In this document: in pieces, positions 1 to 64,000 of the stretch
Layout: the number at the start of each line of letters is the position of its first letter
Position numbering within the stretch: position 1 is the stretch's first letter
The notes under the pieces: generated by a model
Seen by the model: only the letters and a program-made list of their open reading frames with translations
Told to the model about the DNA's origin: nothing
The model's database searches: none
Program-made: the position numbers and the translations under genes
IMG/VR virus record: IMGVR_UViG_3300012943_000004
Location: 1-64,000 of that record
DNA length: 64,000 bases
Strand: one strand, 5' to 3'
From: a virus
Taxonomy: Duplodnaviria; Caudoviricetes

Positions 1-165
1 CGTGTCGAGCTGCTCTTTACTCCAACAAACTTAACCGAGCCTCTCAGTAATGCGCCGTCAGAAGAATTGATCTGTCATTACAACGCTGATGATGCGCATG
101 GATCTTTCTATATAGACGGCGGCGCTGGCTACGAAGCCTGGGCGCAGCCGCGCAAGCATACATAA
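1..165 (+). CDS. partial hypothetical protein (5' end outside window)
   Basis: Frame 1 is open from base 1 to TAA at 163-165, followed by AAGGAG RBS and the next ATG at 174. Confidence 0.6.
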   Translation, partial: RVELLFTPTNLTEPLSNAPSEELICHYNADDAHGSFYIDGGAGYEAWAQPRKHT

Positions 166-173
166 GGAGAATC

Positions 174-530
174 ATGATCGTTAGAATGAATAAGTTTCGC
201 GTTGTACCTTCCGTCGGCAGTGATTATGCTGCATGGCACGCAGTGAGAGTTGCTGGAAATGGCGAGAAGACCTGGTGGGAGGAATCGCATTCCTCTAAAG
301 ACAACGCTGTCTATTCTATTCGGCAATTAGTCTACACAGTTGCTACTCAAGATCTTGGCGTTACAAATGAGCAATTCTGGAATATGTACGCCGAGAACTG
401 CTCCTACGAAGTATGCGATCTAAAGGGGCGAGTTGAATCGGAAGTCAAGCTATTCTCGCTAAGTAAGCCAATTCTTGAACACGTGCTTACGAAAGATCTA
501 CCTGCATACTTTGGGCTAGTTGGAGTCTAG
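174..530 (+). CDS. hypothetical protein
   Basis: 118-aa ORF with AAGGAG RBS; tightly packed with neighbours. Confidence 0.7.
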   Translation: MIVRMNKFRVVPSVGSDYAAWHAVRVAGNGEKTWWEESHSSKDNAVYSIRQLVYTVATQDLGVTNEQFWNMYAENCSYEVCDLKGRVESEVKLFSLSKPILEHVLTKDLPAYFGLVGV

Positions 531-744
531 TATGAAGAAACCAGGGAATGCTTTTGCAACTGAGTACCATATCGAGTGTTCGGTTTCCTTCGGAAAAGAC
601 GCAGGACACCAATGGACTCCAGTTAAAAGCTTTGAATCTCGAGACAATGCTCTAGAGCAATTGAGTATCCTTCGTGAGTTAATGCCAGCGATTAGATTCA
701 GAATTAAGATTGTAACCCTGTCGGCAACCGTAACCGATTGGTAA
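520..744 (+). CDS. hypothetical protein
   Basis: 74-aa ORF overlapping the previous stop; GGAG upstream. Confidence 0.6.
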   Translation: MESSMKKPGNAFATEYHIECSVSFGKDAGHQWTPVKSFESRDNALEQLSILRELMPAIRFRIKIVTLSATVTDW

Positions 745-761
745 TCAGGAAGGAAAGAATA

Positions 762-1073
762 ATGAGCAAGACAGTGACTATCACTCTGACCGAGGAGGAG
801 GCGCGGAGCGTCGTCGCTGGTGGGATCGGCTGCGTGACCACCTACAAGGCGGCTATAGAGCATGTCGTCGCCCAGGCCAAGGCGCAACTCCGTGACCCGC
901 TGCCGGACAAGTTCGGCGCCTGGGTCCGTGACGCCGAGAAGTTCTACCGGCGCGACCGCGACGGTCGGTGGACAGTCCACTACTTGAACGGGGTGCCAAT
1001 TGGGCTGCGCGCGAATGACACCGAGGTCGAGGCCGTCTACACCGAAGTCTTATTCCAAGGCTTCGACCTGTGA
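762..1073 (+). CDS. hypothetical protein
   Basis: ATG at 762 after AGGAAGGAAAG; visibly GC-richer codon usage than flanks; GTGA overlap with next gene. Confidence 0.7.
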   Translation: MSKTVTITLTEEEARSVVAGGIGCVTTYKAAIEHVVAQAKAQLRDPLPDKFGAWVRDAEKFYRRDRDGRWTVHYLNGVPIGLRANDTEVEAVYTEVLFQGFDL

Positions 1074-1468
1074 GTGATAAAAATATCCATTACGACGAGT
1101 TTCGCTGCGGAAATACCTCAACTTTTAGAGCAACAGATATGGACTCAGGGGAGTTCGTTACTGGCGAATCCCTAGAGGCCGTTAAAGCCTTAATTGGAGG
1201 CGACCCGCCTCCTACGCCAAGGCTTAATGTCAACCAGGTTGGGTCCAGTTGTACGATTTGTGGAGTATTCATTCTCTATGAATACACCACTACGCATGCT
1301 GCGACTCATAGAATACCTGGATCTACTGAGGAAATCTGCAAGATCTGTTTTGCCTTCGTAGCGCCTGTCAATATGACTGCACACGGCAAGTGGCATGGCT
1401 ATCTCCGAACTGCAATCAGATCAGATACCAATTGGGCCGACCGCGAAGCGGCGCTATCCCATGTCTAA
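1070..1468 (+). CDS. hypothetical protein with two CxxC pairs
   Basis: 132-aa ORF, CTIC and CKIC, coupled to upstream stop. Confidence 0.6.
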   Translation: MSDKNIHYDEFRCGNTSTFRATDMDSGEFVTGESLEAVKALIGGDPPPTPRLNVNQVGSSCTICGVFILYEYTTTHAATHRIPGSTEEICKICFAFVAPVNMTAHGKWHGYLRTAIRSDTNWADREAALSHV

Positions 1469-1585
1469 GGGTTTCCTACCCCTGCAGGAAGCGGGCTGGC
1501 TGGCCTAGAACGTGCCCGAGGATCGATTAACCCTACCCGCTAGGTACATTCACCCCTACCAAATTAAAGCGAACTAGGAGCGCCA

Positions 1586-1966
1586 GTGACTACGCGCGTA
1601 TACCTCTCGGGTCCGATGTCTGGACACGAGAACCACAACATTAAAGCCTTCACTGAGATTGCCGCTGACCTTCGAGAGCACTATCTCTACGAAGTGGTCT
1701 CGCCGCATGAAGTGGCACTGCCTGACGGATGCACTTCGGTTGCAAACAATCCGGAGCATAATCACGAGTATCACGAATGGATAAAATCAGATCTCATTCA
1801 GATGCTGACTTGCAGCACAATCGCCATGATGGACGGATGGGAAAAGTCCGTAGGTGCAAAAATCGAGCTGAATGCAGCAATCGCCTGCGGCCTTAAAGTT
1901 ATGAGAGTGACGCCAAAGCTTTATGGTCGGGGACTCTTGGGTAAATATAATCTAAGGGCAATCTGA
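1586..1966 (+). CDS. DUF4406 / nucleoside 2-deoxyribosyltransferase-like protein
   Basis: VYLSGPMSG ... D(L)IQMLTCSTIAMMDGWEKSVGAKIE pattern typical of phage DUF4406/DUF1937 proteins; AGGAG RBS. Confidence 0.8.
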   Translation: MTTRVYLSGPMSGHENHNIKAFTEIAADLREHYLYEVVSPHEVALPDGCTSVANNPEHNHEYHEWIKSDLIQMLTCSTIAMMDGWEKSVGAKIELNAAIACGLKVMRVTPKLYGRGLLGKYNLRAI

Positions 1967-2484
1967 TGAATGCATCGGGAATCTGGCTTAGGCTAGACCT
2001 TAATCCTGAGCCGTGGGCGATAGGTACAGCTGGAGTAGGTCGCAGAAAAGGTGGAGTGTATGCTTATGTTTCGCCTAACGCGCAGCTCAAGGCGTACCAA
2101 AACGCTGTTCAACAAGAACTGTCTAGTATGGACATTCCAGTTATTGAGCCTGGAGAATACACAATCAAGTTTTACTTCTGGCGAAGACTGGATGATTACG
2201 AAGCCGCCTCTGGAAAGAGAGTTCGCAAGCATCAAGTAGACGCAACAAACTTGCAGAAGGGCCTAGAGGATGCTCTACAAGGCATTCTCTTTGATAACGA
2301 CAAGAATGTGCGAGACATTCATTCGCATATTGTTGAGCAATCCTTCACTGTGGAGCCAATGATCTATATCTTCATTAAAGATTATGTTCACACAGAGAAC
2401 ATTCCGCCTTATGTTCCAGGAGTAGAAAGAGCTCCTTCAAGGCCACTCGATTCCTGGGACGATACAGTTGACGGAGTATTCTAA
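1966..2484 (+). CDS. rusA: RusA-like Holliday junction resolvase
   Basis: DATNLQKGLEDALQGILFDNDKNV matches the RusA D-x2-N-x2-K-x3-D ... DD/ND motif. Confidence 0.85.
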   Translation: MNASGIWLRLDLNPEPWAIGTAGVGRRKGGVYAYVSPNAQLKAYQNAVQQELSSMDIPVIEPGEYTIKFYFWRRLDDYEAASGKRVRKHQVDATNLQKGLEDALQGILFDNDKNVRDIHSHIVEQSFTVEPMIYIFIKDYVHTENIPPYVPGVERAPSRPLDSWDDTVDGVF

Positions 2485-2861
2485 TGATCGTAGTTACGAT
2501 CCAGCATGTTTCTGAGACAGAAGCACCTCTTGAGCTTGCGAAGATTAAGTTCGAAAGTGCTGGATCCGAAGATGGTACAAACTCAGAGTATTCTGCTCGT
2601 GCCGTCTTTAAAGTTGGACCTACGTCAGTGCGAATTACAAACAGGTTCTTATACAAGTTTCCTCGCACGAGAATAAACATACTCGGATTACTCAAAGCGT
2701 TCCTCGATCAGTTCGAGGAGGAAGATTTAGGTCTCGATGAGCCTCTTTCATCAGATATGGCATGGCGACAGTACGGAACTTTGCCAGAGATTCAAGCCAG
2801 AGGTGAAGCCGATAAACTTGATCCTCACGGACCCGCCTTTTGGCGTGGACAATCTGTCTAA
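2484..2861 (+). CDS. hypothetical protein
   Basis: 125-aa ORF coupled to rusA stop (TAATG); last 125 nt overlap the methyltransferase gene. Confidence 0.6.
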   Translation: MIVVTIQHVSETEAPLELAKIKFESAGSEDGTNSEYSARAVFKVGPTSVRITNRFLYKFPRTRINILGLLKAFLDQFEEEDLGLDEPLSSDMAWRQYGTLPEIQARGEADKLDPHGPAFWRGQSV

Positions 2862-3459
2862 TATGGCAGTTACCGAATCGGGCAAGAAGTATGCACGCAA
2901 GATTGCAAACGATGAGTCACCGGAAATCGCCATATCTACCTTTAAGTCGGTAATGTCCGTTTTGCTCCCCAAAACGGCTAATGATGCCGATATGTACGTT
3001 TTCACCTCTTACCAAGTTCTGTCGGAATGGCTAGTAATGACAGATCAGTTTCTGCAGTTGTTTGGCTTTACTCGCAAAGCCGTTCTGATCTGGCAAAAGG
3101 AAGGCCCAGGCATGGGCGACCTTAATTGTCCTTGGGGAATGGGCTGCGAGTTTATTCTGTTCTTCCAGAAGGGACGGCGTGAGAAAGATGCCAAGAGAAG
3201 AAATAACGTTCTGTCGATACCACAGCTCAGGCCAAACGAGCTCATTCATCCTCACGAGAAGCCGACGGCGTTACTTGAACTTCTCATTAAGGCATCCACG
3301 AGCCACGGTGACTTTATCGTCGATCCATTTGCCGGCAGCGGCAGTACCGTCAGGGCAGCGAAGGCTGTCGGTAGATCTTGCGTGGGAATCGAATATGATG
3401 AGGAAAATTATCGTCTCGCAAGCAAGGCGCTTGAGTCCAAAGAGGACGGCCTGTTCTGA
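2737..3459 (+). CDS. beta-class N4/N6 DNA methyltransferase
   Basis: IWHGDS start, LILTDPPF (motif IV) before HPHEKP and DPFAGSGST (motif I). Confidence 0.92.
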   Translation: MSLFHQIWHGDSTELCQRFKPEVKPINLILTDPPFGVDNLSNMAVTESGKKYARKIANDESPEIAISTFKSVMSVLLPKTANDADMYVFTSYQVLSEWLVMTDQFLQLFGFTRKAVLIWQKEGPGMGDLNCPWGMGCEFILFFQKGRREKDAKRRNNVLSIPQLRPNELIHPHEKPTALLELLIKASTSHGDFIVDPFAGSGSTVRAAKAVGRSCVGIEYDEENYRLASKALESKEDGLF

Positions 3460-3665
3460 TGAGTAATATTGCCAAGTGGTTCATAGGACAGACCATTGTT
3501 CTTCTTGCCCTGGGCGTATTCTTCATTATTCTCTCAATTTGGACTGACGGAGAACAATCTACTAAGTTTTCCGAGAGTGCAGTCTTATCTATACTGCTGG
3601 CAATCTTTTCAGGTATAAGTAGTATGGTTTCACTGTCTGGTCCAAACGACCCTGACTCCCGATAA
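3459..3665 (+). CDS. small two-TM membrane protein
   Basis: Two hydrophobic stretches in 68 aa; TGATG coupling. Confidence 0.65.
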   Translation: MSNIAKWFIGQTIVLLALGVFFIILSIWTDGEQSTKFSESAVLSILLAIFSGISSMVSLSGPNDPDSR

Positions 3666-3744
3666 CTAGAACCTCTACCATGCGCAAGGAATATGCGCTA
3701 CCATATCGAGGAAGCGCTAGTCGCGCGCCAATTAAGGAGACTTT

Positions 3745-4122
3745 ATGTCGGACGAGAAAGCAACAATTCGAACGCCGTTCACAAAGAAGATCGGAGCGCC
3801 AGGTTCTGGCGGGAGAAACTTTGGGCCCACCATGCATGATCCAAAGGATTCTTCTGACACAGAGATTGTCACTACGCCCGCGATTCCTGCCGTGTCTGCC
3901 GCGACACCTCATCTTGGACCCACCGAGGAAATCGAGGTCCCAAAAGACGAATCTGCACCGGAGCCTGCAGTCTTACAGGAAAGCGATTCTTTGATTCCAG
4001 TACCGACGTTCGCCAATCCGAACGCAGTTCTAGTCCTGAGCGATACGGAGGACTCGACGAAGACCTCTGCGGAGACCTCGGGCCAACAAAGCCTGACAGC
4101 ACTGACGGACGACCTCGGGTAG
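3745..4122 (+). CDS. hypothetical, probably disordered (Pro/Thr/Ser/Glu-rich) protein
   Basis: AAGGAG RBS; 125-aa ORF. Confidence 0.65.
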   Translation: MSDEKATIRTPFTKKIGAPGSGGRNFGPTMHDPKDSSDTEIVTTPAIPAVSAATPHLGPTEEIEVPKDESAPEPAVLQESDSLIPVPTFANPNAVLVLSDTEDSTKTSAETSGQQSLTALTDDLG

Positions 4123-4235
4123 AAATCTTTGTCAAAGTAGGAAATGATTGCAGAGCTGACTGTGGATTAGGAAGATGGAACACACAGCCCGAGAGAGAGC
4201 TCTTCGCTAACTTCCTTTTCAAGGAAGAGGAGTGG

Positions 4236-4442
4236 ATGAAGGACGGTCTCTGTAGAGGGATGGCGCCAAACAAAAGACTCGATCCTCAAGCGAAAGACCT
4301 CTGGTTTGTCGAGAGGGGAGAGTCTGCAAATCCGGGGCGTATTATCTGTTTTCAGTGTCCAGTAAGAGCTGAATGCAAAGACTATGCAAAACGAACCGAA
4401 TCCAACGAGCACGGAATGTGGGCAGGAGAAATCAATGGATAG
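4236..4442 (+). CDS. whiB: WhiB-family transcription factor
   Basis: C-x(n)-LWF ... CFQCPVRAEC ... GMWAG: four Cys plus the G(V/M)W(G/A)G turn. Confidence 0.9.
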   Translation: MKDGLCRGMAPNKRLDPQAKDLWFVERGESANPGRIICFQCPVRAECKDYAKRTESNEHGMWAGEING

Positions 4443-4614
4443 TATTCACAGAGACCGGCTTGAGATTATCGAAAAACTTGGCAACGAGAAATGGCTTGCA
4501 AGAGCTATTTCCGGCCAGGAGGGAATCGATGAGCTAGCTTCCAAGAAGCGAAGTTTAGATCTTCATTTAAGGAATCTTCACGCACTTAGGCTCGGAGGGA
4601 ACGCCAAGAAATGA
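4435..4614 (+). CDS. hypothetical coiled-coil protein
   Basis: ATG at 4435 with AGGAGA RBS (shorter than the ORF-track start); ATGA overlap with next gene. Confidence 0.6.
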   Translation: MDSIHRDRLEIIEKLGNEKWLARAISGQEGIDELASKKRSLDLHLRNLHALRLGGNAKK

Positions 4615-5771
4615 TTCCAAGAACTCTATCCGCCTCCGCTCTCGGCGTAGCGCAGACATGTCTCGCGAGATACAATGCTGAGTACATTCAGCGCAGCAGG
4701 ACTCCCGGAGGCGCGCCCGCACTTATGGGAACTTCTATCCACGCTGGGCTAGAGTTCTATGTTCAAAAGGCAATCATGGAGAAGGCGATTGATCCAACCT
4801 GGAGTAATCTTTCTGCCGCATATGAAGTGGCCTACCAGGAGATCTTTCAGACTTCGGATATCACTTCAGATCTCTTCGCTGACGGAAAAGATCTGACTCG
4901 TAAATGGTGGGAACGAACTACATTTGATGACTTTACCGTTCTCTCTGTAGAGCGAAAGGAGACCTTCGACATCCCGACCTCTGCAGGCACGATTCCCTAC
5001 ACGTACATTTGGGACAGGTGCGACGAGGTTGAGCCTGGAGTAATTCGAGTAGTCGATTACAAAACCGGCTGGCGCTCTATCAGCTCAGAAGATATGCGAA
5101 AGCGGATTCAGCCGCGGTCATACGCCCTGGCTGCACAGATCAAGTGGCCCGAGGCAAAGAAGATTTGGATTATCTACGACATGCTCCGATACGAGCAAGT
5201 CGGAACTGTATTTACTCGTGAGGACAACGTATCGACGTGGCGCTATTTAAAGCGCGAGGCCGAACGGATCATAGCGACAGACGAGAATGATCCTCCTGAG
5301 ATGCTTAACGCCGATTGTGGCTATTGCCCAATCTCTGCATCATGCAAAGCTCTTCAAAGGAATGTAGACACCGGCGGAATCCACAGCCTTACTCCAGATC
5401 AGGTTGCAGCTCGTAAGCTAGAAGTCGAATATCAACTCAAGGGCCTCAAGGTTCTTGGTGACCTCCTGGACGAACGCCTCGAAGCCGAGGCTGAACACTT
5501 AGATTTGTTTTCATGGAAAACTGAATCAGGAATTGGCGTAGAGTTTACAACTCGCAAGACTCGTAAGGCCGACAAAGCGGCTATCCAGGAGATCGTCGGT
5601 CCAGTACTTACAGCCAAGTACGGTAAGTTCAATATCACAGATATTGACCGAATGCTTAGGGCTGAGCCTCTTACTGATGAGCAGCGTAATAAAATCAAGA
5701 AGGCCATTTTTTACGAACGTTCAGAACCAACACCTAAGGTCACTGCACCTTCTTATATCGAGGATGATTGA
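4611..5771 (+). CDS. Cas4-like / RecB-family PD-(D/E)xK exonuclease
   Basis: LSAS..C..RY, GTSIH, D-x-D ... VVDYKTG, Q..SYALA and C-terminal CGYCPISASC (Fe-S Cys set). Confidence 0.9.
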   Translation: MIPRTLSASALGVAQTCLARYNAEYIQRSRTPGGAPALMGTSIHAGLEFYVQKAIMEKAIDPTWSNLSAAYEVAYQEIFQTSDITSDLFADGKDLTRKWWERTTFDDFTVLSVERKETFDIPTSAGTIPYTYIWDRCDEVEPGVIRVVDYKTGWRSISSEDMRKRIQPRSYALAAQIKWPEAKKIWIIYDMLRYEQVGTVFTREDNVSTWRYLKREAERIIATDENDPPEMLNADCGYCPISASCKALQRNVDTGGIHSLTPDQVAARKLEVEYQLKGLKVLGDLLDERLEAEAEHLDLFSWKTESGIGVEFTTRKTRKADKAAIQEIVGPVLTAKYGKFNITDIDRMLRAEPLTDEQRNKIKKAIFYERSEPTPKVTAPSYIEDD

Positions 5772-5968
5772 TGCGAAAAACTTGCATTATCTGTCGTCAA
5801 AAGATTCTTACTATGACGTTCGTTGGAACGGGCGTCTGCTCTGAGATATGTCGAAAAGTCCAAGAAGGAGAAATCACTCGAGCAGAAGCTAGGAAGATTC
5901 GCAAGGATACAACCCTGACCGGAACTCCATCTCGAAAGAAAGAGACTGATCATTATGAGCAAGGATAA
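5768..5968 (+). CDS. small Zn-ribbon protein
   Basis: CIIC ... CSEIC; basic tail. Confidence 0.6.
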   Translation: MMRKTCIICRQKILTMTFVGTGVCSEICRKVQEGEITRAEARKIRKDTTLTGTPSRKKETDHYEQG

Positions 5969-6176
5969 CGAGTTCGACGCCTTAGCAAAGAAGGTGCTCT
6001 TGAATCAGAATGCGCAGCTGCCAACCGAGCTCGCGCAAACTGGCACGATTTTGAACGAGCTTTACTGTTCATGGATCGAAGCAGGATTCACGGAACAGCA
6101 GGCTCTGTGGCTTACAGGCGTCGTTGTTGCGGGAACCAGCTTCGGAGCTCCACCGCCAGGGGTGGAGCAGGAGTAA
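5955..6176 (+). CDS. hypothetical protein
   Basis: 73-aa ORF, last gene before the convergent terminator. Confidence 0.65.
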   Translation: MSKDNEFDALAKKVLLNQNAQLPTELAQTGTILNELYCSWIEAGFTEQQALWLTGVVVAGTSFGAPPPGVEQE

Positions 6177-6180
6177 AAAG

Positions 6181-6229
6181 AAAAAGCAATACCCTCGACC
6201 TGCCCACACTTCAGGTCGAGGGTATTGCT
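6181..6229. terminator. intrinsic terminator at the convergence of the + operon and the - strand late operon
   Basis: Perfect 18-bp stem AGCAATACCCTCGACCTG (6185-6202) / CAGGTCGAGGGTATTGCT (6212-6229); upstream A-tract gives a U-tail on the - strand. Confidence 0.9.
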
Positions 6230-6239
6230 GCTTGTGGAG

Positions 6240-6545
6240 TTACCGCACTCCGAGTTGTTTCGTCTTTTCATGGATACCCAGCGGCATGTAGATTCCAAAC
6301 AGGGCAGCCATACTGACGATGAACGTCGGCACTGCAGTCCAGAGCCACTGCTCTAGATCGAAGCCATCCGGTGCGGCCAGGATCTGTGTAATCAGGGCTC
6401 CGGCGGTAACAAGAATAAGAGTCAAAACAGACTTGACTCGCGGTGACGCATCCGTCTTGGTCAACAGATTCGTCAGAAGAGGAATGATCGTACCACCCAG
6501 GATGATAAAAAGCTGGATGGCGGTGTCATTGAAGTCGATAACCAT
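6240..6545 (-). CDS. holin-like membrane protein (about 3 TM)
   Basis: IPLLTNLLTK..ASPRVKSVLTLIL pattern of actinophage holins; last gene of the lysis cassette. Confidence 0.7.
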   Translation of the reverse strand: MVIDFNDTAIQLFIILGGTIIPLLTNLLTKTDASPRVKSVLTLILVTAGALITQILAAPDGFDLEQWLWTAVPTFIVSMAALFGIYMPLGIHEKTKQLGVR

Positions 6546-6550
6546 GTTTC

Positions 6551-6841
6551 TCACTTTCCAGAGAAGAGGCCGTAACCAACTGATACGACCAGAATTGTTA
6601 AAGCCCCACCCATCAGGTAGAGTGCGGGAGTCGTGGGCAAACTGTTATTGTAAGAATACCAGTACCCGTAAACCATGACCATTAGAATTGGACAGAACGA
6701 TAAGCCAAGCCTTCGTGTTCGTGGAGATAGCTTCGCCCATCTTGGTCCTGCGACTGACATGATTAACAATACAAGAGCAAGGCTTGCAAGTATTGCATCA
6801 AGGAGTCTAACTACAGAAGAATTATGGGCTTGCATATGCAA
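6551..6841 (-). CDS. membrane protein (about 3 TM), lysis cassette
   Basis: Three hydrophobic segments in 96 aa. Confidence 0.7.
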   Translation of the reverse strand: MHMQAHNSSVVRLLDAILASLALVLLIMSVAGPRWAKLSPRTRRLGLSFCPILMVMVYGYWYSYNNSLPTTPALYLMGGALTILVVSVGYGLFSGK

Positions 6842-6842
6842 T

Positions 6843-7454
6843 CTATCCTTCCTTACATAGTTCGTCAGGATCCGTTGGCAGAGGGTTCTTGTTTAAAGCT
6901 TTAATATATGTATCGTAATCCTCGTCAGCAGCAGCAGCTGCAGCATAGAGGCCTTCGATAGATTTTCTTACATCTGCAGGATCAGGCGGTGGCCCATTTG
7001 GATCCTCGAGTGAATTGATGAGATTTCTAAGCTCAGGAAGAAGGGTATTGAAGAACGCTCGGGGTGCAAGAATTGCGTACCGAGACGGCTTTGATCTAGA
7101 GTCAAGAGCCTGAAGAAGATCAGTATTAATCAACTTCTGGCAGGCAATTCGACTTGAATTAAGATCGTCACGATTCTGCTGCCCTTGAAGAATATACCCC
7201 ACTCCGAACCAAGCGCCAAGCGAAATCAGAAGAGAAAGTATCCCGCCAAAGATGACTATGAGAATGAGATGCCTTCTTACGAAGTCAGTTGCTCGATCCC
7301 AAGTCTTAGCTATCCATCCCTTCGTCTTAGCGTGCATGGCTATGCTCCATTCTCGTATAAACTTCTTTGGAATCAACTGACCTATAACAATTCCAAGTAA
7401 GAGGGTGCAGATATACCAGAGTATAGGACTGGACGGTACATGGAAAAAGTTCAT
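6843..7454 (-). CDS. membrane-anchored protein with soluble helical C-terminal domain, lysis cassette
   Basis: Two N-terminal TM segments, then a helical domain with 2 Cys. Confidence 0.7.
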   Translation of the reverse strand: MNFFHVPSSPILWYICTLLLGIVIGQLIPKKFIREWSIAMHAKTKGWIAKTWDRATDFVRRHLILIVIFGGILSLLISLGAWFGVGYILQGQQNRDDLNSSRIACQKLINTDLLQALDSRSKPSRYAILAPRAFFNTLLPELRNLINSLEDPNGPPPDPADVRKSIEGLYAAAAAADEDYDTYIKALNKNPLPTDPDELCKEG

Positions 7455-7669
7455 TACTTCTTCTCATCTGAATCCCGGTCGTCGTTTGCAATCCTGAGTG
7501 CTATCGCTCCAATAAGTCCTGTCATTACAGTTCCTACAGTTGCAAATGCAGCAGTTACATTCAGAACTCCAGTTATAGTCCCTGCTATCCCGAGAAAAGC
7601 CATTAACCCAACAACGAGAAAAGCCATGTAAATTAAGGCTCGGAGTGGAGTAATGTGATCCGCCGCCAT
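7454..7669 (-). CDS. two-TM holin-like protein
   Basis: Two TM segments plus charged C-terminus, directly after the endolysin. Confidence 0.7.
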   Translation of the reverse strand: MAADHITPLRALIYMAFLVVGLMAFLGIAGTITGVLNVTAAFATVGTVMTGLIGAIALRIANDDRDSDEKK

Positions 7670-7702
7670 TATCCACCTTTCATTAGTACTTAGAGAACCT
7701 CC

Positions 7703-8803
7703 TTATGCGTGAGTTTCCCAAAGAAGTTTCCAAGTCACAGGATCAACAATCCCGTCTGACTTGATCCCCACGTGAGACTGAAAGGCCTTAGTAGCGGTTA
7801 CCGCTCGAGCTCGCCAGGTAATCTCTGCGCGAAGTCCGAGTTCTCGGCTGAATCCCTGAAGGGCGAGCAGCATCTGCGCAAAGTATGATTCATGCGACCT
7901 CTCGCCAAGGTGAATAGAGTCTGGATTGAACTCATCGTGCTTAATTACTGGAATGCCCTGAAGTGCATTCCAAGCTTGTTCTGTAAACAATTTTCCCGCC
8001 CAGGGCTGATGGTGCAACTGCCACCGAGCTAGTCCGTTGGCTGCGGGAATATCCCAGGTCTTATCGATAACGTCTCCATACCATCCTGCATAGCCTCTGA
8101 TACCGACCGCGCAAGACGCGAGTAGATTGTAGCCCGAGACCTTTCCTTCTCCCCATCCTACCTTTGTCGCACCAGGCCATCCTGCTACCATCCCCGGCCA
8201 GATCTTTCGAGGCGGTGGAGGTGGCGTCGGCTTGTCGCCATGCCAAGGATCTTCCCATCGCTTGAGCGACGGGAATGCCGACCCTACGACCTGCGCCCAG
8301 CGATACGCGCTAACGCCTGGTGCGAATCGGAACGGCCCTTGATTGGCTAGCCCGTTACGACCCGCGTAGAATGAAGTAATCTGCGTTCGCGCGAGCCATG
8401 CCAAATCTGGATTGCCTACTGGAACCGTATGACCGTGAACCGTAAAGCCATCTGCGGCTGTTCTGTAGAAATAGATCGATCCTACGCTTGCAAATGCAAG
8501 CTGCTTTAAGCCCGGCTCGTAGGTGCCGTTGTAATCGATACAGCCCGACTCGTCATGAGTTCCTGCGCTGGGCGGATACCCCTTGTGAAAACAGCCCTGA
8601 GCGGAACTGAAGGATTCCCCTACAGTGTCGCTCTTCCAAGGGCCATCCTTATCCCAATCTGCCATATACTCAATTGCAGCTTGGTGCGCCCTGTTGGCCG
8701 AATCTCTATCCCAAAGTTGCGGAGTTGCAGGATTACCTCCGTAGGGCCTATTTGTATAAGGCGGAATACTTACATTAACCGGCTCTTGATATGGTGTGGA
8801 CAT
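7703..8803 (-). CDS. endolysin: M15-like metallopeptidase domain plus C-terminal peptidoglycan-binding domain(s)
   Basis: SAGTHDESGCID ... HGH ... GRNGLA motif of actinophage lysins; Pro-rich linker; KAFQSHVGIKSDGIVDPVTW (PG_binding_1-like). Confidence 0.85.
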   Translation of the reverse strand: MSTPYQEPVNVSIPPYTNRPYGGNPATPQLWDRDSANRAHQAAIEYMADWDKDGPWKSDTVGESFSSAQGCFHKGYPPSAGTHDESGCIDYNGTYEPGLKQLAFASVGSIYFYRTAADGFTVHGHTVPVGNPDLAWLARTQITSFYAGRNGLANQGPFRFAPGVSAYRWAQVVGSAFPSLKRWEDPWHGDKPTPPPPPRKIWPGMVAGWPGATKVGWGEGKVSGYNLLASCAVGIRGYAGWYGDVIDKTWDIPAANGLARWQLHHQPWAGKLFTEQAWNALQGIPVIKHDEFNPDSIHLGERSHESYFAQMLLALQGFSRELGLRAEITWRARAVTATKAFQSHVGIKSDGIVDPVTWKLLWETHA

Positions 8804-8820
8804 ATCAATTTGTCCTTTCT

Positions 8821-10044
8821 TTAAATGACAGTTACGGATGAACCCGAACCTGGAGTTCCCGAGACGTGTCCCTTGTAAGTTTCAATTGTAGCTCCACCGA
8901 CCACGCTAACAACACAATTACTACCGCCTGCAAAGCGAACGGCAAACATCTGGCCTGCAGAGGGAAGCTCCCACTTCATACCTCCGTTGCCACGCTGATA
9001 AGAGACACCTGAAACATAGCAACGAGATCCTGCAATAACAAAGCCAGCTGAATTATTTGGATCAGTTCCGTCCCCGCAAGAATCTGCATTACAACCTGAA
9101 ACTGAAGAATTTGTGCCCCCGACGTAGAAGCCGTTACCGATTACATCTTGAGCTTCACAGCCCGTAACGGTACATCTTCCTGAGCTGATTTGGAAAGCGT
9201 TTGCGGGAGCTCCGGCCTTTCCGATACCGTATGCTTTGCAACAAGAAACTTTACTGTTGCCTCCGGCGACATTATAGCCACCACCTCTGCAGCCCTGGAC
9301 TGAACAGAACTGAATAAATCCATCAGAACTGTCCGCCCAATTGAACCCAAAACCTCCGCAGACCTGTGCGCGACAATCTGTAATATGAAACTCACGACAA
9401 GCCCCAGCGCGAGCCCCGCCGAGTCTAAAGCCATCACTTACTGCCTGGAAGACATCTACGCCTCGAACTCTGTGCATAGGGTCAGGACCAAGTACGACTG
9501 GCGCTCCGTCCTGACGAAGATAGACTCCAAATCCAACCTTGTTCCGACAGTCTACCTGAAGGTTTTCAACAGTAACCCTCGCGCCGGCGAATCCAGAAGG
9601 AGTTAGAATCATAGCTTCGCCAGACCATGTTGCAACATTTGCAACGATGTTTGTTGCGGGAGACCCAGCTCCAGAAAGGGTATTCCTGTCGCCCAGGACG
9701 ATCGGACCCTTTGTAATATACTGTCCCGCAAGAAGTCTTACGCTACCTCCTACTCCTCCGCTGAACGCCGAAGCGTCTTTAAGTGCCTGGTTAATCGCAA
9801 CCTCGCACGCCCCCTGGGTGACCTCATACGAAGCTCCTGAGCCAGGAAGCCCAACCGTGAACTTTTCGCTAGCGCCGCCAGTTGGAGGCTGACCTGGCTC
9901 GTCGATCTTGCTTTGGAGTTCAGCGATATCAGACTGATTCTTGTCGATGCGCGTGACAGCTAGCGTGAGTCCGCCCTCTGCTGTATCTATACGACTTGAA
10001 AGTGTCGCAAGTTCTTCATCAAGGGCTTCTGTATAGTCAGTCAC
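8821..10044 (-). CDS. right-handed beta-helix (pectate-lyase-like) tail spike / depolymerase
   Basis: N-terminal coiled coil, AINQAL..A...GGSVRLLAGQY...PI..... motif, repeated G/N/C-rich beta-helix coils. Confidence 0.8.
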   Translation of the reverse strand: MTDYTEALDEELATLSSRIDTAEGGLTLAVTRIDKNQSDIAELQSKIDEPGQPPTGGASEKFTVGLPGSGASYEVTQGACEVAINQALKDASAFSGGVGGSVRLLAGQYITKGPIVLGDRNTLSGAGSPATNIVANVATWSGEAMILTPSGFAGARVTVENLQVDCRNKVGFGVYLRQDGAPVVLGPDPMHRVRGVDVFQAVSDGFRLGGARAGACREFHITDCRAQVCGGFGFNWADSSDGFIQFCSVQGCRGGGYNVAGGNSKVSCCKAYGIGKAGAPANAFQISSGRCTVTGCEAQDVIGNGFYVGGTNSSVSGCNADSCGDGTDPNNSAGFVIAGSRCYVSGVSYQRGNGGMKWELPSAGQMFAVRFAGGSNCVVSVVGGATIETYKGHVSGTPGSGSSVTVI

Positions 10045-10060
10045 TCTAACTCCTTTATTC

Positions 10061-12010
10061 TCAGGAATGCAACTTATGGTTTACTGCATGCACCCAAGAA
10101 CCGGACTTCGCTCTACGTGTGAATGTAGTATCTGAGTCTGGCGTTCCGGTAGGCGCAGGCATTTGAGCAGTATCGGCAGCGATATCATCCAGATACGCTA
10201 TCCAGTTTACAGGGTGTCCCGAGATAGCACCCCACATAATATTAGAAATAACAACCCCGGAAAGTGCGCCTGTTAGCACTTCGGTTGGCGTAGAGCCTTC
10301 GAGGTTTGTCTTAGTGTAAATACCAAGAGACTGCGTACCTAAGTCTAAGTTGAGCGTCCAGTCGAATCTAGTCCATTTATTCAGTGCCTGCGGCTGAATT
10401 GAATTACCAAGTACGGTAAAGCCATTAGTTAATCGAATGGTGCCGTTTGTGTTAATCCAGTACGCAGCTTGCAAGGTAGCGCCATCTGCAACGTGACAGA
10501 ACTGAACAATAGCGGGCGCGATTGCCGTAAAGTATGCGTAGGTTCTAATGAAAATCTTGCCATCAGATATAGCAGTAAAGTTCTTACGAACGGTAACATT
10601 GTCACCCGCGCCTGTTGAATCTAGCTTCGCAGAAAGGCTACCTCGCTTCTTAATTGCAGAATCGAAGGTAACGGATCCAGCAAAAGAATCTAGAGTGGTA
10701 TTGGACGAAGTTAACGCAGCTCCGTTGGTTCCACTTTCGAAGGGCTCGTCTACAACTACTGTGGTTGGCGGCGTAACTAAAGGCGTAACTGTTTCATCAG
10801 TTACTCTGACCTTATCAAACCAGCCTGTAAAGTTTATTCCAACACCAGCGACTAGGCCAGCCCTGAATTTGCTAGCGGTTGGCCCTGTGTATGCTCCTTG
10901 AATAAACTCAGTTGGAACATCTGTATCTAATTGCGAACCCTTAAAGATTCGAAGTTCTTGTTTTCCGGTCGAAGCGTTAGTGTGCCATTCGAGGTGCATT
11001 CTAGAGCCAGGAACGTAATCTGAAAGAGATCGCGCAACCTGAGTTCCGACATTACGAATGCTTAATGTACCGTCGGTTTCAACTCTAACTGCTCCTGTTA
11101 GTGTTGAACCATTTACCACGGACGCAACAGTAAGGCCAGTTCCGACAGGCAGGCTAGACAGCCAGAAATCAAAGTAACACGAGAGGTCGTCGTTTGAAGT
11201 AAACGCTTTCTCCATAACCTGCGCAGTGGCGCTAGCCCCGGAATCTACCTTGGCCGAAAGCGTGCCGATTTTCTTTACATTATCAAACGTCAGTCCGCCG
11301 CCGCTAATGGTACTGAAATCTGTTGTAATATTTGTAAGCGGATCGCTTAGCGTACCGGCCTCGAAGCCCTCATTAATGAAGGTTGTTATCGTACTAAGAG
11401 GAGGCATGGGCGCTGTATAAACATCTCGCAGATTTATATCGTCAAACCAGCCCATCCAGCTAGCTGGTGGACTTGCAACCGCACCATGCTGATATCGAGT
11501 TATTGCACCCTTTGTATATGTAGCATTTAGCAATTCATTAGGCGGATCGCCTGGGTCTGCATTCTTATAAACTCGTAATTCAGAAGCGCCATGAGTTTGC
11601 GATACGTTCCATTCCAGATGTAAATGATTTAACGGAGCAACATTAAGCAAAGTTGTTGCTACCGTAGTGGAGCCATCTGTAATTGCGAGAGCGCCCACCG
11701 ATGTCAGTTTAATCTGTGAAGCGGCTCCAACGGAATCATTAACCTGCGCAATTACCATTGTCGAAGCAGGGAGCGCAGATATCCATACATCTAGAACTAT
11801 CGATACATCAGGCGCTGCAGTAATGTTTCTAAGCAAAGAACAAAAAGTAGAGCCTACACCAGTATCGCATCTAGCAGCTAACGACCCATTCTTATGCGCA
11901 TTACTGTAAATCCAAGGCCCGTTAACCTGACTATAATTCGGCTCTACACTGGTAGTAATAGAGTTGCCATTTGTACCAGATTCGAAATCCGTATTAATAA
12001 GAGTAGTCAC
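10061..12010 (-). CDS. protein with three tandem ~200-aa beta-sandwich (ConA/LamG-like) domains; putative glycan-binding virion protein
   Basis: Repeats start DFESGTNG / GFEAGT / PFESGTNG, share (K)xGxLxAxxD and end WFDD / WFDK / YLDD; Pro/Thr linkers. Confidence 0.75.
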   Translation of the reverse strand: MTTLINTDFESGTNGNSITTSVEPNYSQVNGPWIYSNAHKNGSLAARCDTGVGSTFCSLLRNITAAPDVSIVLDVWISALPASTMVIAQVNDSVGAASQIKLTSVGALAITDGSTTVATTLLNVAPLNHLHLEWNVSQTHGASELRVYKNADPGDPPNELLNATYTKGAITRYQHGAVASPPASWMGWFDDINLRDVYTAPMPPLSTITTFINEGFEAGTLSDPLTNITTDFSTISGGGLTFDNVKKIGTLSAKVDSGASATAQVMEKAFTSNDDLSCYFDFWLSSLPVGTGLTVASVVNGSTLTGAVRVETDGTLSIRNVGTQVARSLSDYVPGSRMHLEWHTNASTGKQELRIFKGSQLDTDVPTEFIQGAYTGPTASKFRAGLVAGVGINFTGWFDKVRVTDETVTPLVTPPTTVVVDEPFESGTNGAALTSSNTTLDSFAGSVTFDSAIKKRGSLSAKLDSTGAGDNVTVRKNFTAISDGKIFIRTYAYFTAIAPAIVQFCHVADGATLQAAYWINTNGTIRLTNGFTVLGNSIQPQALNKWTRFDWTLNLDLGTQSLGIYTKTNLEGSTPTEVLTGALSGVVISNIMWGAISGHPVNWIAYLDDIAADTAQMPAPTGTPDSDTTFTRRAKSGSWVHAVNHKLHS

Positions 12011-13098
12011 GGAAGGTTCACTACTCCAACCTTCTTTGTGTTAGAGACAAAGGCATTCAATTTACTCAGGTTTGGAATATAGACTCTTGGTGAAGGATAA
12101 TACGGCGGATACTGCTCGTAAGCGTCTAAATACCATGCTCCCCAGGGAGCATTTAGACCCGAATTGAAATAGCTCATTCCTACAACATTACGAGCTAAAC
12201 AGAAATCGTATGCATCCAGAATGAATTGCGCAGCGGAATCATTGTTAGGAATAGTTGCACTGTTTATCCAGCCGTAATGCACGCCATATTCTGCAAACAG
12301 GATAGGCCAATTCCCCTCGCCAAACTTCTGGATTCCATCAATGACGTTACCGAATACTCTTTGCATATCACCGAATGGCTGATAGGGCTTAGTCTTGGGA
12401 GGATCCCACGTAGGATGAGACCCTGGCTCATAAGTCCACCACTCGTTATATGAATCTACCCCTTGAATATCAGCAGACTCTACAAACCAAATAGACGGAT
12501 CAGGGTCGCCACCGACCTGAAAAGCAAAGCCATTCATAATCGGGACATGAGCAACATTAGGAGCTAGCGGCTTCATTACTGAAGTAACTCTTGCATACAT
12601 AGCAGTCCAGCTTTCTGCTGGACCGTCACCCCTCGGCTCGGGCGCAATACTCAACCACACCGGGCCAGAAAGGTCCGCAAGCGCATTAGCCATAGAAATA
12701 AGCCAGGCGTCCTGATCGCCAGCGGCAACTGAATCCCAATCTGCACCACGGCCTCCACCTAAACTCGGAGGATGAATAGAGACTACTGGTATCCTCTTGT
12801 TTTCGATATCGTCGCTCGCTGCATCGACCATAGAGGACACGAGAGTTGAATTGGGATAGTAGGTTCTATGAATGCCTGCTCTATACTCGCCCGTAGGGTC
12901 TACCTGTAACTCAAATTGCCTAATTGTCTGCCGACCGGGCTCAGTAGAAGTACCATAGTACATTTTACCAATACCCTGGTCGCCTGGAAACCTTGGCCCT
13001 GGCCAGACCGGGGTTCCACCTGGGACCATAAGCCCGCTATAGAGATTAGTCCAGTTAGGCTTTGTGCGTTTATACGCATCAGTAAGAACGCTCGTCAC
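12007..13098 (-). CDS. GH26-like glycoside hydrolase (clan GH-A TIM barrel)
   Basis: GIHRTYY, WLSIAPEP (acid/base Glu), GVDSYN, ILFAEYG (nucleophile Glu); GTG start at 13098 overlaps upstream TGA. Confidence 0.8.
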   Translation of the reverse strand: MTSVLTDAYKRTKPNWTNLYSGLMVPGGTPVWPGPRFPGDQGIGKMYYGTSTEPGRQTIRQFELQVDPTGEYRAGIHRTYYPNSTLVSSMVDAASDDIENKRIPVVSIHPPSLGGGRGADWDSVAAGDQDAWLISMANALADLSGPVWLSIAPEPRGDGPAESWTAMYARVTSVMKPLAPNVAHVPIMNGFAFQVGGDPDPSIWFVESADIQGVDSYNEWWTYEPGSHPTWDPPKTKPYQPFGDMQRVFGNVIDGIQKFGEGNWPILFAEYGVHYGWINSATIPNNDSAAQFILDAYDFCLARNVVGMSYFNSGLNAPWGAWYLDAYEQYPPYYPSPRVYIPNLSKLNAFVSNTKKVGVVNLP

Positions 13099-14006
13099 GC
13101 CTGGTCCTCGATCCAAATATCTCCATTAAGCGCGCCACCTGTGCCGATTACTGGAGCGGGCGCAACGCCAATCCACTGAACAACAATACTTGAATTAGCT
13201 GTCGGACGAGTAGGCCATGCTCCTCCACTGGACTTATGAACCGTTATCGTTGCCCCCGGTGGAAGCAAATCATAACTGAATGTTCCTGATGTAACCTGCC
13301 CTGCAGGAAGATCTGGAACTAACTCTAATAGCAGGTCGCCCGTTGTTTCATCGAAGTAATCATCTGGATCGAAACCCGCACCTGCAGGACCAGTTAGATT
13401 ACCTCTTAGTGTCCATACTGTAGAGCCAGTTTTCTCATAATAATCGCCATTATTTCTGAGATAGAAATCGCTAACCTTGCCGAGAGAAGAAGAAGGTGCT
13501 CCCGATCCGGTATACCAAGTTGAGCCACCTCCACCTTCACCGCCTTCTACAATCACGTTTCCGGTCATTCCATTAACCGAAAGAACTGCAGGAATCGTAG
13601 CAAGAACTGGAGTTGTTGGAACTCCATCTGCTACAGAATCAAGATCGACAACGTCCTGTCCGACTAGCGGAGAAATATTCTTGGTAAAAGTTGTTCCCGG
13701 CCCTCCGCTCCCGCTTTTAATATTAACGACGCACTTGTAAGCCCAATTCTTAATCTCCTGCATATTGGGATCAACAAAGCCATCTTGGTCAACATGAGGC
13801 ACCTGGAAAGAGATCTCTCCGCTAACCGCTCCCTCAAAAGTCTTAGCTTCTGGGGCGAACTCCTGTCCAGTTTCCGTCCACACCAGGTGCGAAGCTGTAC
13901 CCAACAGGGGAGTGACCGTTACAGAGATAGAGAAATCATCGCCGAAGAAGTTGAGTGAAGAGCCAGCAGTAATTGTACAGACTGAAATACTCGGCGGAAC
14001 AGCCAT
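13095..14006 (-). CDS. minor tail / fibre-associated protein
   Basis: WYTGSGAPSSSLGKVSDFYL..NGDYYEKT..W..RGNLTGPAG motif common in tail fibres; GGAAAGGA RBS. Confidence 0.75.
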   Translation of the reverse strand: MAVPPSISVCTITAGSSLNFFGDDFSISVTVTPLLGTASHLVWTETGQEFAPEAKTFEGAVSGEISFQVPHVDQDGFVDPNMQEIKNWAYKCVVNIKSGSGGPGTTFTKNISPLVGQDVVDLDSVADGVPTTPVLATIPAVLSVNGMTGNVIVEGGEGGGGSTWYTGSGAPSSSLGKVSDFYLRNNGDYYEKTGSTVWTLRGNLTGPAGAGFDPDDYFDETTGDLLLELVPDLPAGQVTSGTFSYDLLPPGATITVHKSSGGAWPTRPTANSSIVVQWIGVAPAPVIGTGGALNGDIWIEDQA

Positions 14007-14048
14007 CTTTGTCCTTTCCGTTCCTTTTTCTTACTGCCGGTTGCCCAG

Positions 14049-14077
14049 AGTCTAGATTCAAACTTGCAATTTGTCAA
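14049..14077 (-). promoter_or_regulatory. sigma70/HrdB-type internal promoter TTGACA-N17-TAGACT
   Basis: On the - strand, TTGACA (14077-14072), 17-nt spacer, TAGACT (14054-14049), in a 110-nt gap in front of the 14006 gene. Confidence 0.75.
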
Positions 14078-14116
14078 GGACGCTTACTGTACATTCTATG
14101 ATCTTATCGGACTTCA

Positions 14117-14821
14117 TCAGAGCATCGCAAAGAACTGGCCGGGATTCGGAGTAGGACTACTGGCAGGCTTAAGTGCCAGGGATGCCATACCTCCCGATGC
14201 AGATATAGCATAGGAAGCGGTATACGGGCCATAGGTGCCTGCTGCGCCTGGCGTAGTCAGTGTTCCTGCAGCGGCTGATGTATTAACCTGGCCTGAACCA
14301 AAGCCAGTAGCAACAGCGCCTCGGCCTGTATGGCTACCTGGGACCGTAATTGAGGGCGGCGTTCCAGCACTATTGCGCCCCGCCCAGAAGTTCAGAATCC
14401 ATGCGTTCGCTGACAATGAAGTGATCGCAGATGCGTCATGCGTTGTGGCGGCGGCTTCATTAGTCATATCTTGTGCCTCGATAGGCGTTGTCGTATCAAC
14501 ACCAGAGAAACCCACCAGAATGCCACAAGGTCGCTGAGCTGTAGCAACTGTCCAAGTCTTAGTACCTACGAGATCGCCAGATACGAGCACCTTGTAATAG
14601 ACGTACATAGTGACTTGGTTGCCAGAGACTGGCGAAAGAGTAAGCTGCGACCATCCTGCGGGAGCCGAGGACATAACCACTCCGTTAGCCGAGCAGACGA
14701 TTGCCGCCACGGCCAGGTCGTCGACCTGCGAGCCGAGCGGCAGGGACAGGACGATGTTGGCGGTCGTGCTACTGATGCCGTTGTTGGCGACGTTCCCGCC
14801 ACGGTAGCCGATGCCAGTCAC
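14117..14821 (-). CDS. minor tail protein (single beta-rich domain)
   Basis: SQVDDLAVA..V ... SAPAGWSQL ... MYVYYKV pattern seen in actinophage tail proteins. Confidence 0.7.
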   Translation of the reverse strand: MTGIGYRGGNVANNGISSTTANIVLSLPLGSQVDDLAVAAIVCSANGVVMSSAPAGWSQLTLSPVSGNQVTMYVYYKVLVSGDLVGTKTWTVATAQRPCGILVGFSGVDTTTPIEAQDMTNEAAATTHDASAITSLSANAWILNFWAGRNSAGTPPSITVPGSHTGRGAVATGFGSGQVNTSAAAGTLTTPGAAGTYGPYTASYAISASGGMASLALKPASSPTPNPGQFFAML

Positions 14822-14822
14822 G

Positions 14823-16154
14823 TCAGTAGCCTACCGCATCTGCAGCCATTACTACCCATTTAGTCGCAAACACTGCATCCCAGACGAGTAAGATTGTATG
14901 AACCATTCCAGAGACGGTAGTGGTCGGGAATGAAGCAACACCAGAACTAATGATAGACGAACCTGTCGTTATGGCGCGCGCCGTTCCGTTATCTTTAATT
15001 CGTAGAAGGAGCTGCTGGTTGTGTGTTGGCGTCCCGGTAATCGTAATACTTGTAATCGCAGCCGCCAATGCAGTTATGTCGTAACCGTCGTAAGAGTCGC
15101 CGTTGATACTCGGAGTAGCACTCGAAGTGGTCGTGCCGACCCTCTGCGTGACTCGCTTATTCGTGAGTGTTTGTGCATCCGCTGCCCCTACGACGGTCCC
15201 TGACGGTGGCGTCTTGGTGGCCCACGTGTCGAGATCGGCGTCCCAGGCTTGGACGTTAGTGCCGATGACCAGACCGAGGGTCGTCCGCACTTGGCTCGGG
15301 GTCCGTGACGCCCACGCAGACGAGACAGACACAAGGAAGTTGTCGGTCGTCGCGGTCAGCCCGGCGATGGTTGTCAGGTCCGAGTCCAGCGGCTGCTTCG
15401 CTGCGAGGTCGGTCACGAGGTTCGTCACGGCTGATTCTGGAATGCTAGTCAGCGATGCCCCGGAGCCGTTGGGTGCAAGGACGTCTACTCCGATCTGCAA
15501 GCCGAGGTTAACTCTTGCAGCGAGAGCGCCAGATGCGCCTGTTCCGCCGTCCGCCACAGCAACGTCAGTCGAGCCTGGCGCGTAGTAGTCAGAGCCCGCA
15601 GAGGCCGCAGAGAAGCCGCCGGAGCCGTTGCCCTTAAGGATGGCGGAACCTGACGTAGCTGGAGCATAGTCAGTACCAGAGCTAGCAATCGAGGCGACAC
15701 CGCTAGCAACCTTCACGATACCCGAGCCGGTCATACGCTTAATGATCTTGCCGGTAGTCCCCGAGAAGAGGGCGATCTCTGAATCGACAGACGACGACTG
15801 TCCGGTTACGTCTCCAGTGCCACCGCCACCGCCACCAAGGTTTGCAAGTCCCCAGGCCTTTGTTACTACGTCCTGAGAACTAACAGGATCCGCAACGTTT
15901 GTAAGTCTATTGCTTCCCATAGAGAAGTTAGCGGTCGGAGCGCCAATATCGGTTAGAGTTAAAGCCGAAAACAGATCGTCTACTTCATCTGGCGTATACC
16001 AGAGGAACGGAAGAGACATGGCATGAGTTGCGCCATCGCCTAGGACCGCCTTGCCGAGATCTGTAAAGAAGGACAGCTCACGTACGGCAAGGATTGGATC
16101 AGATATTGTGGCGTCAGCTAACGTACCGCCGCGAATCTGAATTAAAGTTGCCAT
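14823..16154 (-). CDS. tail fibre protein with Mtd_N-like N-terminus
   Basis: LIQIRGGT ... PIL..RE...TD.GK..LGDG.T....LP; NRLTNVADPVSSQDVVTK stalk motif; mosaic fibre segments. Confidence 0.8.
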   Translation of the reverse strand: MATLIQIRGGTLADATISDPILAVRELSFFTDLGKAVLGDGATHAMSLPFLWYTPDEVDDLFSALTLTDIGAPTANFSMGSNRLTNVADPVSSQDVVTKAWGLANLGGGGGGTGDVTGQSSSVDSEIALFSGTTGKIIKRMTGSGIVKVASGVASIASSGTDYAPATSGSAILKGNGSGGFSAASAGSDYYAPGSTDVAVADGGTGASGALAARVNLGLQIGVDVLAPNGSGASLTSIPESAVTNLVTDLAAKQPLDSDLTTIAGLTATTDNFLVSVSSAWASRTPSQVRTTLGLVIGTNVQAWDADLDTWATKTPPSGTVVGAADAQTLTNKRVTQRVGTTTSSATPSINGDSYDGYDITALAAAITSITITGTPTHNQQLLLRIKDNGTARAITTGSSIISSGVASFPTTTVSGMVHTILLVWDAVFATKWVVMAADAVGY

Positions 16155-16550
16155 TTACCAACCTCCACCATCGTAAGATCCATCTCCGGACCCAGATCCA
16201 TCCCACAACCCGCCGTCTATATGCGTAGTTGTCGGAACATCTCCCGTGCCAGGCGACGTCATAACCTCTGAAATAAAGTATCCACTCTTAACCCTCGAGA
16301 CTCTAACTATATCTGCATCGTCCCCATCACTCAGAATACTATGCATCGGAGTGTTAGACCGAGAAGCACTTACCCTTAATGGAGCTGTATCTCCAGCAAA
16401 CAAAATATCTGCCCAGCCCCCCTCTGCGCTGAAATCATATACGGCACCAACTCTTGGCTCAGGTCGCAACGACGCAACCTCTTTTCGAATCATAGATTTG
16501 ATAACATCTCGCATCTCAAGTGCGAGACTGTAATCATCGAAGCCGCCCAT
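16155..16550 (-). CDS. minor tail protein
   Basis: 131-aa ORF between hub and fibre genes; short beta-barrel-like N-half. Confidence 0.7.
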   Translation of the reverse strand: MGGFDDYSLALEMRDVIKSMIRKEVASLRPEPRVGAVYDFSAEGGWADILFAGDTAPLRVSASRSNTPMHSILSDGDDADIVRVSRVKSGYFISEVMTSPGTGDVPTTTHIDGGLWDGSGSGDGSYDGGGW

Positions 16551-18388
16551 TACGAAATGCTCGAAATACTCAAGTCAGGGATAGACCCAGGAGACGATTG
16601 AAACAGTCCCTGTAGCCCCTGATCATCAACAAAGGTGACTCGTTTTCCTGTAGCAGTCATAGGCTCAAGTCCAAGTGGTATCGTCATGGTATCCATCAAA
16701 AATCGAGTAGGCTCAAAAGATAAACGCTCAGGATCTAGGAACGAGATAATCTCTGCAGCCTCCATCCACGGATAGACGAATGACCCAAAGTTAATTTCAT
16801 ATGATTCTAGAGCCATTAGCTTTAAAAGCTTACGAGCATACTTTGCACATTCATCGTTAGACTCAAATATTCCAGCCTCAAAGAAGTACGGCCTATCTCC
16901 AAGACGATCTACATTTGTAGGACTGGACGGTTCATTATTAATAGCCTCGCCAAAGAAAGGCAGACTAGAATCCTGTCTGGTTCCAGTAACGATGATATGG
17001 TTATAGATTCTACTGTCGTCAACAGACCTCGAGAAGCTAGCCAAGTTCCCTTGCCTGCCGGTCTGGAACTTCCAGGAGATAGGACTAGTTGTAGGATCCA
17101 AGAACTCGCGCATAACGAGTGCATCGTCTGGACTGTAAAATAACTCGTACCCAAAAGGCGTAGCGCCATCTTTCATAGCCTGGAACCGAGGCGTACCCTT
17201 CTCGAAACTCATACGAGACTGAAACTCGTCGTCTACGTCAGGAACTTCGTACTTCGTAGTCCCATAGTTAGCTGCGATAGCTTTCACGTAATCGACTAAT
17301 TTAGTACCGGCTGGAAAACTTTCATTCTGCTCGAAAGAAGACCGCAACCCCTTTGCGGTAAAGTCTCTTCCCGTTACATGGATCGTCTTTGGTTCATAAT
17401 CCCAGCTAGGATTTTCAATACCGAAAGATCCTATCTGCGCTTCCCATGTCTTGTAGGGACGCCTGGCTTCTAGCCAGCGCATGCCATTTGCCAACAGAAT
17501 TCTTCCCTGAGCGCCGATGCTCCAAGTCTGAAAATTGAACCATCGACCGTGCGCTGAATTCGCTTCAATTGCGGCGGCTAAATTAGTCGCGGTCCCGTCA
17601 AAGTAGGTTGCACACACGGTTGCTGTGGCAGCCACGGCGGTAACGGAGCGGACGTTGGCGTGGCTCCCGTAGGATTCCGAACTCCATCCTCCGTTAAGTG
17701 GCGTATCTTTGTTGACAACATCTATTCCTGTGTTTCGGGTTGCAGAAGAAGTAACAGCCGTTACGAAAGGTATCTCGCTGTCCGTATTTCCTGCACCTGT
17801 GGTAAGGATCTTTTTACCGGCTGCATAGGCATTCTTTAAGAGGGTTGCCTTAGAGGTGCCCATAATATTGAGAGCCGAAACCAATATATCATACTGGCCA
17901 ACTTCTTCAAGAGTTGTCACGTCAAGATTCACGTCTACTTTGTTGTAGCCAATCCTTCCTAAAGTCTGCTTAAATGCATACGCATTGTCAAGGTCGCCAG
18001 CTTCAATAATGCAAATCTTTGGCGCCAGATATCTCGTAGAATACTTAATGCCACGATATACCTTCATAGACTTGTCGTACCAAAATCCACCCTCTGGATT
18101 AGGACGCAGAAGGTTATCTGAATTATCAAGAACTACATCTATAGCCCGCCGCTCATCTCTGGTAGAATCAATAGTGACTGATCCAGAAACAAGTCGTGGC
18201 GCAGCGCCGTCAGCGGTTCCTTCAGGATACCAAGGCGTCTCTCGATCGTTCTCAAAGAATGCAACACGCCGAGTAATCTTCGCCCAGCCACCCTCGATCG
18301 CATCAATGACTTCTTGAGTAGGCGGACCCGCCTGAAGTGTAACCGGACCCTCGTCCTGAGATAAGGGCATCGTTGGAGGACTAGACAC
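16550..18388 (-). CDS. baseplate hub / minor tail protein (DUF5047-like) with inserted domain
   Basis: GSVTIDSTRDERRAIDV ... VYRGI[insert]WEAQIGSF ... TGRD ... IYNHIIVTG hub pattern. Confidence 0.8.
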   Translation of the reverse strand: MSSPPTMPLSQDEGPVTLQAGPPTQEVIDAIEGGWAKITRRVAFFENDRETPWYPEGTADGAAPRLVSGSVTIDSTRDERRAIDVVLDNSDNLLRPNPEGGFWYDKSMKVYRGIKYSTRYLAPKICIIEAGDLDNAYAFKQTLGRIGYNKVDVNLDVTTLEEVGQYDILVSALNIMGTSKATLLKNAYAAGKKILTTGAGNTDSEIPFVTAVTSSATRNTGIDVVNKDTPLNGGWSSESYGSHANVRSVTAVAATATVCATYFDGTATNLAAAIEANSAHGRWFNFQTWSIGAQGRILLANGMRWLEARRPYKTWEAQIGSFGIENPSWDYEPKTIHVTGRDFTAKGLRSSFEQNESFPAGTKLVDYVKAIAANYGTTKYEVPDVDDEFQSRMSFEKGTPRFQAMKDGATPFGYELFYSPDDALVMREFLDPTTSPISWKFQTGRQGNLASFSRSVDDSRIYNHIIVTGTRQDSSLPFFGEAINNEPSSPTNVDRLGDRPYFFEAGIFESNDECAKYARKLLKLMALESYEINFGSFVYPWMEAAEIISFLDPERLSFEPTRFLMDTMTIPLGLEPMTATGKRVTFVDDQGLQGLFQSSPGSIPDLSISSIS

Positions 18389-18390
18389 AC

Positions 18391-21300
18391 TCAGCTCCGG
18401 GAGACTTGACTGTAGGGGATAGTGACAGTTGCATATTCACTTTGCCCAACACCTGCGAGCCGAGAAACCTGAAGATTCCCAACGTAGACAAAGTAGATAT
18501 CACCAAACGGAGTACGCAGATAGAACAGTGTGACACGAGACTTAAGATTCTCGAGCCGCTGCTTCTTGGATCGAGCGGTAGTGCCGCTATCATCGCGGAG
18601 CTGCAAAGTCATTGAACCAGTAATACCCCAATGACTACCTTGCTCGTAATGCCTTCCGCGACCGATGATGTCGTACTCTGCTTCTTCGTATTCATCTGTA
18701 TACTCGTCGGCTGTGACAATAGACAGCTTAAATGCTGTATCGCCAGGCGCCGGCGGATCAGGGTCAATCAGCCAGTAGCCGTCAGACTCTGGGAAAACAA
18801 TTATTGAGCCTTCGTCGTCAGACTCTACTTCATCTCCATACTCAGTGATGATCTGCGAAACTCGATAACTAATACGCGAACCAGTCGGCGCGAAGTAATC
18901 ATCGTATTCGTAATCATCCTGAATAGTAAAGTCCCTAAAAACTTCTTCTTCCTCTCCTACCTCATAAACAGGAAGGTCGTCACCAAATCCAGGACTTACG
19001 AGAACGTCGACCTGACGGTAGATAACCCAACAAAGGAAGGCGGCATCCCGATCATCGTCAGACCAAGTTACAGCGATATATCCCTTGTCGGGAGTATTGT
19101 ACAACGCCACGTTAACACTCTGGTCGGCTGGGGTCGCAGGGGGCGTCCATGCCGTATGGAATTGAACTCTATCTTCTGACTCCACTTGGTGCGCGTCACG
19201 CACCTGCGCAACGGCAGTATAGTTGTTATCATTGTGAAGTACTGACGTAGCAAGTCTGTAGTTAATCGAATACGAACCAGAAGCTGAGTACGGAACCCAA
19301 TCTGAATCGTAAACTAACTGACCGCTCTGCTCGATAGAGACTCGATAAAAAGTGATGTCCGCAAGAGGGCTAGCGTCTCCCTCAAAGATGATATACGGTC
19401 GCGGAGTTATAACATCTGTTACTCCATCAGGCGAAATGATTCCAATGGTGGCTGGATCTACCTCTACAAAAGTAACCCACTTAGAGTAAGCACCTTCGAT
19501 ATCATCCTTATCCCAGAGCTTAACTCGCCACTTCAGGAGCTCGTTCTTGTGTCCACTCCCAATCGGATCAGACAGATAGTTAGTCTGTCCTGAAGTAAGT
19601 TTTCCTGTATCCTCGAGAACGGATCCTGTTTCGTTAACAGCGATCTGAATCTGGAACGCAGTCTGTAGATCCTTGTCGTACGGATCGGTAAACTCCCAAC
19701 TTAAGAATACAGATCCATTCGTACCGTAAGAAACAGCCTGCCCATTTGTCGGCTGCAAGTTCGCTGCTGCTGGAGGATGAGAGATAATAAACCCAGCGCT
19801 ATTAACCTCCCACGGAGAAAGGTTGCCAAACTGATCGAGAGACGCTCCTCGAATATACCAAGTAACGCCCTGCTCTAGCTCCATAGACGAAGGCCAAGTA
19901 TCTGTAAACTTGTGGTAAACCCCATCTACATCTGTCCCCTCGACCTTGGCAAACTTATCATCAGTCTGCTGGAACTTCATTGGGTCAGGGAATCCCGAGC
20001 TGGTATCAATATGCCAGACGCCCTTCATGAGGGCCTCTGGTGACCGCATATCAATATCTGCATCCAGGGAAACAGGAGGGGTCGAAGTCGTCATTGTAGA
20101 GCTATCTTTAGGCGAGACTGCGTGCGGCGCCACGTTCTGAAAAGCATGCCTATGAACCAGAGTAAACTTATTATCGTTGTACTCATGGTAGTAAATAGAA
20201 TCATGAGTCGTTTGGTCTGTGTTTCTTCCGGTTCCACCGAGAATATAAGAAACAGTTACAGGGTCTCCGTTGTTGTTCCAATGGAAGAATCCACTCCAAC
20301 TGATCGTATCTAAATCTCTATCAATTGTTGCAACGTAATTCACTGGATCCTCTTGACCAACAGATCTTCCGCCAGTCTGCGCTGCAGTAATGAAGTTGAA
20401 GACATCCGACCCAAACGTCATTGAAAGGTTGTTCTCGCCATACAGCCTTCCGAACCCAGGCTTAAATGTCGATGGCTGAATCTTGGTCGTAAAATCCGTA
20501 CCATCCCAGCCATAGATAGCTGCAATAAACCTTGGATCCGTATACCATGTCATAAGTCCAAAAGCGAACTCGTTCGTTCCGCTCCTGAAAATATAAGTCT
20601 TTCGAGGACGCCCTGGCCAACTGATGTTATTAGGAATATCTCCTATATCAAGAGTTCTACGATCCGACCAGCCCGACATAGCGCCAGTTGACTCGTTAAG
20701 AGTTCCTGCATAGATAGTAACGCCGTAGTCGTGATTCTGTCGACAATAACTTACTGACAAAGCAATAGGACGCGCGGTGCCCGAGCCTCCGTCTAGCGAC
20801 TGAAGGCTAATGTCCTGAGTCCCTCCCTGAAGAGCGACATCGGTTAACAAAATCGTCTGTTGAGAAAGAACCCACGTGGAATCACTAGTCCGTCTGGTAT
20901 GCACGCGCAGACCACAATAGTTTGCGCCTCCCCCGCCTGTCGAGTCTCCGTAGAACAAAGCAACCGAAGGCACGTTGTTTCCGATAGTGATATCGCAGTC
21001 GTTATAACCAGGCGAGCCTGAATGCGCAGGAGCAATCTCCTCCTGCGAGCCGGCTGTCCAGTCACCGCCGCCAACGTTGTTAACTTTGCAGTACTTTACT
21101 TCTTTATCGTCGTTTATCCAGACAACGCCAAGAGAATCATCATCGAAAAGATCTGCGTTAACGATCATCGGCATGCGTAGCGGATCGTCTGGAACGATAG
21201 TCGCTACTCTGGTAAAGGTCACTCGGTCTGACGAATGGTAGACGAAGATCTTCTGATCGTCAGTTCCAGTTCCCCAGCCCGATGGACAGTCGCTATCATT

Positions 21301-21420
21301 AGTATCTCCAACGACAATAAGAAGATCCCCGTTAGACATATAGAGGGCATTTCTGCGGCTGCTCGTCGGAGTATGGTTTCCACCACGGCTAAGCCCGGAC
21401 TGGTATACTTCGTGAGCCAT
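18391..21420 (-). CDS. large minor tail protein: N-terminal beta-propeller-like domain, Ig/Fn3-like domains, C-terminal Dit-like region
   Basis: Directly after the tape measure; degenerate Asp-box YHSSDRVTF; SWEFTDP..DLQTAFQI Fn3-like; C-terminal IIGR...G.M.L ... YLRTPFG. Confidence 0.75.
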   Translation of the reverse strand: MAHEVYQSGLSRGGNHTPTSSRRNALYMSNGDLLIVVGDTNDSDCPSGWGTGTDDQKIFVYHSSDRVTFTRVATIVPDDPLRMPMIVNADLFDDDSLGVVWINDDKEVKYCKVNNVGGGDWTAGSQEEIAPAHSGSPGYNDCDITIGNNVPSVALFYGDSTGGGGANYCGLRVHTRRTSDSTWVLSQQTILLTDVALQGGTQDISLQSLDGGSGTARPIALSVSYCRQNHDYGVTIYAGTLNESTGAMSGWSDRRTLDIGDIPNNISWPGRPRKTYIFRSGTNEFAFGLMTWYTDPRFIAAIYGWDGTDFTTKIQPSTFKPGFGRLYGENNLSMTFGSDVFNFITAAQTGGRSVGQEDPVNYVATIDRDLDTISWSGFFHWNNNGDPVTVSYILGGTGRNTDQTTHDSIYYHEYNDNKFTLVHRHAFQNVAPHAVSPKDSSTMTTSTPPVSLDADIDMRSPEALMKGVWHIDTSSGFPDPMKFQQTDDKFAKVEGTDVDGVYHKFTDTWPSSMELEQGVTWYIRGASLDQFGNLSPWEVNSAGFIISHPPAAANLQPTNGQAVSYGTNGSVFLSWEFTDPYDKDLQTAFQIQIAVNETGSVLEDTGKLTSGQTNYLSDPIGSGHKNELLKWRVKLWDKDDIEGAYSKWVTFVEVDPATIGIISPDGVTDVITPRPYIIFEGDASPLADITFYRVSIEQSGQLVYDSDWVPYSASGSYSINYRLATSVLHNDNNYTAVAQVRDAHQVESEDRVQFHTAWTPPATPADQSVNVALYNTPDKGYIAVTWSDDDRDAAFLCWVIYRQVDVLVSPGFGDDLPVYEVGEEEEVFRDFTIQDDYEYDDYFAPTGSRISYRVSQIITEYGDEVESDDEGSIIVFPESDGYWLIDPDPPAPGDTAFKLSIVTADEYTDEYEEAEYDIIGRGRHYEQGSHWGITGSMTLQLRDDSGTTARSKKQRLENLKSRVTLFYLRTPFGDIYFVYVGNLQVSRLAGVGQSEYATVTIPYSQVSRS

Positions 21421-24400
21421 TACTGCTTACCTCCAGCTAGAACCTTCAAGTTCCTCACAAACTCCTTTGCGTCCTTGCCGGACTCGATGTTCGGGAAGCT
21501 GAGGTCGCCATTAAAGATGAATGTATTACCGCCGGAGCGTGACGGCGCATTAAATCTTTCTTCAGAATCAAGCGCGCCGCGGTTTACGATTCTACGAAGA
21601 GTTCCCCACTGATTAGTAGTAAAGACCGGCTCTACTCCGCTAGTCCCATTATATGCAAGACCTGGAGGCATATAGCCTCCCTTGTCGAAGTGGAACAAAT
21701 GCTTGAAGCCTTCAACGACTCCGATACCAAGGGGACTATGAGCGATATCACCGACAGCTTGCGAGACGGCGTTCTTAATCACAGGGTATCCCATATGAAC
21801 CATATCGGAAGTCATTCCCATTATCTGCTTTGGAAATAAGCCGGGCATATCATCTAAGCCATCATGCGCCTTGTCGATCAAGCCAAGGAACTCTTTTGGC
21901 AATCCGATAAGATTCTTAATGGTATCCCAGCCCTTAGTGCTACCCCCGCTAGACATATGGAGGAACTGCGACGTTGCGGGGCCGAGGTGCATCATTTGAG
22001 TAAAGTATGGATCGAGCGGACTACGAGCGCCTGAGCCAACGGCTGGCCCATGCCCTCCGTAGGACTCAACATTAAGTCCCATGATGTTTCCTGCAGTATG
22101 TCCAATCCCTGACATACTCCAGTCCGGCGTCCAGGCGATAGTGAAGAATCCCGGCCCTGGCTGAAATCCAGCCCAAGGCATCGAAGCTGTAGAACCAAGT
22201 CGACTATATGGATACTCGCCGCGCATCACGTTAGTCAGTGCGCTCATGAATCCAGAACAGTCATATCCGCTCGGCCCAACGCCGCCCCATAGATAAGGCT
22301 TGCCAACCTGCTGTTTAGCGAACGCCTGCGCATCACTGTAAGCAAAGCCACCAGTGCCTCCGCTGCCGCCAGTGTCGCCTCCGTGCGCAAACGCAGGAAC
22401 ATATCTTCCTGTATTAAGTGCATCGAGGAAGCCGGGGCGCTCCTTCTGGAGTCTACGAGTAGCCTTCTGCTTAATAACATACTCGTTAGGCATGAACATT
22501 CCAAGTTGAGAATCCTTGAATCCAGATCCCGGAATCCTGCCGCCAGACTTAAGGTCAAGCATACCACCAGCCGCGTGACCTAATGGATAGATCTTATCTA
22601 GAGCCTGGTCAACCTTCCCTAAACTGAAAACACTGATAATACGGTTTACGATGGGAACAACCCCTTCATCATAAACAGTATTGATGAAGAACTTCAGTGG
22701 CGACTCAAGAATAGAGCGCAGATCATTCCAGTGTCCCTTGATGGCCGCAACTGCATCCCTGAATACTCGCGGAAGCCTGTCAGTAACGAAGCTCGCAACA
22801 GCATTCAACGTATGAGAAATATGGTCTGTCCATATACTTGCAATAGTCTGCCATAGGTTTCTCAAGTACCCAAGAATCAGACCTACGCCATTCATAAACG
22901 CTTGCGGTAAAGTACTAAGAATGAAGTTGCGAATCCTGTCAAACCATGTAATCACAAAGTTAACTGCCGGGCGAACAATAGCGACAAGACGGTTATACAT
23001 CCAGACGAACCAGCCGATAACTCCATGCACAGCAAGACTTATGATCCCAAGTATAGTCCTTCTCCACCTGGACCAAGTATCATTGAGCCAATTCAGTACG
23101 CCGAGAATTACATCCTTAATTCGCCCAGCCAGCCACTTAAAGGCAGCAAGCAAGGGCTTAATGAACGCCCATAGAATAGCCCATATAAGCTTTAATATAG
23201 CCTTTAGAGAGTCGTAGAAATACTGGAATGGCGCAATCATAAGATCAAACAGATTATCCCATGCGCCCGCAAAGTCTCCTGCCAGGAGATCAATAATTAT
23301 ATTGAACACGTCAACAATGATTCGAGCAAAAAACTTAATATTGATAATAATGATATCAAGTGCTGGACCAATAACTTTGTTGAACGCCCACAGGACCGCC
23401 GCAGCAAAGACTACAACTGACGCAAGCGCCGCAGCAAAGACAATCTTGAATACGAACCACAAGTGCTGAAGTGCTGGAATGAGATTCTTGAACGACTCCT
23501 GTACCCTTGCTAACTCTGGCCCAACCTCCATAAAGAACTTGACTAACTTATCGCCAATAATCTGAAGTGTATCGATAATACCCGGACCAACAATTTTCCA
23601 GATAAACCCAAGAAGATTACTGAAATACTTGACCGGAGGAGCAGCCTTTGCTAGAGATTCATTTAAGTTGTCTCCAAGCCCCTTGAATGGACTCCCGAAG
23701 GAATGACTCCTTGACTCAATCTTGTCCATCCAGCCGGTGACAGCTGGCGTAATGTTTTTGCTGATCCAGTCAACTGCGTCAGTCCAGTACTGCTTGAATG
23801 GAGCGAACGGATTGAGGTCTCCAAACGATCCCTCAAGTTGCTTATTAAGCTGATCAGTAAACTTATCGATTTGCGGAACCTGAGATTTCCAGTTCTTTCG
23901 GAGAGCAGTTCCAGTTCCTCCTACAGCAGGGAATCCGCCCTTGTTTGCATTGAGAGCGAGATCGAACGCCGACTGATCCTTCTTGCCACCTGCGGCTTTA
24001 TTAAGCTTTTGATACTGCGCAGTCAGCGCGGCGAGGATCTTCTTCTCGTCGTCAAGTTTATTCTGATAAGCATCCCTACGAGCGGTAAGTTGATCGACAA
24101 CGCGCTGCTGGCGCTCGACCGCTCTCGATGCTTCGTCAACCTTCTGACTATAGTAATCAATCTGCTGATTAGACTTTTTAATACCCTGCATGATCTGCTG
24201 AAAAGACAGTTCCTTGAGTTGATTAGCGGCCTGGTCGATCCTGCGCTGTAACGCATCAAAGCGCATAGCCTTTACGAGGTCAAGCCTCTGTGCTTCTGTT
24301 TGTAAAGCATCAAGCTTTGCCTGAAGCTTCTCAAGTGCCCTGGCCTGCTCTTCGTACTTGTCTTTCTGCTGATCCAGCTTCTTGATCTGATCGTCGTAGC

Positions 24401-27400
24401 CCTTTAGGATCTCACTTCCCGCGCCAGCCTGACGAAGGTTTTCTTGAGTTCCACGAAGGATCTCCTGAGCCCCATTGATCGAATCAAGCTTGGCCTTAAT
24501 GTCATCCAAGGAGCCGTACGCCTTGGACATCTTCAGGATAGCAAGATTAAGCTTGTTCTGTGCCTGCTCGTTACGGAAGATCTTATCCTCCATAGCGCCC
24601 ATTCCCTTGAGCGGAGCGTTAGCATAGTACTGGAGCATGTCCTGCGCTTGCGCAAGCTTGTCCTGATAGTCCTGCAGTGTCTTTTGGAGAGCCTCTAGCT
24701 TTGCCTGCTCGATAACAAGTCGAGCGTTAAGCGCATCTACTGCATGCTGCCACTTGGCGACAACTGCAGCCTGTGCATTAATAAGGCCCTGTGTTACCCG
24801 CAAGCCTGAATTAATTCGATCTATCTCAGCTTCGAGTGCCTTGAGAGCCGCAAGGCTCGTCGCGGACGATATAGGTAGCTGTATCGCTTGACCTTGCGAG
24901 CCGCCGCCTCCACCGCCACCTCCCGAGAAGCCTTGCTGCGCAACTTGCTTAAAAGCGCCATGTACTTCCTTAGCGTGACCTTGGGCCTTCTTTGAAGTAT
25001 CTGCGTGATGCTGCTGTACCTGGCCCATTCCCTTCTGAGTGTTCTCAATCAGAGAAGGAGAGTGATGGGCGAACGGGTTGAGGTAACTAAACCACTCATA
25101 AACCTGAAGTGCCGCATCACGAACGACTCGCACAACAGCGATCATTGCGCCTTGAATCGAAACAGGCAAAGACATAAATCGATCGACAATAAAGCCAATC
25201 AAATTATCGAAGTAAGAACGAACAGAGTTAAAGGCTGTTCTGATCCAGTTAATTAGCTGGAAGAATAACTGCGTAATCTTATCCCTGAAAATATACAGAA
25301 GACTGACTACGGCGAGGACAGCGTAAGTCCAAGGACTAGTAAGCACAGCGACTATCGCAGTTCCTACTGCGGCTAGAATCGGCGGGAGACCTGCGTAGAT
25401 AAGAGCAAGCGAAGCGGTTCCGGCTGCCCAGATAACCTTTAATGCATTCCACATTCCAGTAGTCGCGGCAAGCATCCAGAGCCTAAACTTCGTAAAAAGA
25501 CTCAACTGCTCTGTAACGCCTACGATACTGATAATTCTTAGCCATGTCCAGGTGGCTGCCCATATTCCCATAAGGGAGGCGCGTAGCGCTCCGAAGATTG
25601 CAGGAATTGCACCAAAGCCCGTAAGAATTACTCTTACGATTCCAGTTGTAAATAACTGCGTCATAGCAGTAATTGCGATCCAGCCCAACTGCCAGATCTT
25701 CCCCCACACCAGCAGCATCTTTTGGAAAATACTACCCTGTGCTCCAAGAAGCATGAACTCGAATGCGAGTTGCACGCGAGCCGCAGCAACCATGCCTCGC
25801 ATGAAAGCCCAGAACGCAATCCATGCAACCTCCATAGTCCTAAGCCAAGCAAAAAAAGCAATCCCGGCTGTCCTCATAAATACAAACGCAGCCTGGACTC
25901 CCTTTGCGCCAGCCATTGCGACTTTAGGAAGAAGCTTAAACTTAACAAGCAAAAAATCTAACACAAGCGCTACGCCATTATAGATCCGAACTGCAGATCC
26001 CCAAAGTACCTGAACTGCAATGAACTCAACAAACGAAGCTATTGCGCCCCCAATTGCAATTCCAAGCTTTACGAAAGCTTTCGCAAGAAGATAGGGAGCA
26101 AGAACAATATACTTAATTCCCTCAGCGAAGGTAACAAACAAAGTGATAAACGAGCCAAGGTAACGAAGAAGTGGTCCGACCACAGCGAGAAGTAGCAGGC
26201 TCAATGCGATGAACTTCTGTATCTCAGGATTCAACTGACTAAACTTCTGAACCCAACGCTCGATCATTCCTGCAATACCAATAAGGTACGGAAGAAGTGG
26301 CGCGATTACATTTGCCATCGCATTCTGAAGCATAACCCAAATCTGCTTAAGCTTCTGTGGGTTAGACGACAGAACAGTATTGAGCTCTTTCTGAGCGATC
26401 GTGAAAACTTGCGCTCGCGTTGCAGTTGCATTTAATGCTGCTGCGTAATAACTCTGCTTGTCGCCAATAGCATCAAGTAGGGTAGTAAGCTTGTTGACCT
26501 GATACCTTCCGGCAATAGTGGAAGCAATAGCAAGACGCTGGCCCTCGTTAACTTCCTTCCAGCCGTCCGCCATCTGAATAAGCTTGTCTTGCGCACTTCC
26601 TGAACGCCAAGCAACTCCATCAATGTTAACTCCGAGAGCTTCTAGAGCCTCATTGACCGCCTTGGTTGGCGCCTCGATTCGACTGATAATAGTCTTAAGG
26701 GCGTTACCGGCTTGCGCGGCAGAGCCTGACGCGGGAACAAGCGCCGCAATATCTGCACCAAGGTATCGAGTGCTAATTCCAGCCTGCTTCGCAACAGACG
26801 CTACGCGAGCAAACGCTGTAATTAAGTCTGGCATTGTTACAGCAGTTTGGTTCTCAATCGCATTCATCTGTGAGAGAACATAGTTAAGCTGAATAGCACT
26901 TAGCTTATACTGTGCCTGAATTGAGATAAGAGCCTTGGTAGCCTCGACTGCATCCATGTCACCAATAACGATAGCCTTCATCGTTAGTTCCACAGAACGC
27001 GCTAAAGCAATTCCAGACGCGCCAGCAGCCGCCCATGCAGCAGCGATGTCGATAACGTCCTTACGAGACTTACCGTACTTGTTTGAGAGCGCCTCGAACG
27101 CATTACCAAGTGCTGTAATCTCGTCGGTTGCAATCTTTGCTGCCTTATCCTCCGCCATCTGGCGGGAAAGATCTTTGTTCTGCTTCATTAGATAGCGAAC
27201 GGCCGCAGCCTGGTTACCGTAGACCTTAGTAAGGTTTGCAGTAGACTTTTCGATATCTAACTGGAACTTAGTCGCAGCTCCTGCAGCAAGCAGGATAGGC
27301 AAAGTAAAGTTGTACTGGATCTGTCGACCAGTCCACTGGAGTCTATTTCCGAACTTGAGCAAGTTCGACATCTGGCCTTGCCCAATAATAGGCGTGCGAG

Positions 27401-27512
27401 AAGCACGAGCCGCAGATGCGGCCACGGCGTCGGTCTCGGCCTTAATGCCGGCAAGTTTAGCTTGAGCATTAGTGGTTACCGCTCGGACCTGGATGGTCAT
27501 ATAAGAATACAA
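21420..27512 (-). CDS. tape measure protein with C-terminal NlpC/P60 peptidase domain
   Basis: 2030 aa; TP901-type N-terminal region, hydrophobic helical repeats, coiled coil; GKPYLWGGVGPSGYDCSGF ... GHTA. Confidence 0.95.
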   Translation of the reverse strand: MYSYMTIQVRAVTTNAQAKLAGIKAETDAVAASAARASRTPIIGQGQMSNLLKFGNRLQWTGRQIQYNFTLPILLAAGAATKFQLDIEKSTANLTKVYGNQAAAVRYLMKQNKDLSRQMAEDKAAKIATDEITALGNAFEALSNKYGKSRKDVIDIAAAWAAAGASGIALARSVELTMKAIVIGDMDAVEATKALISIQAQYKLSAIQLNYVLSQMNAIENQTAVTMPDLITAFARVASVAKQAGISTRYLGADIAALVPASGSAAQAGNALKTIISRIEAPTKAVNEALEALGVNIDGVAWRSGSAQDKLIQMADGWKEVNEGQRLAIASTIAGRYQVNKLTTLLDAIGDKQSYYAAALNATATRAQVFTIAQKELNTVLSSNPQKLKQIWVMLQNAMANVIAPLLPYLIGIAGMIERWVQKFSQLNPEIQKFIALSLLLLAVVGPLLRYLGSFITLFVTFAEGIKYIVLAPYLLAKAFVKLGIAIGGAIASFVEFIAVQVLWGSAVRIYNGVALVLDFLLVKFKLLPKVAMAGAKGVQAAFVFMRTAGIAFFAWLRTMEVAWIAFWAFMRGMVAAARVQLAFEFMLLGAQGSIFQKMLLVWGKIWQLGWIAITAMTQLFTTGIVRVILTGFGAIPAIFGALRASLMGIWAATWTWLRIISIVGVTEQLSLFTKFRLWMLAATTGMWNALKVIWAAGTASLALIYAGLPPILAAVGTAIVAVLTSPWTYAVLAVVSLLYIFRDKITQLFFQLINWIRTAFNSVRSYFDNLIGFIVDRFMSLPVSIQGAMIAVVRVVRDAALQVYEWFSYLNPFAHHSPSLIENTQKGMGQVQQHHADTSKKAQGHAKEVHGAFKQVAQQGFSGGGGGGGGSQGQAIQLPISSATSLAALKALEAEIDRINSGLRVTQGLINAQAAVVAKWQHAVDALNARLVIEQAKLEALQKTLQDYQDKLAQAQDMLQYYANAPLKGMGAMEDKIFRNEQAQNKLNLAILKMSKAYGSLDDIKAKLDSINGAQEILRGTQENLRQAGAGSEILKGYDDQIKKLDQQKDKYEEQARALEKLQAKLDALQTEAQRLDLVKAMRFDALQRRIDQAANQLKELSFQQIMQGIKKSNQQIDYYSQKVDEASRAVERQQRVVDQLTARRDAYQNKLDDEKKILAALTAQYQKLNKAAGGKKDQSAFDLALNANKGGFPAVGGTGTALRKNWKSQVPQIDKFTDQLNKQLEGSFGDLNPFAPFKQYWTDAVDWISKNITPAVTGWMDKIESRSHSFGSPFKGLGDNLNESLAKAAPPVKYFSNLLGFIWKIVGPGIIDTLQIIGDKLVKFFMEVGPELARVQESFKNLIPALQHLWFVFKIVFAAALASVVVFAAAVLWAFNKVIGPALDIIIINIKFFARIIVDVFNIIIDLLAGDFAGAWDNLFDLMIAPFQYFYDSLKAILKLIWAILWAFIKPLLAAFKWLAGRIKDVILGVLNWLNDTWSRWRRTILGIISLAVHGVIGWFVWMYNRLVAIVRPAVNFVITWFDRIRNFILSTLPQAFMNGVGLILGYLRNLWQTIASIWTDHISHTLNAVASFVTDRLPRVFRDAVAAIKGHWNDLRSILESPLKFFINTVYDEGVVPIVNRIISVFSLGKVDQALDKIYPLGHAAGGMLDLKSGGRIPGSGFKDSQLGMFMPNEYVIKQKATRRLQKERPGFLDALNTGRYVPAFAHGGDTGGSGGTGGFAYSDAQAFAKQQVGKPYLWGGVGPSGYDCSGFMSALTNVMRGEYPYSRLGSTASMPWAGFQPGPGFFTIAWTPDWSMSGIGHTAGNIMGLNVESYGGHGPAVGSGARSPLDPYFTQMMHLGPATSQFLHMSSGGSTKGWDTIKNLIGLPKEFLGLIDKAHDGLDDMPGLFPKQIMGMTSDMVHMGYPVIKNAVSQAVGDIAHSPLGIGVVEGFKHLFHFDKGGYMPPGLAYNGTSGVEPVFTTNQWGTLRRIVNRGALDSEERFNAPSRSGGNTFIFNGDLSFPNIESGKDAKEFVRNLKVLAGGKQ

Positions 27513-27576
27513 GACTTACCTGTCCGATCTTAGAAGATCTTTATGGACCTCTTGTGTCCGAATGACTTGTACAGCA

Positions 27577-27621
27577 TAGAGCGCGTTCCCGGCATATGTC
27601 CAGCACCGGGAACGCGCTCTA
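27577..27621. terminator. 16-bp perfect hairpin between tail chaperone and tape measure genes
   Basis: TAGAGCGCGTTCCCGG (27577-27592) / CCGGGAACGCGCTCTA (27606-27621); no U-tract. Confidence 0.55.
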
Positions 27622-27626
27622 ATGAA

Positions 27627-28372
27627 TCAATGCGGCCTTGATCCGCCTCTGCCCATCCTTGCGTTCCTCTTTGACTCCTCTGCCTTGCGCTGCTTTTCAT
27701 CTTCAGCGGCACGTTCCATAAGAACGTAATATGCCTTCTCTACGAAATCAGGATGCTGATCATAGAGTCCACCGGCTGCAGGAAGATGTCTCCAGCTAGT
27801 TAAGTCACAGAGAGTAAATATTCTAAAGAACGGATGAGGTCTACCTGGGATTTCTTTTCCGCGAACAAAGAGATCTACTTGTTCGCGGAACCAGATTCCC
27901 CCGCTTCTCGGTCAATCGCCTGCTGAAGGAGGTCTTGGAGCTCTTCGATCTGCTCTCGAATCATATCGGCTGTCATGTCACCCTGAATCCAGGGGTTCGC
28001 CTTACGAATCGCCATCTCCAACTTTTCGACCAGAGCGACCGGGGCCGTCTCGAGCCACTTGCGAAGCATCTGTTTACTGAACAGAATCGCCTCGCCGCCC
28101 TTATAAAGATTCCAGCCAGTAACGCTGGTCTCAATAAGTGCGTGACGCTCCTTGCCTGGGTCCATCTTGATTTGCGAGTTACCGCCTCGAGTCATTGTAA
28201 CGTCGACGCGGTTCTTACTCTGATACTCGGTCTTCTGGCCTTCATTCATCACCTGAATGATGAAGTACTGCTTTCCGTCAGGAAGCATATGCTTTGCGGT
28301 CTCGTCTGTGCCCCAATAGTCCACGTACTCGACTACAACTTCATCCTGCAGCAAGCCTGGTGCTTCAGTCAT
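27627..28372 (-). CDS. tail assembly chaperone, long form via programmed -1 frameshift at 27896-27902
   Basis: G GGG GAA slippery site; the -1 frame reads GIWFREQVDLF...HLPAAGGLYDQHPDFVE... to TGA at 27629-27627; LPxxGGLxDQ is typical of the gpGT part. Confidence 0.85.
27875..28372 (-). CDS. tail assembly chaperone, short form
   Basis: 165-aa ORF after the tail tube gene; IETSVTGWNL pattern. Confidence 0.85.
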   Translation of the reverse strand: MTEAPGLLQDEVVVEYVDYWGTDETAKHMLPDGKQYFIIQVMNEGQKTEYQSKNRVDVTMTRGGNSQIKMDPGKERHALIETSVTGWNLYKGGEAILFSKQMLRKWLETAPVALVEKLEMAIRKANPWIQGDMTADMIREQIEELQDLLQQAIDREAGESGSANK

Positions 28373-28425
28373 GTCCTGTGCCCCTTTCGATGGGCTATTT
28401 GGATTTTCGCTTTAGTTTTCATGGA

Positions 28426-28473
28426 ACATCCCATCGACTAGACTCCAGCGATACGAGCCTAGCCGATGGGATG
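28426..28473. terminator. hairpin directly after the major tail gene
   Basis: CATCCCATCG / CGATGGGATG 10-bp arms with inner CTAG and CTC/GAG pairing. Confidence 0.45.
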
Positions 28474-28476
28474 CGC

Positions 28477-29499
28477 TTACGCGATAGTGTCTGCACCACT
28501 TCTTACAGTAACCGTTGCCGCCGGAGTGGCAACGGCAGGACGAAGTGCCCGCCAGGTGATGTCTGACTCGATAACATCGTCGCCAGAAGGACCGAACGCG
28601 AAAGGCTCTAGAGCAACCTTCGGCATAGTAAGCGTAAGGACTTCCTTCGTTCCAGCTGGAGTCGCGCCTACAATGTCCTCGTAGGTAGTACAGGTGACAA
28701 TCAACTGATTCTTGGTAGTAAGACCGCCTGGTGAGGTAGCTGCCGTAGTACCATAAACAGCCTGTCGCCACAAGTCCGAATCCTGCGGACGAATATGAAC
28801 CGTGCCTGTGATCTCACGACGCATGGCCGTAAGGTCACCCAGGTAGAACGAACCTAGCCTGTAGTCGTCGTCTGAGAAGTTGTTGTTCAAGTCCCAGGCA
28901 AAAGACTTTGCAGGCAGCGTGACGCCATTGTAAGTAACCGTAATGTTTGTACCTACGGTCAAGAACGAGTCGTCCCACATAGGAGTCAGCGTAGGCGTGA
29001 TTCCTGCAACCTGCTTTCGAGCAATAACTCCCGCAGTCCCCATGAGGAACCCGTTTGCATCTGCCTCGAAATGCAGTGTGTTCACTACACCGTCTGTGTA
29101 GTTGTAACACTCAAGATGTGTTGCAGCTCCGCCGATAGACTCCTGGATAGCAAGGAACGGAAGTGTCGCAGAGTCTTTCGGAGTGATGGTATGAACCGTA
29201 GCGCCAGTTGTGGTTACGCTCGACGCCTGTCCCATCGCGGCCTTCAGAAGGGTTGTGATGCCCTCCATGCGAACGTAGTACTCAAGATCGCCAGACCAGT
29301 GAACAGCTCCCAGGTAAGCGTCAACGACATCCCTGCCGCCGCCAATCTCAGGATCCGTAATCAGAAGGTCTCGGTTCGGTCCAAGTGACCCCGAACGAAG
29401 CTTCATCGCAGTGTTGTTTGCGTCGAACGCAACCGGGAAAGTGTCTGGTGAAGCCTGCGTCATAAATGCGACTTGACCGGCTTGCGAAGAGAATCCCAT
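28477..29499 (-). CDS. major tail (tube) protein
   Basis: 340 aa; SLGPNRDLLITDPEIGGGRD...AYLG ... REITGTV pattern of phage tube proteins; upstream of chaperones. Confidence 0.9.
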   Translation of the reverse strand: MGFSSQAGQVAFMTQASPDTFPVAFDANNTAMKLRSGSLGPNRDLLITDPEIGGGRDVVDAYLGAVHWSGDLEYYVRMEGITTLLKAAMGQASSVTTTGATVHTITPKDSATLPFLAIQESIGGAATHLECYNYTDGVVNTLHFEADANGFLMGTAGVIARKQVAGITPTLTPMWDDSFLTVGTNITVTYNGVTLPAKSFAWDLNNNFSDDDYRLGSFYLGDLTAMRREITGTVHIRPQDSDLWRQAVYGTTAATSPGGLTTKNQLIVTCTTYEDIVGATPAGTKEVLTLTMPKVALEPFAFGPSGDDVIESDITWRALRPAVATPAATVTVRSGADTIA

Positions 29500-29500
29500 C

Positions 29501-29992
29501 TTACTTCACCCCTCCCTTTCCGAAACCTTGTTCACGCGGAGGCCGATGAGTCGTCGGAGGATGAGTCGTCGGAGGATGGCCCTGCTCGGTGGTGGGCGGA
29601 TCTCCCTGCTCTGTCGTCGGAGGATGGCCCTGCTCGGTAGTGGGCGGATCTCCCTGCTCGGTAGTGGGCGGATCTCCCTGCTCGGTAGTGGGCGGATCTC
29701 CCTGCTCGGTAGTGGGCGGATCTCCCTGCTCGTTCGTAATTGCGCTTTCGGTCACTGCAGTCTTCGCCTTCTCCTCGTCGAGCTCCTTCTTGAGCCGCCC
29801 GATCTCTGTATCAAGGCGAGCCGCATCTGCAACACGCGAGGCAGCCTCGATATTCACTGACTGCTTCGCCTGCTCGCCTGCGATCTGCTTGCGAAGATCC
29901 TCTGCCTCTGCGCGCTTCGCGTCAAGGACATCTTCGGATGAAGTGCCATCAACAGCGGCGTCGCCAGGAGTTTCGTCTTTAGTTTCTGACAT
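29501..29992 (-). CDS. hypothetical protein: coiled coil plus (EQGD/HPPTT)n repeat
   Basis: 163-aa ORF between tail terminator and tube genes. Confidence 0.7.
   Translation of the reverse strand: MSETKDETPGDAAVDGTSSEDVLDAKRAEAEDLRKQIAGEQAKQSVNIEAASRVADAARLDTEIGRLKKELDEEKAKTAVTESAITNEQGDPPTTEQGDPPTTEQGDPPTTEQGDPPTTEQGHPPTTEQGDPPTTEQGHPPTTHPPTTHRPPREQGFGKGGVK
29549..29731 (-). repeat. 24-bp in-frame tandem repeat (7 units, two variants) plus a 15-bp partial unit
   Basis: GAGCAGGGAGATCCGCCCACTACC x4, then GAGCAGGGCCATCCTCCGACGAC(A/T) alternating with the first variant. Confidence 0.95.
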
Positions 29993-30493
29993 CTACTGTA
30001 CCACCGTTTCTACCCAAAACTCGAGTGTCGAGAGAAAGATGAAAGTTCCACCTATCTCGTTGTTGATATACCGCTGTTGATTAACTCCCCATCGCATCGG
30101 TCGCTCGGTATTCAGTCCGTCTGTTACTACAAGCTGTGGTAACTCTACAGCAATTGTAGAACTACGGTAAAGGATCGACCGTATCATGTTCGCTAAAATC
30201 GCATGTACAGCAAGTCCTATTTCTTCATCCCCATGAGAAACCAATCCTTGAACACCAACATTATACCTTCCCAAAGTTGGCTCATGCGGATTCCTGTGAC
30301 CCATCTCAAGAGACTCGTCATTCGGAGTCCACATAGTAGAAAAGATACCAATAGACTGGTTTGGGTCAGTAGCTCGAAGAGGACGCTTTTTGATCGTTGT
30401 ATCTGATGGATCAATAACGCCCAGCTCGTCGACAAGTAACGAGACGATGTTGTTAGGAAAGACTACTGTAGACTCAGATAGCAACTGACTCAC
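29993..30493 (-). CDS. tail terminator-like protein
   Basis: Position before the tube gene; 166 aa; ends STLEFWVET. Confidence 0.65.
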   Translation of the reverse strand: MSQLLSESTVVFPNNIVSLLVDELGVIDPSDTTIKKRPLRATDPNQSIGIFSTMWTPNDESLEMGHRNPHEPTLGRYNVGVQGLVSHGDEEIGLAVHAILANMIRSILYRSSTIAVELPQLVVTDGLNTERPMRWGVNQQRYINNEIGGTFIFLSTLEFWVETVVQ

Positions 30494-30998
30494 CCATCAA
30501 GATATGCTTTACGAGAGCAAGTTGCATGTATATCATATCAGCCTCGTTCATTCCTAAAACGGGTCGAGCAACTGTTCTAGGATTAGAAGAACCTGTCTGA
30601 GCTGTTTTCATCTTATCTCGAATAGTCCTCTTTGTGGACGGACGAGCTGGATACTGCATCTGAGCGCCAAGATCATTCGGGCGAACAAGAGCGTTCGATC
30701 CAATGATGTAATTCTCAAGTTCGTGAGTACGAACGTTAATTGGATGATCTGGCCCTACGTTCCAGTCTGGATTTCCAGCACGAATAGCCTGCGTAGCAGG
30801 CTTAAGCGGCTCCCACTTGCCTGAAACGTCGTCTCCCTCGTCCTCGAACCTCTCCTTGGCTCTGTCCTTTAAATACGGAACCATGACTACACTCATGAAA
30901 GCAGACATGCCTTCAGGAGAGAGGGCGCCCGTAATCCCAATAAGACTTTTTTGGAGTTCTTTATCTAAGACCTCAACAAGGAGTCCTACGTTAACCAT
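30474..30998 (-). CDS. virion morphogenesis / tail completion protein (Mu gpG-like)
   Basis: RFEDEGD..GKWEPLKPAT..IR and ARPVLG motifs. Confidence 0.8.
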   Translation of the reverse strand: MVNVGLLVEVLDKELQKSLIGITGALSPEGMSAFMSVVMVPYLKDRAKERFEDEGDDVSGKWEPLKPATQAIRAGNPDWNVGPDHPINVRTHELENYIIGSNALVRPNDLGAQMQYPARPSTKRTIRDKMKTAQTGSSNPRTVARPVLGMNEADMIYMQLALVKHILMGESVAI

Positions 30999-31531
30999 CA
31001 GACGCCACTCTCTACAGTCTGAATTGGCGGATTATGATAACCTTCGCGAGGAGCATAAGGCCCCAATGGCGCATAAGGCCCACGTACCTCGTTCCAGGTT
31101 ACCTGCTGATAAAAGCCCTCTACCAACGACTCGGGATCCTGCTGAAGAATGATCAGCTTGTCCGGGAGGCCTTCTTCGTCCAGAGGAACGGCTCCCCTGA
31201 GCGGGAACGATCCGTCAAGTACCTTCATCAATAAAGACATTCCCTCGTCAAAGAGGGACTTTCCATATTTATGAAGGTCCATGTCTTCTGATTTAGCTGC
31301 CATGTCCATAAGCAGCCTGCCAGAAGCGATCAGAGAATTAATCTGACGAAGCAGGACGACAGTGGAATGCGTCTGAGGTGTATCGCTAATAACAATTGGA
31401 GTCTCATAAAGTTGCCCAAGCTGGACATCCATCTGCTCGGATACAGTTGTGATGGTATTCGAGCCGTCCCCCAACCTCGGAGGAAGGGGAATGTCTCCAA
31501 TTGTTAAATCTGATACCTCAGCGTATGCCAC
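30998..31531 (-). CDS. head-to-tail adaptor (Mu gp36-like)
   Basis: MAYAEVSDL start; QMDVQLGQLYETPI; position after capsid. Confidence 0.75.
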   Translation of the reverse strand: MAYAEVSDLTIGDIPLPPRLGDGSNTITTVSEQMDVQLGQLYETPIVISDTPQTHSTVVLLRQINSLIASGRLLMDMAAKSEDMDLHKYGKSLFDEGMSLLMKVLDGSFPLRGAVPLDEEGLPDKLIILQQDPESLVEGFYQQVTWNEVRGPYAPLGPYAPREGYHNPPIQTVESGV

Positions 31532-31553
31532 TGTCGCCCTGTCGCTCGTCTAC

Positions 31554-31949
31554 TTACTGAAGACCAGAAAGATCGTCTGTATCTTCAGTGTCGTCCTCGT
31601 CGGACGCTTCTACTGCTGTCGGAGCGTTGCGCTCCTCCCAGGCTTCGTAGTCGTACGGCTTCTGAGACTCCTTGAACTTAGCCTCAGCTAACGCCTCGGG
31701 AGAATCACCAGTAGCCGCGTAAGGCTTCTGAGTCGGATCTCCGTATCCGGCGTACTCAGGAGAAACTCCGACATAAGCATCAGTGTCATTATCCTCGACA
31801 CCGAAGTTACGAGCGTTGCCGTCGTCCTCTTCGACATGCGTACCGTCTACAACGTGCTTCGCACGAGTAGATTCGTAGTCACGCTTCTGCAGCGCCCGGA
31901 GGGACTGCGTAGAAGTCGGCTCTGTGTAAACTGCCCTCTTTGCGGTCAT
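31554..31949 (-). CDS. hypothetical acidic protein
   Basis: GAGGAGG RBS; between capsid and adaptor genes. Confidence 0.75.
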   Translation of the reverse strand: MTAKRAVYTEPTSTQSLRALQKRDYESTRAKHVVDGTHVEEDDGNARNFGVEDNDTDAYVGVSPEYAGYGDPTQKPYAATGDSPEALAEAKFKESQKPYDYEAWEERNAPTAVEASDEDDTEDTDDLSGLQ

Positions 31950-31960
31950 TTCGCCTCCTC

Positions 31961-33286
31961 TTAGGTGAGCTTCGCGTTGACTGCGTAGGTGTACTCCATG
32001 TGCGGATACACCGGGAACGCCTTGATGCCGTTACCCTTATCGTAGCCCCAAGGATCGGTACGGCTCTTCTCCCACTCGTAGAAGCCAGGCTCCCAATTGC
32101 CCTCGGGGTGAGGACTCGTAAGAGTCTTCGCAAAGCCGATATCGGTGTCATCGAACTCGCTCACCGAAGCCGCAGACGGCAGGAACACCATCTCGTCGTT
32201 CGGGAAGAAGCGGTTACTGGTAACCGTGTTAGATCCGACTGGCCGCGTACGATACACGGAGTCGTAAATAACAAACTCAATACCAGTCGCATTCGTAATG
32301 ACATCGAGTGCGGCCTGCGGACCCCAACCATCCAGGAGATAGTGGAGGTTCGGCATCTGTGGTGCGCCAGCCGGATCGTAACGAGCGCCAAGGCCCGCAC
32401 GCTGGCTAAACTGAGCGGAGTTGACCATCTTCCGAGACACGGCCTTGGTCGTGAGAACACGATCAAGGACAATGCCGTAAGTGTCAAAGAAGAACTGCTT
32501 GATGTCGAGGAAGAATCCGATTGGATCGTGAGTAGTCGTACTCACGTCCCAAACTCCATCCACGACATGCGGAGCGAAGTCGTTCGCAGCGTTACCGTTT
32601 GACTGAGAAGCAGGACGCCCGTAATCAACGGTAAACTTGATCTTTCCGTCGTTGTAGGCGATGACGCCCGCAGAAAGGGCAGTCATAATCAGCAACTCAA
32701 GACGGTTGTCAAGCTTCCGCTTACGAAGCTGCTCGTCCTTAGCCAACTTCGTTGCCCAATCTTCGAGCGCCGAAGTAACGTAGATCGGAAGGTTGCCGCC
32801 CTGGCCCTGCATGATCTCCAGGATACGACTCGCCTCGCGGTAACGGTTGACGTCAGAAGGCGCGTAACGATCCTTCGTTGACCAGTCGATAACGCTTGCG
32901 CGACCCGTACCGGCAAACGCTTCGTCCTTCTGCGACAGCTCAGCCTCGGCGTCCTCTGCGCGAGCAGGCGCAAGGCCGTCGGTTGCAACAGGAAGGTAGT
33001 CAAAGACAACCTCATCAGTTGCAACCTCAAGGAACGGCGCGATCTGCGCCAGTCCGATATGCGTGTCAGGCAGAAGGAAGTTGCGAATAGAGCCAAGCGA
33101 AACTTCCTTGCGAATCAGTCGATCAAGACCGATTGCGCTAGCGAACTCCATGCGCCCTGCGTCGTTCCCCGAGAATGCCTCGAGGAGCTGATCCAGCGCG
33201 CTGCCCTTCTCGATACTGTCACCAGCCTGCGCAAACATGCCTAGAAGGTCGTCGGCACTCGCGCGACTAAAGCGCTTAATACTCAT
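31961..33286 (-). CDS. major capsid protein (gpE-like family)
   Basis: ~440 aa, strongly biased codons, downstream of protease and decoration genes; C-terminal GIKAFPVYPH; ATG at 33286 with AAGGGAG RBS. Confidence 0.9.
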   Translation of the reverse strand: MSIKRFSRASADDLLGMFAQAGDSIEKGSALDQLLEAFSGNDAGRMEFASAIGLDRLIRKEVSLGSIRNFLLPDTHIGLAQIAPFLEVATDEVVFDYLPVATDGLAPARAEDAEAELSQKDEAFAGTGRASVIDWSTKDRYAPSDVNRYREASRILEIMQGQGGNLPIYVTSALEDWATKLAKDEQLRKRKLDNRLELLIMTALSAGVIAYNDGKIKFTVDYGRPASQSNGNAANDFAPHVVDGVWDVSTTTHDPIGFFLDIKQFFFDTYGIVLDRVLTTKAVSRKMVNSAQFSQRAGLGARYDPAGAPQMPNLHYLLDGWGPQAALDVITNATGIEFVIYDSVYRTRPVGSNTVTSNRFFPNDEMVFLPSAASVSEFDDTDIGFAKTLTSPHPEGNWEPGFYEWEKSRTDPWGYDKGNGIKAFPVYPHMEYTYAVNAKLT

Positions 33287-33297
33287 TGTCAACTCCC

Positions 33298-33750
33298 TTA
33301 CTTGAAGGTCACGTCAAGTGACTTGAGGGCGAACATACCGGCAGCTGTGGTGTTACTGAGAACGATTCGAGCTCCACCTGCATCACGCTCAAAGCACCAA
33401 GCCTGGACGGCAGTTCCTACATAAGCTACGGAAATCTGCTCGTCATGTTCAATCAACTGCCAGGGGAGGAAGGTGTCATTCAGGCCAACGACGTTCGCCA
33501 AAGTCTGACGCCCATCCGCAACGCCCGCCATGAACGGTCCAACCTTGCCAGATTCTCCAGTGGAGGTAATCTTTGCCATTACCTCGCCGGGCTGAAGGAT
33601 CTTCTGTACAATAGTGTCGATCGTCTCAGACGGCGTAGCTGCCGCCGAGCAGGTATACGACTCAAACTGCACGTGATCAGTGTTTCGCAGATATACGTTC
33701 TTACCGAACGGACTGCGAACAGATCCTGGCCCCTTAGTAAATGAAGGCAT
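33298..33750 (-). CDS. head decoration protein
   Basis: LQPGEVMAKIT...GKVGPF...ADGRQT..GL pattern of gpD-like proteins. Confidence 0.8.
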   Translation of the reverse strand: MPSFTKGPGSVRSPFGKNVYLRNTDHVQFESYTCSAAATPSETIDTIVQKILQPGEVMAKITSTGESGKVGPFMAGVADGRQTLANVVGLNDTFLPWQLIEHDEQISVAYVGTAVQAWCFERDAGGARIVLSNTTAAGMFALKSLDVTFK

Positions 33751-33760
33751 CTGCTATCCT

Positions 33761-35020
33761 TTACTTCTTGAGGGCAAGGAGCCCTTGAAGCTCCTTGTAT
33801 GCTGGGGTCGCTTCGACGTTGTTGCCTGTCCGCGAGTGCATCGCTACGATGGACTGAAGATCTTCAACACGCTTAGCGTACTGCGCTTCGGTCATATTGC
33901 TTCCGACGACGACCTTTGAAGCTTCGGGCTTCGACTTAGAATGAGCAGAAGTCTGCCCGTTCTCGCCGGTGCTCGACTCTTCCTCGGGATCTTCGTTGGT
34001 CTCAACCTGACCGAAAAGTGGAGCACTGCCTGCCGACTCGTAAGCCGACTTCCAGTTAGTCCACTGCTGATCGTTCAACGAGAGAGCGTGCTCTGTCATT
34101 GAATCGATCATAGTAGCCGGAATCTTCTTGGCAGCAGCGAGCTGCTTGACAAAATCAGTCCGGCTCGACTTGATGGTCTCAGCCGCAAACTCCTCTAGAA
34201 CATTGAGCTGCTTCTGGACCGCGGCGTAGTCAGTAGTCGACTCGCCGCCGAGAGTAAATTGGTAAACAGGAGCGACTACGGCAGGAGCGGCGGGCACAGC
34301 AGCGCTGTGCTGCGTGTCGCTCTTACTCCCCTCGTCAGCCGCACCAGGCTCGGCAACCGTTCCAGCCAGAGCCTGAGTATCTTTGGTTGCTAAATTACCC
34401 ACAGGGGTCTCCTTTGGATTCTCGAACATCAGGCTGAAACTAGCCGTGTTGTTTGACTGAAACGCACGCAGGCCCTCAACTGCCGAGAAGTCTACATACG
34501 CTACACCCTGATACACAGGCCAATACTCAGCTTCGCTATTTGTTATCCATGTCCCGATCTCGCTAGACTGGTTCCGCCACAGACCGGACTGGATCTTTTG
34601 AATAGCCTGCGGGTCGAGGATCTCGTAGTCAGCAAGAAGGTATGTCTCCCTTGAGCCATCGACCGGGTTCTTATGAACCATCGTTCGAAGGTTCGTGTGC
34701 CAGCCTATGACTTCTCCGCCTCCTCCAAAGAGTGACGGATGTCCAGCACGAACTGGAACCGACTCAAGAATCTTGTCTTCCCTGAGTTGATTCCAGTTAT
34801 CTACCAACTGCTTCATATGTAGAGGCTCCCAGGTGTGCTGCTCGCCTCGTGAATCCCTAAACGTGCCAGACCTGAAGACCGGCACGCCCTTCTTGACAAG
34901 CAGCTGTGTTCCGTCGTCCGCCTTTGTGAAGGTGGTTTCTACTTCAAAACCATCTGCGAAGGAAAGGCTAGAGAACAACACTACGCTGCGCTCTAAATCT
35001 GGAATCAGGGTGTCAGTCAT
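33761..35020 (-). CDS. capsid maturation protease / scaffold (Mu gpI-like)
   Basis: PVRAGH ... IGW ... RNQSSEI ... GVAYVDFSAVEGL followed by an acidic scaffold-like C-half. Confidence 0.8.
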   Translation of the reverse strand: MTDTLIPDLERSVVLFSSLSFADGFEVETTFTKADDGTQLLVKKGVPVFRSGTFRDSRGEQHTWEPLHMKQLVDNWNQLREDKILESVPVRAGHPSLFGGGGEVIGWHTNLRTMVHKNPVDGSRETYLLADYEILDPQAIQKIQSGLWRNQSSEIGTWITNSEAEYWPVYQGVAYVDFSAVEGLRAFQSNNTASFSLMFENPKETPVGNLATKDTQALAGTVAEPGAADEGSKSDTQHSAAVPAAPAVVAPVYQFTLGGESTTDYAAVQKQLNVLEEFAAETIKSSRTDFVKQLAAAKKIPATMIDSMTEHALSLNDQQWTNWKSAYESAGSAPLFGQVETNEDPEEESSTGENGQTSAHSKSKPEASKVVVGSNMTEAQYAKRVEDLQSIVAMHSRTGNNVEATPAYKELQGLLALKK

Positions 35021-35032
35021 TAGTTCGATACC

Positions 35033-35344
35033 TTACGTTATGGCGGTTGTGTTCGGCAAGGATTCCGCTTCATTATTGCAAAAATTATTCATCTCGGTAA
35101 GAGTTGATTCAGAAAGTTTAGCTTCATCCTGAGTGATATTAACCGTGTGAACTCTCAGGCATTCTCTACACCTGAGCATCACCTTGCCGCCTTCTACAAA
35201 GACCTCCCCAAAGATCCTGTGCTGTTTATAGACCTTGACGTGTACAAACAGTTTACCTCTTCGTACACCGTAAGTGGCTAACAAAGGATTTCGGTTACAA
35301 AAGCACCGAAGCTCCTTTTCACGAGAGGATCGTCCCGCACTCAC
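35033..35344 (-). CDS. Zn-ribbon hypothetical protein
   Basis: RCFC ... RCREC; coupled between portal and protease genes. Confidence 0.7.
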   Translation of the reverse strand: MSAGRSSREKELRCFCNRNPLLATYGVRRGKLFVHVKVYKQHRIFGEVFVEGGKVMLRCRECLRVHTVNITQDEAKLSESTLTEMNNFCNNEAESLPNTTAIT

Positions 35345-37038
35345 ATCTTCTCCAGCACCAGGTCGATTTCACTAAACATGGCAGTCCTGAACTCTAACAT
35401 AAATGCACTCAGGCCGTTTACGAACCCCATAGAGGTCTTATCGCTAAGGTATCCTCCGAGAATTGTAAAGAACCTGACCACTTGCTGCTGTGCGTCCTGA
35501 ATACCATATTCCTCCAAAGCTTCACCAAGCTGCTTTGCAAACCCAAACGAAGGCTCGTAGCTTCCGAGTCTATCGTCTAGATTTGCCTTGGAGACCTGTG
35601 CTTCAATTCTAGAAGAGATGTTTTCGAGTACTGAATAGACTCTCCTTTGATTGTCGGTTTTTGCTTTACTCTTTGGAGTAACCTTCTTTGAAGGTTCGTC
35701 TTTGGGCTGCGATGGAGTATTTGGATCAACTTGAGGCTCGGTGAGGATGTTGACCTCCTCTAGCGGAACTCCAATAATCTCGCCAAGCAGCCGAAGATCA
35801 GGCTTTGCGCGACCTGCTGTAATCATCGCGGTTGCGATGTTCTGGAGCATCTCCTGATTATCGTTATTCAAAGGAGCAAACTCAATCTCGGCCTGTGGCG
35901 CATTAAGTCCATAGTTCCAGTCGTGCAAGGGCTTGACAATGTACTTATCAATATAGTACTTAAAGTCGCCCGCGATAGCATTGAGCATCCAGAGGTAGAC
36001 CTTCATATGTCCTACGCCCAGGTTATATGAGCCTACGTCGGCGGTACGAAGAAGCAAGATCGGAGTGAATAGCGCCAGCGACATTTCTTCATCGAGCCTC
36101 TGCATGTAGCGCTCGAAATCAGCGCCACGCATCTGAGACTCCATGTACTCAAGAGTGTAATCGTAATTCGGATTATTTTCTTGGCCGACTGGAGTTCTAT
36201 CGTTTGGCAAAACCACGACAGAACGATTACGAAGCTGCTGGATCAAGCCCGCCATCATTGTATTGCCGTAGATTTCTTCACCGTTCACTGTAACTGTATC
36301 GTCGTATGGCGCGCGTCCTACAGGAGTCGGCTCCCCGAACCGCTCGTAGTAGCGGTTAGCGAAGAGATGCATGAGGATCGAGAAGAACCAACTCTGAAAC
36401 GCTGGCCGAAGAAGCTTTCGTCCTGCGTAATCACCGTTCTCCATCAGGAGCGGATACCAATACGAATACTCTACTGGAATATTAGCCGGAGCGCCGAATT
36501 GAGTAATACCGTCAAACCTGCGAACCTTTGGAGCCACCGAGCGTCCCTCGGGCTTAAATCCGTTTACCCACTTCCAATGAACGCAGCAATCTTCAGGAAA
36601 GAGATCTTTAACCTTCGACAGAACGATAGCCTTGTTATCGACATCGTTATCCCACTCGAGAATATTTGGAGAATACCCAGCCCAAAACGACTGCGCCATT
36701 CCACGAATTAGTCGAGTCCAAACCTTACGAAGGTTCTCTTCAATCTGATCTGCGATACTCTTTTTAGAGCACTTGATATGCCACTGCATCTGATGCAACA
36801 AGAACGTCAACACTGATAATGAAGAATTAATCTGATAATGATCCTTCATCTGTCGGAAATCCTGAAGCGTCAGATTATCCAAGTTAAACGAGATGGCCCC
36901 GCCGCCGGGAAGCTGAGTGAGTGGCCGCATGTTTTCGCCAGCCCAAACTCCTACGCCCTCTCCAAGCTTAGGAGGCTTTTCTTTTCTGTACTGCAGAGAA
37001 CTAATTGGCTGACCGTTAGGACCGAGGAGTCCACTCAC
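35341..37038 (-). CDS. portal protein (DUF935 / Mu gp29-like)
   Basis: GRKLLRPAFQSWFF...F.ERFGEPTPVG ... GSYNLGVGH pattern; follows TerL. Confidence 0.9.
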   Translation of the reverse strand: MSGLLGPNGQPISSLQYRKEKPPKLGEGVGVWAGENMRPLTQLPGGGAISFNLDNLTLQDFRQMKDHYQINSSLSVLTFLLHQMQWHIKCSKKSIADQIEENLRKVWTRLIRGMAQSFWAGYSPNILEWDNDVDNKAIVLSKVKDLFPEDCCVHWKWVNGFKPEGRSVAPKVRRFDGITQFGAPANIPVEYSYWYPLLMENGDYAGRKLLRPAFQSWFFSILMHLFANRYYERFGEPTPVGRAPYDDTVTVNGEEIYGNTMMAGLIQQLRNRSVVVLPNDRTPVGQENNPNYDYTLEYMESQMRGADFERYMQRLDEEMSLALFTPILLLRTADVGSYNLGVGHMKVYLWMLNAIAGDFKYYIDKYIVKPLHDWNYGLNAPQAEIEFAPLNNDNQEMLQNIATAMITAGRAKPDLRLLGEIIGVPLEEVNILTEPQVDPNTPSQPKDEPSKKVTPKSKAKTDNQRRVYSVLENISSRIEAQVSKANLDDRLGSYEPSFGFAKQLGEALEEYGIQDAQQQVVRFFTILGGYLSDKTSMGFVNGLSAFMLEFRTAMFSEIDLVLEKM

Positions 37039-38933
37039 CGTCTATTACCTCTTCCTGGTAGAAGTCGAGCCGGTAGTGGAAACACAATGCTTTGAGAGCC
37101 GTCATTAATCGAAGATGGAGGGCGCGGTGCGTGCATGCCCGGCATACCAAGATCTGGCAATCGAGGATCTCCAGTACCGTATCCGTCTGTACCTGTGCCG
37201 AGCATTTCTTTCTCTACTCGTGCCTTATCCATAGAGATTACATTACGGCGGAAGCTCCTGTCACCCATCAGGGTGAACACAACCCCAGCCATAGAATCCG
37301 CGACGTCTTTACTACCCTGTGCCGGGTGGTCGACCTTGTTGTCCTTCTGCTCAAGTGCATACAATTCACGCTTTGCTATCTCAACTAACTCGCCGTCACC
37401 CTGGCGAATATAAGTCATATATGGAGGCATTTCTACTCTGTCCTCATAGAACGCCTCTCGGAGATCCTCATAAGGAAGCATAGACTTATCAATCGATACA
37501 TAGTCAACTGCGAATCTACGCTTTGCTAACTGCTGCATCGTGTCGGTACTCTGAAAGCCATCCATCGTGACCATACGAATTCTGAACCCATAATGATCCT
37601 TGAGCTCGTAAATAATTCGCCGCACGTCCTGAATCATAATCTCAGTGCCGGGCGCCGCGTGAATACGCATCAGGAAATCAAAGACAATATATGGCTTCTT
37701 GTCTCCGTCAACCTCTACGACATGACTAACGTGTCCCATTGATAAGCCGAGAGAGTCTCCATCAGCTGAATATGCAAGATCAATATGGACAGCTCTCTTA
37801 AGTGGAGTTTTGCATGTAAACCAAGATTCAAACTTTGGACGACTGACTCCTGTATCTACAGGAGATCCAAGGTTATCATAGCGCTCGTTCCAGCGCTCAA
37901 CGGCCTGGTCGATCTTGTAAGTAAGACTGATAAACGGATCGCCAGCCGCAGGCGGAATGCCGGCCAGATCACGAAGCGCCTTCTCGGGACTATTTTCGAA
38001 GTTACTTCGATACGCTTCTGGAACCTCGATTATCTGACTTACGTCGTTAATCAGCAAAGCGGCATCGGTAGGAATAATCTGCTTACGCTTGATACTATAC
38101 CAGAAAGAAAGTCGCTTCCCCCTGGCGTCCGAGAATCTCTTCCAGCCGAGCGAATCCCAAAGCGTCATTCTGACTGTATGGGCGTCAGGATCCTTCTCGA
38201 ACTCGGCAAGCTTTCGAGCTGCGAAACCAGACGCTTTTTTCATCTGCCCAACTACCAGAAGGAATCCTCTGTCTTGGAATCGTGAATCAATACGAGTATA
38301 GATCGTATTGTATCCATCCTCCGCGTAGTCCTTCTCTTCTGTGACCTTGTGCGAATCGGCCTCGTCTAGAATGCCGCCCAGGATGTTATAACCCTCGAAG
38401 GTAGTTTCCTTGCTATTTCCCGGCAGAACCCAAATATCCTTCTCGAATCGAAGTTGCTTAGTGAACTTCGGATCGAAGGGGTAGTTATTTGCAAACCATT
38501 CACAATGCTCAATTCGAGCTTTGATATCACCGAATACGGTTTCGACCGCCTGGTCGGACGTTGTGCTCATCTGCATAAACGCAATACGCGCGCCGGGAAG
38601 AAGATCGTAATAATCCTGCGGATCCTTCAGGCATAGAATCCAGTGCGTCATATAAGGTATGACCACACTCGCCATTGTGGTCTTTCCGATTCCAATAGCG
38701 CCTGTGAACATAGCCTTACGATAGCGCGCAATTCGCGCATTGTTTACATTCTCGCCAAATATCTCAACGAGTTCCGCCACGACGCCGGGACGCATCTTCG
38801 ACATGATGTTGCAGTAGCCTGGGCCGAGAAACTCTTTTACACTCGCAGGCTTCTCGTGAAAGTGCGGATTCCTCTGGAGCCAACGAAGTTGCGCTGCAGC
38901 CTTCTTAGCGTCCCATCCCGGCGAAGGCGTCAT
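37035..38933 (-). CDS. terL: terminase large subunit
   Basis: Walker A TGAIGIGKT, Walker B ILDEAD, nuclease HID and C-terminal VDHP..GSKDVADS. Confidence 0.95.
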   Translation of the reverse strand: MTPSPGWDAKKAAAQLRWLQRNPHFHEKPASVKEFLGPGYCNIMSKMRPGVVAELVEIFGENVNNARIARYRKAMFTGAIGIGKTTMASVVIPYMTHWILCLKDPQDYYDLLPGARIAFMQMSTTSDQAVETVFGDIKARIEHCEWFANNYPFDPKFTKQLRFEKDIWVLPGNSKETTFEGYNILGGILDEADSHKVTEEKDYAEDGYNTIYTRIDSRFQDRGFLLVVGQMKKASGFAARKLAEFEKDPDAHTVRMTLWDSLGWKRFSDARGKRLSFWYSIKRKQIIPTDAALLINDVSQIIEVPEAYRSNFENSPEKALRDLAGIPPAAGDPFISLTYKIDQAVERWNERYDNLGSPVDTGVSRPKFESWFTCKTPLKRAVHIDLAYSADGDSLGLSMGHVSHVVEVDGDKKPYIVFDFLMRIHAAPGTEIMIQDVRRIIYELKDHYGFRIRMVTMDGFQSTDTMQQLAKRRFAVDYVSIDKSMLPYEDLREAFYEDRVEMPPYMTYIRQGDGELVEIAKRELYALEQKDNKVDHPAQGSKDVADSMAGVVFTLMGDRSFRRNVISMDKARVEKEMLGTGTDGYGTGDPRLPDLGMPGMHAPRPPSSINDGSQSIVFPLPARLLPGRGNRR

Positions 38934-40285
38934 TAGTCAACCAGCTCTCCGGTGACAACTTCGGATTTAGAGAACTCCTCCATCTTGGCTTCGATCATTT
39001 GAGGAGTGATCTTAGCTCGAGGGATTCCGTCGGCCTCGTATTGAGAAATAACCTGAGAAACAAACTGATTAGGCGTGATCGCAGTGATCGCAGCTGCGGC
39101 CCCATTAGTATTAACTCCAATTGCAATCTTTGCGCCACCGCGCAGGTTGGGATCAAGTAGCTTAGCAAGCTGAACACCTTCAGTAAAGATCGTACTAAGC
39201 ATCTTTGTCACTTCAGGATCAGTTTCGCCAAACTCCTCTTCATCCTCAATAGCACGTTCAGCGCGCTCGACCTGAACCCCAATGATAGCTCCTAAGCCAT
39301 CGATAATCTTTGAACTATCGCGTGATTTGAATGCTGTAATAAGCTTTGATGTTTCGGCTCCCGGCACGCTACATACGCTCCCTACTCTGAAGTAATTACA
39401 AGTGAGATTGATAGAACAGGTGTCACACAAAAACTTGTCTCCCTGTTCTGCGCGCCCCGTACTTGATCTATAAGATTTCGACAAGGCAGGCTTTCGCTGT
39501 ACGTCTAACTGATGCTGAAGTGAGTCGTAAGGACCGCGTGTTCTAAACTTAAGGTTCTCATGCCAGTGTTCGCCCGCCCACTGAGCTGACTTGATGTTAT
39601 ACATGCATCGATTCCGTGGAATCTTAAGATCTACTACCTGAAAACCTAAAAGGTGGATCCATGCCTGACAATGAGAAGTTCTTTCCCAAAACATAACCTT
39701 CCCAGGAGGGAGAATAACCTTGCCCTTCTGTGCATCCCAACGCGGATCAATATCAGCTGCCGCGAAGCCTAGTCCGAAAGCAATTCGCCAGCTATATGTT
39801 CCATGCAGATGAATTATGCAGTTTGGATTCTCCTCCTGCATGATAGCTAATTCTTTAAGGAATTGCTTTCCCTGCATCGTCTGTGACGGAGGCCACTCCG
39901 TTACGATAACTCTATGCTCTTGGCCTAATACTGGAGTTTCGTCGATAGCGGTTCCGTTTAGCTTTGCATCACAAGATTGCGGATCCTCCCCCACGGGAAA
40001 CTCAATCATTTCTCTCAGGAGCTCAATTGGCTCACCGAATGTCCAGGTTGGATAAACAGCTTTTGGATTAGTCAGATCGTGATCCTGATCCAATTCTGCT
40101 GTACCCTGATCTCCTACCAAGAGAAGCCGGAAAGGATTAATTTCTCCAAAGTAGAGCTTTGCATGAACGAATGGCTCGATCCGCCTCTTGGTAAGCGCTC
40201 CGCGATCCCAAGAAACCGTATTGCCTCCGGCCTCTACGAGCTCCTTGATATAGGAGTGTGGGTTTCTATACCATACTTCTGTCAC
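38933..40285 (-). CDS. large protein in the terminase-small-subunit position; possible TGT-like barrel plus Cys4 motif plus helical TerS-like C-terminus
   Basis: TAATG-coupled to terL; IHLHG...GFAAAD...KGKVILP; CDTC-x5-C-x8-C; likely GTG start at 40285. Confidence 0.55.
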   Translation of the reverse strand: MTEVWYRNPHSYIKELVEAGGNTVSWDRGALTKRRIEPFVHAKLYFGEINPFRLLLVGDQGTAELDQDHDLTNPKAVYPTWTFGEPIELLREMIEFPVGEDPQSCDAKLNGTAIDETPVLGQEHRVIVTEWPPSQTMQGKQFLKELAIMQEENPNCIIHLHGTYSWRIAFGLGFAAADIDPRWDAQKGKVILPPGKVMFWERTSHCQAWIHLLGFQVVDLKIPRNRCMYNIKSAQWAGEHWHENLKFRTRGPYDSLQHQLDVQRKPALSKSYRSSTGRAEQGDKFLCDTCSINLTCNYFRVGSVCSVPGAETSKLITAFKSRDSSKIIDGLGAIIGVQVERAERAIEDEEEFGETDPEVTKMLSTIFTEGVQLAKLLDPNLRGGAKIAIGVNTNGAAAAITAITPNQFVSQVISQYEADGIPRAKITPQMIEAKMEEFSKSEVVTGELVD

Positions 40286-40377
40286 AATAAAGTCCAATCG
40301 GATCACTGATCTATATCGCGTTACGCGCGCGTATAGGTCCAAACTATACACCGCTAGCAAAGGTAGTCAACCCCAGC

Positions 40378-40413
40378 AAGAAACGCCCCCTCGCCGCAGA
40401 GGAGGCGTTTCTT
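40378..40413. terminator. terminator-like hairpin in the divergent control region
   Basis: AAGAAACGCCCCCTC / GAGGAGGCGTTTCTT, 14 of 15 paired, with T-runs on both strands. Confidence 0.6.
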
Positions 40414-40603
40414 TGCACCTAGACATTTCCTCAACCCGAACCAAACAACAACCCAACAAGACGAACCATACCTCAGTTATCGGGCCATTGTCCAGGGATA
40501 CCGCGAATCCCTATTATCGCGCATAAAAGGACGCCTTATTAATAAGCTATTTGGAGTTTTTCCACTCAAAAAATTACCATTCTTAAGATATGATTATCGG
40601 TCC

Positions 40604-40633
40604 TTGACGAAGGGTTTTAGTAACCTGTAGGGT
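40604..40633 (+). promoter_or_regulatory. actinobacterial sigmaA-type promoter TTGACG-N18-TAGGGT
   Basis: TTGACG 40604-40609 and TAGGGT 40628-40633, 50 nt upstream of the primase ATG. Confidence 0.6.
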
Positions 40634-40682
40634 TGTGGTTATACGGTGGCGATCCATGCGCCTAATCTTTTGCGGAGGTCGA

Positions 40683-41564
40683 ATGTCAGAAGAACTTGCT
40701 GCCTTAGTGGCTAAGCGATTCATTCAAAGGCGCGATATTAAGGCAATTCAGTTTGCAGATGGCAAGTGGTCGCCCGATACCAAAGTTCAGCGCAATCTAA
40801 GCCTATACGCGCCACTTGGATTCAAGATGCAACACTTGCGGGATCATATAGCAGGCGAAAGAACATACGGACACTACTTACTTGACGAGAATGATCTCTG
40901 TCGAGTTTTCGTCTTTGACATCGATCTTATTGAAATGAAGGTCAATACCTCTACCGGCGAGATCACGCAGTCTGGCACTTGGGTTGAGATTCCAGAAATT
41001 AATACGCTAAGCCCTGACGCTACTGATAATGAAGTGGATCAGGGCTTTCTTGTTCATAGCGAAATCTCCCCAAGGCACCTTTGGCACGATCGTAAACAAC
41101 CTGGCCCGCGCGCTTGGTATAAGTACCAGATGCGAATGCTCGCACAAAAGTTTGCACGAGTAATCACAGAGGATCTTGGTATCGATTGTGCTGTTTCTTA
41201 TAGCGGCAGTAAGGGCATTCACGTATATGGCCTTACTGGACCGATTGCAGCCAGGGAGGCGCGCGAGGGAGCTGCTCTAGTGTTGGATCTTCTGGACGAG
41301 TTCGAACCCTCGCGTGGCAACAACTTCTTCAGGCACAAGAATGCTGATCCCGTTCAGGGATTTCAAAACTTTGAGATTGAAGTATTCCCCAAGCAAGATT
41401 CACTCGAGAACAAAGACTTGGGAAATCTCGTCAGACTCCCCTTTGGGAGAAATCAGAAATCCCCTGACCCCTGTTTTCTTTTAGATCTCAGAACCCCAAT
41501 GTCGCAGCTTACGCCACACCCCGAACCCGAGAGACTCTTAGAGTCCGGCAACCCCTACCTTTAA
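40683..41564 (+). CDS. archaeo-eukaryotic primase (AEP) superfamily primase/polymerase
   Basis: FVFDID (motif I), SYSGSKGIHVY (motif II), NLVRLPFG; GGAGG RBS before ATG 40683. Confidence 0.85.
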   Translation: MSEELAALVAKRFIQRRDIKAIQFADGKWSPDTKVQRNLSLYAPLGFKMQHLRDHIAGERTYGHYLLDENDLCRVFVFDIDLIEMKVNTSTGEITQSGTWVEIPEINTLSPDATDNEVDQGFLVHSEISPRHLWHDRKQPGPRAWYKYQMRMLAQKFARVITEDLGIDCAVSYSGSKGIHVYGLTGPIAAREAREGAALVLDLLDEFEPSRGNNFFRHKNADPVQGFQNFEIEVFPKQDSLENKDLGNLVRLPFGRNQKSPDPCFLLDLRTPMSQLTPHPEPERLLESGNPYL

Positions 41565-41576
41565 CGAGAGTAGTAC

Positions 41577-43574
41577 ATGACAGACCCTTCAAGCAGGGTT
41601 GTCTCATTCTCGGAGCGCCGCAGGCAACTTCAAGAAGAACGCGGACTACTCAAAGAAGATACAACTCATGCACCAAGCGAATATGTAGTTAATCCATTCG
41701 AGGGAAGCGAGAACAGTGAACCGTTAGAGATAACGCAAGCGATCGATCGGATCGATATTCTCGATGCATACAAGCGCTGGTGCGGCAAGTCTATTGATAA
41801 AGCCACAGCTAAGCGTCGAGAAGGAATCAAGATCTCGTGCCCAAAGCCGGATCATCCCGACACAGACCCATCGGCCTGGATTAACGCCGACAAGGGTGTC
41901 TGGTATTGCGGGGGTTGCCAGGAGGGTGGCGACAAGTTCGATATCGCAGCTTATCACTTCGGGTACGATGTTCCAGGTTATAAGACTGGACAGAACTTCC
42001 CAAAGCTTCGTCAAGAGATGGCCGAGTCGCTCGGAGTACTTGTCCGAAGAATAAATGGACAAACGTATGCAGTCGCTCCCGAAGAATCCATAGCGGAGGA
42101 GCCAGTCAAACCGGACACTCCGCTCGAAGCGGACACTCCTGACACACTGGACAATTCGGACAATTCGGACACTGCTCGGAACGCTCAGGATCCTGTGCAG
42201 GAAAATCCTGAGCAGCAGCCCGAGGGTTCTTTGGGACCAGTCGAATTAACTAACGTAGTCAACATCATGAGAAAGGACGACGTAGATGAGGACGAAGAAT
42301 CTCTTCCTACCGTTTATCCTACGATCGACTGGCGTTCCCTTGTACCGCACGACACTTTTCTACGAGACTACTTGGAAGCTTGCTCTAATGATGATTCTCC
42401 AGAAGAATACCACTTTTGGCACGGCCTACTGGCCTTGGGGCACGCAGCGGGAAGGCGTGTAAAGTTAGATGATACTACACCAGTCTACGGCAACCTCCTT
42501 CTTTGTCTCCTCGGTGGCACTGGCTACGGCAAATCTCGTTCTCGCGGCTGGCTTAATAATGTCATTTCGAGAGTACTCCCGTTTAAAGACATTAGCTCTC
42601 AGACAACGGGCGTCAAGATCATTTCAATCCCGGCTTCTGGCGAGTACCTTGTTCGCTCTTTCCAGCACACTGTTCTTGATCCGGGAAACCCTAAGATCGT
42701 CCTGGGCCAATCGCCCGTAAACGGAGTAGTTGACTTCGACGAGTTCGCAGCTTTGATGGGTCGCGCCCAGCGACAAGGCAATACGCTCAAAACAACTCTG
42801 ATGCAGTTTGCCGACTGTCGCAACCGCGTAACAACAGGATCGTTGACTCATGGCGACTATATCGCAATCGATCCCTTCTGTTCGATCACAGCGACGACAC
42901 AGCCCAAGGCCCTACGGTCTCTGCTAACCCGGTATGATGCCGGGTCGGGTTTCTTGAATCGCTGGGTATTCGCGGGTGGCCCTCCTAAAGAGAGGGAAAT
43001 CATCGGAGGGTCGCATTCGTCTAGAGTTATCGATCTTGACGCAGCTTGCGAGAAATTAGAGCGAGTTCACGCTTGGGCCGCAGGTGGCCGAACAGTTGTT
43101 ATGTCAGCGACCGGCCTGAAGGAGCTAACGCGCTTCTTTAGAATCAGATTGTATCCGCAGCAACATCAGGATGATTCTGATCTACTCAAGCGCCTAGACC
43201 TTCTTTTTAAGAAGATCATCCTACTGTTTGCAATCAACGAGCACAAGCAGGAGGTCGGGCCAGAGTTAGTATATAAAGCCGAACAGCTGTTTGAGTACAT
43301 CATTAATTGCTACGCGATTCTTGATACAGAAATCGGCGTTACACTTAGCCACGAGATTGTTGCAGACGTCTTGCGAGTAACAGAGCAGATTACAGACAAA
43401 AGTCGCCGTGGAGCATCTGCTCGTGATATAACGCGGCAGCTAGCTAGAAAGAACTATCCGCCCGACCTACTCAAGAGAACGCTAGACAATATGATTGCTC
43501 TTGATCTAATCGAGATCGAAAAGCAACACAAGGGTCCAGGGCGACCGACTATCAGATACCTGGTGGTGGCCTAA
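41577..43574 (+). CDS. primase-type Zn-binding domain fused to DUF3987/YfjI-like P-loop helicase with C-terminal wHTH
   Basis: CPKPDH.D..PS...WYCGGC..GGD.FD; acidic linker; GGTGYGKS, DEFAAL, GSGFLNRW; C-terminal GPGRPTIRY. Confidence 0.8.
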   Translation: MTDPSSRVVSFSERRRQLQEERGLLKEDTTHAPSEYVVNPFEGSENSEPLEITQAIDRIDILDAYKRWCGKSIDKATAKRREGIKISCPKPDHPDTDPSAWINADKGVWYCGGCQEGGDKFDIAAYHFGYDVPGYKTGQNFPKLRQEMAESLGVLVRRINGQTYAVAPEESIAEEPVKPDTPLEADTPDTLDNSDNSDTARNAQDPVQENPEQQPEGSLGPVELTNVVNIMRKDDVDEDEESLPTVYPTIDWRSLVPHDTFLRDYLEACSNDDSPEEYHFWHGLLALGHAAGRRVKLDDTTPVYGNLLLCLLGGTGYGKSRSRGWLNNVISRVLPFKDISSQTTGVKIISIPASGEYLVRSFQHTVLDPGNPKIVLGQSPVNGVVDFDEFAALMGRAQRQGNTLKTTLMQFADCRNRVTTGSLTHGDYIAIDPFCSITATTQPKALRSLLTRYDAGSGFLNRWVFAGGPPKEREIIGGSHSSRVIDLDAACEKLERVHAWAAGGRTVVMSATGLKELTRFFRIRLYPQQHQDDSDLLKRLDLLFKKIILLFAINEHKQEVGPELVYKAEQLFEYIINCYAILDTEIGVTLSHEIVADVLRVTEQITDKSRRGASARDITRQLARKNYPPDLLKRTLDNMIALDLIEIEKQHKGPGRPTIRYLVVA

Positions 43575-43888
43575 TGACTATGCGGCCAGACGTAGAAACC
43601 ACTAGTCTCACTGAGGACTTCCTAGACGAGCTTTGGGCTGAGATCATCAAAGAGTTACTCGACCCGAAGCTAACCAAGTGGACTCACGGCAATTACAGAA
43701 CTTATGTCAAGGGATGCCGCGGCCCTGTCTGTAGCAAGGGTACGCGCGATTATTACCATACTAAGCAGCCCTCTTCCCAAAAGCGAGCTCGGTACGCCGA
43801 GCTTGATCCTATCATTGATATCTTCGAGGAGGCAGGGAAGCGCGCTATCTTGCGTGCCCACGCCGGTATCCTGGAAAGGCTTACCTAA
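43574..43888 (+). CDS. hypothetical protein with HG..TY..GCR..C motif
   Basis: Motif recurrent in actinophage small proteins; TAATG coupling. Confidence 0.7.
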   Translation: MTMRPDVETTSLTEDFLDELWAEIIKELLDPKLTKWTHGNYRTYVKGCRGPVCSKGTRDYYHTKQPSSQKRARYAELDPIIDIFEEAGKRAILRAHAGILERLT

Positions 43889-44157
43889 TGTCAAACCTTC
43901 TTAACAACAACACTCACTATACCGGCCCGGAGATCGACGTAGACGGATTACTAAGAATGAGGTGCGCCTGGTGCGGAACTAAGCTCTTTGAAACACAGCT
44001 ACCCACTGGCAACGGTGGACCAGTACAGGATTCACCGTTTCCGCCGCCTGGGATCTTCGTAAAGTTCTCCGACCTCGAGATCATGCCAATCAGCGTACCT
44101 CCGGGCCAGATCCCAGCTGACTCCTGTATGCGACTAGACAACCTGTTCACCAACTAA
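43888..44157 (+). CDS. hypothetical protein
   Basis: 89-aa ORF coupled to upstream stop; CAWC. Confidence 0.65.
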   Translation: MSNLLNNNTHYTGPEIDVDGLLRMRCAWCGTKLFETQLPTGNGGPVQDSPFPPPGIFVKFSDLEIMPISVPPGQIPADSCMRLDNLFTN

Positions 44158-44169
44158 GAAAGAAGTAAT

Positions 44170-44907
44170 ATGTCAGACACCACACAGCCTGACCCTATGC
44201 AGGGCAAGATCGATATCTCGACCAATGAAGATATCCTAATCCTAGCGAACCACAGTCCCGAGGTTCCCCAAGAGTCTCTTGGTGCGCTCAGGGGCACAGT
44301 TTGTATGCTCTGCGAGGTAAAGCGCACTGAGCACAAGGTGTTCAGCGGCGAGACCGTTGCCTACACAACGCCAGTAATCAGGGGCCTAGAAAGCCTGGTA
44401 GGCCACTACAAGAGGGTCCATCCGGGCGAAGATCTTGTCTACGCGCAGGTGAGTCCCGACGCTGTATATCAGGCAAAACTACAGAAGCCTAAGTCTCCTA
44501 CAAAGAACGACTACGACGTGCCGGGCGGCTCAATGCCGCTCATTATCGAGCACGGCCTGTCTCGTCTACAGCGCTTCGTAAAGGAGTGGTCAGAACACAA
44601 CTTCCCCAACAGCGCGTCCCACAGGCCGACTATCGGGGTCAGTGAAGAGATCGGAGAGCTTGTCGCCGCGCTCGTCGTGGCGAACGGCAAGCTGTCTCAC
44701 GCAACGCTCAAGGCTGACCAGAATATCCGAGGCACCACCGAAGAGCACGCGCTTGAAGCGCAGGATGCTGTCGGGGATATTCTGATCTATCTGCTACACC
44801 TGTGTGTTGTCAAGGAGTGGAGCATGGCAGAGATCATGGCGGGAGTTATCAAAGAGCTCTGCGAGAGGGACTGGATCAACTTCCCTCTAAACGGTAAGAC
44901 AGAGTAG
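44170..44907 (+). CDS. MazG-like nucleotide pyrophosphohydrolase with N-terminal C2H2-like extension
   Basis: VSEEIGEL ... EAQDAVGDILIYL (ExxE/D..D); N-terminal CMLC ... HYKRVH. Confidence 0.8.
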   Translation: MSDTTQPDPMQGKIDISTNEDILILANHSPEVPQESLGALRGTVCMLCEVKRTEHKVFSGETVAYTTPVIRGLESLVGHYKRVHPGEDLVYAQVSPDAVYQAKLQKPKSPTKNDYDVPGGSMPLIIEHGLSRLQRFVKEWSEHNFPNSASHRPTIGVSEEIGELVAALVVANGKLSHATLKADQNIRGTTEEHALEAQDAVGDILIYLLHLCVVKEWSMAEIMAGVIKELCERDWINFPLNGKTE

Positions 44908-44933
44908 AAACTACAAGCAGGGAGAGGTTAGAA

Positions 44934-45428
44934 ATGACAGCTACAGACAAAGAAAAGATCCAAATCGCCGCGAACCTGGGGATCAAGATGCCCTTCCGCG
45001 CGATGAAGGTTTCCCACGCGGTGCCGATTCCTTACGGGGTTCTGTGTGCGTTCCTCGAGCAGGAATCTGGCGGCGGCCAGAACATTTACGGCCACGATCC
45101 GGGCTGGTTCTGCGGCAAGGGTCCGGTCACCCGCGAAAATTACGCGGTCTACAAGGCGGGCCGCGCGGCGCACAACTCGCAGGGAGTCGGCCCAATGCAG
45201 CTGACTTACTACGCTTTTCAGGATCGCGCCGACGCGCTGGGCGGCTGCTGGAGGCCGTACGTCAACATGCTGGTCGGCGCGCAGATTCTGAAAGAGTACT
45301 TCGTAAAGTACAAAACCTGGCACCTCGCAGCCTACCATTACAACGGTTCGGGCGAAGCCGCCGAGAGGTACGCCGACGCTGTGACCGAAAAGATCAAGAA
45401 GTACGTTTCCCGTATGCAGGCCGACTAG
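44934..45428 (+). CDS. stand-alone lysozyme-like (SLT/GH23-like) transglycosylase
   Basis: EQES catalytic Glu, GVGPMQLT, N...GAQIL, AYHYNG. Confidence 0.8.
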   Translation: MTATDKEKIQIAANLGIKMPFRAMKVSHAVPIPYGVLCAFLEQESGGGQNIYGHDPGWFCGKGPVTRENYAVYKAGRAAHNSQGVGPMQLTYYAFQDRADALGGCWRPYVNMLVGAQILKEYFVKYKTWHLAAYHYNGSGEAAERYADAVTEKIKKYVSRMQAD

Positions 45429-45455
45429 ACTGGATTAGTTTCTAGAAAAACCAAG

Positions 45456-45512
45456 AATAGGCTGGTTTCTGGATAGAATCTGTCTAGAAACCAGCCTATT
45501 TCTTTGTCTTTT
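45456..45512 (+). terminator. intrinsic terminator ending the replication operon
   Basis: AATAGGCTGGTTTCT (45456-45470) / AGAAACCAGCCTATT (45486-45500) followed by TCTTTGTCTTTTT. Confidence 0.85.
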
Positions 45513-45640
45513 TCAGTAAAATACTACTAAACCAGTACACATACTCCATCTTATAGTTAGTCTTGTGTTCGGCCAAGGATCGGTGGATATGCTCCACCGC
45601 TTTTGGCTAAGAGGTGGAGCATATTCGTAGAAAAAGCAAC

Positions 45641-46139
45641 TGTTGACAATATTATTGAAGTCCAAACGGATGTTGACAATATTCTTACGACTGGTGTTTT
45701 TTCAAAGATTGTAAGGGGCATTTGACGGGGGTAGTCCTTACTAAGAATATTGGCAACGGGCTGCCTATTTCGTCAACGCTTACCCCCTCCTGTTGACGAA
45801 ATGTTGCCAATATTCCTTGCTCCACCGCGCCATAAAAAACCCCAGGTCAGCGTAGTGGAGCACGGTTTCAGGGTGATGATAAATCGGACATTTCGAATTA
45901 ATTATGGCAACGGGATCGGACCCTCCCTCACTCCCCCCTGAAATACGTTTTGACTTGGGGTCTCTTAAAGATGTGGGGACATTGGGAAAATCAAAGATGG
46001 ATTCGGCCATGACCGGATAACTAGACCCTGCCGATAACACGAAGGGATCACGGTAGGGTGTTGTGTGCTGCCAATACCCATATATATGTACCTAAACCCC
46101 CTTTGACCTGCATATATATATGTCAACAATTATGGCAAC
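45641..46139. repeat. six copies of GTTG(A/C)CA(A/T)(A/T)ATT in both orientations
   Basis: + at 45642, 45672, 45803; - at 45746, 45900, 46128. Confidence 0.8.
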
Positions 46140-47098
46140 ATATCGTCTACGGTTACGTCAACATGCATGTCATAATTAGTATCTTATAAAATCGACTGTA
46201 TTTTCCCAATCCCTGGGTGACAGGATTAGCTAGTATACGGGACGTCTTTGGGGTCTTTAGAATGAGAGAACTTTGGCGAAAATATTCTGTGCACAGAAGA
46301 GTGGCTAAGTGTTGCGCGCGACCGGGGGGTCGGGATTTTATCTCAAACCGGACAGATCGCCCATCTCGGTCATTCGAGGGCATTTCGGACATGCAGCCGT
46401 AACGGGACAGACGTACTATCCGGCCCGATAATGCCCATTATCGGGCCGGATCGGGCCATCTTTGTGCAATCTCGGACAATTCGGACTTCGAACGCGCGTT
46501 CTAGTTCGCGCCACGCCACGCCACGGGATCATGTCGGACATGTCCGACTTTGTCCATCTTTGTCCTATAGTTTACGCAAAAGATATGATAAGATAACCAA
46601 CCGCGCGCGCCGATCGTTCGATGTCCGTTTCGTACCACTCTGTACTAGATGCCCGTTTTGCTATACATCGCACCTTTTTGTCACAGTTTACGGTAGTTCG
46701 GCTAGGTCGGGACTATTCGAACAACTATTCGAGAGACAAAACGGACTTTCCACCCATAACGGATTCGGACATTTCGCCACATAATTTCGGGGCAACTCGG
46801 ACATACCGGACTTCCCACACTAAACGGACTCGTACGTCTGTTCGAATAAAACCAAACCGTGTCCGTTTTGTCTCGAACTGTCCGTTTTGTCTTCGAACAC
46901 AATGTCACGGTTGCATAACATCGCGTGTCCGTTTTGCCCTACTTTGCACCAGTACGACATACAACGTCCCTCTTTGTACCGAGTTAGGCTGGTCGCGTGC
47001 GACCAACCGAATCCGTCCGAAAGAGCGCCTACGCGCGCGCCGATCTAACGCGCGCGCCGATCCACGAAAACGGACTTTCTACCCGAAAGGCACAAACC

Positions 47099-47395
47099 AT
47101 GACAACCGTCTCAACACCGACCCATGCGGACATTCTGTCCTACATGGGTCAGACCGTGACAATCCGTTACATGAAGACATATAACGGACTCGGCGCGACA
47201 CAACACACCGTAACGGGCTACATGACCAACTCGGACATTGACGACATCCCGTCTGTAATCGTCCTAGACAGCCCAAACGGGACTTGGTTGCCATTAGCGG
47301 CCATTCTCGACATCAAGCCCGAATCGGACATCTCGGACGGGCCTTCATGGTTCGATGGATGGTCCGACGACGGTTCGGTGTTCGTCGGCATCTAG
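47099..47395 (+). CDS. hypothetical protein
   Basis: ATG at 47099 with GAAAGG RBS; first ORF after the non-coding block. Confidence 0.75.
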   Translation: MTTVSTPTHADILSYMGQTVTIRYMKTYNGLGATQHTVTGYMTNSDIDDIPSVIVLDSPNGTWLPLAAILDIKPESDISDGPSWFDGWSDDGSVFVGI

Positions 47396-47500
47396 GTCGC
47401 GCGCGTGGCGCCGAACCCGCCAAAACGGACTTTCGGCGCCTAACGGACGATCTAGCCAAACCCGGCCAGAACGCCACAATCCACCTGAAAGGTGCGAATC

Positions 47501-48259
47501 ATGTCGGAACAGACAATCTCCCCGGAATCGACCGAATCGGCCGAATCGACCGAATCGACCGAAACCGCCCAGGTCGACCCAAAGGCCGCATGGGCGGCAT
47601 TCGTCGCAGACCTGCACAACATGGACATCTCGGACATCACCGACCGAATCACCGCGCGCTACGGCGACGCCGACCGATCCGGCAAGGCCCGAATCCGGGC
47701 ATCGGTGGCGGACCTACGGGACGCCGCCATCGAATCGGGTGACCTGATCCGGGCGATGGTCTACGTCAACCTGTCGAAAACCCTCAAGTCCGATTCGTCC
47801 AAGAAGTCCGAAATCGACCCGAACGTCTGGGTTGTCGCGAGAGTCGCAACCCTACGGTTGGCGGCCGACCTGTTGGAATCCGGGGCATACGGTCCAACAG
47901 CCGGAACCGTCACCGCGCAACCGTTGGACGAAAACGGACAGATCGTCCTTTCCGCCCAGATCATCGCAGACGCCACAATCATGGCATCCCAGGCAATCGT
48001 GACGAAGCGGGGCGATGTACCAGATTTCATCGCATTCGCCATGAACAACCTCGAAGCGGACGTTTGGCACAAAGTGTCCGCAATCGGGCGGATCGACCAG
48101 AACGGATATTCGCCATCATCTGGTGCAATCTCCGCATCCATCGCAACTCTCCGCGAATCCGGCAAACTGGACGAAATGGGACTTTCCTACACGGACAGCC
48201 CGAACGTCGCACTACGTCGCAACTCGGACGACACGGACAACGCGCCTGAATCGGACTAA
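47501..48259 (+). CDS. hypothetical protein, paralog of 54581-55531, C-terminal wHTH-like
   Basis: GAAAGG RBS; 9-bp (EST) repeats at the N-terminus; PSSGAISA motif shared with 54581-55531. Confidence 0.8.
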   Translation: MSEQTISPESTESAESTESTETAQVDPKAAWAAFVADLHNMDISDITDRITARYGDADRSGKARIRASVADLRDAAIESGDLIRAMVYVNLSKTLKSDSSKKSEIDPNVWVVARVATLRLAADLLESGAYGPTAGTVTAQPLDENGQIVLSAQIIADATIMASQAIVTKRGDVPDFIAFAMNNLEADVWHKVSAIGRIDQNGYSPSSGAISASIATLRESGKLDEMGLSYTDSPNVALRRNSDDTDNAPESD

Positions 48260-48276
48260 CCCGACACGCGACTACC

Positions 48277-48311
48277 CGAACCGCCTACCGTTCCCAACGG
48301 TAGGCGGTTCG
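48277..48311 (+). terminator. 16-bp perfect hairpin after the 47501 gene
   Basis: CGAACCGCCTACCGTT-ccc-AACGGTAGGCGGTTCG. Confidence 0.65.
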
Positions 48312-48721
48312 TCGCTTCCTATGCCACGTGGCACGCGCTAGGCGCCGATCTAACGGGCCAACAGCCATAGCGGGTACGCGGATACCCGCCACGGTAAAGA
48401 GGCCCGTAAAACGGCACCTAGCGCGTGCCACGTGGCGCGCCGCTAGCGGCGCGCGTCGCCCGATCCGGCCTAGCCGCAATCCAGACAAAACGGACTTTCC
48501 GGCCGTACCGTGACAAATCGGTACAAAACAGTCACATCCACCTTTCTAGCCCATTCAGGTCAAAACGGACAGTCGTTCGTAGACCTGAATGGGCTAGAAA
48601 GTGGGACGTTGGCGCAAAGTCGCCCTGTTCCACACAGGTTAGCCCTTGAGTCTGGCTAACCGAAATAAACCTGGGTCCACACGGATTCAGGTCCATTCTC
48701 GTTTTTAGGAGGCAATCTTTC

Positions 48722-48982
48722 ATGCCACGGTTCGAATACGAGGTGCAGGATCAGCTCGTTGGGATCTTGCAGTTCTACGCTCCCACAGGCGCCGAGCAGG
48801 CGCTCGTCTCGCAGATGGTCTGGGACATGTTCCAAGACATCGAAACTGGCGGCGACCGCCAGGTGGTTATCCGCAAGCTCGTCGGCGTTCTGCACGACGG
48901 TCTGCAGCACGGAAACTGGCCGTGGACACAGTACACGGTCACCGACCCCACCGACCCCGACCAGAACGACCCCGACGACTGA
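48722..48982 (+). CDS. hypothetical protein
   Basis: AGGAGG RBS; 86 aa. Confidence 0.75.
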   Translation: MPRFEYEVQDQLVGILQFYAPTGAEQALVSQMVWDMFQDIETGGDRQVVIRKLVGVLHDGLQHGNWPWTQYTVTDPTDPDQNDPDD

Positions 48983-48991
48983 ACCGATCTA

Positions 48992-49033
48992 GCCATAGCC
49001 CGCCAGGTTTGAAACAACCTGGCGGGCTACGGC
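48992..49033 (+). promoter_or_regulatory. conserved intergenic hairpin, copy 1 (CCATAG...GGTT-GAAA-AACC...CTACGG)
   Basis: ~19-bp stem; recurs at 49640 and 51045. Confidence 0.75.
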
Positions 49034-49079
49034 TGTATCGTATACAGTCGGAACCAACCGAGCTTTAGGAGGCTCCAGA

Positions 49080-49418
49080 ATGGCAGAATTCGAGGTGTTG
49101 CGCGAGGTATGGCGCATCACAGAGTACCGTAACGGCGATGTCTACCGTACTGAGTACGTCGAGGACAGATGGTCCGACAGCGGCGTCTTCGGTAGGCCGG
49201 ACGACGACGACCAGGATCTGATCTGGGTTACCAAGTCCGACCCCAACGTGCAGGTCATTCGCAGGAAGGTCGACCCGACAACAGTCCTAGTCGACTGTGG
49301 TGGCGACTTCACCTGGGTCAATCACCTTCGAGAGCGGGATGGCACGCAGGGCAACTGCTATCGGTGCGGCGAGATCGTCCTGTGGGACACCGATGAGCGC
49401 GCCTGGGATCACTCATGA
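49080..49418 (+). CDS. hypothetical protein
   Basis: AGGAGG RBS; C-terminal CYRC. Confidence 0.75.
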   Translation: MAEFEVLREVWRITEYRNGDVYRTEYVEDRWSDSGVFGRPDDDDQDLIWVTKSDPNVQVIRRKVDPTTVLVDCGGDFTWVNHLRERDGTQGNCYRCGEIVLWDTDERAWDHS

Positions 49419-49633
49419 GCAGGCGCCCTGCACGTCCGCACAGGAAACTGACCACCGACCAGGCGATCATGTTGCATCGTTCTGCGGTCGCGGCTAACGA
49501 ACGGAAGCGTGACTTTGTCGGCCGTGAGTGGCCGTACGAAGAAGAGCTGATGTTCCGTGCCGAGGACGGCGACCAGGCTGCCCTCGAGTACATGGAAGAG
49601 CACCTGGCTCCCTGGATGACACCTGCCAGCTAG
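49415..49633 (+). CDS. hypothetical protein
   Basis: ATGA coupling; 72 aa. Confidence 0.65.
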   Translation: MSRRPARPHRKLTTDQAIMLHRSAVAANERKRDFVGREWPYEEELMFRAEDGDQAALEYMEEHLAPWMTPAS

Positions 49634-49639
49634 CTCCCG

Positions 49640-49679
49640 CCATAGTCTGTCGGGTTAGAAATAACCTGGCAGGCTATGG
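49640..49679 (+). promoter_or_regulatory. conserved intergenic hairpin, copy 2
   Basis: CCATAGTCTGTCGGGTTA-GAAA-TAACCTGGCAGGCTATGG; differences from copy 1 are mostly G.U-compatible. Confidence 0.75.
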
Positions 49680-49727
49680 GTGCGCTATCTGTTCACCCAT
49701 TCGAATCAAGAGCTATAGGAGGCTCGC

Positions 49728-49940
49728 ATGAAGATCCGAAAGGTCACCTTCAGTACGCCGTTCGGCGAGAAAACGGAAAAGATCCGCGTTCTCTCGCACA
49801 ACGAGAGTATGCCGCCAGGATACTGGCGGGAGTTCGGTATCGTCCGAGGCGACTGCGGCTACGGCTGCAAGGTCTATCGTCGCTTCGACACAGGCTCCCT
49901 CATCGTGTGCCACAACTCCAGCTACGGCTGCAGCGCATGA
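49728..49940 (+). CDS. hypothetical protein
   Basis: AGGAGG RBS; 70 aa. Confidence 0.7.
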   Translation: MKIRKVTFSTPFGEKTEKIRVLSHNESMPPGYWREFGIVRGDCGYGCKVYRRFDTGSLIVCHNSSYGCSA

Positions 49941-50278
49941 CACACTACTCGATCCTTCTCGACGAGATTTCTCGCGGGGAATATGACCTCGACCTCGACC
50001 GCATCGAAGAGATGATCCGGTCCCGCAAGAAGGCCTTGGCGTATGACGCCACAGCCCGACTCGAGATTGGCGACACGTTCGTTGTCAAGAACTGCTCCCC
50101 GAAATATTGGGAGGGAGTCCGGGTCAAGTTCGTCATGCATGACGGCGCCTGGCTCGTGTGCCTGGTTGACAGCTGGTACACGGTCAATGGAAAGTACAAG
50201 AAGGGCGACCGCGTGAGGTTCCGCCCGGAGCACGTGTCAGAGATCGTCAAGTTCGCAGATCAGCCGGAGCCGAGATGA
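49937..50278 (+). CDS. hypothetical protein (SH3-like C-half)
   Basis: ATGA overlap at 49937; LEIGDTFVVKN...V.VKFV. Confidence 0.7.
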   Translation: MTHYSILLDEISRGEYDLDLDRIEEMIRSRKKALAYDATARLEIGDTFVVKNCSPKYWEGVRVKFVMHDGAWLVCLVDSWYTVNGKYKKGDRVRFRPEHVSEIVKFADQPEPR

Positions 50279-50385
50279 TCGGCTGGCTGTTCTTCATCGT
50301 TCTTTCGGTATGGCTCCCTGTGGCCGTACTTCACGTCCGTTGGTCACTCAACGGCACCTACCAGAAATGGGGTAAGAAGTCATGA
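50275..50385 (+). CDS. small single-TM protein (36 aa)
   Basis: MIGWLFFIVLSVWLPVAVL...; ATGA coupling at both ends. Confidence 0.55.
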   Translation: MIGWLFFIVLSVWLPVAVLHVRWSLNGTYQKWGKKS

Positions 50386-50798
50386 AGGTCCGTCTGACTC
50401 CGTTCACCAAGACGAGCTGTTCGGTTCCGATCTGCTCGTCCGTCGCATTGTGGAGGTTGACTTCTGGCGCGACTGACGTCGCGCGCCTCGATGCCTGTCT
50501 CTGCAGTCGACACGCCGACGAGATCTATCACTGGAACAAAAAACAAGTCGAGCGAGCCAGGATCCAGCTCGAGCGAGACAGGCTGCTAGCAAACAGCACG
50601 CACCAGGTGCTCTGGAACGGCAAACTGATCACGAACCTGTACATGTCCGAGGATGCAGCTGTCGGCTACGCTCAGGGTTTCATGCAGGCGCTCTTCGAGA
50701 CCCTCGATCCCGACGCGAGTGGCTATCCGAACATCGAGCTGATCGACATCAAAGACGAGGCGTCGATCGCCTACATGGATGTCGAGCTCATGCCATGA
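50382..50798 (+). CDS. hypothetical protein
   Basis: 138 aa; Cys/His motifs; coupled. Confidence 0.65.
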   Translation: MKVRLTPFTKTSCSVPICSSVALWRLTSGATDVARLDACLCSRHADEIYHWNKKQVERARIQLERDRLLANSTHQVLWNGKLITNLYMSEDAAVGYAQGFMQALFETLDPDASGYPNIELIDIKDEASIAYMDVELMP

Positions 50799-51034
50799 TC
50801 AGCTCTCGGGAAGTCATGGTCGGCGTGCCGACTGTCGCCGTGCCGGAAGGTGGAACCTATTCCGACACAGACGGCACGAAGCTCGCCACCTGCGAACAAT
50901 GCGGAGTTGAGATCAAACTCTGCCACTTCGAATGGCGGCATCAGCTGACCGGAGTCCGGCGCTGTTCAGAGCGAAACAAGATCCACCGTCGCGCGGTGAT
51001 GATCGTTCAAGAATCCAACCTGACCGCGATCTGA
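50795..51034 (+). CDS. hypothetical protein
   Basis: 79 aa; CEQC..CH. Confidence 0.6.
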   Translation: MISSREVMVGVPTVAVPEGGTYSDTDGTKLATCEQCGVEIKLCHFEWRHQLTGVRRCSERNKIHRRAVMIVQESNLTAI

Positions 51035-51044
51035 TCAAGACTCA

Positions 51045-51085
51045 CCATAGTCTGGCAGGTTTGAAAAAAACCTGCCAGTCTACGG
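51045..51085 (+). promoter_or_regulatory. conserved intergenic hairpin, copy 3
   Basis: CCATAGTCTGGCAGGTTT-GAAAA-AAACCTGCCAGTCTACGG; compensatory C-G to G-C swap relative to copy 1. Confidence 0.75.
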
Positions 51086-51126
51086 GTATCTTGCCCGGAA
51101 TCAACAAGAGCTGGGAGGCTCAAAAG

Positions 51127-51642
51127 ATGAAGAGGATTGTTCGTCTCAACGATAGGTACCTCTGCGAGAGTACCTCCGAGACCTGCACCAGTCGACCTGA
51201 CCATGTGGCGAGTTACCTTCTGCTCGCGCCTCGCGCGCACTACGTCTGCAAGGACGGCTTCGTGGAGTTCTTCCTGTCCGTCAACCAGACCATCGCTATG
51301 CAGATCGGCTCGTTCCGCGACTACAGCAACGATCGAGGCGAGTACGTCAGGCCTCGTGAGTCCAACGTCAGGCCCGACGCCGACGCGCAGAAGTGTTCCT
51401 GCGGGACTGAGATCGTCGTCTGGCAGAAGTCGGAGGACGATCACTACGTCTGGGCCGTGCATCAAGGCGGAACCCGCAGCAACGTCGGGTTCTGTCCAGA
51501 GGTCAACGGCCTGCGCGCCGCCAAGAAGATGGCCGGAGCGTACCTGACTACGTTCGTCTGTCAGTGGCAAGGCAGAAACTACAGCACCATCACAGGCAAG
51601 CTGGTGTCGCTCGTGGACGGCGCCTGGCGGGAGGTAGCATGA
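51127..51642 (+). CDS. hypothetical protein
   Basis: ATG at 51127 with GGGAGG RBS (shorter than the ORF-track start). Confidence 0.65.
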   Translation: MKRIVRLNDRYLCESTSETCTSRPDHVASYLLLAPRAHYVCKDGFVEFFLSVNQTIAMQIGSFRDYSNDRGEYVRPRESNVRPDADAQKCSCGTEIVVWQKSEDDHYVWAVHQGGTRSNVGFCPEVNGLRAAKKMAGAYLTTFVCQWQGRNYSTITGKLVSLVDGAWREVA

Positions 51643-52325
51643 CCGTTCAGACCGTATCGACTCGAGCCAGGACTTGGCTGGTCGAGCACTCGGGAAGTTC
51701 CCTGTTCGCGGGAATGACGACAGCTGAGCTGATTCCCTGGATGGACACTCTCTATCCGACTGGATGGGCTGGCTTCAGTGAGATCTGGGGTCCGACGATC
51801 AAGAAGGAAGTCGACCTGACTCCAACACAGCCACAGCTCAAGTCGGAACTGAAGAGAAAACTCGGTGCGCGACTCGGGTCGTTGCCGCACTACTCGGAGA
51901 TCCTTCAGTTGGAAATCCAGGAGAATTCAGTCAAACTCCAGGTCGCGCACTACTCGGTGACTGAGCTCCTGACTCGAACGAAGTACAAGTCTCGGACTAT
52001 CGAGCTGTTGAGCTTCGTCAGAAAGAACCAGGGATCTAACTGGCACTGTGAGTTCTCGGAGGAGGTTCTTGACAGGAACTTCGTGTCGTACGATACAGTC
52101 AACAACAGAGATTCGGTCATGACCGAAGAGCGTCTTGCCGACAAAAATTGGCAAGAGGACAACTGCTACCGTCCTGGCACGAGTCAATCTCCCCAGGACG
52201 GGCCGCTCAGAAGACTCGATGCGTGCCGCGAAGACTTCCCGCTGGACTTCAACAAGCCTGGGGGAGACCCGTTCTCGTCCAGCCACCGCAGGCGGCACCT
52301 CAATCAGCGATTCCCAACCCGGTAA
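51639..52325 (+). CDS. hypothetical protein
   Basis: ATGA overlap at 51639; GGAGG RBS. Confidence 0.6.
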   Translation: MTVQTVSTRARTWLVEHSGSSLFAGMTTAELIPWMDTLYPTGWAGFSEIWGPTIKKEVDLTPTQPQLKSELKRKLGARLGSLPHYSEILQLEIQENSVKLQVAHYSVTELLTRTKYKSRTIELLSFVRKNQGSNWHCEFSEEVLDRNFVSYDTVNNRDSVMTEERLADKNWQEDNCYRPGTSQSPQDGPLRRLDACREDFPLDFNKPGGDPFSSSHRRRHLNQRFPTR

Positions 52326-52337
52326 GGAGCTAGTCAG

Positions 52338-52571
52338 ATGATTCGTTCAGAATACTCGACGTACACCAACGGAGAACGTATCCATCATGGAGATTCTCTC
52401 GAGGAGGCAGTTCGCATCTGGAACGACCAGACTCACGGTATGCCTGCGCCAGCAGGTGGAGTCAAGGTCGAGAGCTTCAACACTGAGCCTGGTGTCCTGG
52501 TGCGCGTTGACTGGATTCTTTACGTCCGAAAGAACGGCTCGGTCTACCTGAACCCCGGAATCAAGTCCTAA
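52338..52571 (+). CDS. hypothetical protein
   Basis: AAGGAG RBS. Confidence 0.7.
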   Translation: MIRSEYSTYTNGERIHHGDSLEEAVRIWNDQTHGMPAPAGGVKVESFNTEPGVLVRVDWILYVRKNGSVYLNPGIKS

Positions 52572-52584
52572 GGAGGCAAGTCTC

Positions 52585-52740
52585 ATGCCAGAACGGTGTC
52601 CAGTCTGTGGCGAGTACTCTGACTACTGTCAGGGTCATGGCGAGATCGATGATCCGATCGGTCACGCAGTCATGCTCAAGCACGATCAGGGAGATCACTC
52701 TGAGTGTGCATTCCCGAAAGAAATCTGCGAGGAAGGTTAA
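52585..52740 (+). CDS. small Cys/His-rich protein (51 aa)
   Basis: AAGGAGG RBS; MPERCPVCGEYSDYCQGHG...; below the ORF-track cutoff. Confidence 0.65.
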   Translation: MPERCPVCGEYSDYCQGHGEIDDPIGHAVMLKHDQGDHSECAFPKEICEEG

Positions 52741-52743
52741 GTC

Positions 52744-53109
52744 ATGGCAATATTCAGGCTAGTAATCGAGGTCAAGGCAGACAATTCGGATCAGGCTATG
52801 AGTCGAGTTAAGCGCGAATGCGTGAAGATCATCAGTACGGTCGAAGTCAGGCCACCGCTCACTCTCGTTAGATTCTTCAACGATGTTCACAAGGATCTTT
52901 CTGAGCCTTCTGTATGGCGACTCGGACAGCGTTACTTCAACACGCTGTATAGGCTGCGTCCTGACTTCGCCAACAAGATCCGTAGCACCGAGGCCGATTG
53001 TTTCTTTGACGACCGAAAGATCGGCGCGTTTATCACCAAGCTTCAGCTCCTGATCGCTGCGGAGAGGGACGAAAGTGCGACGTTGGCGCAAAGGCCACCT
53101 TCGGACTGA
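52744..53109 (+). CDS. hypothetical protein
   Basis: 121 aa; RLGQRYFNTL...RP...IRSTEADCFF pattern of small phage proteins. Confidence 0.7.
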   Translation: MAIFRLVIEVKADNSDQAMSRVKRECVKIISTVEVRPPLTLVRFFNDVHKDLSEPSVWRLGQRYFNTLYRLRPDFANKIRSTEADCFFDDRKIGAFITKLQLLIAAERDESATLAQRPPSD

Positions 53110-53126
53110 ACGTAGCCGCAAGAGCA

Positions 53127-53199
53127 GTCCGCGTAGCCCAACGGCAGAGGCGGCTCCCTTAAAAGGAGTTCAGTGCGAGTTCGAATCTCGTCGCGGACA
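53127..53199 (+). tRNA. tRNA-Leu(UAA), short variable loop, CCA not encoded
   Basis: Acceptor GTCCGCG/CGCGGAC plus A; D-arm TAGCCCAACGGCAGAGGC; anticodon stem GCTCC/GGAGT with loop CT-TAA-AA; T-arm GCGAG-TTCGAAT-CTCGT. Confidence 0.92.
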
Positions 53200-53249
53200 C
53201 GTAGGAAAAGTCGATCCTACCCTTAAGTCTCCCGAAAGGAGATAATTCC

Positions 53250-53885
53250 ATGTCCAACTTTCTTGCTGAAGAAGGCTACAAGCTGAGTGACCTGGCTGTG
53301 CCCTCCAAGAAGCTTCTCTCCGCAGTCTTTGTGGAGCAGATCCATACCTGCTCGACAGAGCCCGCTCTTCATGTCGGGAGCTACGGAAACTCTGTGAATC
53401 TGCCTCTTCCGGCACTGGAAAGGGAGCGCATCGCAAAGTGGGTCGAGCTTCTTCGGACGCCAGGCCTCAAGCAGACTCGCTGGAACCTGACCGACATCGG
53501 TCCCCACTTAGGCAAGACGCTGAACTCTGCACTCAGGGAGGCCACGGTCGAGAACACGAAGAACTGTTGCCTTGGGGTTGCCTGCTTCGCAGCTAAGGGC
53601 GACCTCAGGCTCAAGCTGATGACCTTCGACAGCAAGCCGAGCTTCGTCCATCTCGACAGGCACTTCGTGGAAGTAAGTCGCTCGGCAGCCATCCTTCCGT
53701 CCAGCGTAGCTCAGTACTATGGGTTCGGCTTCAATGCCGCGCCGCCAGTCTTCGTCACGAAAGATCTGAAGTACTTCGCCAACCTCACGACGCTCAACGA
53801 CTCCGTGAGGCTCTCCTTCCGCCAGATCGCCACTCTGGTCGAGTTCACGTACCTGAAGGACCACAGCGAGGCTTGGGCGGCATGA
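53250..53885 (+). CDS. conserved phage hypothetical protein
   Basis: WVELLR.PG.KQ ... CCLGVAC ... LND...SF.QIA..VE pattern. Confidence 0.75.
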   Translation: MSNFLAEEGYKLSDLAVPSKKLLSAVFVEQIHTCSTEPALHVGSYGNSVNLPLPALERERIAKWVELLRTPGLKQTRWNLTDIGPHLGKTLNSALREATVENTKNCCLGVACFAAKGDLRLKLMTFDSKPSFVHLDRHFVEVSRSAAILPSSVAQYYGFGFNAAPPVFVTKDLKYFANLTTLNDSVRLSFRQIATLVEFTYLKDHSEAWAA

Positions 53886-54007
53886 CAGGCTTTCTGTGGG
53901 GCCTGTTGATCGGCGTTCTGTGCTTCTTCTGCCTCATGGTCGCACACGAGAACTCAAAGCTCGGCCAGGTCGAGTACTACAACCCTTCAGTCGAGCAAGT
54001 CAAATAA
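53882..54007 (+). CDS. small single-TM protein (41 aa)
   Basis: ATGA coupling; MTGFLWGLLIGVLCFFCLMV. Confidence 0.55.
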   Translation: MTGFLWGLLIGVLCFFCLMVAHENSKLGQVEYYNPSVEQVK

Positions 54008-54079
54008 ATCGGGGCCAAAAAGAATTCTGCGGTTTTCAAAAGAATTCTTGGAAATATACCATATAACCTCGCAAGGTCA

Positions 54080-54088
54080 TGGTATAAT
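54080..54088 (+). promoter_or_regulatory. extended -10 promoter element TGGTATAAT
   Basis: TG-n-TATAAT in an AT-rich gap 60 nt upstream of ATG 54148. Confidence 0.55.
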
Positions 54089-54147
54089 CGAAGTATCGCG
54101 GGCGAGGTTTGCCCTTTTTCAGAAGTCCCAGACAGACTGGAGAAACT

Positions 54148-54327
54148 ATGTCAGCATTCTCAGGCAAGCATATGAAGGGCGCAAAGGCCCTCCATAAGGC
54201 TCAGAAGCGTGTCGCTGCGAAGGCTCGCGACGAGGCGCTTCCACAAGACTCGCCCCGAAGGAAGCGTAATCACGCTCTTGCGACGCCAGAGAGCGCGACA
54301 CCTTCCCACAAGATCAACTCCATCTAG
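54148..54327 (+). CDS. small basic protein
   Basis: GGAG RBS before ATG 54148; Lys/Arg-rich. Confidence 0.5.
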   Translation: MSAFSGKHMKGAKALHKAQKRVAAKARDEALPQDSPRRKRNHALATPESATPSHKINSI

Positions 54328-54580
54328 AAGCCGCCAGCATGGCAGGCAGTGTTATATTGCCTCCTAGCTCCACTGTCTGCCGTGCCGGATTCTTCAAGAT
54401 GTTGAATCCCAAGTCGTGATATCGGGACCGATAAGTGATACCTAATCACCTCGGTTTTTATGCTTGCTCTACGCCAAGTGTGGGAGTAGAGTTGGCGATA
54501 GCACGACAACAGCACAACCCATCCAGGGGTGAATCGTCCGATTCACCCGAAGCGGCTCAATCCCTCTCAAGGAGTACCAA

Positions 54581-55531
54581 ATGTCTCGCCGCAACCCGCA
54601 GAACCCCGACCAGTCCGCCGAGTCCACCGAGACCGACGCGCAGGTCGACCAGTCCGCCTCGACCGAGGACTCCACGCAGGAGTCGACGACCGAGACCCCA
54701 ACCGAAGAGACGAAGGCCGCTGCGCCCGACACCTCTTCCTTCAAGTCGGCGCTCGACGCTGCGGTCGCCACCGCAGACCCGGCTGACGGTTCCGTCAGCG
54801 ACGAGAACCTGAAGCCGGTTCTCGAGGCCTTCGGAAAGCTCGACGGCCAGAAGGCACGCAACGCCGCCAAGCGACTGATCGAGGACGGCGTGACCGCCGA
54901 GGTCAGTAACGGGAACCTCATCGGAGCTCGTTCGTACATCGCAGTCCGCAACGCCGTCTCGTCCGCAACCGTCACCTCCGCGCCGAAGCCGCCCGCTGAC
55001 CCGACTGCTGCCTACGTGCAGCGTCAGACCGCGGTTCGTCTCGCCGTCGCCGTCCTGGGTCTCAAGGTGCCCGAGGGTGTCTCCGACGAGTGGGCCGACA
55101 AGGTGAAGGCCGCTGTCGAGACCGACAAGCCCCAGCTGGAGGCGTACGCCGCCTGGCTCGCCACTGGCGAGTCGGAGGGCGAGCCCGAGGTCAGCCGTTC
55201 GGTCAAGGCTGCCTTCAAGATCGCCTCCGGAAAGGGCATGGGCGGTGGAGGCGGCAAGAAGTCCGGCGACGTCTACAGCGGCCCGCGCCGAGACGTCGGA
55301 ACTCACATCGGTCAGGTCTTCGCCAAGCTCGAGGTCGGTTCGTTCCTGACCGTGAACGAGATCGCCAAGGCTGCGTCCGAGGAGTACGGCAACGAGCGGC
55401 CCTCGTCCGGCGCGATCAGCGCTCGCCTCTTCCCGAAGCCCGGAAAGAACGGCGACCGCAAGCCCAACCTGCCCAGCGGCATCGAGTCGGACGCCACTGG
55501 TGCATCGCGAGGCGCCCGCAAGGTCGCCTAA
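54581..55531 (+). CDS. hypothetical protein, paralog of 47501-48259, C-terminal wHTH-like; probably highly expressed
   Basis: AAGGAG RBS; extreme GC3 codon bias; PSSGAISARL. Confidence 0.85.
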   Translation: MSRRNPQNPDQSAESTETDAQVDQSASTEDSTQESTTETPTEETKAAAPDTSSFKSALDAAVATADPADGSVSDENLKPVLEAFGKLDGQKARNAAKRLIEDGVTAEVSNGNLIGARSYIAVRNAVSSATVTSAPKPPADPTAAYVQRQTAVRLAVAVLGLKVPEGVSDEWADKVKAAVETDKPQLEAYAAWLATGESEGEPEVSRSVKAAFKIASGKGMGGGGGKKSGDVYSGPRRDVGTHIGQVFAKLEVGSFLTVNEIAKAASEEYGNERPSSGAISARLFPKPGKNGDRKPNLPSGIESDATGASRGARKVA

Positions 55532-55545
55532 CCGAAAACGTCAAG

Positions 55546-55588
55546 AGGCGGTCTGTTGAAGCTGGGGAAGCTAAACAGACCGCCTTTT
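55546..55588 (+). terminator. intrinsic terminator
   Basis: AGGCGGTCTGTT / AACAGACCGCCT 12-bp stem plus TTTT. Confidence 0.8.
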
Positions 55589-55767
55589 GGCACTTCGGTC
55601 CAAAATCGTACTGCGCGCCAGGCTTTTGCTCGACTGTCCAATCGCTCTCGGTCAAGCAAACACCCGAGCCTGGCGCGCAGTACCCTCCAGACCTGACTGA
55701 TCTAGTCAGACTGGTTCATATGGCTGTATCTGATGAAGTCCTTCAGCTGGATACTAATCAGGTGCAG

Positions 55768-55810
55768 CTTTCTGAACCAGGAATTAAAGATTCTGGTTCA
55801 GAAAGAAAAG
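55768..55810 (-). terminator. terminator-like hairpin with U-tract on the - strand
   Basis: CTTTCTGAACCAG (55768-55780) / CTGGTTCAGAAAG (55793-55805) followed by an A-run on +. Confidence 0.55.
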
Positions 55811-55958
55811 AGCTGGGTCGACTATCCGGTAACGAGACAGAAAAAAATAATCAAGACGGGTTAACAAGGTTTAGATGGAACTCATAATTCCCTGATCCTG
55901 TCTGTCTGACCTAGCTCCCATTACTCGATTCAATCCTCCGAAAGGAGAGTAAAGCATC

Positions 55959-56795
55959 ATGGCTATCAAGTGCGGTAACTGTACGCAGTATCACGACACC
56001 ATTCAAGATGTCCGAAAGTGCTGCGTTGGCGCAAAGTCTGTTTTGTCTACCGACCAGACAGTCGTCCTCGTACGCCCGGAGCCTCCTGTCGCTCCGTACG
56101 TGCCTGAGTTCCAGATCTATCCAGGCCGACACAAGAGGTACACCTTCAACCGACCCCAAGGGCCTCCGAGTCAGCGTCAGTTGTCCTGGTACGAGGATCT
56201 CGGCGGCGACCCCGAGTGGGCGGCGACAGAGTTGTCCTGCCAGGAGCTGGCCGACCGGATCACTGACCGATTGAACCGCAGGGACGCTGGCGTGGACATG
56301 GCTGGCGATGCCGTCGTGACCACCACAAGCGCGCCTGTAGTGTTCGGTGACCGAACGCGCAACACGACTAAAGTGCCCCTGGTGATGCTCCGGGAGATCC
56401 CTGATGGGTACTACGCAGCACAGATGGATACGACGCAGCCTTGGCAGTTTCTGCGCGTAAGTCGGCCAAAGAAGAATAAACTGGCGGGCTGCATCAAGAT
56501 CCAGTCGCAGCACAGCGATGTTCTCAAGAACATCATGCTGGTCTACCCTGACGACTCGCTCGCGGTGTTCGACAGGTCGTACGAAGATGCGATCCTTCTG
56601 TCGGCACTCGACCCGGTGACTGCGCATATCGCCTATGGTCGAAAGATGGGCTACTGCTGCTGCTGCGGCAAGCAGCTCACTGACCCGCGCTCTCGCTACT
56701 ATGGTATCGGACCAGACTGCGAGAAGCGCAACGAACTCATCATCATTCGCACCAACGAGACAGACGGGCCTTACGTCCCTGGTGACGATGAGTAA
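55959..56795 (+). CDS. DUF6011-like protein
   Basis: C-terminal CCCCGKQLTDPRSRYYGIGPDC; N-terminal CGNC...H; AGGAG RBS. Confidence 0.8.
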   Translation: MAIKCGNCTQYHDTIQDVRKCCVGAKSVLSTDQTVVLVRPEPPVAPYVPEFQIYPGRHKRYTFNRPQGPPSQRQLSWYEDLGGDPEWAATELSCQELADRITDRLNRRDAGVDMAGDAVVTTTSAPVVFGDRTRNTTKVPLVMLREIPDGYYAAQMDTTQPWQFLRVSRPKKNKLAGCIKIQSQHSDVLKNIMLVYPDDSLAVFDRSYEDAILLSALDPVTAHIAYGRKMGYCCCCGKQLTDPRSRYYGIGPDCEKRNELIIIRTNETDGPYVPGDDE

Positions 56796-57261
56796 GAGGC
56801 AGATGTCGAAGGCTACCTTCGTTACGTTGGCCTCTTTCGTTGTCGCCGGAGGCGGCTTCGTTCTCGGAGTGACCGCTGCAACCTTGAGTGTTACCCCAGA
56901 GGTCGATGTCGTCAAGAGTCCAACGACAGTCGTCGTGACAAAAGAAGTCCCGGTCGCTACGACAAAGACTGTGACCAATCACGATGTTCCACAGTCATGC
57001 TTGAACTTGATTGCCGAGTCCGAGCAGGCCGTTAGGTCGGCACAAAGTCTTGGAGAATCGGGAGACGCTCAAATCCTGATCCTCGAGGAAGTTCGAGTTG
57101 CAATCGGGTCTGGCAAGATCAACTCGGTTGAGTTCAACACCGAACTTCAGGATAAACAGAACGCCCTTAATAACAAGACACTTCACTCTGTGCAAAACCT
57201 GTCTGAGTTTCAGGCATCGTTCGACGAGCTTAAAGCTTTGTGCGAACAAGATCTGGACTAG
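56788..57261 (+). CDS. membrane-anchored / secreted protein
   Basis: ATG at 56788; N-terminal hydrophobic helix, Thr/Val-rich stalk, helical C-terminus. Confidence 0.7.
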   Translation: MSKRQMSKATFVTLASFVVAGGGFVLGVTAATLSVTPEVDVVKSPTTVVVTKEVPVATTKTVTNHDVPQSCLNLIAESEQAVRSAQSLGESGDAQILILEEVRVAIGSGKINSVEFNTELQDKQNALNNKTLHSVQNLSEFQASFDELKALCEQDLD

Positions 57262-57329
57262 ACAGCCTCAAAGAAATGAGGTAGTATTGAGCATGACCAA
57301 TAACTCCAGAGCGCCGCCGAATGGTGAGC

Positions 57330-57650
57330 CTTAAAGGTACTAATTGTGTAGTATATTATTGGGTTAGGTAAGGCCGCAATCTCGTGAGCGCCTCTGCAAC
57401 AAGCGCGAAAGGTCCTCGGGTTAGTACCGTGGGATAGAGTCTTCTGCGAAATAGGAAGACAAGATGCAATTACATAAAGGACTTCCGGTGAAGCCTGATT
57501 GAGGCTTACGTGGAGGAAGCGCCTGTTGTTCGCCTTTCTGTCAAATTGAAACGAGAATTGTGGATCGAGCTCCTATAAGTCGTGGTGAATATAGATCCTG
57601 CGCACTGGAGCTCGGTTCAGAAATCTCGTAGCAAACTCGATTAACAAACT
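57330..57650 (+). ncRNA. candidate structured non-coding RNA / long leader
   Basis: No credible ORF; several local and long-range helices (see findings). Confidence 0.4.
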
Positions 57651-57665
57651 CTCAAAGGAGAAGTA

Positions 57666-58256
57666 ATGAAGATCACCGACGCTTGGGTCTATGACCCTCT
57701 GGATGAAGGAAAGGTTGCGCGTCCTCTTCTGGAGCTTGAACTCGATTCAATTCCAGAAGAGAAGGAATCGATCAAGATCGAGAATCATGGAACCTGGAAA
57801 TACACCAGGTTTGGCTTTCTCGTGAAGATCGACCGCATGCCTGAAGCCTCAAACCCCGAGTATGCAATTGGAGCTTGGAATCGATTCAGGCATTCTTCTG
57901 CAAACATTTTCCCGATGGTTCTAGCCAGAGCGTACTATGACCATGACTTCGAGATGTTGCTCGGAATGTCGCTAGGCAGAGCTCGGGGCGTCCTTCGGAA
58001 GAGCGACCCGGAGTGGAAGTATTCACTTTCGGACAAGGACGCTCAGCACGGCAGAATCTATTGGGATCTCATCCAACGAGAGCCGATCTGCAAGTTCTGG
58101 ATCAAGAACATCGGTGACGACGGCGACATCTGCGCCGTTCCGTCTGCTGGCCGAATCACAGAGGATCTGACCGAGATCACTCTCTGCAAGAAGCACCTCG
58201 AAAAGCACAATTCAGATCAGGCGAAGCGGCGAATCGCTTCGGAATCCTCCAAGTAA
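57666..58256 (+). CDS. hypothetical protein with C-terminal Cys/His motif
   Basis: AAGGAG RBS; C...C...CKKH. Confidence 0.75.
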   Translation: MKITDAWVYDPLDEGKVARPLLELELDSIPEEKESIKIENHGTWKYTRFGFLVKIDRMPEASNPEYAIGAWNRFRHSSANIFPMVLARAYYDHDFEMLLGMSLGRARGVLRKSDPEWKYSLSDKDAQHGRIYWDLIQREPICKFWIKNIGDDGDICAVPSAGRITEDLTEITLCKKHLEKHNSDQAKRRIASESSK

Positions 58257-58267
58257 GGAGAGTAACA

Positions 58268-59854
58268 ATGCCGTTCCAAAAGGCGCCATCGTGCGCTGAT
58301 TGTCCGTCCTGTCTGACCGCGGGAGACGCAAGTAGCTTCTTTCGCAAGGGTATTGGCGTATCTGCCTGCGCAAGGTTCGGTACACCAATGGCAAGGCCGG
58401 ACTCGAGTCCCGACGAGATCGCAGCTCGTCAGCGCCACTTCGCTTCCAAGTGCCCCAAGTTCGGAGAGCCGAAGCCTCAGATCCCCAACTTCGAGACCGT
58501 CAAGATGGAAGTTCTTCTCGGTATGCCGCAAGTCGGAAGCGGTGAAGGCTACGCGCCGGAACTCGTCTCGTCATGCAAGGCGTGCGTCCACTACCTCAAT
58601 GAGGACAAGGTTGCAAACGAGTGGGGCTGGAGCGTTCCTATCTGCGCCGCAAAGGGAACGCTGCTTCTCGGCAATCGATTGACCGTGGAGTCGAAAGACT
58701 GCGAATACAAGTCTTTCGCCGGCATATCCCTCGGTAACGGCACCCCCAACGGTGACGGCTTTTCTACAGGCTGGTACAAGTCGCTCCAGTTCCTTCCGGA
58801 GTATGCGCCTGGATTTACAGGATCGGTTGCGACAGCGTTCGTTCAGGTTCAGCAAGAGCTGATCGAGCCGTCGACTTACGAGACCGACGCTCCAGTCAGC
58901 GCAGACGATGCAGCCAGCGGGATTCGTGCCTGGCGCAAGATCGTGTCGCAGGAGGATGAAGTCTTCTCGGTGATGATCCCGGTCTACGAGCGGAGCTTCT
59001 TTACTCCCTTGGAGCAGCGAAAGATCCCGAACACTGGCGACTCTGAGCACCCTGAGCACTATGTCGACCACTTCGACGGAGTATATACAGCCTCCTTCTG
59101 CTGGCAGGTGACCGACCAGACTCCAGCTTTTTGGGGTCAGCCCGGAACCGGAAAGACCGAGTTTCTGCGCCATATGGCATGGCTCATGCAGATTCCGTAC
59201 GAGCGCTTCAGTATCACAGCCTCGTCGGAGCTCGAGGATCTCGCCGGAAAGATCATGGTTAACCCGACTGACGGAACATACTTCCAGTACGGGCGGTTCG
59301 TCAAAGCCTGGCAGCGTCCCTGCGTGCTCGTCGTGGACGAACCGAACACTGGCCAGAATGACGTCTGGCAGTTCTTCCGTCCACTGACCGACGACTCCAA
59401 GCAACTCATTCTCGACATGAACGACGGCGAGACGCTGGATAGGACCGACGGAACCTTCCTGGCCTTCTGTATGAACCCAGCCTGGGACGTCAAGAACGTT
59501 GGAGCGAATCCGATCTCGGACGCCGACGTGAACAGGCTCATGCACAACGAGATCCCTCTGCCTGACGAATCGGTGGAGATGGAGATCATCAAGCAGGCCT
59601 GCGAAGATGGCGGATTCGAGCTCCGTCAAGACCAGCTCGAGACGATCATGGCGATCGGCACAGAGATCCGCGGACTGTGTGACAACGGCACTCTCCCAAT
59701 CACCTGGGCGATCCGACCACAGATCAAAGTGGCCCGCGCACTGCAGGGCTTCAAGCCTCTCAAGGCATATAGTCTGGCGGTTGCAGATTTTCTGGAGCCG
59801 TCCGTTCGTGAGCAGATTCTCGACGTAGTGAACGCTCACGTGTCCGAAGGATAG
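58268..59854 (+). CDS. MoxR/CbbQ/CobS-family AAA+ ATPase with Cys-rich N-terminal domain
   Basis: GQPGTGKT, RFS.T, LVVDEPN, FCMNP, DVNRL; N-terminal CADCPSC and CKACVHY modules. Confidence 0.88.
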   Translation: MPFQKAPSCADCPSCLTAGDASSFFRKGIGVSACARFGTPMARPDSSPDEIAARQRHFASKCPKFGEPKPQIPNFETVKMEVLLGMPQVGSGEGYAPELVSSCKACVHYLNEDKVANEWGWSVPICAAKGTLLLGNRLTVESKDCEYKSFAGISLGNGTPNGDGFSTGWYKSLQFLPEYAPGFTGSVATAFVQVQQELIEPSTYETDAPVSADDAASGIRAWRKIVSQEDEVFSVMIPVYERSFFTPLEQRKIPNTGDSEHPEHYVDHFDGVYTASFCWQVTDQTPAFWGQPGTGKTEFLRHMAWLMQIPYERFSITASSELEDLAGKIMVNPTDGTYFQYGRFVKAWQRPCVLVVDEPNTGQNDVWQFFRPLTDDSKQLILDMNDGETLDRTDGTFLAFCMNPAWDVKNVGANPISDADVNRLMHNEIPLPDESVEMEIIKQACEDGGFELRQDQLETIMAIGTEIRGLCDNGTLPITWAIRPQIKVARALQGFKPLKAYSLAVADFLEPSVREQILDVVNAHVSEG

Positions 59855-59858
59855 AAAG

Positions 59859-60161
59859 ATGAAGCTCTTCCCCTTATTGGCAGCTGTGGCATGTATTGCT
59901 TCAGTGCCAGCCTGTCACTCCGATTCGCCTCCCCCTGTTGTGCTGTCGCAGAGGGCAATCATACAGATCGCAAAAGCTCATGAAGTCAAGATCTGCATGA
60001 TCGTGGGACACAGCGCTGATCCAGTCAGCGAGTCCGAGGCCTTAGTCAAAGGCGCGATGCCTGGAATCAGTGACCATGACACTGGAGTCGTCATTGGCTG
60101 GGCAGTCAGCGACCGCTGTCCGCTCTACATTCTCAAGCTCGCCTCTCAGTTAGGAGAGTAG
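59859..60161 (+). CDS. lipoprotein, DUF732-like
   Basis: Signal peptide ending VPAC; ..ICM....S.....V......GVVIGWAVSDRCP. Confidence 0.65.
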   Translation: MKLFPLLAAVACIASVPACHSDSPPPVVLSQRAIIQIAKAHEVKICMIVGHSADPVSESEALVKGAMPGISDHDTGVVIGWAVSDRCPLYILKLASQLGE

Positions 60162-60162
60162 T

Positions 60163-60612
60163 ATGCCCGATGCTCTGCCCCAGGATACCGAATCTTTTTG
60201 GGCAGGCGAGGACGCAAGTCTCTATCGGTTCGGCTGGGACGTTATGCCTTACGCCGTTGCGAGTCGCTTCTTCGCTAAGGTCGAAAAGAATGTAGACCTC
60301 GGCTGGATTGACCCTTCCACCCAGGAATTGTCTCCTTGCTGGATATGGACCGCTGGCACGCACGATAAAGGCTACGGTCGCTTCTGGCTAGGAATGATCG
60401 ACGGCAAGAGGGTATGGGCATATTCTCACCGTATCTCGTGGGAGCACTTCAATGGCCAGCGCGTCCCGAAGGGCTGCATTGTCGACCACAAGTGCAATCA
60501 CAAGCTTTGCTGCAATCCCGAGCACCTGGAGCCGATCACAAACCTCGAGAACATCGAGCGCGCTCGAAAGCGCAGGCCGTGGAAAACTCGCAACCAGTAC
60601 AGCAAGGAGTAA
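60163..60612 (+). CDS. free-standing HNH endonuclease (HNH_3-type)
   Basis: CWIWTAG..KGYGRF ... SHRISW ... VDHKCNHKLCCNPEHL...TNLEN. Confidence 0.9.
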   Translation: MPDALPQDTESFWAGEDASLYRFGWDVMPYAVASRFFAKVEKNVDLGWIDPSTQELSPCWIWTAGTHDKGYGRFWLGMIDGKRVWAYSHRISWEHFNGQRVPKGCIVDHKCNHKLCCNPEHLEPITNLENIERARKRRPWKTRNQYSKE

Positions 60613-60614
60613 CA

Positions 60615-60842
60615 ATGCCGATCGTAGAGAACGTGACTCAAGTCACGAGATATACATGCGATAATCCAGACTGCGAAAAAGAGGTTCTGACAGACACTCC
60701 AGAGGACATCATCGGATGGTATTTCGGAAGTGTAATCCATCATCACTTAACAGGTGGCGATGGGGGAGATTGGGTCGCCTGTTCAAAGAAGTGCATCCAG
60801 AAAGCCGTGCTTGAAGTTATCTTTAGGAAGGATTACGAATGA
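60615..60842 (+). CDS. small Cys-containing protein
   Basis: AAGGAG RBS; CDNPDC ... CSKKC. Confidence 0.7.
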   Translation: MPIVENVTQVTRYTCDNPDCEKEVLTDTPEDIIGWYFGSVIHHHLTGGDGGDWVACSKKCIQKAVLEVIFRKDYE

Positions 60843-61159
60843 CAGACCAAATCACGACTATGCAGATCATTCTTGACGAAGAGAGTGCGCTCAATGAGTT
60901 TCAGCGAAACTCGTTCATTCGTACCTTCAGGTCTGAGCTCTCCGTAGTTAACGGGATGCTTGACCTTCGAAGTCGTGGCACGTCGATTTCCAAGGCTAAG
61001 ATCAAGCTTCGCTGGGAGCGCCTGTTGGGGATCGTTGGAATCTACATGATTCTCGATGCACAGGCTCTTCACGCAGGCGCTGGCGCCCTAGCGAAGCTTC
61101 CGACCCAAGAGCTTCAGGATCTGTTCGCTTCGGTCAGTGCCAGGATGCGCGACCTCTAA
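60839..61159 (+). CDS. hypothetical protein
   Basis: ATGA coupling; 106 aa. Confidence 0.7.
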   Translation: MTDQITTMQIILDEESALNEFQRNSFIRTFRSELSVVNGMLDLRSRGTSISKAKIKLRWERLLGIVGIYMILDAQALHAGAGALAKLPTQELQDLFASVSARMRDL

Positions 61160-61194
61160 GTAAGTTCGCTAACTCTCCCCAAGGAGAAGTATTC

Positions 61195-63972
61195 ATGTCA
61201 ACAGATGTTTTTAGGTCAGATCAAGCGATAGACCTAACTCAAGCTCGCGCACGCGAGGCGGTCCGTAAGTTCCGGCCCATGCAGGCTGGACTTACGGGCT
61301 TTGCGCGTGCGCTCACAGGGCGAAACGTCACAGTCGAACTCGCTGTCGGGATACCTCGAACCGATGGGAAGAGGATTTACTACCATCCTCCCATCGCTCT
61401 GGGTGACAACCATACTCACGTCAGGAGTCTCTGTAACAAGCGTGATCCAGAGACGTTAGTCCTGAAGTGCAAGGCCTGTGATGTTCACGAAGAAATCATG
61501 GTGGACATCTACCATGAGATCGGGCATATCGCAGGCGGCTCATTCGAGAAGCCGTCACAAGAAGATATCGACGTGATGATTAAGGCCTCAATCGACGAGC
61601 GCGGCTCGAAGTACTCGAAGCTGGTTCAGGACGCCCTTAAGCAGAGGCAGACTCAAGCTGGTTACGGCTACATCTCAGTGAGTTCTCTACTGAGTGAGTA
61701 CATGCCGATTCTTGTGAACGTTCTCGAGGACTGTCGAGTCGACGTTGCTATGCATCGCGCTCGCAAGGGCACAAAGATCATGTTTGACTCGCAGACTCAG
61801 AAGTTGTTCCGCGACGGCAAGGAAGCTGACGACGGCACTATTCTTCACTGGATCGACAGGCCCGTCAATCATCAGGCGGTAATCGGAATCCTGCTGATTG
61901 CCTGCAAGTACAAGTACGACGGCTGGCTTTTGCCGGAAATCGAGGAGATGCTCAAAGATGAAGAACTCAACAGAATTGTCCGACGAATCGACTCGGCAAC
62001 CCGAGCCAAAGACGCCTATCGGCTCGCCTTTCCGGTTCTCGACCGACTTCGGGAACTTGGGTATTGTAAGCTCCCTGAAGACCCTATCCAGGATGAGCCC
62101 GAAGATGAGCCTGAAGAGTCAGGCGAGCCTGGTGAATCTGGAGAGTCAAGTCAGGAAGAGTCTGATGAAAGTGGATCGTTGGATGAAAGTGGCGATCCAG
62201 GCCCTGCGTCAGAAGATGGCTCAGGTTCTTCTGGATCTCCTGAGTCCGATCCTGGAGAAGAATCTGCGTCTGAAGAAGGCGATGACTCCACTGATGGTTC
62301 GCCTGGAGATGGCAGCGAGTCCTCTGATGATTCTTCGGATAGTAGCGATGGATCTGGGAGTGGAGAGTCAGATCCTGACGGTGATGCTGGATCGTCAGAC
62401 GGCAGCGGTACTGAAAGTGGAAGAAACGATTCGTCAAACGAAGAACAGGAGCAGGTAGATGGCACAGATAGTGACTCGGTATCTCCAGGATCTGTCGATG
62501 GTGAGGGATCTCCGTCCGTGGAGGGACGCGGCGCCGGAGGCACAGCAGATGAATCTCCTCAGTCCGGGAGCTCGCAGCGAGCGCCGGAAGGTAGTGATCC
62601 TGGGGAGGATTCAGAAGAGGGGAGAGCCGACTCGTTACATCAAGGTGACGAAGATGGAGCACCATGCGGAAGTCCAGATCAAGCTGGGTCCGGAGGTGGA
62701 GCTGGTGACGGTAACGAGCTCGTACTGGAAGGATCCAGCGATGAGGCTGTCCCTGGACGACACGACGAGAGCGGCGAGCCAGATGGTGAGGGAGATCGCG
62801 GAAGCGGAAATGGCCAGGAGGATTCTGGCAGATCTGAACAGGCATCTGAACAAGCATCTGAACTAGACCCTGTTGAGTCTGGCGAGGACCGCGGGATGGG
62901 CGGCGTTCAGACTAATGCTGCGGACGGCGGAAGAGCTGCTGATCTGAATGCAGAGATCAAGGTCTTTGCGCATCACGATCTGGACTTCAGTAACATAACA
63001 CCTGAAGATCATGGTTCGTCCGCCGCCGAGGAAGCTGCGATGGAAGTTGCAATCATGCAGAGTCTGTACTTTGAGACTGCATCGCAGAACGTTGCAGGAG
63101 TCAGGATCCATAAGTTCGGTCAGCCAATATTAGACAGTAATGGCGACATCCTTTCCGAGGGCTGGCCCGTGCCTGGAATGTCACAGGCGACTTTAGTCAG
63201 GAAGGGCTTCTCGTGCGACATGTCTGTAGACGAGGCTGTAATCGGCCCGATGCTTCTGCAAATGCGAGCAGTCTTTGCCGAGAACCGCAGAGCTGAAATG
63301 CTTCGCAACCAGCGGTCAGGCAGAGTTCGCACCAAGAGTTTGGGCCGAAGGTTTGCGATCCAGGACGACAGGCTCTTCCAGAAGAAGCGGATTCCCGGCA
63401 AGAGATCCTACGGAGCGATTCTTGGAATCGACATCTCAGGGTCGACAACTGGTACGAACGTTATCCTTGCCAAGCGTGCCGCTAAGTATCAGGCAGAGCT
63501 ATTCTTTAGAACAGGCGTAGAGTTTGCTATCTACGCCCATACTGCATGGCGAACCACACAGAAGTCTACTCTTGGCGATTCGTCGCTGTGGCTGGACATG
63601 TACGAGATCAAGCGATTCGACGAACTCTGGAACGAGGACACGAAGAGCCGTCTCGACTCCATTGGACCAGACGCGCTTAACCTTGACGGACACGGTTTGG
63701 AGTATTACCGTAAAGTCATCGAAAAGACGAGCTACACGGATCTCCTTATCGAGTATTTCACTGACGGCGAGATGCCTGCAGCTAATCACGACGAGGAGCT
63801 CGAGATCCTTCAGCGCGAAATCAAGGTCTGTGCGCAGAAGAAGATTCATCTAGTCGGCGTAGGCATCCATACTGATTCTCCGATTCGTCACGGCTTGGAT
63901 ACGGTTCAGATCGATAGTGAAAATGATCTCAAGAAAGTCATTACTCATATCGGTCAGTTATTCATGCGCTGA
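61195..63972 (+). CDS. vWA-domain protein (CobT/CbbO-like): HExxH N-terminal domain, long acidic linker, C-terminal vWA
   Basis: YHEIGH and NVLEDCRVD; ~290-aa D/E/S/G-rich linker; MIDAS DISGS ... HT ... FTDG; AAGGAG RBS. Confidence 0.85.
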   Translation: MSTDVFRSDQAIDLTQARAREAVRKFRPMQAGLTGFARALTGRNVTVELAVGIPRTDGKRIYYHPPIALGDNHTHVRSLCNKRDPETLVLKCKACDVHEEIMVDIYHEIGHIAGGSFEKPSQEDIDVMIKASIDERGSKYSKLVQDALKQRQTQAGYGYISVSSLLSEYMPILVNVLEDCRVDVAMHRARKGTKIMFDSQTQKLFRDGKEADDGTILHWIDRPVNHQAVIGILLIACKYKYDGWLLPEIEEMLKDEELNRIVRRIDSATRAKDAYRLAFPVLDRLRELGYCKLPEDPIQDEPEDEPEESGEPGESGESSQEESDESGSLDESGDPGPASEDGSGSSGSPESDPGEESASEEGDDSTDGSPGDGSESSDDSSDSSDGSGSGESDPDGDAGSSDGSGTESGRNDSSNEEQEQVDGTDSDSVSPGSVDGEGSPSVEGRGAGGTADESPQSGSSQRAPEGSDPGEDSEEGRADSLHQGDEDGAPCGSPDQAGSGGGAGDGNELVLEGSSDEAVPGRHDESGEPDGEGDRGSGNGQEDSGRSEQASEQASELDPVESGEDRGMGGVQTNAADGGRAADLNAEIKVFAHHDLDFSNITPEDHGSSAAEEAAMEVAIMQSLYFETASQNVAGVRIHKFGQPILDSNGDILSEGWPVPGMSQATLVRKGFSCDMSVDEAVIGPMLLQMRAVFAENRRAEMLRNQRSGRVRTKSLGRRFAIQDDRLFQKKRIPGKRSYGAILGIDISGSTTGTNVILAKRAAKYQAELFFRTGVEFAIYAHTAWRTTQKSTLGDSSLWLDMYEIKRFDELWNEDTKSRLDSIGPDALNLDGHGLEYYRKVIEKTSYTDLLIEYFTDGEMPAANHDEELEILQREIKVCAQKKIHLVGVGIHTDSPIRHGLDTVQIDSENDLKKVITHIGQLFMR

Positions 63973-64000
63973 TTGCCGGATAACACTTCTATGCGGGTAC

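Follow-up and report, generated by a model that had tools for sequence, protein, structure and literature searches.

A TGT/DpdA-like barrel in a candidate small terminase encoded directly upstream of terL in a tailed phage

Which protein initiates DNA packaging in a tailed phage whose terL gene is preceded by a 450-codon gene with no recognizable Pfam domain? Classical small terminases (TerS) have approximately 100 to 200 aa, compared with 450 aa here, and all solved TerS structures known to us read DNA through a domain of the helix-turn-helix (HTH) type. We propose, with somewhat better than even confidence, that the 450-aa protein is the small terminase and that it reads DNA through a recruited DpdA-like barrel, which most likely serves in binding and not in preQ0 insertion. 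If the protein is, as seems most likely, a DNA-packaging initiator, it is an unusual one; in the literature we found no paper on it or on the fold of the homologues described below.

The locus and its relatives

The gene lies in a window of 64,000 nucleotides (the whole stretch of DNA that was analysed) from a phage genome that is complete at 77.8 kb. The features of the locus are as follows.

38933..40285, minus strand: the whole gene, 450 aa, GTG start (open reading frame and translation)
37035..38933, minus strand: terL, 632 aa, matching phrog_2 terminase large subunit
35341..37038, minus strand: Mu-like portal gene, next in the operon (PF06074, E 2.4e-26; phrog_113)
38931..38935, minus strand: TAATG stop/start overlap with terL, read from the sequence
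40343..40370, minus strand: promoter-like site ahead of the 450-aa gene (TTGACT-16-TATAGT, 10/12)
40635-41564, plus strand: AEP primase gene (phrog_5362)

The initial annotation, made from the sequence alone, had placed the gene first in the virion operon and had described it as TAATG-coupled to terL. Both points are borne out: the stop codon TAA (38935-38933) and the terL ATG (38933-38931) have one A in common, and the gene stands behind the promoter-like site, which lies within the divergent intergenic region between it and the AEP primase gene. An alternative, longer form beginning with TTG at 40360 is unlikely, because homologues begin at the GTG form and the promoter-like site falls inside the extension. 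Among the repeats in and around the gene, no convincing pac-like array was found.

Using a 16-sequence alignment of homologues of the 450-aa protein as the query, we found the order of divergent primase, 450-aa gene, terL, and portal in 35/35 related IMG/VR loci. The gaps between the 450-aa gene and terL in these relatives hold small accessory genes (“morons”) or inteins and nothing else (an SNase-like ORF, a small membrane protein, an HNH-like ORF, peptidase-like ORFs, and TerL inteins); a small TerS was sought in them and not found. The earlier view that there is no other TerS candidate is upheld on the scale of the whole 77.8-kb genome, where none of the ~55 ORFs gave another PHROG terminase-small-subunit match.

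The protein matches phrog_6902, named “terminase small subunit,” over its full length (E 1.7e-73), as well as a second TerS-named group, phrog_16015. Members of the two groups occur in Gordonia CS-type, Tsukamurella, and Rhodococcus ReqiDocB7 phages (114 phage records) and are true homologues, with 28-33% identity over the full length and likewise located before terL. Many are named TerS in RefSeq, and most entries from GenBank submitters are hypothetical. Clustering at 50% identity divides the family into 376 clusters; the present phage falls in a distinct, uncultured clade whose members are ~50% identical to one another. In ReqiDocB7, the reading of gp001 and gp002 as two separable proteins was rejected; the split appears to be due to a frameshift in the record, since the gp002 frame, followed across the annotated gap, encodes the Cys knuckle.

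The barrel and the Cys4 knuckle

The N-terminal two-thirds of the protein divide into three parts.

39557..40285, minus strand: residues 1-243, (beta/alpha)8 barrel of the TGT/DpdA type (AF2 model and fold searches)
39440..39556, minus strand: residues 244-282, variable linker (pLDDT 55-87; mean column conservation 0.26)
39371..39439, minus strand: residues 283-305, D283 and the putative Cys4 metal knuckle (C287, C290, C296, C305), invariant

The initial annotation had likened several motifs to those of tRNA-guanine transglycosylases (TGT) and DpdA, and had named beforehand, as a possible refutation, an N-terminal half that does not model as a TIM barrel. In the AF2 model of the protein (pLDDT 90.8), this half is a TIM barrel, and its best solved and viral neighbors are TGT, ArcTGT, and DpdA. 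TGT/DpdA ranked first in four independent searches (Foldseek-PDB, VIA-wide, VIA second look, and BFVD), with structural alignments ~40 residues longer than those for other barrels and extending into the metal subdomain.

Profile comparison points tentatively the same way. With hhalign, the barrel profile was matched to two independent DpdA subfamilies (P 1.6e-4 to 4.4e-4, probability 33-50%), the 9g type at P 4.4e-4 over 128 columns and the Rosebush type at P 1.9e-4. Both subfamily profiles align with the same barrel segment in an identical register, at scores of 34-38, compared with 13-16 for reversed profiles and ≤24 for 20 column shuffles; widening the DpdA profile by locus search yielded mostly close relatives. 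In this alignment, the DpdA His falls opposite H159, the nucleophile Asp opposite D178, and the invariant R..N opposite R226/N230; the motifs singled out earlier (HG, nucleophile Asp, R..N) are those that align with DpdA here. D27 is aligned with the DpdA general acid at low confidence, and no equivalent of the third, base-recognising Asp could be aligned in the family.

Among the residues of the barrel are D27 (in WDRG), Y78-P79-x-W81, Q122/H124, H159-x-H161-G162, D178, G195, and R226-x3-N230. The motifs IHLHG (158-162), FAAAD (174-178), and KGKVILPPG (187-195) are present as described, while the spacers between them, given earlier as 10 and 7 residues, are in fact 11 and 8; RCMYNIKS (226-233) and the CDTC-x5-C-x8-C cluster (C287-C305) are likewise in place.

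Pfam gave no match to the protein at E up to 10, including PF01702 (TGT) and PF20314 (DUF6610/DpdA4); Pfam, NCBIfam, and PDB sequence searches with the single sequence and with a 130-sequence profile returned nothing usable; no usable neighbor was found in the ESM Atlas; and a gammaproteobacterial (E. coli-type) TGT alignment was not picked up by the barrel profile in hhalign (probability 0.6-1.4%).

The four cysteines follow the barrel with the spacing C287-x2-C290-x5-C296-x8-C305. Together with D283, they are invariant in 130/130 diverse homologues and in 120/120 of the closest ones, so the cluster is not a chance occurrence. Structural alignments with TGT and ArcTGT continue through residues 300-327, spanning the Zn subdomain of these enzymes. 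The Cys4 cluster sits where a TGT Zn subdomain would, with a spacing unlike that of TGT, whose metal motif is C-x-C-x2-C...H. The knuckle region also matches phrog_887 “queuine tRNA-ribosyltransferase” weakly (E 0.017); when the Cys-knuckle and C-terminal profiles were compared with DpdA or TGT in hhalign, no signal emerged. The putative metal may be Zn or an Fe−S cluster.

Conservation of the residues expected for catalysis depends on the depth of the comparison. Among 130 diverse homologues, D27 is retained in 62% and D178 in 88%, and three invariant Asp residues are not found at the family level. Among the 120 closest relatives, the phage's own clade, D27 is present in 118/120, H159 in 113/120, and D178 in 120/120, while Q122, H124, H161, R226, and N230 are invariant. 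The description of the fold as degenerate therefore fits the family as a whole, which also offers no third Asp, but not this clade, in which D27, H159, and D178 are conserved and in which, on that sequence evidence, catalysis by the barrel may be possible. In TGT and DpdA, the three Asp (general acid/base, base recognition, and nucleophile) are invariant and needed (PMC10164549).

According to the preprint 10.1101/2023.04.13.536721, a DpdA-family member accompanies 7-deazaguanine synthesis genes in every virus that has them. Immediately upstream of terL in Rosebush-type, Marvinvirus, and Microbacterium phages are genuine DpdA and preQ0 genes. For the present phage, a search of all six frames of the complete genome with the Pfam models for QueC, QueD/PTPS, FolE, radical-SAM (QueE), and TGT found no match, which extends to the whole genome the absence of folE, queC, queD, and queE that had been noted for the window. 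A six-frame search of the complete genome with PF20314 (DUF6610) was also without a match, and QueC was found in none of five related near-complete genomes. Because the three invariant Asp are not kept and the 7-deazaguanine synthesis genes are absent, the barrel is most likely a binding module and not a preQ0 insertase.

The protein thus differs from the known DpdA DNA 7-deazaguanine transglycosylases (phage DpdA1 of 9g/CAjan, the Rosebush-type actinophage protein, and the bacterial protein of PDB 7UI4) in giving no Pfam/HMMER match, in that its family does not keep the catalytic Asp triad throughout, and in the absence of preQ0 pathway genes from the genome. The DpdA sequences examined (305-346 aa) in turn have neither the Cys4 knuckle nor a 145-residue helical, predicted TerL-binding C-terminal half. 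Compared with TGTs (bacterial 2Z1X, archaeosine 1IQ8, and the non-catalytic eukaryotic subunit QTRT2, 6FV5), its context is packaging and not tRNA modification, its metal motif is C-x2-C-x5-C-x8-C, and it shows no E. coli-type TGT profile signal.

The helical C-terminal half and TerL

The remainder of the protein is helical, and its end is predicted to meet the N terminus of TerL.

39155..39370, minus strand: residues 306-377, a short helix and a long antiparallel helical hairpin (324-352, 357-377), from the models
39074..39154, minus strand: residues 378-404, Gly/Ala-rich flexible linker (pLDDT 45-60)
38963..39073, minus strand: residues 405-441, two C-terminal helices predicted to dock on TerL (co-fold interface 401-439)
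38814-38915, minus strand: TerL residues 7-40, the predicted docking site (co-fold interface)

When TerL was co-folded with residues 306-450, the score was 0.64, compared with 0.01 for the best of 3 controls; the mark used was attained by 58/80 solved complexes and 2/110 mismatched pairs. The runs share ≥64% of contacts, with a partner pLDDT of ≥63. The predicted interface places residues 401-439 of the 450-aa protein against TerL residues 7-40 and 145-150, and the N-terminal TerL motif FDP..W18-L19..F25..P29 is conserved. We know of no solved complex for this family, so memorisation by the co-folding model is unlikely. The prediction supports binding of TerL by the C-terminal region, a failure of which the initial annotation had named as part of a possible refutation.

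In the hairpin region, R341, E349, A374, L376, and P379 are ≥90% conserved among the 130 homologues, as are G420 and T427 in the C-terminal helices. Small terminases form rings of 8-12 subunits through a helical core, bind pac or cos DNA sequence-specifically, and stimulate TerL. The hairpin (324-377) is, from the models, a candidate oligomerisation core, and its region is common to phrog_16015 “terminase small subunit.” A sub-threshold HTH_28 match (E 0.2) falls in the C-terminal helices. Searches of the PDB with the C-terminal model returned generic hairpins only and no solved TerS fold, so the earlier description of these helices as TerS-like stands by position, PHROG naming, and TerL co-fold, and not by fold.

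Like classical TerS (lambda gpNu1, P22 gp3, SPP1 G1P, Sf6 gp1, and T4 gp16), the protein is encoded upstream of, and coupled to, terL, has a helical hairpin core, and is predicted to bind the TerL N terminus through its C-terminal segment; a C-terminal tail on the TerL N terminus is the classical TerS-TerL geometry, as in lambda gpNu1-gpA. A T4-gp16-like TerS is matched weakly in BFVD (E 0.23). Unlike classical TerS, it is modeled with a TIM barrel, and no HTH or winged-helix DNA-binding domain, in its N-terminal 243 residues, and it matches neither a Pfam/NCBIfam TerS family nor a solved TerS fold.

Competing readings and a proposed mode of action

The fold of TGT and DpdA binds nucleic acid with a purine flipped into a pocket, and several readings of its presence beside terL have to be weighed. 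That the likeness reflects nothing beyond the common TIM-barrel arrangement and a chance echo of motifs, the barrel being of unrelated origin, is very improbable: the four independent fold searches agree on TGT/DpdA with the longer alignments, the two DpdA profiles align one segment in one register well above reversed and shuffled controls, and the weak phrog_887 match adds to them over the knuckle. It is also rather doubtful that the protein is a TerL-associated accessory and not TerS proper, for example, a marker of the genome end or pac site, a packaging regulator, or an anti-defence factor, with TerL either needing no classical TerS or working with a small one that has escaped recognition. 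That it resembles none of the known TerS folds or Pfam families, that it is two to three times the size of a usual TerS, and that the genome has several unannotated small ORFs would fit such a role, but its place directly upstream of terL is kept in all 35 loci, translation is coupled here, the predicted geometry between its C-terminal tail and the TerL N terminus is that of classical pairs, and no alternative TerS match was found among the ~55 ORFs.

An active DNA base-exchange or glycosylase enzyme, forming a fifth DpdA-like branch tethered to TerL and with the TerS role optional, is an unlikely reading to which we give some weight; such an enzyme would act at the packaging start or during threading, modifying or nicking DNA with the use of a host-supplied base. 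It is favored by the near invariance of H159, D178, and (in the low-confidence alignment) D27 among the 120 closest relatives, by the five residues that are invariant there and D283 family-wide, by the predicted TerL docking, and by the Rosebush-type, Marvinvirus, and Microbacterium phages, in which modification and packaging genes are already adjacent. Against it stand the looser retention of D27 and D178 in the wider family, the missing third Asp where TGT and DpdA keep and need all three (PMC10164549), the absence of 7-deazaguanine synthesis genes from this and five related genomes, and the lack of any other TerS to take the packaging role. Slightly less likely again is packaging-coupled base chemistry, in which the TerL-tethered barrel would still be a working base-flipping enzyme that exchanges or excises a purine using a host-derived base, either at the packaging start site or processively as DNA enters the capsid. 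If so, a transglycosylase within the terminase holoenzyme would carry out genome recognition, end formation, or anti-restriction marking.

In the preferred reading of a small terminase with a recruited barrel, a TIM barrel and metal knuckle of TGT/DpdA descent would replace the usual N-terminal helix-turn-helix. Phage DNA would be recognised by residues 1-305, which comprise the barrel and Cys4 knuckle, with the barrel acting as a binding module that has presumably lost catalysis and possibly works via base flipping, while the helical hairpin (324-377) would provide self-assembly. Beyond the flexible linker, the last two helices (405-441) would clamp the conserved N-terminal stretch of TerL (residues 1-40), delivering motor and nuclease to the DNA.

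If this is correct, a TerS that has recruited the fold of a nucleic-acid-modifying enzyme for reading DNA would show a new way for a phage to choose its own genome for packaging, and would be a clear case of an enzyme fold reused for recognition; were the barrel still active, DNA modification would be wired to the packaging motor. The assignment also corrects the annotation of genes so far called “hypothetical protein” or “terminase small subunit” without a stated basis, and adds to the TGT/DpdA superfamily a distant branch missed by current Pfam models. Family members occur in more than 100 Gordonia, Tsukamurella, and Rhodococcus phages that have been cultured, and direct tests are therefore possible in a large family with cultured, genetically tractable phages.

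Gene, family and position before terL

The gene under study is a minus-strand ORF of 450 codons with a GTG start, set among the following genes.

Upstream of the 450-aa gene, opposite strand: AEP primase and helicase
38933-40285 (-): 450-aa TGT/DpdA-like protein
Next after the 450-aa gene: terL, large terminase (phrog_2)
After terL: portal, Mu-type (PF06074)

The TAATG coupling to terL claimed in the initial annotation was confirmed, the last A of the TAA stop codon being the first A of the terL ATG. A promoter-like TTGACT-16-TATAGT (10 of 12 consensus matches) lies at 40370-40343. A longer form starting at TTG 40360 is unlikely: homologues begin where the GTG form does, and the extension would contain the promoter-like site. 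Immediately upstream of this virion-operon site, in the divergent intergenic region, an inverted repeat occupies 40378-40413, with a 6-nt loop between 15-nt arms that are 93% complementary; it may serve as an operator or as a terminator for both directions.

Pfam, NCBIfam and PDB sequence searches with the protein returned no match. In PHROGs its full length matched phrog_6902, “terminase small subunit” (E = 1.7e-73), and its C-terminal half matched phrog_16015, which bears the same name. Homologues with 28 to 33% identity were found by tblastn in 114 cultured phages (103 of Gordonia, 6 of Tsukamurella, 5 of Rhodococcus), where the gene precedes terL and is labelled “hypothetical protein” or “terminase small subunit”; metagenomic relatives form 376 clusters at 50% identity, many on contigs of 70 to 83 kb. 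The only invariant positions in a 130-sequence alignment are D283, C287, C290, C296 and C305. The record of Rhodococcus phage ReqiDocB7 (NC_023706) divides the homologue between gp001 (296 aa) and gp002 (151 aa), both labelled “terminase small subunit.” Read through the annotated break (L002:1000-1100) in the gp002 frame, the sequence encodes the invariant GD-x3-C-x2-C-x5-C-x8-C knuckle, so a frameshift in the record, rather than a true pair of genes, appears to account for the split.

The order divergent AEP primase, 450-aa gene, terL, portal was found in 35 of 35 related IMG/VR loci, and thus position argues for a small terminase. Where relatives have a gap before terL, it is filled by unrelated small accessory genes (morons), with SNase-like, HNH-like and small membrane-protein ORFs as examples, or reflects inteins within terL; none of the gap genes is a TerS candidate. 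About 55 ORFs spread over the entire genome were scanned against PHROGs and likewise yielded no second TerS match, in line with the earlier claim that no other candidate exists. Related phages carry small mobile genes between the TGT-like gene and terL (L189:5328-5711, L190:3375-3758, L191:5888-6136, L196:5232-5483 and L198:1551-1811). Two of these loci have a staphylococcal-nuclease-like ORF, and a small membrane protein of ~85 aa recurs in three. In two related phages, terL either is much longer (a 970-aa ORF, L194:10342-13254) or has an interruption of about 2 kb (L214:11302-14782), which looks like intein insertion.

The window is part of a complete IMG/VR virus record of 77,828 bp, whose terminal repeat measures 123 bp and whose G+C content is 51%. 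Outside it, a tyrosine-integrase-like ORF (L220:4085-4921, genome 67085-67921; phrog_1, E = 1.2e-32) lies among early genes; apart from this ORF, the phage resembles Gordonia CS-type and ReqiDocB7 phages. A CobS/MoxR-like ATPase gene (58268-59854; phrog_5424) is paired with one for a 925-aa CobT/vWA-like protein (61195-63972; phrog_5298).

Barrel fold and likely kinship to TGT and DpdA

The AlphaFold2 model of the protein, built from the 130-sequence alignment, is confident (pLDDT 90.8, pTM 0.82) and starts with a beta/alpha barrel (residues 1-243). A weakly modelled linker joins the barrel to a four-cysteine knuckle (283-305), and helices make up the remainder. Four structure searches concur on TGT/DpdA for the barrel. 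In Foldseek against PDB, the first 37 matches are all tRNA-guanine transglycosylases, with modest scores (E about 1e-3, TM 0.30 to 0.38). In BFVD, the family's own members rank at the top, among them ReqiDocB7 gp001/gp002 and the protein annotated as “terminase small subunit” in Gordonia phage Jumbo. Behind them come viral DpdAs labelled “queuine tRNA-ribosyltransferase” (E = 3e-4 to 1.4e-2), encoded by a Sulfolobales virus and by phages of Microbacterium, Dinoroseobacter and Arthrobacter. The proposed TGT/DpdA-like N-half is supported by the model and its best non-family neighbors. All motifs quoted in the initial annotation are present; two of the spacers measure 11 and 8 residues rather than 10 and 7.

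Profiles of 9g-type DpdA1 and Rosebush-type actinophage DpdA were each compared with the 450-aa family profile by hhalign. The barrel aligned with DpdA1 over 128 columns (residues 78-234 versus 137-292; P = 4.4e-4, probability 33%), with the Rosebush-type profile over 94 columns (P = 1.9e-4, probability 47%) and with a merged DpdA profile at 50% probability; reversed profiles scored 13-16 and 20 column shuffles each at most 24, against 34-38 for the real profiles. The register is identical in both DpdA alignments: Y-P79-x-W81..G-E pairs with P-C-F-H-x-G-E, H159 falls on the conserved His of VHGFG, D178 on the nucleophile Asp of SCDSS/SVDSS, and R226-x3-N230 on the invariant R284-x3-N288 of DpdA1. 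W-D27-R-G-A-L pairs with L-D-S-G-A-F (general acid) at low confidence. A gammaproteobacterial TGT profile gave no signal against the family profile. The knuckle region had a single weak match (E = 0.017), to phrog_887, the family of the 9g, Nadezda, Nicole72 and Lephleur DpdAs. Common descent of the barrel with the TGT/DpdA superfamily is, although not proven, quite likely.

C-terminal helices and predicted docking on TerL

Modelled alone, the C-terminal part (pLDDT 88.3) begins with a short helix and a long antiparallel hairpin (324-352, 357-377); a linker rich in Gly and Ala then leads to two final helices. PDB structure searches matched only generic hairpins, which leaves likeness to any solved TerS unproven.

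Complex prediction of TerL (31-sequence alignment) with residues 306-450 scored 0.64, versus 0.01 for the best of three controls; 58 of 80 solved complexes attain this mark, as do 2 of 110 mismatched pairs. The runs have at least 64% of contacts in common, with a partner pLDDT of at least 63. The predicted interface places residues 401-439, the last two helices, on TerL residues 7-40 and 145-150; the first of these TerL stretches forms a conserved extension (FDP..W18-L19..F25..P29) that precedes Walker A (78-86). The co-folding proposed earlier thus supports, at the level of a model, binding of TerL through the C-terminal helices. In lambda gpNu1-gpA, a C-terminal segment of TerS grips the TerL N-terminus, which the predicted arrangement resembles.

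Proposed packaging role, candidate catalytic residues and 7-deazaguanine genes

TGT and DpdA have three invariant active-site Asp residues, and mutation of the two catalytic ones abolishes activity (PMC10164549). Of 130 diverse homologues, 88% retain D178, 62% retain D27 and 74 sequences have both, and the third Asp has no alignable equivalent; by these alignments, the family as a whole lacks the complete catalytic signature. The 120 sequences closest to the studied phage, however, keep D27 (118/120) and H159 (113/120), and Q122, H124, H161, D178, R226 and N230 are each found in all 120, a fixation that points to a constrained pocket. The fold is therefore “degenerate,” as originally described, across the broad family but not among the closest relatives of the studied phage.

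These residues bear on the main rival, in which the barrel is still an enzyme acting on DNA at packaging and which we consider rather improbable. No match to QueC, QueD/PTPS, FolE, radical-SAM, TGT or DUF6610 (DpdA4) models was found in the complete genome, extending to its full length the absence of folE, queC, queD and queE noted for the window; QueC is also absent from five related near-complete genomes. Judged by this gene content, phage-made 7-deazaguanine is excluded; the host may supply a base for the barrel. We lean, by a modest margin of confidence, toward a small terminase that would read DNA through a recruited DpdA-like barrel and Cys4 knuckle and hold TerL by its C-terminal helices. 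The protein most likely belongs with two known groups, TerS and the TGT/DpdA superfamily. The observation behind the initial annotation was confirmed, and its reading, a degenerate base-recognition fold fused to a packaging initiator, is supported. Full-text literature searches yielded no description of a TGT/DpdA-fold small terminase; a 2023 DpdA preprint nowhere mentions terminase, and a 2019 DpdA paper mentions neither terminase nor packaging.

Near the window start, close to a RusA-like resolvase, genes for a nucleoside 2-deoxyribosyltransferase-like protein (1586-1966, +; phrog_355, E = 7.5e-27) and a DNA methyltransferase (2737-3459, +; phrog_67, E = 3.7e-44) could bear on DNA or nucleotide modification.

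Three phages carry a ParB-like gene, dpdA, (queC), queD, queE and folE.

L182:1-5924: Mycobacterium phage Lephleur (Rosebush type)
L183:202-6329: Mycobacterium phage Nadezda
L184:1-7403: Microbacterium phage Nicole72

At the left end of each genome this block adjoins terL on its upstream side, and the annotation of these left-end stretches includes no TerS. The 7-deazaguanine cluster thus lies immediately before terL in Rosebush-type, Marvinvirus and Microbacterium phages. With dpdA already beside the terminase in these phages, a fusion may have arisen from such a neighborhood. Nicole72 has two DpdA-like genes, gp2 and gp4.

Follow-up and report, generated by a model that had tools for sequence, protein, structure and literature searches.

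A hairpin-and-leader cassette present in three copies between gene blocks of an uncultured soil phage collinear with Rhodococcus phage ReqiDocB7

The 77,828-bp genome of an uncultured soil phage, collinear with that of Rhodococcus phage ReqiDocB7, carries between its gene blocks three copies of a spacer cassette of about 95 bases that combines a hairpin with a ribosome-binding leader. In each copy a stop codon is followed, after 6–10 nt, by an 18-bp hairpin, then by GAAYCAA, GAGCT, GGAGGCTC and an ATG. Repeated intergenic cassettes are known from other phages (the PeSLs, SAS/ESAS, and those of ReqiDocB7 and its relatives) and their mechanisms are partly understood. The three-copy set is a variant of these regulatory cassettes that has not been described previously, a natural one from which the promoter part is missing and in which a hairpin with RNA-like covariation and a conserved leader remain. 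The reading that I favor, with a probability of about 0.45, is that the cassettes act as intercistronic punctuation of a polycistronic sense-strand mRNA, the hairpin shielding a 3' end or flagging a site of processing and the leader restarting translation.

Table 1. Positions of the cassette elements and of two related features in the 64,000-nucleotide stretch analysed (the window).
Feature	Position	Strand	Description	Score or energy
Hairpin, copy 1	48993–49032	+	17-bp core stem, 6-nt loop UGAAAC; begins 10 nt past TGA of gene 48722–48982	71.8 bits
Extended helix, copy 1	48985–49040		about 23 bp via flanking pairs	-40.4 kcal/mol
Leader, copy 1	49051–49082	+	GAACCAA 49051–57, GAGCT 49060–64, GGAGGCTC 49068–75, ATG 49080	
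Hairpin, copy 2	49640–49679	+	18-bp stem, three G.U, GAAA tetraloop; begins 6 nt past TAG of gene 49415–49633	70.0 bits
Outer helix, copy 2	49627–49691		takes in TAG stop codon of gene 49415–49633	
Leader, copy 2	49703–49730	+	GAATCAA 49703–09, GAGCT 49710–14, GGAGGCTC 49718–25, ATG 49728	
Hairpin, copy 3	51045–51085	+	18-position stem, A.C and U.U mismatches, 5-nt loop; begins 10 nt past TGA of gene 50795–51034	69.9 bits
Outer helix, copy 3	51036–51093		CAAGA/UCUUG	-30.9 kcal/mol
Leader, copy 3	51098–51129	+	GAATCAA 51098–104, GAGCT 51108–12, GGAGGCTC 51114–21, ATG 51127	
Fourth, partial leader	52558–52587	+	GAATCAA-N7-GGAGGC-N7-ATG, start 52585	
Neighboring hairpin	48365–48394	+	tip of a 114-nt long hairpin, 48323–48436	

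The leader pattern GAGCT-N0-4-GGAGGCTC occurs three times in the window against 0.01 expected from shuffles, and the hairpin pattern CCATAG-N25-40-CTAYGG marks the same three gaps against 0.07 expected. An earlier note on this DNA had reported one stem in these gaps, differing between copies by a compensatory swap, G.U wobbles, a T.T mismatch and a recurring basal A.C mismatch, and followed by the conserved leader ahead of the three starts. Both observations were borne out, the former in an 18-pair alignment, and neither pattern is found elsewhere in the whole genome. A covariance model (R1) run over the whole genome with filters off returned no further copy, leaving the set of covarying homologues as it was. 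The shorter relative that had been placed at 48365–48394 finds no support: its match to the covariance model lies on the minus strand and scores only 13.6 bits (E 0.15), and the 9-mer that it shares with copy 1 has dozens of chance equivalents. The partial leader at 52558 shares CCCGGAATCAA with copy 3 and has neither the hairpin nor the GAGCT/CTC flanks, its box falling within the final codons of gene 52338–52571. Since the leader is thus present once without the hairpin, the two modules are separable.

Standard pairs fill 92.6% of the cells of the 18-pair stem alignment, against 28–50% when the partner strand is slid. Three pairs are changed on both sides: columns 13/37 (CG/UA), columns 15/35 (CG/UG/GC) and the loop-closing pair. 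Mispairs comprise the wobbles of copy 2, the U.U of copy 3 and the A.C, which occupies the same basal position in copies 1 and 3. Observed covariation values were reached by 12–40 of 500 shuffles; covariation is therefore suggested, not proven, by three related copies, and is weak because they come from one metagenomic genome. Palindrome symmetry can also persist through template switching, without selection. The predicted folds are stable (-30.9 to -40.4 kcal/mol, z-scores -6.5 to -10.4). Copy 2 is strand-biased, with -38.2 kcal/mol for the sense and -24.8 kcal/mol for the antisense strand, whereas the antisense strand folds slightly better in copies 1 and 3, where the A.C becomes G.U. In each copy the non-homologous flanks can also pair and make the helix longer (shuffle p 0.014, 0.17 and 0.066; Fisher 0.0075), bringing the conserved core of 17–18 bp to about 23–27 bp with small internal mismatches. 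The description of the loops as GAAA-capped, GNRA-type structures holds for the tetraloop of copy 2 but not for the larger loops of copies 1 and 3. Conservation is mosaic. Constant throughout are the stem base (CCAUAG/CUAYGG), the stem tip (GGUU..AACC) with the GAAA of the loop, the GAAYCAA box and the Shine-Dalgarno block; mid-stem, only the pairing is kept, and the 22–30-nt spacer can hardly be aligned. This pattern favors selection on blocks over recent neutral duplication.

The leader is 25–29 nt long and consists of the A/C-rich GAAYCAA box and, 7–10 nt further on, a perfect GGAGG Shine-Dalgarno sequence; the GGAGGCTC motif begins after a gap of 1–3 nt from GAGCT and ends 2–5 nt 5' of the ATG in all three copies. 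The flanks GAGCT and CTC lie outside the Shine-Dalgarno sequence. They could pair as GAGCU/GGCUC in a 5-bp mini-hairpin holding the AGGA of the Shine-Dalgarno sequence in its loop; with z-scores of -0.85 to -1.25 it is not individually significant, and it would, if anything, partly mask the Shine-Dalgarno sequence. Perfect GGAGG sites before plausible starts are rare genome-wide, and six of them cluster at 48.7–52.6 kb. None of the sites antisense to GAAYCAA is meaningfully positioned.

All three cassettes lie within 2.1 kb, inside a block of small genes without assigned function (48.7–53.1 kb), as direct repeats 650–1400 bp apart. This region is syntenic with the cassette region of ReqiDocB7; it is hypervariable and without homologues in that phage, and its flanks are collinear. 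There are 2–5 coupled genes per cassette, and the genes inside each block overlap by ATGA. Those flanking the cassettes are mutually unrelated and of unassigned function: no paralogy was found among them, and no protein relatives were found in IMG/VR or in a set of 5.8 billion proteins. The atlas matches of gene 49937 are phage hypothetical clusters only. Calling these genes early, as had been done, was an assumption on timing.

Searches with the region or with single cassettes (megablast and blastn) against 50,697 phage records gave nothing relevant, and a portal query of IMG/VR gave no close relative. The exact hairpin pattern has 0 matches in IMG/VR. The leader pattern has 120 single matches there, mostly coding; all lack both the GAAYCAA box and a hairpin further upstream, and they were discarded as chance. 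Nine loci in metagenome contigs carry the hairpin pattern, all low-GC and unrelated. Two loci with a superficial likeness (L126 and L131) coincide with the beginning of a 420-aa ORF on the reverse strand and were judged to be chance as well. Among 185,579 prokaryote species genomes the hairpin pattern has one match, unrelated and judged chance, so the hairpin is not a host REP family. In the sequencing-run search the only matching run, and no RNA run among them, was that of the probable source DNA sample; among its contigs one is identical and none shows joints, which bears on neither recombination nor expression. Rfam gave nothing over the cassettes at E<=1 and only a tRNA in the window.

Promoter and terminator signals were scored. 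With SigA-type hexamers, the best -35/-10 pairs of the three cassettes reach 7, 6 and 9 of 12; their positions are not homologous, and the two hexamers are 18–20 nt apart. The ReqiDocB7 cassettes reach 10 of 12 at 17-nt spacing by the same scoring. The promoter scan listed none at the cassettes, and no -35/-10 pair is position-conserved across the three copies. The distance from hairpin to ATG is 41–48 nt, in which a full sigma-70/SigA promoter with a Shine-Dalgarno leader has no room. The hairpin tails (CTGTATCG, GTGCGCTA and GTATCTTG) have no U-tract, and the terminator scan did not list the hairpins as intrinsic terminators. Clear SigA-type promoters are present in the comparable cassettes of ReqiDocB7 and GMA3, and a non-canonical promoter may exist in those studied here.

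The covarying stem, the sense bias of copy 2, the missing U-tract and the lack of a fitting promoter favor a role at the RNA level, as the earlier note had proposed, but nothing points specifically to RNase III, its precedent. In the punctuation reading, a long mRNA would run through the small-gene block of this ReqiDocB7-like actinophage; with no U-tract and no promoter downstream, RNA polymerase would largely have to read through. The hairpin, just behind the stop of a translationally coupled block, would be left by an endonucleolytic cut as a protective 3' end on the segment upstream. An enzyme of the RNase III type would cut in the stem, host RNase E in the single-stranded spacer; the hairpin may double as a weak attenuator. 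The leader would let translation start strongly and independently at the first gene of each block, and the downstream genes would be coupled through their ATGA overlaps. Transcription through the cassettes, cleavage, stabilization and the translational effect I infer from this anatomy. As to the nuclease, RNase III is possible but unsupported, and a cut in the spacer by RNase E is equally plausible; the mycobacterial RNase E cleaves 5' of C.

Alternatively, each cassette might work at the DNA level as a terminator-promoter-RBS unit of the PeSL, ESAS/SAS or ReqiDocB7 type, with the palindrome as terminator and/or dimer operator and an unrecognised promoter, phage-specific or of another host sigma specificity, driving each block. 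The genome position and the gap of about 95 nt match those of the ReqiDocB7 cassettes with their TTGACA-17-TAGACT, and GMA3 and Jumbo also have units of a hairpin and promoter-like sequences. In ESAS, 17-bp inverted repeats separated by 4–13 bp precede a conserved RBS motif (PMC3203893); the current interpretation is that of a SigA promoter containing an inverted repeat (PMC11373665). A TANNNT hexamer lies just past the hairpin in copy 1 (TATCGT) and copy 3 (TATCTT), but copy 2 has none there. The absence of a position-conserved hexamer pair and the shortness of the gap also weigh against this alternative. Moreover, the half-sites vary between copies and are matched within each copy, which one sequence-specific dimer is unlikely to tolerate, and the fourth leader has no palindrome. 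I regard a DNA-level unit as unlikely.

Somewhat less probable still is cleavage of the hairpins by RNase III as in T7 early mRNA, yielding block-sized mRNAs that keep a stabilizing 3' hairpin. The sites are intercistronic, mutually similar and near-perfect duplexes, and with their flanking pairs the helices are long. RNase III substrates in E. coli and T7 need roughly two helical turns; I know of no defined substrate rules for the actinobacterial enzyme. However, the conserved core is just 17–18 bp, the outer helices are individually weak (p 0.014–0.17), and no homologous sites were found in other phages (IMG/VR and the 50,697 phage records). This possibility is in any case a subset of the punctuation explanation, not independent of it.

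A more elaborate version, which I consider doubtful, is a small phage-specific RNA regulon in which a dedicated protein would recognize the hairpin and cut the transcript into gene-block mRNAs, with the Shine-Dalgarno mini-hairpin as a second operator. The phage could encode this protein, as an endoribonuclease or an RNA-binding protein, or the stem base and tip could recruit an RNase of the host. Very doubtful is a purely translational operator regulon, in which a phage or host RNA-binding protein on the hairpin and/or the mini-hairpin would co-regulate three (or four) genes. Sequence is kept at the stem base, tip and loop, where a protein would read it, and the Shine-Dalgarno sequence sits in a conserved mini-hairpin like those of the Cluster K and EF SAS (PMC3203893, PMC7302621). 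Yet no candidate RNA-binding protein was identified, the large hairpin lies 27–38 nt from the Shine-Dalgarno motif, and the fourth leader has neither hairpin nor mini-hairpin flanks.

There is a comparably slim chance that the cassettes are an evolutionary by-product, a generic spacer of a hairpin and a good RBS that was copied by recombination and serves chiefly as homologous linker for gene gain and loss, with no role other than that of an ordinary hairpin and Shine-Dalgarno sequence between genes. For the recombination cassette envisaged earlier there is a genuine precedent, the PeSLs of T4-type phages (PMC2839356), which mediate such gene shuffling (PMC2839356, PMC4122927); the copies are confined to the hypervariable stretch between collinear flanks, and the genome has about 10 other strong intergenic hairpins unrelated to that of the cassette. 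On the other hand, block-wise conservation and compensated stem changes point to constraint, and direct repeats so close together would be quickly lost unless useful; a by-product is also compatible with, not exclusive of, a regulatory role. Integron attC sites were dropped for want of any defining sequence feature. So was the suggested CRISPR-repeat mimic, which finds no support in the prokaryote genomes and Rfam families searched; the cassette hairpin has 40 nt and an 18-bp stem, against 28–37 nt and a short stem in a CRISPR repeat.

If the set is indeed a variant without the promoter part, the post-transcriptional functions of such cassettes are here separated from the transcriptional one. 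To my knowledge, the function of the SAS motif has been unexplained since 2011. The regulon, if true, would do in an actinophage what punctuation by RNase III does in T7, with a SAS-like motif as its basis. The element is compact (about 95 nt) and testable in Gordonia, Rhodococcus or Mycobacterium reporters. Its practical value is modest: in actinobacterial expression it might serve as an insulator and as a part for strong initiation of translation, and in the annotation of related metagenomic phages as a marker of gene-block boundaries.

Among known systems, REP hairpins such as that of malE-malF belong to enterobacterial operons, occur in hundreds of copies and have their own transposase. 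Like the cassette hairpin they are stable, lack a U-tract and lie just past a stop codon, where they can shield the preceding cistron against 3' exonucleases and bring about differential expression; they differ in being a host-genome family. The RNase III sites of T7 early mRNA are marked by a characteristic internal loop, and their cuts have been mapped experimentally. They too are mutually similar intercistronic hairpins, and a cut here would likewise leave a stabilizing 3' hairpin, but the predicted core duplex of the cassettes is 17–18 bp.

The cassettes share with ESAS the arrangement of long arms (17–18 bp here, about 17 bp there) around a short gap (loops of 4–6 nt against 4–13 bp). ESAS differ in their SigA-like -35/-10 elements 17–18 bp apart (PMC11373665), none consistent being found here, in arm departures that do not support RNA pairing (PMC3203893), which here are compensated or wobble, and in a palindrome that adjoins the SAS instead of lying upstream at a distance. 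With SAS the leader shares a ribosome-binding motif conserved beyond 16S complementarity just before the start codon (PMC3203893, PMC7302621), a position 2–9 nt before the start of genes behind gaps >50 bp, and short inverted flanks round AGGA(G): GGG-ATAGGAG-CCC against GAGCT-ATAGGAGG-CTC here. In Cluster K and EF these flanks do not pair with 16S rRNA (PMC3203893, PMC7302621). SAS number 10–19 copies per genome, against 3–4 here, and membership is defined by GGGATAGGAGCCC with at most 2 mismatches; at <=3 mismatches this consensus has 9 matches against 15.9 expected, none at the cassettes.

The PeSL of T4-type phages is a composite of about 100 bp between genes without assigned function in hyperplastic regions (PMC2839356, PMC4122927). 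A stable stem-loop, the Shine-Dalgarno sequence and start of the next gene, the hyperplastic setting and the potential of the repeats as homologous recombination sites are common to both. PeSLs differ by their strong sigma-70 early promoter, by a stem-loop that has been tested as a terminator and in most cases overlaps the promoter boxes or lies between them, and by hosts and phage lineages unrelated to those here. ReqiDocB7 itself has, in my own reading of the record, about nine cassettes at 63.5–68.4 kb, upstream of gp088–gp098. A similarity of the leaders noticed by eye was rejected, since nhmmer profiles of the ReqiDocB7 cassettes, run against this genome, gave no match at its cassettes, and there is no detectable sequence homology between the two sets. 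The ReqiDocB7 cassettes further differ in their promoter, which contains an 8-bp inverted repeat and directly follows the hairpin, in a hairpin-to-ATG distance of about 62 nt, and in serving one gene each rather than 2–5 coupled genes. What the two have in common is a syntenic position in a collinear genome, gaps (about 88–103 nt there) between small genes, and the order of stop codon, covarying hairpin and conserved leader, whose extended ribosome-binding motif closes with ..GAGGCTAGA(A/C)ATG.

The three intergenic gaps singled out in the earlier note share one two-part element, a hairpin followed by a ribosome-binding leader, on the + strand of 3/3 gaps. This repetition is real and well above chance: pattern scans located GAGCT-N0-4-GGAGGCTC, the leader pattern, at three places (0.01 expected) and the hairpin frame CCATAG-N25-40-CTAYGG at the same three (0.07 expected). 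Fuzzy scans of the whole genome yielded no additional cassette. The covariance-model search that had been proposed for finding further copies, using a model built on the three cassettes and run with filters off, returned only the original three (70–72 bits, against 16 bits for the next + strand match) and no additional hairpin in the whole genome. A match to an Rfam family, envisaged as a possible refutation, was absent over the cassettes even at E<=1. The source record (77,828 bp with direct terminal repeats, of which the window covers bases 1–64000) comes from a soil metagenome; the element is limited to this one metagenomic genome, with three copies and one partial copy, which restricts both certainty and reach.

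Coordinates and properties of the cassettes and of the features compared with them (flank pairs with shuffle p value; energies in kcal/mol)
Feature	Coordinates	Strand	Length or content	Flank pairs (p)	Extended fold energy, + strand; − strand
Cassette gap 1	48983-49079	+	97 nt	CGAU/AUCG + UAGCC/GGCUG (0.014)	-40.4; -44.9
Cassette gap 2	49634-49727	+	94 nt	CAG.CUAG/CUAU.CUG, upstream stop codon included (0.17)	-38.2; -24.8
Cassette gap 3	51035-51126	+	92 nt	CAAGA/UCUUG (0.066)	-30.9; -33.6
Fourth leader	52558-52587	+	GAATCAA-N7-GGAGGC-N7-ATG, before 51-codon Cys-rich gene 52585-52740		
Hairpin in 48260-48721 non-coding stretch	48277-48311				
Long imperfect hairpin	48323-48436		114 nt; -91 kcal/mol over 141 nt		
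Hairpin in 48260-48721 non-coding stretch	48534-48609				
ReqiDocB7 cassettes (record reading)	63.5-68.4 kb of record (L136:13500-18400)	−			

Aligned over the three copies, the hairpin is an 18-pair helix with 92.6% standard pairs, a figure that fell to 28–50% when, as a control, the 3' partner was slid by one to three columns. Twelve pairs are invariant, two show a one-sided change (G.U), and in three (CG/UA, CG/UG/GC and the loop-closing AU/UA) both partners are altered. The stem changes are as first described, namely compensatory pairs, G.U (three pairs in copy 2), one U.U in copy 3 and an A.C at the third pair common to copies 1 and 3. The GAAA cap ascribed to every copy stands for copy 2, a true tetraloop, and not for copies 1 and 3, the loops of which have 6 and 5 nt. 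The stem base CCAUAG/CUAYGG and the tip GGUU/AACC are invariant, all stem changes being confined to the seven positions between them. The flanks are dissimilar and nonetheless pair, extending the helices to roughly 23–27 bp (flank shuffles, p values combined by Fisher's method = 0.0075). Fold energy discriminates between the strands in copy 2 only, in favour of the sense strand.

Hairpin and leader are separated by a spacer of 22–30 nt that is barely alignable between copies. The conserved part of the leader starts at GAAY|CAA, 25–29 nt upstream of ATG, which is about the 5' UTR length predicted for the Rhodococcus phage ReqiDocB7; GAGCT and GGAGGCTC follow, with the ATG 2–5 nt downstream. A 5-bp GAGCU/GGCUC mini-hairpin, with the AGGA of the Shine-Dalgarno motif in its loop, is possible (-6.5 to -6.8 kcal/mol) and is the centroid structure in 3/3 copies, the individual folds not being significant (z -0.85 to -1.25). 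GAAYCAA-N5-14-GGAGG has exactly four + strand matches in the genome: the three cassette leaders and a fourth leader, whose GAATCAA box falls within the coding sequence upstream. The latter has CCCGGAATCAA in common with copy 3 and possesses neither the hairpin nor the GAGCT/CTC flanks. It follows that the hairpin and the leader are modules that can be separated. A perfect GGAGG before a plausible start is rare genome-wide, and six instances cluster at 48.7–52.6 kb.

Within the cassette-bounded blocks, genes overlap by ATGA (49415/49418, 49937/49940, 50275/50278, 50382/50385, 50795/50798 and 51639/51642), so that every cassette stands ahead of the opening gene in a block whose translation is coupled. 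The label "early" attached to these genes is abandoned. The flanking proteins gave no informative Pfam/PHROG family (one unannotated PHROG match, two sub-threshold Pfam matches), and neither homologues nor paralogy among one another were found. The proteins encoded downstream of cassettes 1 and 3 have in common a CxxCGxEIVxW motif at the C-terminus (window 49365-49400 and 51400-51435) that looks like a zinc ribbon; they are otherwise unrelated, with 58% identity across 12 residues (E 1.3).

Collinearity with ReqiDocB7 extends over the whole genome, with amino-acid identities of 25–52%, and takes in terminase, portal, capsid, tail, primase, helicase, AAA-ATPase and vWA protein. The large terminase subunit, ~50% identical to the versions of ReqiDocB7, Jumbo, Trogglehumper and GMA3, is about equidistant (45–52%) from ReqiDocB7 and from Gordonia phages including Jumbo and GMA3, and the phage looks like a new, lower-GC (48–59%) lineage of the Gordonia/Rhodococcus phage supergroup. 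The 44-54.5 kb stretch holding the cassettes, between the helicase module and the homologues of gp081 and the AAA-ATPase, showed no homologues in the genome comparison. Ahead of the first gene of the array lies a 460-nt non-coding stretch (48260-48721) with three hairpins, a possible ncRNA, origin or regulatory region; the shorter relative of the cassette hairpin once placed at 48365-48394 is no longer retained. A four-copy direct repeat, GAAAGTG.GACGTTGGCGCAAAG (48597-48626, 53071-53100, 56014-56043 and 62167-62196), with one copy just before the array's first gene and another just before the tRNA, may serve as a phage promoter or as the site of a regulator. Seven (A)CAAAACGGACTTTCC-like repeats occupy 46734-48510, in the 2.3-kb upstream stretch.

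The syntenic ReqiDocB7 interval (gp088–gp098, gaps of 88–103 nt) contains nine intergenic cassettes between small genes. In the direction of transcription, a typical gap comprises the stop codon, then GCGCGTTTGC, a hairpin that varies in sequence between copies while its pairing is kept, a promoter in which TTGACA and TAGACT stand 17 nt apart with the inverted repeat TGACATTC..GAATGTCA between them, and a conserved leader whose last bases are ..GAGTGAGGCTAGA(A/C)ATG. Read as functional parts, the gap holds a terminator or hairpin, a promoter of SigA type and a conserved cassette for ribosome binding. Comparable units occur in GMA3 and Jumbo, so that this kind of element is lineage-typical. The ReqiDocB7 cassettes have architecture and genomic place in common with those described here but no detectable sequence likeness, and profiles made from them did not detect the three cassettes in this genome.

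These relatives lend support to the idea that the element is a promoter or operator cassette acting at the DNA level. In the present copies, however, no promoter was recognised. A -35/-10 scan gave 10/12 at 17-nt spacing for ReqiDocB7, in contrast to 7, 6 and 9/12 at spacings of 18–20 for the three copies, whose best pairs lie at non-corresponding positions; behind the hairpin of copy 2 there is no TANNNT hexamer. A full promoter takes up ~36 nt as far as the start site, and the part of the leader that runs from the Shine-Dalgarno motif up to ATG a further 17–20 nt; the two do not fit together in the 41–48 nt between hairpin and ATG. The stem changes, which match within each copy and differ between copies, also speak against a DNA-level role, which is rather unlikely.

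Most likely, the cassette acts on mRNA, a reasonable though unproven reading. If no promoter lies behind the hairpins, the downstream genes are expressed by read-through only, and the hairpins therefore cannot be efficient terminators. None of the three is followed by a U-tract (terminator scan and tail sequences), in contrast to other hairpins of the genome (45453, 40378, 6181). Those strong hairpins, flanked by A-runs and T-runs at the ends of gene arms (6181-6233, 40378-40413, 45453-45503), look like canonical, partly bidirectional terminators. The cassette hairpin would close one gene block as a 3'-end protector, processing mark or weak attenuator, and the leader would let translation of the next block start strongly and on its own. 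RNase III, a candidate nuclease, would be compatible with the lengthened helices (23–27 bp), and RNase E would be equally well grounded for a Corynebacteriales-type host; the details specific to RNase III lack support. If the element were a translational operator bound by an RNA-binding protein, the conserved stem base and tip and the SAS-like flanks would be accounted for; a protein of this kind is not evident, however, and this reading is quite improbable. A mostly evolutionary role as recombination linker, shown for the promoter-early stem-loops (PeSLs) of T4-type phages (PMC2839356, PMC4122927), is compatible with any of these readings. Mimicry of a CRISPR repeat is very unlikely.

Two low-GC metagenome contigs (L126:232-272 and L131:238-277) carry a hairpin of the same frame, CCATAGT..GGTTAGAAAT..TCTACGG, with A.C and T.T mismatches as in the phage hairpins. 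This hairpin coincides in part with the start codon of a 420-aa ORF on the reverse strand that gave no Pfam match, in a unit with AAAGTCCA(C/G)TTTT repeats at both ends that resembles an insertion-sequence-like element. Given the low GC and the overlap with that start, the likeness was judged to be chance.

The main value of the cassettes is that they constitute a promoter-less natural variant of the actinophage cassettes in such regions, useful for separating their post-transcriptional from their transcriptional roles. They are not assigned to any of the PeSL, SAS/ESAS or T7 RNase III site families. T7 RNase III sites are alike in position and logic. PeSLs are likewise composites of stem-loop and Shine-Dalgarno motif between genes of unknown function, but the sigma-70 promoter that defines them is not a feature of the present element. 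The start-associated sequences and their extended forms (SAS/ESAS) of Cluster K and Cluster EF actinophages similarly combine a ribosome-binding motif having short inverted flanks with upstream inverted repeats of 17 bp. Their sequence and copy number are different, and ESAS hold a promoter and lack RNA-type covariation, the reverse of the arrangement found here (PMC3203893, PMC7302621, PMC11373665).
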